25,096 nt of DNA from Promethearchaeota archaeon (GCA_048938105.1 JBHLMN010000032.1:1-25096), one strand, 5' to 3'; positions 1 through 25,096 are shown, counted from the stretch's first letter. Notes: generated by a model not told the origin, from the sequence alone. Made by a program: numbers and translations.

Positions 1-181
1 AAAATAATAAAAAAAAAACGACGATAACGTTTATCTCATGTCATATTATCTTCTAGTCTCCTCTTTAGAATAATAATGGTTGCATTGACCTCTAGCTTTT
101 TAAGATAAAATGAAATACTACTTCAAAAACTTAAAGATTGAATTTTATTAATTGATATTATCAAAAGGTGACGAATTTCTA

Positions 182-1591
182 ATGAAAACTAGAATTATTG
201 TAATAATGATATTTATAGTGTTATCCAACCTACAATTTACCTCTGGAATCACACTGATCAATAATGACTCTTTGATTACCAGTTTTTCAGAAAATATCTT
301 ATTATCCACTGTTGATTTTCCTTATTCACATCATGTTGAACCCACGTTGGCCATCAGTGAAACTGATGGAACGCTTTTTGCGGGATGGAAAAATGCTTAT
401 AGCCATAATGGGCCAGGTGTTCGTGTTAGCTTTTCAAAATCTACTAATGGGAAGAGTTGGTCAGAACCATTTGATATGCCAATGTTTGAAAATATAAATA
501 CTGGCCAATCAGATCCCTGGTTAGTGTGGCATGATGACACTCTTTATTATGCGTATTTAGAGTATTCAATGGACACTAATGAGCTATCTCAAATCACAGT
601 AGCTAAAAGCACTGACTCTGGAGAAACATGGAGGCCTGTTGCTGCTAGTTATGGTGATGGTTTTGCAGATAAAGAAACAATGACTGTAAGTAGCAATGGA
701 ACCATCTATGTTACTTATGATGATATTAATTATGACAAAAACTGTACAACTGTTCGTTTAACCCGTTCAACGGATAAAGGCAAAACATTTCACGAAATAG
801 GAGTGATTACAGATTCAATTTCCCAACCCGAAAGTCATCTTGGCCCTTATGTAATAACTGACAGTAAGAATGATGTATATGTTGCATGGATATGGTTCTC
901 AAATGAAGTGTGGGGAGATGTTTATGTAGTCGGATCAAAAGACCAAGGAGAAACCTTTTCCGAAGAGATTGATATTAATCCTGAAAGTGAAAATGCTACT
1001 TTTGAGAACACTTCTGATGAAAGCCCATCACAGGCTTCCTTACCCGTTCTTAAGTTTGATAATAATAATCGATTATACGCTTTGTGGGCTGAAAGATTTG
1101 AATCAGATGGAGCATGGGACGTATACATGAAATATTCTGATGATTATGGTCTGAATTGGAGTGAACGTTATCAAGTAAATCCTGACATTGCATACGATCA
1201 ATGGCAGCCTGATATGGATATTGATTCCAAGAATCGTTGTCATATTGTCTGGTATGATGAACATGAAGATACTTTTCGACCTTATTATCGTTTAATTACA
1301 TTTCCAGAGGATTCTACTGGAGAGATTTCTTATGGAGACCCAATTGCAATTGCTAGTGCGAATACATCTAGTTCTTTTACACGACCTGGGGATTACTTCA
1401 CAATCCGTGTTGACTCGAACGACATTCCTCATGTTGTATGGACTGATGGTCGTGAGGGTGAGATGGATATTTATTACAGTCACGGTATATCTGATTCTAC
1501 AGTCACTACTAGTACTACCTCTGCAGTTACTTTTACTGGTTTATGGATTCTAATTCCAATATTTATAGCATTATTACGGAAAAAACGATGA
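182..1591 (+). CDS. Secreted, C-terminally anchored BNR/Asp-box (sialidase-like) beta-propeller protein
   Basis: Signal peptide from ATG 182 (MKTRIIVIMIFIVLS). Five Asp-box-like motifs: SKSTNGKSW, AKSTDSGETW, TRSTDKGKTF, GSKDQGETF, YSDDYGLNW. C-terminus has a Thr/Ser linker, a TM helix and RKKR. Confidence 0.8.
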   Translation: MKTRIIVIMIFIVLSNLQFTSGITLINNDSLITSFSENILLSTVDFPYSHHVEPTLAISETDGTLFAGWKNAYSHNGPGVRVSFSKSTNGKSWSEPFDMPMFENINTGQSDPWLVWHDDTLYYAYLEYSMDTNELSQITVAKSTDSGETWRPVAASYGDGFADKETMTVSSNGTIYVTYDDINYDKNCTTVRLTRSTDKGKTFHEIGVITDSISQPESHLGPYVITDSKNDVYVAWIWFSNEVWGDVYVVGSKDQGETFSEEIDINPESENATFENTSDESPSQASLPVLKFDNNNRLYALWAERFESDGAWDVYMKYSDDYGLNWSERYQVNPDIAYDQWQPDMDIDSKNRCHIVWYDEHEDTFRPYYRLITFPEDSTGEISYGDPIAIASANTSSSFTRPGDYFTIRVDSNDIPHVVWTDGREGEMDIYYSHGISDSTVTTSTTSAVTFTGLWILIPIFIALLRKKR

Positions 1592-1620
1592 ATTATGTTT
1601 TTTCCCTCCTCTTTCAGTTA

Positions 1621-1914
1621 TCAGATAAGGTCATCTGGCGATATCTCAGGGGAACGAGGCTGTAATGCAACTTCATATTTTGGTATTCTTCGATCTTGAG
1701 AGTATCGACTTTTAAGAGGAAGAGGAACTCTTTTAATTAGTCCTAGCTCAATAAGATTATGTTTGAAAATGTCGATATCATATTTTCCAGGTTTGTAACT
1801 ATTAAAAAGTTCTTGGCGGGTGACTGGTCTGTTATATTCATTATTGTGTTCATAAATTACCTTATATAGGTTCTTTCCTATTTCAGCTAGTAAATTTCTT
1901 CCAAACGTGCTTAT
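1621..1914 (-). CDS. Small putative winged-helix DNA-binding protein, absent from the ORF track
   Basis: Open frame of 97 codons (ISTFGRNLLAEIGKNLYKVIYEHNNEYNRPVTRQELFNSYKPGKYDIDIFKHNLIELGLIKRVPLPLKSRYSQDRRIPKYEVALQPRSPEISPDDLI*) fills the gap between two genes. wHTH-like pattern (PVTRQEL...NLIELGLIKR). No in-frame ATG/GTG/TTG; the first codon is ATA. Confidence 0.55.
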   Translation of the reverse strand: MSTFGRNLLAEIGKNLYKVIYEHNNEYNRPVTRQELFNSYKPGKYDIDIFKHNLIELGLIKRVPLPLKSRYSQDRRIPKYEVALQPRSPEISPDDLI

Positions 1915-1986
1915 TTAATTATTTCTTCATTTTCTTTTTGTGCCCCGTTTTGTTGATTAAAAACAATATTATACAACGTAAGGATA

Positions 1987-2760
1987 GTGCTGAAGATTAG
2001 TCTATCAAATTTTAACCAAAAACAGAATACTGATAGTGAAGATTGTCCTATTTGCTTTCAAAATGTAAGTTTCGTGATAAATTCAAATCAAATCTTATCA
2101 GACATATCTGTTAAAATTGATCGAAAAGGGATAACTGGAATTATAGGGCCGTCTGGTTCGGGTAAGACTACATTTTTACGCCTGTTGAATCGTTTAAACT
2201 CAGCATCAACAGGACAGATCAGTCTAGAGGGGGAAGATTATGAATCGATTCCTGTTCGTGAATTACGGAAAAGGATCGGTTTGGTTCAGCAGAGAGCGAA
2301 TCTTTTTCCCGAAACTGTAAGGGATAATCTAAATTATGGACCTGAAATTTGGGGGGATAAATATACAGAAGAAGATCTTATTGATCTTCTTGCAAAAGTT
2401 GCTTTACCTAAAGAATTTTTAGACAGAAACGTTGAAAATTTGTCAGGGGGAGAGCAACAACGTGTTTCTGTTGCTAGAAGTTTAGCAAATAAACCTGAAA
2501 TCCTCCTCCTGGATGAACCAACCAGTGCTTTAGATATTGTTTCTGAGGAGATTTTGGAAGAGACAATAAATAACTTAGCCCTAGATGGAATAAAGATAAT
2601 TATCGTTACTCACTCCTTAGAACAAACAAAAAGATTAACTGACCAATTGTTATTTTTAAGAGAGGGAAAATTCATAGAAAAAACTTCAACTAAAGAATTT
2701 TTTCAGAAATACAACGAGAAGGAGATAAGAGGATTTTTTAAAAAGAAGGAGAGTAGATAA
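1987..2760 (+). CDS. ABC transporter ATP-binding subunit (FetA/YbbL-like)
   Basis: Walker A GPSGSGKT, signature LSGGEQQR, Walker B LLLDEP, H-loop VTH; adjacent to a FetB-type permease. Confidence 0.9.
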   Translation: MLKISLSNFNQKQNTDSEDCPICFQNVSFVINSNQILSDISVKIDRKGITGIIGPSGSGKTTFLRLLNRLNSASTGQISLEGEDYESIPVRELRKRIGLVQQRANLFPETVRDNLNYGPEIWGDKYTEEDLIDLLAKVALPKEFLDRNVENLSGGEQQRVSVARSLANKPEILLLDEPTSALDIVSEEILEETINNLALDGIKIIIVTHSLEQTKRLTDQLLFLREGKFIEKTSTKEFFQKYNEKEIRGFFKKKESR

Positions 2761-2763
2761 AAC

Positions 2764-3564
2764 TTGAGTTTTCCCACTGAAACTGAAATTACTACCATGA
2801 TAATTAGTATAACATTTTCAATTCTTCTTTTGACATTACTAGTACTATTGTCTTACTGGCAGAAAATTAAAATGGAAAAAGCTTTCATTTGGAGCTTTGG
2901 TCGTGGATTTATTCAAATCCTTCTTATGGCTTCTGTATTAATACTCATTTTTGAATTAAAAGAGTTATTGATTCTTTATAGCGTTCTCTTATTTATGTGT
3001 GTATTTGCAGCTTACACAGCAAAGAACCGATTTCCCTATCCAAACATATTCAAGCTGGAATTGATAGCAATAACGACAGGAAGTATAATTGTCATGGTAT
3101 TTGTTACTTCATTTCCTCCTCAAACTCCCATAATTGTACAGGAGGGGACATATATAATACCAATGGGAGGAATGGTTATAGCAAACGTTATGGTTATGAC
3201 AACAATTGTACTAGAAAGAATAATTGCTGATGTTAAAAAGTCAAGAGGAGTAATTGAAGCAGCATTATCATTAGGTGATAGTTCTTGGAACTCAGTGAAA
3301 CCAATATTGAAAGAGTCTTTCCGTGCTGGACTTCTACCTACAACTAACCGTGTTGCAGTACTTGGGATCGTTACTATTCCAGGTCTAATGTCGGGTATGA
3401 TCATAGGAGGGGTGAATCCGATAGTTGCTGCTGTTTACCAGGTGGTCATTTTCTTAATGATTCTGTCAGCAGGATTCATTGGTGAAATACTGATTGGTTT
3501 CTTATTTGTTAAGGAATTATTTACTACAGAAGATCAGCTTAAGAATTCATGGTTCGAGAGGTAG
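2764..3564 (+). CDS. fetB: ABC transporter permease, UPF0014/FetB (YbbM) family
   Basis: Multiple TM helices; family-typical RGFIQ, IIPMGGMVIAN, IEAALSLG and GIVTIPGLMSGMIIGG-NPIVAAVYQ. Confidence 0.85.
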   Translation: MSFPTETEITTMIISITFSILLLTLLVLLSYWQKIKMEKAFIWSFGRGFIQILLMASVLILIFELKELLILYSVLLFMCVFAAYTAKNRFPYPNIFKLELIAITTGSIIVMVFVTSFPPQTPIIVQEGTYIIPMGGMVIANVMVMTTIVLERIIADVKKSRGVIEAALSLGDSSWNSVKPILKESFRAGLLPTTNRVAVLGIVTIPGLMSGMIIGGVNPIVAAVYQVVIFLMILSAGFIGEILIGFLFVKELFTTEDQLKNSWFER

Positions 3565-3570
3565 AATGAA

Positions 3571-5019
3571 ATGAAAGAAAGGGTATTAAGCGAACTAGAA
3601 CCAAAAATTGTATGGAAATTGTTTGAGGATATTTCTCAGATCCCCCGTGAGTCGAAAAAAGAAGAAAGGATCCGTGAATGGGTAAAAGATTGGGGAAATA
3701 ATAGGAATATAAAGATTAGAGAAGATCAAGCAGGGAACATTTTGCTTTCTGTCCCCTCTTCAAAGGGATGTGAAGAGTATCCAGGAATAATAATACAAGC
3801 CCATCTAGATATGGTTGCTCAAAAAATCCCTGAAAGCTCCCATGATTTTAATAAAGATCCTATACCGATAAAAGTTGTTAATGATTATGTCACAGCTGAC
3901 GGTACAACTTTGGGGGCAGATAATGGAGTTGGGATTGCGATAGCACTTGCAGCAATTAGTGATCCTGATCCTAAACACGGTCCCATTGATGTTCTGTTAA
4001 CTGTCGATGAAGAAACAGGGTTAACTGGTGCTTTTGCGCTAGAGAAAGAATTTTTTAACTACAAATATCTTCTTAACTTGGACTCAGAGGATGAAGGAGA
4101 AATAACTGTTTCTAGTGCTGGAGGAGGAGACACGAAATTCATTCTACCAGTTACTTGGGATACCAAAACATCATTGACAGGATTTAAACTCACTGTAGGA
4201 GGTTTAAATGGAGGACATTCTGGAGTAGATATTAATAAATCACGACTTAATGCTATCAAAGTATTGGTAGAGGGATTAATAAATATTCGTCAAAAAACAG
4301 GTCGAGATTTCTATATTTGTTCGATCAATGGAGGAAGTGCTCATAATGCCATTCCTCGTGATGCTGATTGTGAGTTTCTTGTAGATCATGCAGAGGCTAC
4401 TAAACAAATGTTTTATGAATGGGGAAGACAAATTAAAAGCTATCGCATTAATGAACCTAAAATTAAGGTGGATCTGCAAGAAACGTCCATTGATTCATGT
4501 GTAGCTTCAACAAACTCAATTATCACATTATTATATGAAATACCCCATGGGGCTCTGGCTTTCTCTGAAGATATTCCAGATCTAGTCGAAACTTCTAATA
4601 ATCTTGCATTAGTGAAGACTTTATCAGACTCAATTGAGATAGTAGCAAGTACTCGTAGTTCTATCAATGAGGAATTACATCGATTGAGAACTGAATTGAA
4701 AGAACTTGGAAAGAGAGTATCTGCAGAAGTAATTCAGAGTCCAGCATATCCAGGTTGGAAGCTTGATTTAGATTCACCGTTTCTAAATTTAATCAAAGAA
4801 GAATACGATCGAGAGTATGGTAAGGAGTCAAAACTAAAAGCCGTTCATGCAGGACTGGAAACTGGTCTATTTAAAGGAATAGATCCTGATTTACAGCTTG
4901 TATCCATTGGACCAGAAATTAAAGATGCACACTCACCTCAGGAAAGAGTCTATATCAAGTCAGTAGAATTAATTTGGCGAATTGTTGTAGCTGTACTATC
5001 TAAACTAAATCAAATTTAG
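3571..5019 (+). CDS. pepD: Aminoacyl-histidine dipeptidase (peptidase M20C, PepD)
   Basis: QAHLDMV, GTTLGADNG, TVDEETGL, LNLDSE, GGHSG, HAGLE and AHSPQE metal-binding motifs. Confidence 0.93.
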   Translation: MKERVLSELEPKIVWKLFEDISQIPRESKKEERIREWVKDWGNNRNIKIREDQAGNILLSVPSSKGCEEYPGIIIQAHLDMVAQKIPESSHDFNKDPIPIKVVNDYVTADGTTLGADNGVGIAIALAAISDPDPKHGPIDVLLTVDEETGLTGAFALEKEFFNYKYLLNLDSEDEGEITVSSAGGGDTKFILPVTWDTKTSLTGFKLTVGGLNGGHSGVDINKSRLNAIKVLVEGLINIRQKTGRDFYICSINGGSAHNAIPRDADCEFLVDHAEATKQMFYEWGRQIKSYRINEPKIKVDLQETSIDSCVASTNSIITLLYEIPHGALAFSEDIPDLVETSNNLALVKTLSDSIEIVASTRSSINEELHRLRTELKELGKRVSAEVIQSPAYPGWKLDLDSPFLNLIKEEYDREYGKESKLKAVHAGLETGLFKGIDPDLQLVSIGPEIKDAHSPQERVYIKSVELIWRIVVAVLSKLNQI

Positions 5020-5046
5020 TTTTTCTATAAGAAGGAGAACCAATAG

Positions 5047-5706
5047 ATGGTTCACATTCGACCTTACCAGCCTAGAGATCGAAAAGGTGTGATAAATGTA
5101 TGCTGGCAAACTGGTTATATGGGAAAAAGTGCGGCTGGACATTTTGATGATCCATATCTCTTTGGACTATTATTTTGTTTATATTATATTGATCACGAAC
5201 CTGAGAACTGTTTTGTGGCTGTCGATGAAGAAACTGAACAAGTGGTAGGATATATTTTAAGTAGTATAGATTCTAAAAAGCAAGAAGAAAATTTTCGAAA
5301 AAAAATGATTCGTAAAATTACTTTAAGGGCGTTTCTATACACAATATGGCGTTATCCAAGGACTTTCCGTGTTTTATGGCATTTCAAGAAGATTTGGGAG
5401 AAGGAACCTAAGATTGATAATGAAAAAACTCTTTTAGAAACGTACCCAGCACACCTTCACATCGATATCCTTCCTGAATACCAAAGACAAGGTATTGGTA
5501 CCCAATTAATGGAAACCCTTGAAATTCATCTTAAGAATCTCAATGTTGAAGGAGTCCATCTCGGAACAAGTGAACAAAATGTTAATGCTGTTCGATTCTA
5601 TCAAAAGTTAAATTTCTCATTGATTTATGAAGGATCGAGTGATTATGGGATGTGGCCAGATGCTCCTGAAATTAAATCATTAATTTTTGCAAAAGAAATT
5701 GGATAG
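5047..5706 (+). CDS. GNAT family N-acetyltransferase
   Basis: HLHIDILPEYQRQGIG acetyl-CoA-binding motif A; NVNAVRFYQKLNF. Confidence 0.9.
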   Translation: MVHIRPYQPRDRKGVINVCWQTGYMGKSAAGHFDDPYLFGLLFCLYYIDHEPENCFVAVDEETEQVVGYILSSIDSKKQEENFRKKMIRKITLRAFLYTIWRYPRTFRVLWHFKKIWEKEPKIDNEKTLLETYPAHLHIDILPEYQRQGIGTQLMETLEIHLKNLNVEGVHLGTSEQNVNAVRFYQKLNFSLIYEGSSDYGMWPDAPEIKSLIFAKEIG

Positions 5707-5717
5707 TGGGTTTGATA

Positions 5718-6545
5718 TCAAGCAATTAATATTGATTCAATCATAAAAAACCCAATTATGAAAAGTGACACAATTACTATTAATGATATTTGCTCTGAAC
5801 GAATATGGGTACGAATTCTACAACCAATCTCACTTCCCAATGTTAAGCCTAAAGTTAAAGGAATAAAAAGAAGTGACAAATGCCCATAAAGAATATGAGT
5901 CATTCCTCCTACAGCTGAAGTTATAATGATCATAAATGTGGCCGTAGCTGTAGCAATGCGTGGAGGAATAGCAAAGCCTAAAATCATCAAAGGTGTAGTT
6001 ATCCATCCGCATCCTAGACCCAACATTCCTGCAATTATTCCTATAAAAAAGCCTGCAATTGTTAAAGCAAAGATACCAACAGTATATGATTCTTTATCTG
6101 TGTTTGAGTTCAGAGAAGGGCCAATAGCAGCAAGTCTTTTAATCCACTTTCCTTGGTTATTTGGTTGGAAACCTTGTTTTCTATATTTTCTGATCATTAA
6201 GGATCCCATAAGAAATGATAAAAAACCAAAAATTATTTCTAGTAGCTCTGAGGGAAGTATAGCAGTCAAACTTGCCCCAATAAACGCACCTATCGCAGTA
6301 GGTATTTCAAATATTAATCCTAGCCTGAAATTTACCTCTTTTTGACGATTATTTCGATATGTAGCCGCGATTGAAGGAAGAAAAAGAGCAACCAAGGAAT
6401 TAGCTACTGCTTCTTCAATAGGAATTTCAAATATAATGATCAAAATTGGTACAATAAAAACTCCACCGCCAAATCCAGCGATAACGCCAATCGTACCCAC
6501 TAGAATACATATTCCCAATAAAATGAGAAAAAACAATGGATCCAC
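5718..6545 (-). CDS. TauE/SafE (TSUP) family membrane transporter
   Basis: About 8 TM helices; duplicated GFGGGVFIVP / GLGCGWITTP motifs. Confidence 0.88.
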   Translation of the reverse strand: MDPLFFLILLGICILVGTIGVIAGFGGGVFIVPILIIIFEIPIEEAVANSLVALFLPSIAATYRNNRQKEVNFRLGLIFEIPTAIGAFIGASLTAILPSELLEIIFGFLSFLMGSLMIRKYRKQGFQPNNQGKWIKRLAAIGPSLNSNTDKESYTVGIFALTIAGFFIGIIAGMLGLGCGWITTPLMILGFAIPPRIATATATFMIIITSAVGGMTHILYGHLSLLFIPLTLGLTLGSEIGCRIRTHIRSEQISLIVIVSLFIIGFFMIESILIA

Positions 6546-6637
6546 GAAATTCAGCTCTACAAAGATATGAATTAAAGATAAGAGGCACTTTTATGTTATG
6601 TTTTAAATGATAACGAAGTTGATCTGAAAAACATCAC

Positions 6638-7804
6638 TTACTTCTTTTGATTTGCGATCTTCTCCATAAGTGTTCCATCTCGGATCCATTTTTGGGCACG
6701 GAAAACTTCTTTACCATATTTATCAGCCAATTCATCAAGAATTATTGTTAATTTAGCTGGGTCAGTGTTTTCAGCAAGCTCAAACGGTCCCATAGGATTA
6801 TTGAAGGCTAAAATCATCCCAGTATTTATGTCTTTAACAGTACCTATACCTTCTTCAAGTAATTTGGCTGCCTCATTGATTTGTAACTGCATGGGTATAA
6901 TCATATCAAAGTCAGCTGGATTTGATAAGTCAATTTCAGGTTTCCCACCTTCCCAGTTGTAAATTCCTTTACCAGTTTTTTTACCAAGCTTGTTTTCTTT
7001 CATTAGCTTATGCATCGTTGGAGTTGGGGTGTAGTCTCTTGATAAGCGTTCAGAAAGGTATTTCATGCTATCATACACAATATCTAATCCAAGATAATCT
7101 TGGAGCTGATATGGACCAATTATACTCCCCATGTTCATAGCAGCCGCATCAATCTTTTCAGGAGGGTATTCTTTTCTATCAAGCATTAGATTCAGTAATA
7201 ATGTGCCTGGTGCTATTATTCGATTACAAATAAAACCAGGACTATCTTTAGAGAGAATTGAAGTTTTATTTGATTTCTTTATGAAATCAATAATGACATT
7301 TAAGCTCTCTTCAGAAGTTTTATCACCTTTTACAATTTCGACTATTGGCATTAAGACTGGAGGATTAAAGAAATGTGTCCCAATAACTTTCTCAGGACGT
7401 TGAGTCACAGCACCAATTTCTGTTATACTCATATTACTTGTGTTAGAGGCAAGAATAGCATGTATTGGCGCCACTTTGTCTAAGTTACTAAAGATTTTCT
7501 TTTTGAGATCCAGTTTCTCTGGTGCTGCTTCAATACATAGATCTGCTTTTTTAGCTGCTTCATTAAGGTCAGTTGTTAAACTTAAATTGTTCATAAAATT
7601 CTTATAGTCGTCTTCAGAGACTTTATCCTTCTTTATCAATCTTTTAAAGGACCATTCAATCTTCAATTTTCCATTTTCAACAATCTTATTGTTGACATCA
7701 TAAAGTGAAACACTATAACCAGACAACAGAGCTACTTGCGCAATGCTGTGGCCCATAGCACCTGCTCCAATAACAGCAATATGTTTTATATCATCTATTT
7801 TCAC
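6638..7804 (-). CDS. 3-hydroxyacyl-CoA dehydrogenase (HADH only; paralogue of the adjacent fusion gene)
   Basis: GAGAMG Rossmann motif, EAAPE, LASNTS, HFFNPP, PGFICNR, GKKTGKG; two C-terminal dimerisation domains. Confidence 0.92.
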   Translation of the reverse strand: MKIDDIKHIAVIGAGAMGHSIAQVALLSGYSVSLYDVNNKIVENGKLKIEWSFKRLIKKDKVSEDDYKNFMNNLSLTTDLNEAAKKADLCIEAAPEKLDLKKKIFSNLDKVAPIHAILASNTSNMSITEIGAVTQRPEKVIGTHFFNPPVLMPIVEIVKGDKTSEESLNVIIDFIKKSNKTSILSKDSPGFICNRIIAPGTLLLNLMLDRKEYPPEKIDAAAMNMGSIIGPYQLQDYLGLDIVYDSMKYLSERLSRDYTPTPTMHKLMKENKLGKKTGKGIYNWEGGKPEIDLSNPADFDMIIPMQLQINEAAKLLEEGIGTVKDINTGMILAFNNPMGPFELAENTDPAKLTIILDELADKYGKEVFRAQKWIRDGTLMEKIANQKK

Positions 7805-8019
7805 TTCAACTTCCGCCTTTCTTGAAATAAATAATATTTAAAGTCAATAAAATAAGCTCTAATAATATATTTTCTACTAATAGTTATTAGCAAACTGCTT
7901 TAGATTAAAGCTATTTGTAAGTTTCAGTTCTATTAAGAAGAGAAGTAATAAAATAAAAGGAATAATCCGCAAAAAGGTGATGTATTCTGAGATCTAAAAT
8001 TTCTTGATTTTAAAAATTC

Positions 8020-8046
8020 CAGAAAAAAGAGGGAAAAAAAAGAGGA
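8020..8046 (-). terminator. Pyrimidine/T-rich archaeal-type terminator
   Basis: The minus strand reads as a T/C tract (ccTcTTTTTTTTcccTcTTTTTTcT) starting about 12 nt after the stop at 8059. Confidence 0.45.
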
Positions 8047-8058
8047 ATGGTTACTCAA

Positions 8059-10029
8059 TTATCTGTATTTGAACTCTGGTTTCTTTTTCTGCATGAAGGA
8101 CATAACACCTTCTTGGAGATCTTCTGTAGTGAAATTAAGAGCAGAACCATAACTTTCCCATTCGAGGCCTACATCAAGGGGAATTTGACTCCCGAAGTTA
8201 ACTAATTGTTTGACTATACCAACTGAGATGGGAGCACTTCTAAGTGCAATTTTTTTGGCGACTTCATAGACTTCTTTTTCAAAATCTTCATCGTCAATCG
8301 CACGATTGATCAATCCCATTTTGAAAGCTCGTTTGGCTTCAATCCGTTCCCCCGTAAGAATCAGTTCCATAGTTTTACCAATACCTAGGTGTCGAACCAT
8401 TAGTTGTGTACCACCCCAACCTGGGATTAATCCTAGAGTCACTTCAGTCAGTCCCATCTTAGCACTCTTTTTAGCAAAACGTAGATCGCAGCTCATTGCT
8501 AGTTCTAATCCCCCACCAAATGCATATCGTTCTATTGCTGCAATAACTGGCTTGGGGACATCACGAAAACGTTTGAAAGTTCGTTGGCCTCTCACAACAC
8601 CCTTTTTCACGTCCCAAGCGCTGTCGTAAAGACCTGATGACATGTCAAATCCACCCGAGAAACAATTTGCTGCGCCTCGTAATACTATCACACGAGTATC
8701 ATTGTCATCAACAAGGAGATCTATAGCATTTCCAAGATCAGTTAATAGCTGTGTATCCATCAGATTTAGTGGAGGACGATTCATCAAAAGTGTTGTGACA
8801 AAATTTTCTGGATCCTTAATGATTTTAACGGTTTCAAATTCATAAGGAGATTTTTTCTCTTCTTTTACTACACCTTTTGCACGATCAGGTAATGATCCAT
8901 CTCGAATCCAATCATGGGCTCGGTAAACTTCTTTACCATATTTATCTGCTAAACCATCTAAAAATTCGGTTAATTCCTTTAAATCAGTTGTCTCAGCCAT
9001 CTCTATTGGACCAAAAGGGTTATTAAATCCCTTTTTCATGGCAATATCGATTTCCTTGGCGGTAGTTAGACCCTCTTCCAACACTTTTGCAGCTTCATTG
9101 ATTTGAATCCGTAATAGATTCATTAGATCAAAATCAGCTGATTTTTCGCCAATCTCTGGTCTTCCTACCTCTGGCCATTTATAAATTCCAGAACCTGTCT
9201 TTTTTCCAAGCTTCTTTTCTTTGAATAACTTTTCTAAGCTAGCAGGAGGTTTGTAATCTTTGTGAAGACGATCCCCAAAGTAGTTTAAGAGATGATAGGA
9301 TATATCTAGACCTGTAAAGTCAGCTAATTCATAAATACCCATCCTCATACCCATATTCATACATGCTCTATCAACCTCTGCAGGGTCGTATTCTTTCCTA
9401 TCATACATGAGATACATCCACAACATTGTAGGAGCATTTATTCTATTCGCGATGAATCCTGGGCTGTCTCTCTTACATACAACTGGATCTTTAAGAGATT
9501 TCTTGGAAAAATCAACGAGAATCTTTATCGTTTCATCAGAGGTTTTAGCACCCTTGGTAATTTCAATCAACTGCATCATAACAGGGGGATTGAAATAATG
9601 AAGTCCTGCTACCTTTTCTGGCCTGTTTGTGGCAGCTCCAATTTCATCAATACTCATACTAGAAGTATTTGAAGCTAATATTGCGTTTTTTGGAGCAAAT
9701 TTGTCTAAATTTCCAAAGATTTCTTTCTTAAGATCCAATATCTCAGGAGCAGCTTCGATGCAAAGATCAGCATTTTTAACAGCTTCTTCTAAATTTATTG
9801 TTGTAGTAAGGTTACTCATGTACTTCTTGTAATCACTTTCAGAGATTCGTGCTTTTTCAACAAATTTCTGAAGACTCCAGTCAATTCGACTTTTTCCTTT
9901 TTCAACAAATTCATTTGCGATATCATACATACTTACTGTATATCCAGTCATGAGAGCTACTTCTGCGATGCCATGGCCCATGTCACCGGCCCCAATGACT
10001 GCAACGTGCTTAATATCATCAATTTTCAT
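8059..10029 (-). CDS. Bifunctional 3-hydroxyacyl-CoA dehydrogenase / enoyl-CoA hydratase (archaeal HADH-ECH order)
   Basis: N-terminal GAGDMG, ASNTSS, HYFNPP; C-terminal crotonase motifs FSGGFD, AFGGGLEL, EVTLGLIPGWGGTQ. Confidence 0.95.
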   Translation of the reverse strand: MKIDDIKHVAVIGAGDMGHGIAEVALMTGYTVSMYDIANEFVEKGKSRIDWSLQKFVEKARISESDYKKYMSNLTTTINLEEAVKNADLCIEAAPEILDLKKEIFGNLDKFAPKNAILASNTSSMSIDEIGAATNRPEKVAGLHYFNPPVMMQLIEITKGAKTSDETIKILVDFSKKSLKDPVVCKRDSPGFIANRINAPTMLWMYLMYDRKEYDPAEVDRACMNMGMRMGIYELADFTGLDISYHLLNYFGDRLHKDYKPPASLEKLFKEKKLGKKTGSGIYKWPEVGRPEIGEKSADFDLMNLLRIQINEAAKVLEEGLTTAKEIDIAMKKGFNNPFGPIEMAETTDLKELTEFLDGLADKYGKEVYRAHDWIRDGSLPDRAKGVVKEEKKSPYEFETVKIIKDPENFVTTLLMNRPPLNLMDTQLLTDLGNAIDLLVDDNDTRVIVLRGAANCFSGGFDMSSGLYDSAWDVKKGVVRGQRTFKRFRDVPKPVIAAIERYAFGGGLELAMSCDLRFAKKSAKMGLTEVTLGLIPGWGGTQLMVRHLGIGKTMELILTGERIEAKRAFKMGLINRAIDDEDFEKEVYEVAKKIALRSAPISVGIVKQLVNFGSQIPLDVGLEWESYGSALNFTTEDLQEGVMSFMQKKKPEFKYR

Positions 10030-10083
10030 AATTTATTCACCCTTTAAGCAATTTATTTCGAAATAATTAAGTCAAACTAAAGT

Positions 10084-11286
10084 TTAACCTCCTTTCTCTA
10101 TAATAGTGGCTACTCCCTGACCACCGCCAACACATGCATTTGCTAATCCATATTGACCGTCTTCCCAGTTTAAAATTCGGGCAAGAGTTCCTACCAATCT
10201 GGTGCCTGATGCACCAAGGGGATGACCGATGGCTACTGCTCCACCCTTGACATTAACTTTATTCCGATCAATACCTAGTTCTTTAATACAATTTAGAGCT
10301 ACAATTGAAAAAGCTTCGTTAATTTCCCAGAAATCAATGTCTTTAACCTCCATACCAGCGTGTTTTAAAGCCATTTTACTTGCTGGTACGGGGCCTAAAC
10401 CCATAATGCCTGGATTTACAGCTGCCCAACCAAATGATCTTAATGTAGCTAATGGATCGATTCCATATTCTTTAGCTTTTTCTTTTGACATCAAAATCAT
10501 TGCTGTTGCTCCAGCATTCAATGGAGAAGAATTCCCTGGAGTAATCTGACCCTCAAAATCGAATGAAGGTTGTAAAGACGCCATTATCTCCATAGTGCTT
10601 CCTCTTCTCACAGACGCGTCTAGATCGAAGATTTCGCCGTTTAGTAACTCAATTGGCATTAATTCATCCTTGAAGAAACCCTCATCTTGTGCTTTTGCAG
10701 CGAGATCATGTGATTCGAGACTATAACGGTCAATATCCTCTCTTGTTATCCCAAATTTTTCTCCTGCTTGTTTTAACAATTTTTCTGCTGTTAATCCCAT
10801 AACAAATCCAGTAGCAAAATCATATTTCTCAAATTCTTTTGAGGTTAGCTCTGCTGTCGGAGGATCTATGTACGGATTGTTTGCCATTGGAATGTGAGTC
10901 ATGTGTTCTATTCCAGCAGAAACAGTAATGTCGGAATAACCAGTCATGATTTGCATAGCTCCCCAATGAATAGTGGTCATTGAGGATCCACATTGACGGT
11001 CTATTCCACATCCAGGAACGGTCTCTGGCAGTCCTGCCAATGCTATAATGGGTCGTGCACCATATAACCATTGTTCCATAACTGGAAAGGCCGCGCCTAC
11101 AGCCACGTCACCAATTTCTTTGGGATCAATACCTTTGCGGTTGACCATGGTTCTGATGAGTTTTGCCGTAAGAACATCCATACGGAAATCATTCAGTTTA
11201 TCTCTTTCAGGAGCATTCGGTCTTGATCTTGAGAAAGGTGTACGTAAATAATCAGCAATAACAACTTCACGCATACTCTTTTTCAA
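10084..11286 (-). CDS. Acetyl-CoA C-acyltransferase (thiolase)
   Basis: Catalytic motifs DRQCGSS, EINEAF, GHPLGASG, CVGGGQG. Alternative start at ATG 11274. Confidence 0.95.
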   Translation of the reverse strand: MKKSMREVVIADYLRTPFSRSRPNAPERDKLNDFRMDVLTAKLIRTMVNRKGIDPKEIGDVAVGAAFPVMEQWLYGARPIIALAGLPETVPGCGIDRQCGSSMTTIHWGAMQIMTGYSDITVSAGIEHMTHIPMANNPYIDPPTAELTSKEFEKYDFATGFVMGLTAEKLLKQAGEKFGITREDIDRYSLESHDLAAKAQDEGFFKDELMPIELLNGEIFDLDASVRRGSTMEIMASLQPSFDFEGQITPGNSSPLNAGATAMILMSKEKAKEYGIDPLATLRSFGWAAVNPGIMGLGPVPASKMALKHAGMEVKDIDFWEINEAFSIVALNCIKELGIDRNKVNVKGGAVAIGHPLGASGTRLVGTLARILNWEDGQYGLANACVGGGQGVATIIEKGG

Positions 11287-11340
11287 CCCTGATTTTTTTT
11301 TCTCTTTGTTTTTCTTTAATTCCTTATGAGGCCCACAGAA

Positions 11341-11405
11341 AAGGAGGGACTTTCAAAATTTATCTCTTCTTTCCCGAGTGAGGGTAATTTTGAAGGGTAC
11401 TCCTT
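11341..11405. promoter_or_regulatory. Long imperfect inverted repeat upstream of the thiolase gene
   Basis: AAGGAG (11341-46) pairs with CTCCTT (11400-05); TTCAAAATT (11352-60) pairs with AATTTTGAA (11386-94); inner CTC/GAG pairing. Confidence 0.5.
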
Positions 11406-11571
11406 CTATAGCGATAAAAATGGAATTAATTGAAACAATAAAGGATTAATTAAAAATATTTGCGCTTTTTTCTTACTCTACGGCTTTATTACTGCTATTT
11501 TGTGATTACACACATTGAAAATTGTTGATTAATTCATCGAAATTCATTATTATACGCTAAATAAAGTAATT

Positions 11572-11649
11572 AAGAGAAAAGAAAAGAAGTAAACAAGATA
11601 TAAAGGAAAGAAAAGAGAAAAAAAGAGAAATAGAAGAAAAGAGAAGGGA
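11572..11649 (-). terminator. Long polypyrimidine (T-rich) tract after SCP2, probable terminator
   Basis: About 75 nt almost entirely A/G on the plus strand, immediately after the SCP2 stop at 11651. Confidence 0.5.
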
Positions 11650-11650
11650 T

Positions 11651-11995
11651 TTACTGTTGGAGTTTCTTAATAACGGGCAAAAGTTTCATGGTTCCCATCA
11701 CATCCCCTTCAATCTTGTATTTTTTAGCGAAGAAGGCTTTTTGAGCATCTTCTTTCCCCGCTGAAATATCTGCCCATATTTGGGTTGGTCCGATGAATGT
11801 GAAATGGGCTTTTTCTGGTTCTCCTTCATGAAATTCTGCGGAACCATCAGCTTTATGTTCCACCCAGAATGGTCCATCTTCACCTTCAAGTTTGTAACAT
11901 GCGTTTTTTACCCAATTTTTTAGCATTCCTTTTACTTCATCATTTGCGTTAATTGCTTTAACAAATTCTTCAACTGAGTCTTTTCCAGCACCCAT
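11651..11995 (-). CDS. Standalone SCP2 sterol/lipid-binding domain protein
   Basis: Short protein with WADISAGKEDAQKAFFAKKYKIEGDVMGTMKL, the SCP2 C-terminal pattern (AF..GKLKIEGD); lies in a beta-oxidation cluster. ATG 11995 preferred over GTG 12004. Confidence 0.85.
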   Translation of the reverse strand: MGAGKDSVEEFVKAINANDEVKGMLKNWVKNACYKLEGEDGPFWVEHKADGSAEFHEGEPEKAHFTFIGPTQIWADISAGKEDAQKAFFAKKYKIEGDVMGTMKLLPVIKKLQQ

Positions 11996-12172
11996 ATTTA
12001 TCACGTCATTTTTTTTTGGTTAATATGTGTCTAATGAGATAAGAATAACAGGTTAGCCTTAGGATTGAAGCCTGAACCTAATTTCTTATACTAAATGTTC
12101 TTCTAAGAGTTATATTTAAGAAAATTGTGTTTATATTAGAATTACAATATAACCTGATTTAGTTTGGGAAGT

Positions 12173-12847
12173 TCATCTCTGAAATAAGGTAAGGAGCTCT
12201 TCAATATGGGTAATCTGAAGATCTGCTTTTTCCACTTCTTTTCTCCCAAATCCATACGTGCATCCGATCGCAATCCCTCCATTGTGTTTTGCAGCTTGAA
12301 TATCATGGATTCTATCTCCTACAACTGCGAAATAATTTGATTTTAATTTCTCTATTATTTTACCGATCATCCAAGTTTTATCTTTCCCTGGGTTGCAACC
12401 AGCAGTCATCATTTCATCAAAATATTTGTCTAAGCTAAAAAAGTTAACCGCTGCCTCAAAATAATCAGTACGAGCATTTGTACAGAGAGCTAATCGGTAT
12501 CGACGTTGTTTTAGTGTTAAAAGAGTAGGAATCACATTCGGATAGAATTCCCCCCTTCCTTCTTTAAAGGCTTTGACTTCAGCCTCTTCCACACATTTCT
12601 CAAATGAAGAGATGATTCGTGGATCAGTTGTCTCTAAAAGGGTAGGGTATATATCATCAGCTTGTTTACCAAACTGTGAGAGAATTACTTCATCTGATGG
12701 ATATTCTCTTTTAATTTGAAACTCTCCATATAATGATTGAAGGCATTTATGGAAAATAGGGAGACTTAACTTTTCTCCATCATGTAAGGTGCCATCAAAA
12801 TCGAAGATTATGGTGTCTATCATTGATAAGTCAACTTGATTAACCAT
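12173..12847 (-). CDS. HAD superfamily hydrolase (phosphoglycolate phosphatase-like)
   Basis: IIFDFDGTL motif I, CTN motif II, K, VGDRIHDI motif IV. Start is either ATG 12847 (GGAGA upstream) or ATG 12892 (ATGA overlap with the upstream stop). Confidence 0.9.
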   Translation of the reverse strand: MVNQVDLSMIDTIIFDFDGTLHDGEKLSLPIFHKCLQSLYGEFQIKREYPSDEVILSQFGKQADDIYPTLLETTDPRIISSFEKCVEEAEVKAFKEGRGEFYPNVIPTLLTLKQRRYRLALCTNARTDYFEAAVNFFSLDKYFDEMMTAGCNPGKDKTWMIGKIIEKLKSNYFAVVGDRIHDIQAAKHNGGIAIGCTYGFGRKEVEKADLQITHIEELLTLFQR

Positions 12848-12888
12848 TGGAATGAATCTCCCAAGAAAGATGTTCTCTCTTGTTTTTA

Positions 12889-13713
12889 TCATTTCAGTCC
12901 TTGTAAAATTTGTAATGATGATTCTAAAACCTTGCATCCATGATAAATAATCTGTTGTAATATTTCGTTTTTCTGATGTTGAGCTAAGAAAGCTTCCCAA
13001 CCTTTTAGATAAAATTCTTTGTAATTCTGCATTAATTCTTCAAAGCCATGATTTTCAAGTTCAGATATTATTTTTGTACGATTCCAACTCCAGATCTCAA
13101 GGGGTGGAATATCTATTATTTGAGTCAATAATCGAATAGGAGTAGGAGACACCTGCCAATTAATTCTACGAATTAAAACCCAATAATCAAGGCCACTTCG
13201 ATCAATAAGACTCATTGGTAAGTTTTTGAGGATCTCCTTGAGTTTAATAAGATGGTTATAATCAATTTCGCGGATTCGGCTTGGTTGTAGAGTGATTGGA
13301 ATAATTGGTTCACCATAAACTATCCGAATATCACTTAACCTAGGCGGAACATAGTCAGGTAATGTTTCCAGATGATTAATTGTTACAAGCTGCGAACGAG
13401 GTAAATGAAAAGATTTGGGGTATTTAGTTCTGAAGTTATGTTCATAGTTCTCTGAGATGTCAAGTGATTTTGCTATTGGATCAGAAACATTTTGAAATAT
13501 CTCATAATCGTCAACTAACTTAATATGAATATCAAGGTCGCTTAAGATTGGAACATAATCCAGTGGTGAATCCCATTGTTTTATTGCTGATCCTTTGGCA
13601 TAAAAATATTCAATATGCTTTCCAAATTCATTGATCAAGAGATTTTTCCAGATATTAAGACTATGATTAATATCAGTCTTAGCTTGAGATAAGAATTTTA
13701 TGAACTGCTCCAT
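12889..13713 (-). CDS. Pol-beta-superfamily nucleotidyltransferase-like protein
   Basis: YFYAKGSA...SDLDIHI matches hG[GS]x(n)DhDh; helical C-terminal domain. Confidence 0.6.
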   Translation of the reverse strand: MEQFIKFLSQAKTDINHSLNIWKNLLINEFGKHIEYFYAKGSAIKQWDSPLDYVPILSDLDIHIKLVDDYEIFQNVSDPIAKSLDISENYEHNFRTKYPKSFHLPRSQLVTINHLETLPDYVPPRLSDIRIVYGEPIIPITLQPSRIREIDYNHLIKLKEILKNLPMSLIDRSGLDYWVLIRRINWQVSPTPIRLLTQIIDIPPLEIWSWNRTKIISELENHGFEELMQNYKEFYLKGWEAFLAQHQKNEILQQIIYHGCKVLESSLQILQGLK

Positions 13714-13797
13714 TATAACACACTTTTTGGAATTTGTACTATATTTAAGAAAATTATATATTAGGTAATACTTTACAAAATGTGAGTGTTTGTTTGC

Positions 13798-13980
13798 ATG
13801 TCCGATGAAAAATCCCCTGAAGAAAAAATGTTTGATAAGGTTGCGTGCTACCTTTTCAAAGGATCATTAAACACAGTTCAGAAAGAATTTTCTTTACATC
13901 TCTTCGCAGAGTGGTCAAAGGAAAACTTGGATATTATTTTAAAGGCAATTTCTCTATCTAATGATCAGGATTGTAATTAA
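13798..13980 (+). CDS. Small hypothetical protein (60 aa), possibly a fragment
   Basis: MSDEKSPEEKMFDKV... open frame followed by a T-tract; no recognisable motif. Confidence 0.35.
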   Translation: MSDEKSPEEKMFDKVACYLFKGSLNTVQKEFSLHLFAEWSKENLDIILKAISLSNDQDCN

Positions 13981-13998
13981 AATCTTTTTTTCAGTCAA

Positions 13999-14176
13999 TC
14001 AATACATCTCCCCGTTTTTTAACCATTTTTCTATTTGATTGTAAATAAATGGTCACGAATTTTTAACTGACAAATTTTATTTCTTCCTCTTCATCCTCTT
14101 AAAATAATTGGGTCATCAAAGCTCCAATGTAACTGGTATGTCCTTACTAGAAATGGTTAAGACATTTCTCCTTTGC
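13999..14176 (-). pseudogene. arsC: Degraded 3' fragment of a thioredoxin-dependent arsenate reductase (ArsC / LMW-PTP fold)
   Basis: Across frameshifts and stops it reads AKEKC...QLHWSFDDP...DEEEEIKF...KIRDH...QIEKWLK, the C-terminal ArsC pattern (A.E.CP.FP...HW.FDDP...EE...F...RD.I). Confidence 0.65.
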
Positions 14177-14204
14177 TATAGTTTTTCATTAGGACTGAAT
14201 TTTA

Positions 14205-14441
14205 TTAAGTAAAGGCTTCTTTCTTACGTATTTCGTGAATCACTGTTATAAGTATAAATAGAATCACTAGAGAGATAGAAATAATTAAGAAATGACCACT
14301 ACTTTCACGGAATGGATAATGAATGATTGGTAGCATGCCTTGCGAAGATTCCTGATAATTATAGGAAAAAATAGCTGCGAGGAAGAAGATGGTACTTCCT
14401 AATATTGTGATAAGTTGAGAAATACGTATTATTTCACTCAT
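14205..14441 (-). CDS. Small two-TM membrane protein (78 aa)
   Basis: From ATG 14441 (MSEIIRISQ); two hydrophobic helices flank a YPFRE loop; basic tail. Confidence 0.55.
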   Translation of the reverse strand: MSEIIRISQLITILGSTIFFLAAIFSYNYQESSQGMLPIIHYPFRESSGHFLIISISLVILFILITVIHEIRKKEAFT

Positions 14442-14605
14442 TGTTATCTGACTAGAAGAAAAGCCCTTTAAATTATTAGACTTAATTGTGTTTATATGAT
14501 TAGATGGAAGTGTAATACACCACACTATTGAAAAGCTACAACATAAGGCCAAACAATTCATTTACAACGCAATCTAAGAATTTGATCACCAAAGAGGCGA
14601 GTACC

Positions 14606-14857
14606 ATGGAGGATAAGAAAAGGGGAAAAAGAACAAAAACTAGTAAATTCGGATCTCCTGGCAGAGAAGGTCATGATTCGACAACGTTTTACGCAAGTAA
14701 ATTGTACACAAATCTTCCACGTGAAAAAAACAACGAATATATAGAAAACACGATTCCTCCAAGTAATTTGAATAAAATTTTCACTTCTAGTTCTGAAAAC
14801 ATGGAAGAACTCCCTGATAATAGCGTCCATTTAATGGTAACCTATCCACAAAAATGA
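14606..14857 (+). pseudogene. Truncated beta-class N4/N6 site-specific DNA methyltransferase (N-terminal fragment)
   Basis: TKTSKFGSPGREGHDSTTFY...NKIFTSSSENMEELPDNSVHLMVT is the usual lead-in to motif IV TSPPY. Here it reads TYPQK*, and no rest of the gene follows. GAGG SD upstream of ATG 14606. Confidence 0.8.
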
Positions 14858-14862
14858 ACTAA

Positions 14863-15807
14863 TTATGAAAGTAATCCATACTGTCTTCTTCTCCTATATG
14901 ACCGTCGATTTAATTCCTTGACGTATTCTTTTTTACAAAATTCACACCTTTTGTGGTTATTCCCAGTTTTAATCACTTTTCTACCACAATCTTTACATAT
15001 AATAGTTAATTGATGATGGAATTTAAAAAAACGTTGAAAAATGATATGTTTTCTCTCTAAAAAAATAGTTGGGTTATTATAGAGTCTTTTATAAAATATC
15101 TCGCGACTTTCATTTAAAATACTTAAATAAAACCAAGAACCTTGTAATTTTGAATAGACTTTTGATTTAATTCCTTGATGAATTAAAATTATATTTAATT
15201 TCTGCAAAAACTTTTTACTTCCGCTGGTAAAGATGATTTCCAAACTATTTCCTAGGATCCGAACATGGCCATCTCCATCAAAATAACCTCTTATAAAATC
15301 ATATAGAAATTGTTTAGGTACTTCAGGGAAATCCATAATTTTTGATTTTCGTGGTGTTAAACCTAATTTTAGGAGATCTTGAATGATTTCTTTTCTACTT
15401 ATTGTTAATTGGTGGATAAATCCTGTTTTAATCTTGCTTTTACTAATTCGAATAGTGCTTCTCATTGCGTTATTCATTGATATTAATGATAAGAAATCTT
15501 TAGATTTGATACTTAATTCACTACCTGATCTTCGAATCCGTATCGAACCATCAGCAAATATGTAACCCAGTATGTAGGCCATTTCTCTTGTCCATATTTT
15601 AAAAAAATTGATATTTATCTTATATTTAGATTGAAATCTTTTGTTCTTTCCTATTCTTCTTCTCTTGGCTCTAATACTATTTATTGATCGATTTAAATAA
15701 TTAGATATCTCGTAATCTTTCAACATAGAGTTTTCTTTTAAGAATTGAATTTCTTGACTAGTCCATCTCAATTTTTTCTTTGTTGAAAGAAAATTAGTAG
15801 ATTTCAA
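14863..15807 (-). CDS. Free-standing double-motif LAGLIDADG endonuclease with an N-terminal Myb/HTH domain and a C-terminal Zn ribbon
   Basis: AYILGYIFADG and DFIRGYFDGDG motifs; WTSQEIQFLKEN...LNRSINSIRAKRRRIG Myb-like repeat; CKDC...CEFC; no Hint splicing residues. Confidence 0.85.
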   Translation of the reverse strand: MKSTNFLSTKKKLRWTSQEIQFLKENSMLKDYEISNYLNRSINSIRAKRRRIGKNKRFQSKYKININFFKIWTREMAYILGYIFADGSIRIRRSGSELSIKSKDFLSLISMNNAMRSTIRISKSKIKTGFIHQLTISRKEIIQDLLKLGLTPRKSKIMDFPEVPKQFLYDFIRGYFDGDGHVRILGNSLEIIFTSGSKKFLQKLNIILIHQGIKSKVYSKLQGSWFYLSILNESREIFYKRLYNNPTIFLERKHIIFQRFFKFHHQLTIICKDCGRKVIKTGNNHKRCEFCKKEYVKELNRRSYRRRRQYGLLS

Positions 15808-15950
15808 TCAAGTAACCATCTAATTGATTATCAGGATACGAATTAAACGTTTTAACAGCTGATTTGATTCAGAATTCTTTTATAAATTTTATACTCCCTT
15901 TTTTAAAAACTTAAAATTGATTTTTTCATTAAAGGGAAATGGAATTAATT

Positions 15951-16982
15951 TTACAAATCAAATTCTTCCAAATTCTCTATTGATATAAGCAATTTCTCTT
16001 TTGTTCCATACGAAAAAAGTCTTGGTTCATAATTTTTTAATATTACTCGCATTAGAGCTACTTCAGGATGTTTGAGAGCAATTAATGTGTTTGCAATTAT
16101 TTGTGGCTTAGTTGCAAAGCTACAAAGCAGAACATTATAATTTTTATATTTAGCTAAAATAGATGATAGGGACTGAACAGTTTTCTGAACATCAAAGTTT
16201 TCTATTATACCCTCTTCAAATTGAATTACTTGTCGTAATTCTTTGTGGATCTCTCTTGATATCTTCTCCGCTCTATTAGAATTAAACATATCACTTCTAC
16301 CATATAAAATAATCTTCTTTGTATCCTCGAAACGACTACAGATTGCATCTACCTTATTTATTTCAAATCCTACTGAAAAAATTAATAAATTTTGAAGAAG
16401 TGGATTTGGTAACCCCTCAAATCCTTCGAAGTAGTCAACTCTACTTAAACCACTAGTCATAAGATATCGTCGGCGTGATTCTAAATCCAACTTCTCTTCT
16501 AATTCTAAATCATTATCAAGATAGATTTTTTCAAGATGATAAAATTCTGGCCGTGTATAAAAAATTGATAGAGAATGTGGTTTATATGAAATAAGGTCTA
16601 GAATCAAAATCGGAATTAAACCATCAATGCAGGCACTCACATCAAACATGATATCTTTCAAAACATGTTCACTAAAATGTTTAAAAATCAACCTCAAGCT
16701 TTTTATAGTTTCAAAAGGATCTAAATGATTCAAAGATACATTTGTTAGAGTTTTTACCCGCTTAATGAGAAAATTCTCTATTTTAATTTTATTTTTCTCG
16801 TTTAATTCATTTATCGTTTTGTCTTGTTGAATATATGTTAGAAGAACAGTTTCAGTATCAGATAAATCTGTTTCCTTAAGAGAATCTAAGATACCTCTGC
16901 TACGATCCTCGAAACCTGCTACTAGGATTAAAAGAGAAGGAGGCTTTACAATTTTTTTAATCTGATAAGTAGAAACATTCAA
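15951..16982 (-). CDS. Tandem CARF-like (double Rossmann) protein
   Basis: Repeat 1: LILVAGFEDRS...IMFDVSA...IFYTRPEFY. Repeat 2: LIFSVGFEINKV...VLLCSFATKPQIIA. The TTG start directly abuts the ATPase stop. Confidence 0.6.
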   Translation of the reverse strand: MNVSTYQIKKIVKPPSLLILVAGFEDRSRGILDSLKETDLSDTETVLLTYIQQDKTINELNEKNKIKIENFLIKRVKTLTNVSLNHLDPFETIKSLRLIFKHFSEHVLKDIMFDVSACIDGLIPILILDLISYKPHSLSIFYTRPEFYHLEKIYLDNDLELEEKLDLESRRRYLMTSGLSRVDYFEGFEGLPNPLLQNLLIFSVGFEINKVDAICSRFEDTKKIILYGRSDMFNSNRAEKISREIHKELRQVIQFEEGIIENFDVQKTVQSLSSILAKYKNYNVLLCSFATKPQIIANTLIALKHPEVALMRVILKNYEPRLFSYGTKEKLLISIENLEEFDL

Positions 16983-18656
16983 TTAAGGTTTCCCCATGCT
17001 ATATCCAGATAAAAAAGGGTCTAACGGCTGTTGATCGTAAGGGACTTTCATAGAGTGTAAAAAGTCTTTTTGCGAAGTTAAAATTAAATCAAATTTTTTT
17101 GAGCTAATTTGAACAGCGTCAGGATATGTGGGAATAAGATTATAAGAAGGAGCAAAGACCCCATTTAATCCATACGTCATTTGATTATAAAAACCATCTT
17201 TTCCTTGCCTAAAAAATTGGAAAATAATACCCTCACGTTCAGCATTTTTAAGAAGGTTCTTTGATTCCCTAGATAAATTTACATAGTCCCTCACTGCGAA
17301 ACTAAGGGTTGCAGGATATCTCAAATCGAGTCTATAACGTGATCTAAAGACCTCTGATAATGCTGACAAAAGCTTGAAAAAATCCTCTCCATTTAACGTT
17401 GAATTGAAAGCATACCTCAATCTACTCCTTGAGTACTTAAAAATAGCATCATTTTGAACGTTCTCGGAGAAATCTGGTTTATCAGGGTCCTTTAAACCTT
17501 CAACAAGAATTTCATTGCAGAGATTCATATAAAACCTTGCGACTCCTGACGAAACTCTTAGCACATCTCCAGCTCCGTAATAGGTTAAGATTGGACGTCC
17601 TCTACCCTTTGTTGCTTTAATTTGAATAATTTTATCCTTTAGGCTTTTTGATTCCCCCAATATCTCTTGAATAGAGAATTTTGGGTATTCTTTTCTCAAA
17701 CGTTTGTTAACGATATCTTGCAGGTAATCCTGAAACTTTGAGGGTTTTTGACGAAAAGCAGGACGATTGATAGTTTTCCAATAAATGTCATCAAAAATAT
17801 CAATAGTTTGATTTGGATAACTGAGATTATAGAAACAACCTGATTTACATGCTACCTTGAATGTTAAATAATTATATCTTTCCTTGATTAGAGGATTAAT
17901 TACGGATTGTTGATCCTTTGTAAGCTTATCATATTCATCAAGAAGAATATAAACAATTAAATTGGGATTTTTAAACAAGTATTCACGTAGAATATTTATA
18001 ATTTCGAATAAAAATCGAAAATCTTCAAAAAATGGAATAGTTTTATCAAAAGGCTTCTCATTCAACCTTTTGGACTTTAATTCCTTTATAAGAGATTCTC
18101 TATGATCAACAAAGAATTTCACAAGGGTATCGAGACTTTTACAAGCATCGTTTGCTGATGAAGCTGCAATTTCACATTTAACAAATAAATTTATTAAATT
18201 TTCACGAAGATCAGTAGGAAGATCTTTTTTAACGAGATCAGACTGAATTTTTAAATGAAGAGTATTAAGAAAAAATTCCATTGTAACTATTACAAAAAAT
18301 GATCTAAATAACTCAACAAAAACATCATAATTTTTAAAATATTTTGGTTTTATAAATCCAAAGACATGCTCGTCAGTTTTAAAATAAATTGGTAAAATGT
18401 ATGTAGTAGATGATTGATTAGAATTAAGCTTATTAATTTCTGCTATTTGGAAAAACCTCAGGAACATCGATTTACCAGTTCCTCTGACTCCATCGATAAC
18501 TGCAGGTATATTATTAAATATTATATCATAATCAGTAGGACGTGCGAAATATTCAACAAGTAACGTATCACTAGGTATTCTCTCAGTCATTGTATTCTGT
18601 AGAATTTGCTGAATCAAATTTGGGTCTAATTTTTTTCCCCTTTTTTTTCGCATCAT
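16983..18656 (-). CDS. ORC/CDC6-like (STAND-related) AAA+ P-loop ATPase
   Basis: Walker A GVRGTGKS, long helical insert, Walker B ILLDEYD, FKVAC strand, YYG...SSGVAR helical-domain motif, wHTH-like C-terminus. Confidence 0.8.
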   Translation of the reverse strand: MMRKKRGKKLDPNLIQQILQNTMTERIPSDTLLVEYFARPTDYDIIFNNIPAVIDGVRGTGKSMFLRFFQIAEINKLNSNQSSTTYILPIYFKTDEHVFGFIKPKYFKNYDVFVELFRSFFVIVTMEFFLNTLHLKIQSDLVKKDLPTDLRENLINLFVKCEIAASSANDACKSLDTLVKFFVDHRESLIKELKSKRLNEKPFDKTIPFFEDFRFLFEIINILREYLFKNPNLIVYILLDEYDKLTKDQQSVINPLIKERYNYLTFKVACKSGCFYNLSYPNQTIDIFDDIYWKTINRPAFRQKPSKFQDYLQDIVNKRLRKEYPKFSIQEILGESKSLKDKIIQIKATKGRGRPILTYYGAGDVLRVSSGVARFYMNLCNEILVEGLKDPDKPDFSENVQNDAIFKYSRSRLRYAFNSTLNGEDFFKLLSALSEVFRSRYRLDLRYPATLSFAVRDYVNLSRESKNLLKNAEREGIIFQFFRQGKDGFYNQMTYGLNGVFAPSYNLIPTYPDAVQISSKKFDLILTSQKDFLHSMKVPYDQQPLDPFLSGYSMGKP

Positions 18657-18678
18657 GAGAATTAGTCACTTCTATAAA

Positions 18679-19509
18679 TTATAACTTATTTTTTTTTTCA
18701 TTGAATTTGAAAATTAAATTAATGGGCTTCTTTTCTTCACTAATATCAAAATTCCTTAAAAGGTTTTTTTGTTTATATAAAACAGCAAATACAATTGGTA
18801 TTATGATGCTAGAAATTGTTATTGCAAAACTAGTAAAAACTTGAGCTGTTGGTTCTGGATAAATATTAACCAAGATTTGATACAAAAAAAAGAAACTAAT
18901 CAACAAACCAAGTATAAAATTAAAAATTACTGAAATTATAACTAACAATCGAATATTAGAGAACTTACCATAAATTGCTAAAATACTGTTTTTTATTAAT
19001 TCTTCTTGCTTTTCATTTATTTTAATACCATCAGGTCCAAATTCTTGAATTTTTAAGGTTCCATTCAGTTCAAATATTGAATTGTTGACTATTCTTTGGA
19101 AATTATCTAATTCATCATAATATTTCAGGACTTTATCTAATGGATCAATGGATAAATTTTTTATAACTGGAAAATCAAATTTTCTATAAATACCAGAAGA
19201 ATATAGTTCCTGCTCAATTTTGGATGTTAGGTCTTTTAGGTTTGATCTAAAAGCATTGATTGTATCCTCAAAACTGCTCACAATTTTTATCAATGATTTC
19301 TTCGAAATTTTTCCCGTAGAAACCATTGATTTGATCTGATTGCATATTTCTTTAATGTCTTCATCTATTTTTAATTCAGTATAAGATTGTGGTAATTCAG
19401 ACTTGATAATCTTCCTCAATGCATTTGTATAATCCTCTTGTGTTGCAATTATTTTGTTTCTGAAGTTTTTTAATTTTAGAACTGTCTTATCCTGATTCAT
19501 TTTTCCCAA
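18679..19509 (-). CDS. Hypothetical protein: helical/coiled-coil N-terminus plus two C-terminal TM helices
   Basis: Heptad-rich N-terminal two thirds; TMs LLVIISVIFNFILGLLISFFFLY and VFTSFAITISSIIIPIVFAVLY. Alternative start at ATG 19500. Confidence 0.7.
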   Translation of the reverse strand: MGKMNQDKTVLKLKNFRNKIIATQEDYTNALRKIIKSELPQSYTELKIDEDIKEICNQIKSMVSTGKISKKSLIKIVSSFEDTINAFRSNLKDLTSKIEQELYSSGIYRKFDFPVIKNLSIDPLDKVLKYYDELDNFQRIVNNSIFELNGTLKIQEFGPDGIKINEKQEELIKNSILAIYGKFSNIRLLVIISVIFNFILGLLISFFFLYQILVNIYPEPTAQVFTSFAITISSIIIPIVFAVLYKQKNLLRNFDISEEKKPINLIFKFNEKKNKL

Positions 19510-19543
19510 CCAAAGAATCTAATGAACTCATTTAACTGAAGAT

Positions 19544-20845
19544 TTAAGGATATCTTAAGTGAATTATGCATTCCCTCAATTTAGTTTTATGAAATGTGCT
19601 TCGGCGAAATCTTACTATCTCTATTTCTTCAACGATATAACCTAAGGGTTTAAGTAATTCACATAATAATATGTCTGTTGGTATATGAACATTAGAAAAA
19701 CACGAATCACCTATTACAACAGCAATTTTTGCCCCTGGTTCAAGTATTTTATTTAAATTTTTAAAAGTTGTCTCCATATCCTTGAAATAAGCAGTTATCA
19801 TAGCTGGAACCTTTTTATTAAATGGTTTTGATTGCTTAATTTCTTCTGCTAATTTGACAATTGATGGAGATACTTCAATAATTTCATTTTCCTTTATACT
19901 TCCTAAAAAACTCCTTGAGAATGCTTTTTTAAGCTGATAGAACGCTTCTTTACTTTTTACAAAGTCACACCAAAAAAGTTCTAATTTAGTATTCCGAATA
20001 TAATCTATGTTATTAACATATGGAGGAGAAGTGATAATATTAGTGAATTTTTCGCCATCAAACGCTTTTGATGTTCTATTATCTTCCATTACTAGCTTAT
20101 AGTTGTTATTTTTCACATTGTATTTTTTCCTTATCCATTTCAAGTCTTGGATTACAATATTAAGCCGATTAACATATTCTTCCCATACATTCTTTTCCAT
20201 CGTCATTTTTGATTTTTTATAACCAAGAGAGGGAGATCTAGATGCATTAGACATATCAACAAGCAGTGATGAAAAAATTAACATCAAAAGGTTTCTTAAA
20301 GATATATTATCCAGAAAAAACCAATGTTCTTTCAAAATTAATAAACGTGTTATAGTATTTTTATCATAGAATTTCTCAAGTGTATTCATTGATGGTGGTT
20401 TTAAGGTGATATTGGTTTTAGCTTCAAGAAATTCTTTATTTTTTTCTTTATTACTTTTTAAAAACTTATATTTATTTAAGATCTCATTGAATACTTGTTC
20501 TAATAAAATAATATCTATATCCCAGTTTAATTTCACCTTGGCAAGAAAATGAACAAAAGGATTTAGTTCAAAACCTGCTGAGTATATCTCCCTCTTTTTT
20601 GCTTCTACTAAAATCGTTCCACACCCTGTGAAAGGATCAAAAATCCTTGACTTCTTATTAATCTTGTACCTCTTAAACATATTCTCAACAAAAGACTGAC
20701 TAAATCCCTCTTTATAAGGAAACCATCTGTGAATTGGTGTTTGAGTGTTCCTCTGAAAAGTAACTGAAAAAGGATCAATGTTTTTTGTACTTCTTGTTAT
20801 TTTTCTGTAAGTATTGCTAATACTCGGAGAATACGTACTGGTCAA
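19544..20845 (-). CDS. Site-specific amino-DNA methyltransferase, probably m4C (motif I before motif IV)
   Basis: IHRWFPYKEGFS, FDPFTGCGT (motif I), ITSPPY (motif IV), VVIGDS; GAGGT SD before the TTG start. Confidence 0.9.
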   Translation of the reverse strand: MTSTYSPSISNTYRKITRSTKNIDPFSVTFQRNTQTPIHRWFPYKEGFSQSFVENMFKRYKINKKSRIFDPFTGCGTILVEAKKREIYSAGFELNPFVHFLAKVKLNWDIDIILLEQVFNEILNKYKFLKSNKEKNKEFLEAKTNITLKPPSMNTLEKFYDKNTITRLLILKEHWFFLDNISLRNLLMLIFSSLLVDMSNASRSPSLGYKKSKMTMEKNVWEEYVNRLNIVIQDLKWIRKKYNVKNNNYKLVMEDNRTSKAFDGEKFTNIITSPPYVNNIDYIRNTKLELFWCDFVKSKEAFYQLKKAFSRSFLGSIKENEIIEVSPSIVKLAEEIKQSKPFNKKVPAMITAYFKDMETTFKNLNKILEPGAKIAVVIGDSCFSNVHIPTDILLCELLKPLGYIVEEIEIVRFRRSTFHKTKLRECIIHLRYP

Positions 20846-21100
20846 TAGAAATACCTCTATTCAGAATAATTTAATGTAAAAATTTAACAATGATCAGCCC
20901 ATTCATGTTAAAGCTGTTCATCAAACTAAACTAGATAACCGTATATTCCTTAAATATTAACAATTAAGATCAAATATTGATTAAGCTTTATACATTTTTT
21001 GCTCAATTTATTTATAATTAAGCTCTTTGAAAAATTTTGACTCAAAATTTTCTAAACACTTCTTATTAATTGGTATTTTAGATCGATTTGAAAGGTTAAA

Positions 21101-22177
21101 TTGATGTTCTTAGATGTAAATGACTTTTGCGCTTCATTAAAATCAAATTTACTTTCAGAGGAGATCTCTGTCGCTATTGCGGCTGATAATGATTTAGATG
21201 GATTATTTAGCGCAATCTTGCTTGATATGGGGCTTTATAATCTATTTGATATAGAGGTAGAAACATTCTTCAGAGATGAACTTCGATGGGAAATACCTAT
21301 TGAGGGTGAATTCGATTTATTGGTAATGACAGACTTAGCTTATGATAATACTCCTAATTATAGAGCTGCAGCGGCAAAAGCAAAAGACACATTCGCAATA
21401 GATCATCACATAACAAATGAAACGGGTTTCCCAAAACGAGTGACGGCTTATAATCCTTGTAAAACTGGTCAGTGTTATCTACCAGCTACTTTCTTGGCTA
21501 ATAAAGTCTTGAAAACAATGGGCCAAGAAACTAACCCATTACATGAGTATTTAAATTTGATAGGGGTCTTAGCAGATGCAGGAATAAGCTTCAAGGTTGG
21601 AGAGGATAAAACAATCCAATATTTCTATGATTCAGAATTGACAAAAACCTTTGAAAATGGTCAGAAATCGTTTGAATATCTTTTTCACCAAAAATACTTG
21701 GATAATTTAATTTATCCTCAATTCAAGGAAGTTATAGGGGCATTAAATTTTGAAGGAGCAGAAGAAGGATGGAAAGAATTATATTTTCGATTTATTAATG
21801 AAATGACAGATTTATCAGCAGCTCAAAAACTTGTTAATAAAATTGTCGACAAAAATAATGAAGAATTCCGCAATCTAGTTCAGCAAATTCCAAAAAAACC
21901 AACTGAACTCACAAAATCTGGAATTTGGCTAGTGAAAAATGCAAGTTCGATTAGTAATGGCGTAATTGGGAGAATAATTTCTGAATTACTTGGTTATCCA
22001 GTTGTAACTTACTCATGCAAGAAGTTCTGTCGAGTTTCTGCAAGGGCACCATCAGATAGTGATATAAATTTTATTCCAATGTTTTCTGGGTTTGGAGGCG
22101 GCCATCCTAAAGCCTGTGGGGCCTTTCTGGCCCAAAATCAGTTTAAAGTGTTTCTTGAGAAAATACTGGAGAATTAA
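21101..22177 (+). CDS. DHH/DHHA1 family phosphoesterase (RecJ-like)
   Basis: ADNDLDG, MTDL, IDHH, GVLAD, VSAR and GGGHPKACG motifs. Confidence 0.88.
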   Translation: MMFLDVNDFCASLKSNLLSEEISVAIAADNDLDGLFSAILLDMGLYNLFDIEVETFFRDELRWEIPIEGEFDLLVMTDLAYDNTPNYRAAAAKAKDTFAIDHHITNETGFPKRVTAYNPCKTGQCYLPATFLANKVLKTMGQETNPLHEYLNLIGVLADAGISFKVGEDKTIQYFYDSELTKTFENGQKSFEYLFHQKYLDNLIYPQFKEVIGALNFEGAEEGWKELYFRFINEMTDLSAAQKLVNKIVDKNNEEFRNLVQQIPKKPTELTKSGIWLVKNASSISNGVIGRIISELLGYPVVTYSCKKFCRVSARAPSDSDINFIPMFSGFGGGHPKACGAFLAQNQFKVFLEKILEN

Positions 22178-22182
22178 TCAAC

Positions 22183-23640
22183 TTAATCTATATCAAGTAT
22201 TTTTTTGACGAGATTGATTTTCTCTTCTAAGTTCGCTTGTCTACTAATCATGATTCGTTGGGCTTGGGGGGAACCGGCACCATGTAATGACTCTGTTTTA
22301 TAACTTAACGAAGCAACACCCATTGAGAGATTCTCAACGAATCTGAGGACTTTATATCGTGATTCTACAGATACATCATCTCGTGTCGTAAGGTATTTCT
22401 TTAAACTAGGGCCAATCTCTTCCGAGTCAAAGTCTGCTTGGGATGGCATTGTACAGATGATTCCTCCCGTCACATCTTCAGCTAAACGACCTATTTCGTA
22501 AGGAAATCTAGTAACATTCTGCTTACAGATATTCGCAAGAAGCATATCCATTTCATAATTACCTGCCCCTTCCCTTTCAAACCCCTGAGCGCTACATGCA
22601 ATTCCACAACAGAAGAGAGTTTCATTCAGATGAATCATTTCTACTATTTTATCTCGAATGTGGGAAGCTCCATCGACACCTTGATATTGAGAAATTAATG
22701 AAGCTGCGCCTATAAGGACGTCACCAACACCCACCTTACATCCCCCATATGATTGTCGATGGAAACCTGCAAATCTATTAACCAATTCTCCAGAGAAATC
22801 TATTTCCCCTTTCATAAAAATCTGGGTATGAGGAATAAATACATCATCAAAGATTACGAAGATCTCCTGTCCACCATACTTATAATTTCCAATATCTAAC
22901 TTCCCCTCCTCCATTTTACGAGTATCACATGATTGTCTTCCATATATCATGGTGATACCTTTCTCATCAGTATTAACACCAAAACTCACAGCATACTCTT
23001 CTTCCCCAGGTCTTAATCTCAGAGTAGGCATAATTATAGCCCGATGGGAGTTGAGAAATCCTGTTTGGTGAATTTTAGCTCCTCGGACTATTATTCCATC
23101 ATCATTTTCATCCACAATGTGCAAGTATTGGTCAGGATCAGTTTGATTATTGGGTCGCTTACTTCTATCACCTTTTGTATCTGTCATTGAGCCTGCGACC
23201 ATAAGATCCTCTCTTTGAACTTCGATCCAATAATTTTTGAATCGTTCGTGGTAATTGGTGCCATATTTCTGGTCCATCTCCCATGTAACACTCCATAAAG
23301 CATTTGCTGTATCAAATCCTACACAGCGTTGAAAACAACACGCAGTCTTTTGACCAACAAGACGTTGCATTTTGACTTTGTAAATTAGATCTTCAACAGA
23401 TTGATGAATGTGAGTAAAACGATTAATCGTCTCCCCAGTCAGATGAGATCTTGCAGTCATCAGAGGTTTATATTTATCTATTTGAGCTAGTTCGTAAATT
23501 TTGCTTACTGTATTAAGTGAGGGTTCAATTATTTTGAAATAAGGATGTTTCCAAAATTTTCTAATTCTCTCACCAAACATATACAGATTTATTTCTCTTT
23601 TAATGCTTTCAATATATTCTTCAGGTGTTTTTAGTGGCAT
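22183..23640 (-). CDS. abfD: 4-hydroxybutyryl-CoA dehydratase ([4Fe-4S]/FAD)
   Basis: TACCFQRCVG and HRQSYGGCKVGVGDV carry the 3 Cys + His cluster ligands that separate AbfD from HpaB monooxygenases; ESLHGAGSPQAQR. ATG at 23640. Confidence 0.9.
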   Translation of the reverse strand: MPLKTPEEYIESIKREINLYMFGERIRKFWKHPYFKIIEPSLNTVSKIYELAQIDKYKPLMTARSHLTGETINRFTHIHQSVEDLIYKVKMQRLVGQKTACCFQRCVGFDTANALWSVTWEMDQKYGTNYHERFKNYWIEVQREDLMVAGSMTDTKGDRSKRPNNQTDPDQYLHIVDENDDGIIVRGAKIHQTGFLNSHRAIIMPTLRLRPGEEEYAVSFGVNTDEKGITMIYGRQSCDTRKMEEGKLDIGNYKYGGQEIFVIFDDVFIPHTQIFMKGEIDFSGELVNRFAGFHRQSYGGCKVGVGDVLIGAASLISQYQGVDGASHIRDKIVEMIHLNETLFCCGIACSAQGFEREGAGNYEMDMLLANICKQNVTRFPYEIGRLAEDVTGGIICTMPSQADFDSEEIGPSLKKYLTTRDDVSVESRYKVLRFVENLSMGVASLSYKTESLHGAGSPQAQRIMISRQANLEEKINLVKKILDID

Positions 23641-23666
23641 AGTTATCAATCCTATGATAGAGAATC

Positions 23667-24689
23667 TTAATTCACATCTATGAGTACTTTCATGATCTTA
23701 TCTTTTCTTTCTTCGATGTATTGATATGCCTTGTTATAATCTTCAAAGGCAAAATGATCAGTCATAAGCGATTCAAGTTTCACTTTTTTTGTATTGACTA
23801 GTTCAATTGCTTGTAGATAATCTTTTGTTTGATACATTAAGGTTCCAATAAGTCTTAATTCGTTATTTTGAACTAGTGATAAATCTATAATTGGTTTATC
23901 AGCAAAAACTCCAACAATTATTATATCGGAACCATTTCTCGCATTATTGATTGCATCATTAATTGTTTGATTGCTTCCAACACATTCAATAACTAAATCA
24001 GCTTTCTCTGGACCAAAAGCGTTCACAATCTCCTCAGATAAATTCAGCTTTAACGGGTTTACAATGTGATCTATTCCAACTTTACTTGCTATTTTTAGAC
24101 GAAAATCACTCACATCTGTTATTAATACTGATTTTGCACCTAATCCTTTAGCTGTTTGAGCTATTAAATTTCCGATCGGCCCAGCACCTAGTACTACGAC
24201 TTCCATTCCTTTAAGATTATCTACTTTTGAGAGAGAACCACAGGCTACGGCCACTGGTTCTATCATTGCCCCTTCTTCGTATGACATATTATTGGGTAAT
24301 TTAATTACCCGTTCTACGTTACATACAAAATATTCTGAAGCTATCCCTGGTGTTTGAAATCCCATAACCTTCAATTCATTGCAAATATGATATTTCCCGT
24401 GAGTACAAGGATAACATTTTCCACATACTACCTGTGGTTGGATAGTGACCTTCTCGCCTGATTTAAATTTTTTAACATTACTACCCACTTTCTCAATGAC
24501 TCCTGACCCCTCATGTCCTTGCGTAACTGGATAAGAGGTGTAAGGATGCTTTCCATGATAAACATGAACATCACTCCCACAAATCCCTATTCTCATCATT
24601 TTAATTAACACATCATCTTCCATTAATGCGGGGATAGGTATTTCGTGGAATTCTATTTCACCAGGTGCAATCATGACTTGTTGTTTCAT
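23667..24689 (-). CDS. Zn-dependent medium-chain (sorbitol/polyol-type) dehydrogenase
   Basis: GICGSD, GHE, CGKCYPCTHGKYHIC structural Zn site, GAGPIG. Likely start ATG 24689 (MKQQVMIAPG). Confidence 0.88.
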   Translation of the reverse strand: MKQQVMIAPGEIEFHEIPIPALMEDDVLIKMMRIGICGSDVHVYHGKHPYTSYPVTQGHEGSGVIEKVGSNVKKFKSGEKVTIQPQVVCGKCYPCTHGKYHICNELKVMGFQTPGIASEYFVCNVERVIKLPNNMSYEEGAMIEPVAVACGSLSKVDNLKGMEVVVLGAGPIGNLIAQTAKGLGAKSVLITDVSDFRLKIASKVGIDHIVNPLKLNLSEEIVNAFGPEKADLVIECVGSNQTINDAINNARNGSDIIIVGVFADKPIIDLSLVQNNELRLIGTLMYQTKDYLQAIELVNTKKVKLESLMTDHFAFEDYNKAYQYIEERKDKIMKVLIDVN

Positions 24690-24782
24690 TATTCTCACTT
24701 TAAACATATTATCGGCGATGTTGCATACGGATTTATTGAACAACATTTTAATTAATTGGCCTAATTTCATTTTCTACTGCTG

Positions 24783-25096
24783 ATGAGAACTCTGCATAGT
24801 CATGAAAGTGGTAAGGAACTATTGATCAAGGTGTTCAAACATCAAGAGGTAGATCACATCCCGTGGGTTCCATTTGCTGGAATTCATGCAGGTTTATTGA
24901 AGAATTATACGGCGACTGAGCTATTGACTGATGCAAACAAATTATTAGAATGTTTAATTGAAGTTAATAAGCTCTATCACCCTGATGGACAACCCATCAT
25001 ATTTGATTTACAAGTAGAAGCGGAAATCCTAGGTTGTGGATTAAGATGGAGTGATAAAAGTCCTCCAATGGTTGTCACTCATCCCTTAGAAAACCA
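24783..25096 (+). CDS. URO-D/MtaA-CmuA superfamily protein (corrinoid methyltransferase-like); partial, runs off the window
   Basis: Manual translation from ATG 24783: MRTLHSHESGKELLIKVFKHQEVDHIPWVPFAGIHAG...DGQPIIFDLQVEAEILGCGLRWSDKSPPMVVTHPL. D..VEAE.LGC is typical of MtaA-like proteins. Confidence 0.75.
   Translation, partial: MRTLHSHESGKELLIKVFKHQEVDHIPWVPFAGIHAGLLKNYTATELLTDANKLLECLIEVNKLYHPDGQPIIFDLQVEAEILGCGLRWSDKSPPMVVTHPLEN

Follow-up and report, generated by a model that had tools for sequence, protein, structure and literature searches.

What is the role of four tightly packed genes, encoding a DNA methyltransferase, a small membrane protein, an ATPase and a tandem-CARF protein, that stand together in the genome of a Hodarchaeales (Asgard) archaeon? 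The block occupies positions 15951-20845 (minus strand) of a stretch of 25,096 nucleotides (hereafter, the window), and a first-pass annotation, made from this sequence alone, had read it as a candidate undescribed defence operon without a restriction enzyme. We give somewhat better than even chances to the reading that it is a horizontally acquired member of a conflict-system class, in which an orphan inner-membrane protein replaces the usual soluble effector.

Gene content of the cassette

The operon begins with the DNA methyltransferase (433 aa, 19544-20845), followed by a 276 aa ORF for an orphan membrane protein with two transmembrane helices (the 2TM protein, our proposed effector; 18679-19509), an ORC-CDC6-like AAA+ ATPase of the PF24389 family (557 aa, 16983-18656) and a tandem-CARF protein assigned to CARF6 by model and fold (343 aa, 15951-16982), all on the minus strand. 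The tight, co-oriented packing described in the first-pass annotation matches the ORF listing, where the annotated intergenic gaps measure 34, 22 and 0 nt (no nucleotide separates the ATPase stop codon from the CARF start codon); both the order of the genes and their close coupling are demonstrated. Because homologues of the 2TM protein begin at its fourth codon, its true start is probably the ATG at 19500, and the first gap would therefore be 43 nt. The description of the cassette as an AT-rich unit among housekeeping genes also held, with a G+C content of 29.3% against 35.7% and 36.1% in flanks that encode thiolase, SCP2, HAD, DHH, HpaB and ADH. An AT-rich spacer of 255 bp (20846-21100) separates the methylase start from the divergent DHH gene; it forms one edge of the block and presumably comprises the cassette promoter region.

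The methyltransferase matches the PADLOC model MTase_II (PDLC03224, 4.9e-51) over its full length (aa 9-431) and reaches 28.1 bits against Pfam N6_N4_Mtase (PF01555; cut-off 26.7). Its motif I (FDPFTGCG, aa 69-76) precedes motif IV (SPPY, aa 273-276), and both are intact; the SPPY-type motif IV is only suggestive of N4-cytosine specificity. The protein is 84% and 80% identical to its counterparts in the related loci L005 and L006, has distant kin with identical motif order in L022 (E 1e-21) and L028 (E 3e-16), and a sequence search against solved structures gave no match. None of the four cassette proteins matched a restriction endonuclease family in Pfam or PADLOC; the claim that a restriction enzyme is absent had, however, overlooked a LAGLIDADG endonuclease gene 143 nt downstream.

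The CARF protein was recovered by the PADLOC CARF6 model PDLC01917 (6.5e-18) and carries the motifs GFEDR (aa 23-27) and ATKPQ (aa 290-294). The first-pass annotation had staked its reading on a CARF or Rossmann fold in this protein, and a tandem CARF fold was found: in VIA-align the AF2 model (pLDDT 90, pTM 0.91) matched Can1 (6sce_A) best, at Z 13.4 and with an alignment of 236 residues that spans both domains (aa 15-319), and CARF proteins filled 38 of the 38 top rows. The fold is Rossmann-like and comes with the conserved CARF motifs after beta1 and beta4, and within an alignment of 44 sequences D114 was invariant and T291 and K292 nearly so; identity to the mainstream CARF6 family amounts to only 15-20%, and the sequence search against solved structures returned a single match (E 0.22). 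All four domain calls of the earlier annotation proved correct, and for three of the four proteins the fold or family is demonstrated. Can1, the tandem-CARF nuclease of type III CRISPR, likewise has two CARF domains per chain, whereas the protein described here is devoid of nuclease domains, shares 7% sequence identity with it and resides in a genome (rated 99% complete) in which no Cas10 was detected (TIGR02577 and TIGR02578). Scanning the genome contigs with a pattern derived from the CARF alignment revealed no relatives. Neither CRISPR-related genes nor a CD-NTase/SMODS cyclase were found in the window, the cassette holds no signal-making enzyme, and the one SMODS match in the genome (23 bits, sub-threshold and stop-interrupted) lies on another contig.

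The ATPase scored 134.7 bits against PF24389 (cut-off 27, E 5.7e-39), and has a Walker A motif (GVRGTGKS, aa 56-63, nt 18468-18491), a Walker B motif (LLDEYD, aa 238-243, nt 17928-17945) and, at its C-terminus, a PIP-box of canonical form (QQPLDPFL, 17010-17033; pattern used: Qxx[LIM]xx[FY][FY]). This motif is conserved in relatives (P0005, P0006, P0007, P0013 and P0014) down to 24% identity. The protein belongs to a short subfamily with a terminal predicted PCNA-binding motif, which is new here. Only 188 relatives were retrieved at E<0.001 among 1.84 billion representatives, and the sequence search against solved structures yielded no match. An ORC/Cdc6-like fold family, a conserved C-terminal PIP-box and housekeeping neighbours would also suit a PCNA-docked ORC/Cdc6 paralogue that couples methylation to replication in a regulatory role, outside any conflict system. 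We regard such a role as highly improbable, as PF24389 occurs in 13 of 399 Asgard genomes and is lacking in 18 of the 20 genomes from this genus, the G+C content is low, a resident gene was disrupted, and fusions to TIR, SIR2 or Mrr effectors occur among its relatives.

Relatives and the effector slot

The cassette fits a catalogued, unnamed class (methylase, effector, PF24389 ATPase, CARF6) that is represented in Pfam (PF24389 and PF24390) and in the PADLOC CARF6 models (PDLC01910-01925), since it combines a PF24389 ATPase with a coupled downstream CARF6 gene and a DNA methyltransferase in the same operon. A kinase-ATPase-CARF fusion has been described (PMC4012209), and such a fusion is modelled in PADLOC as PDLC01925. 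No effector of known type (PRTase-CE, HD-CE, or fused TIR, SIR2, Mrr or kinase) is present upstream of the ATPase in the cassette, and because the upstream gene has no family match we treat the cassette as a variant rather than a standard member. The label 'undescribed' therefore has to be narrowed: while the gene order is catalogued, the variant with an orphan membrane protein in the effector slot is new, as are the short ATPase subfamily ending in a PIP-box and the Hodarchaeales host. A literature search on CARF6, PRTase-CE, PF24389 and Sll1717 found nothing relevant, nor did it find an experimental test of any class member.

The gene order of the class was confirmed here in six independent loci. 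In L028, from the same genus, a PRTase-CE gene stands between methylase and ATPase, and in L029-L034 (adjoining an MmeI-type restriction-modification system) PRTase-CE takes the 2TM slot within the same four-gene order; three further Asgard genomes have PRTase-CE, ATPase and CARF6 in this order. Other PF24389 relatives bear N-terminal TIR, SIR2, Mrr_cat or kinase fusions. That known effector domains take the place of the upstream gene is demonstrated in these relatives, and the comparison lends weight to the earlier idea of the 2TM protein as the occupant of an effector slot. The ATPase-CARF6 pair recurs with methylases of three families (permuted N6_N4, Dam/D12 and ParB-fused beta class); in five of the six independent neighbourhoods such a methylase is encoded no more than 3 kb from the ATPase, often as part of one operon with the same gene order. 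The pair is accompanied by a 2TM homologue directly upstream and a ParB-methylase 2.3 kb away in L008, by a multi-TM protein and a Dam-class methylase in L023, and by a multi-TM protein adjoining DarT/Macro in L024; no methylase was found within the sequence covered at L024, L052 and L054. Relatives of the pair sit among defence genes (DarTG, MmeI, a Pycsar-type TIR protein).

The missing methylases, together with the fact that the complete set with this 2TM protein was seen only in close relatives, could mean that two unrelated neighbours have been taken for one system, namely an ATPase-CARF6 pair and, independent of it, a small membrane protein encoded together with an orphan methylase. These close relatives (L005-L007) share the flanks of the window, and hence we did not count them as independent evidence of linkage. 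We think it quite unlikely that the genes form two units, given the methylases of three families near the ATPase, the L008 homologue again directly upstream of it, and cassette gaps of 0-43 nt.

The 2TM protein consists of an N-terminal four-helix bundle (aa 1-153) and a two-helix membrane hairpin (approximately aa 186-247), whose hydrophobic helices (approximately aa 186-216 and 221-247) are connected by the loop YPEPT. It changes faster than its neighbours in the cassette; the L008 homologue is 27% identical and has the same hairpin, and no credible homologue was found in the 398 other Asgard genomes. No family was assigned in Pfam, PADLOC or NCBIfam, and for the AF2 model, which is of moderate confidence (pLDDT 68), Foldseek returned nothing at E<0.001 and a wide VIA-align search generic helical bundles alone (best Z 8.8). 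Neither sequence nor fold searches recognised a toxin or pore family. Xenorhabdolysin subunit A was considered and rejected (NCBIfam 20.5 bits against a cut-off of 125, structural support absent).

Compared with the catalogued PRTase-CE cassettes, which were verified here in L028, L029-L034, L050, L052 and L054, the one described here shares the gene order, the tight coupling, the ATPase and CARF6 families, the permuted methylase motif order and a patchy, island-like distribution; it differs in its effector, an orphan four-helix-bundle/2TM protein, and in its ATPase, which is shorter by about 100-130 aa, has a canonical PIP-box at its end and scores only 135 bits against PF24389, as opposed to 365 bits in L028. 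The pairing of a nucleotide sensor with a small membrane-helix effector recalls Cam1 and other CARF-TM effectors of type III CRISPR (the Cam1 CARF domain aligns to our CARF model at Z 10-11), as well as the 2TM effectors of CBASS, and PADLOC also holds a CARF6-TM fusion model (PDLC01924). Unlike in these systems, sensor and membrane protein are here encoded by separate genes with the ATPase between them, no cyclase is present, and no sequence relationship links the membrane protein to theirs. BREX, with its ATPase BrxC and its methylase PglX, resembles the cassette in that it is methylation-linked, has an ORC/Cdc6-clade ATPase at its core and works without a dedicated nuclease (PMC12839542); however, BrxC is much larger than the cassette ATPase, nothing in BREX corresponds to the CARF6 and membrane proteins, and the PADLOC BREX models matched none of the four proteins. 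The ATPase relatives with N-terminal TIR, SIR2, Mrr or kinase domains show the effector-NTPase-sensor layout of STAND-type (Avs-like) NTPases, whereas the cassette encodes its effector separately and draws its sensor input from a separate CARF protein and a methylase.

The insertion site and the LAGLIDADG gene

The block is bounded downstream of the CARF gene by a free-standing, co-oriented LAGLIDADG endonuclease gene (314 aa, 14863-15807, minus strand; PF14528 LAGLIDADG_3, 2.7e-14), whose product combines two motifs (...FADGS... and ...FDGDGH...) with an HTH-like region at the N-terminus and CxxC...CxxC at the C-terminus. Beyond it, at the insertion junction, lies what is left of a resident DNA methyltransferase gene (beta class, SPPY), namely its N-terminal part (aa 1-81; 14606-14857, plus strand), 78% identical to the corresponding residues of an intact 308-aa gene in the cassette-free relative G067 (L020:5855-6781). 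The first-pass annotation had missed both the endonuclease gene and the insertion of the block into the resident gene. The break in the resident gene falls on its SPPY codons, and the LAGLIDADG stop codon is 5 nt away; both halves of the gene are retained around a 6.66-kb insert in L005, while in the window the C-terminal half has been lost at the spacer edge (as compared with L005, L006 and G067). The block stands inserted in a resident gene and was probably acquired horizontally; its G+C content is low and its distribution patchy, the CARF6 query being present in 2 of 399 Asgard genomes.

Could the LAGLIDADG protein be the nuclease of a restriction-modification-like system, regulated by the ATPase and the CARF protein? 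Its gene is co-oriented and close to the CARF gene, it is kept in L005-L007 (63% identity in L005 and L006), and a LAGLIDADG-like gene (weak Pfam match, E 0.006) lies beside the methylase in the distant L023 cluster. It is nevertheless absent from L008, L024, L028, L029-L034, L050, L052 and L054, and a stop codon so near a junction that splits a conserved catalytic motif is typical of homing endonuclease genes. We consider such a system very unlikely, and rejected the gene as a conserved part of the cassette on account of its absence from most related loci. Its two motifs and its insertion at a conserved target point to a homing endonuclease with putative cleavage activity; the position of the gene at the junction suggests homing, and the protein most likely serves to mobilise the block, outside the immune mechanism.

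The same observations invite the view that the block is an addiction module of a selfish insertion, with the methylase as antidote, and with the ATPase, the CARF protein and the membrane protein as the poison that acts once methylation fails. Loss of the block, carried by the endonuclease, would then kill the cell, and the element, rather than host immunity, would be the main beneficiary. The insertion, bordered by a homing-type endonuclease gene, destroyed the resident methylase, the block has moved between related genomes together with flanking DNA (in L005 a foreign DHH fragment travels with the cassette), and the methylase comes first in the operon. Against this, ATPase-CARF6 relatives occur without methylase or endonuclease, among DarTG, MmeI and the Pycsar-type TIR protein. 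We judge addiction unlikely as the main explanation, while giving it some weight; addiction and defence are not mutually exclusive.

Proposed mechanism and significance

Under the favoured reading, a conflict system with a membrane effector, the methylase would mark host DNA, and the ATPase would serve as a STAND-like switch (its P-loop bears an Arg, and its C-terminus the predicted PCNA-binding motif) that may bind DNA on or close to the sliding clamp and change its state on foreign or unmarked DNA. The tandem-CARF protein, probably bound to the ATPase since the two are fused in relatives, would supply the nucleotide-ligand input. The active complex may then switch on the membrane protein, predicted to have a cytoplasmic four-helix bundle and a two-helix hairpin, and the resulting membrane damage would stop growth (abortive infection).

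A bolder version, which we put forward as a speculation with a rather low chance of being right, is that the ATPase uses its PIP-box to travel with the sliding clamp, inspects newly made DNA for the mark of the methylase and, together with a CARF-bound nucleotide, fires the membrane effector. Clamp-binding-like motifs (Q..[LMIFV]F) are found in 20% of the C-terminal tails across the PF24389 family, as compared with 0.8% of internal windows, and it is because of this family-wide enrichment that clamp docking might be a principle of the whole class.

The methylase/ATPase/CARF6 class is widespread and catalogued, and it presents a CARF sensor without a signal-making enzyme and a methylase without a nuclease. 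The natural pair of an occupied and an empty site shows that the block moves together with a homing-type endonuclease and enters a resident methylase gene at the codons of its catalytic motif, and several effector versions of the class exist within one Asgard genus. The archaeal variant offers a putative membrane effector that could be read by membrane potential or growth arrest, and its clean, conserved PIP-box predicts docking on PCNA. If the clamp-riding proposal is true, a replication-coupled check of self and non-self would be the general principle of a widespread, nuclease-free, methylation-linked immune class, with the docking tailored to the clamp of each domain, PCNA in archaea and the beta clamp in bacteria.

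The four cassette proteins

The source genome (5.85 Mb) was rated 99% complete, and the window represents its entire contig C44 (25,096 bp). In public data, the nearest protein bears the name Candidatus Hodarchaeales, an Asgard archaeon. The ORF listing bore out the first-pass description of the cassette as four co-oriented genes separated by gaps of 34, 22 and 0 nt. All four lie on the minus strand: a methylase (protein 1, 19544-20845), a 2TM protein (protein 2, 18679-19509), an ORC-CDC6-like ATPase (protein 3, 16983-18656) and a tandem-CARF protein (protein 4, 15951-16982). The four domain calls of that description proved correct, and every motif that it had named was present: the methylase contains FDPFTGCG and SPPY, the ATPase has GVRGTGKS and LLDEYD, the CARF protein carries GFEDR and ATKPQ, and protein 2 shows two hydrophobic helices linked by YPEPT. 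The G+C content of the four genes was 29.3%, as against approximately 36% on either side, where ordinary metabolic genes are found.

Protein 1 matched type II methyltransferase models over its full length (PADLOC MTase_II, 4.9e-51) and scored slightly over the cut-off for Pfam N6_N4_Mtase; its motif I lies ahead of motif IV. Protein 4 matched the PADLOC CARF6 models (6.5e-18), and its structure, modelled from a 44-sequence alignment (pLDDT 90, pTM 0.91), had as its top structural match Can1 (Z 13.4, 236 residues aligned over both halves of the model), a tandem-CARF nuclease encoded as a single chain. As CARF proteins occupied ranks 1-38 of this search, the 343-aa protein 4 does have the CARF fold, the lack of which the first-pass annotation had named as a refutation of its reading. 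Within the source genome, Cas10 was not found with two HMMs, and the SMODS search returned only one broken, sub-threshold match.

Protein 2 matched no family in the family-model searches. In its model (pLDDT 68), aa 1-153 form a four-helix bundle, after which comes a helical hairpin, and structure comparison retrieved solely generic bundles. The five-residue loop of the hairpin and the Lys/Arg-rich segments flanking it on both sides suggest that both ends of the protein are cytoplasmic. The ATG at 19500 is the more likely start codon, since homologues begin there. Judged from identities to the orthologues in two close syntenic relatives of the window (66% in L005 and 47% in L006, as compared with 75-88% for the three operon partners), the 2TM protein evolves much faster than the rest of the cassette.

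The ATPase family and its recurring neighbours

Protein 3 belongs to the defence-like Pfam family PF24389 ('ORC-CDC6-like', 5.7e-39). An exhaustive HMMER search recovered 188 relatives (E<0.001) among 1.84 billion representatives, and the N-terminal domains found among such relatives include TIR, SIR2, Mrr-type nuclease and protein kinase. The C-terminal end of the window ATPase carries QQPLDPFL (17010-17033), which reads as a canonical PIP-box. Its sequence is conserved in the relatives P0005, P0006 and P0007 and, at 24% identity, in P0013 and P0014; the P0014-type gene also has a copy in G052, the genome of an Asgard archaeon from the window's class. Across the family, tails with Q..[LMIFV]F in the last 25 residues occurred in 20% of 140 members versus 0.8% of internal windows (an approximately 25-fold enrichment), while some members have no such motif. 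By their sequence, these tails resemble clamp-binding peptides.

The genes of the window recur in L005 and in L006/L007 (ATPase identity 88% and 78%, respectively), close relatives which say little about functional linkage because the window's flanks are common to them. L008 lies in different surroundings (ATPase 48% and CARF 45% identical to those of the window) and, in the gene immediately preceding the ATPase, encodes a 2TM homologue with 27% identity and the same hairpin; a ParB-fused methylase lies 2.3 kb off. In L023, the ATPase (26% identical) and CARF6 (4e-23) are accompanied by a multi-TM protein, a LAGLIDADG-like gene and a methylase of the Dam class. L024 pairs the ATPase and CARF6 with a homologous multi-TM protein, adjoining DarT/Macro and with no methylase. 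In another genome of the same genus, L028 reproduces the gene order of the window with a methylase (485 aa), PRTase-CE (PF24390, 9e-64), the PF24389 ATPase (1e-108) and CARF6 (6e-44), so that a known effector family occupies the slot of the 2TM protein. The same four-gene order was found in L029-L034, with an MmeI-type enzyme alongside, and PRTase-CE, ATPase and CARF6 occur in three further Asgard genomes. At L052 (G142:C778), in another Asgard genome, a CAP12/Pycsar-type TIR effector gene (883-1692) stands directly upstream of a PRTase-CE, ATPase and CARF6 cassette.

Another ATPase branch (L021, L022, L049) is a further effector version, with a DUF4145-like gene upstream, a permuted methylase convergent downstream and no CARF6. 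The DUF4145-like proteins of this branch measure 237-250 aa and carry a GNDAxH motif (L021:1068-1781, L022:48-800, L049:105-857, L027:3-176); a full DUF4145 (PD-T7-4-like) gene and Csa1 lie nearby in L021. In the same genus as the window, L055 (G069:C44, 5017-9611) encodes in one direction a beta-class methylase, a 252-aa protein without assignment, an ATPase of PF24389 (630 aa) and a five-TM protein of 203 aa. CARF6 was not detected in this block, which may be a further membrane-effector variant.

What recurs is the conserved ATPase. In most loci it is followed directly by CARF6, which the DUF4145 branch and L055 lack, and it comes with a variable effector, encoded upstream of the ATPase or fused to it as a domain. 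A methylase, of varying family, is present in most loci, not all.

Insertion within a resident methylase gene

In the cassette-free relative G067, the gene order is HpaB, DHH, an intact 308-aa beta-class SPPY methylase (L020:5855-6781), a 281-aa gene, HAD, SCP2 and thiolase. The window retains aa 1-81 of this resident methylase (14606-14857, plus strand), a remnant whose SPPY codons, at its end, are degenerate and stand 5 nt away from where a LAGLIDADG endonuclease gene has its stop codon; the inserted block splits the resident gene exactly at the SPPY codons. Two minus-strand ORFs without family match (14205-14561, 118 aa; 14558-14830, 90 aa) overlap this homology-supported remnant and are probably not genes. 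In L005, the two halves of the methylase (aa 83-308 and aa 1-83; 6561-7238 and 13900-14148) both survive around a 6.66-kb insert, and a TAYA tetranucleotide is found at each of the two junctions. The cassette block is a mobile insertion.

The L005 insert also holds a 99-aa DHH gene fragment (L005:7213-7536, minus strand) which is 73% identical to the window DHH versus 69% to L005's own, and therefore flanking DNA of another genome arrived with the cassette. Between DHH and cassette, the relatives (L005:5521-6537, L006:4724-5740) carry an ApbA (ketopantoate reductase-like) gene and remnants of the C-terminal half of the resident methylase, whereas in the window (20846-21100) both are missing and DHH abuts the cassette.

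The LAGLIDADG endonuclease, with two LAGLIDADG motifs bearing acidic residues and HTH-like and zinc-ribbon-like ends, is missing from most related cassettes. In our reading, it is not the nuclease of the block but its putative homing agent. At L023:4746-6356, a LAGLIDADG-like gene is followed, at the contig end, by an ORF matching only aa 219-275 (the C-terminal part) of a beta-class methylase; here, too, a cassette borne by an endonuclease may sit within a methylase gene.

A variant of a catalogued class

The first-pass annotation had put the operon forward as a candidate undescribed system, a reading that did not hold, as the class is already catalogued through Pfam (PF24389 and PF24390) and the PADLOC CARF6 models. 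The latter include a kinase fusion (CARF6--CARF_STK_AAA) and a CARF6-TM form. Makarova et al. (PMC4012209) describe a kinase-ATPase-CARF fusion, and the GVRGTGKS of the window ATPase agrees with that description.

The window cassette is a variant of this catalogued class of putative conflict systems; new in it are the orphan putative membrane effector, the short PIP-bearing ATPase, the Asgard host and the endonuclease-borne insertion. On the grounds of gene-slot analogy and family architecture, the most likely mechanism, which we hold slightly more probable than not, is one in which the ATPase and the CARF protein would act as sensors gated by methylation, and their sensing would switch on the membrane effector.
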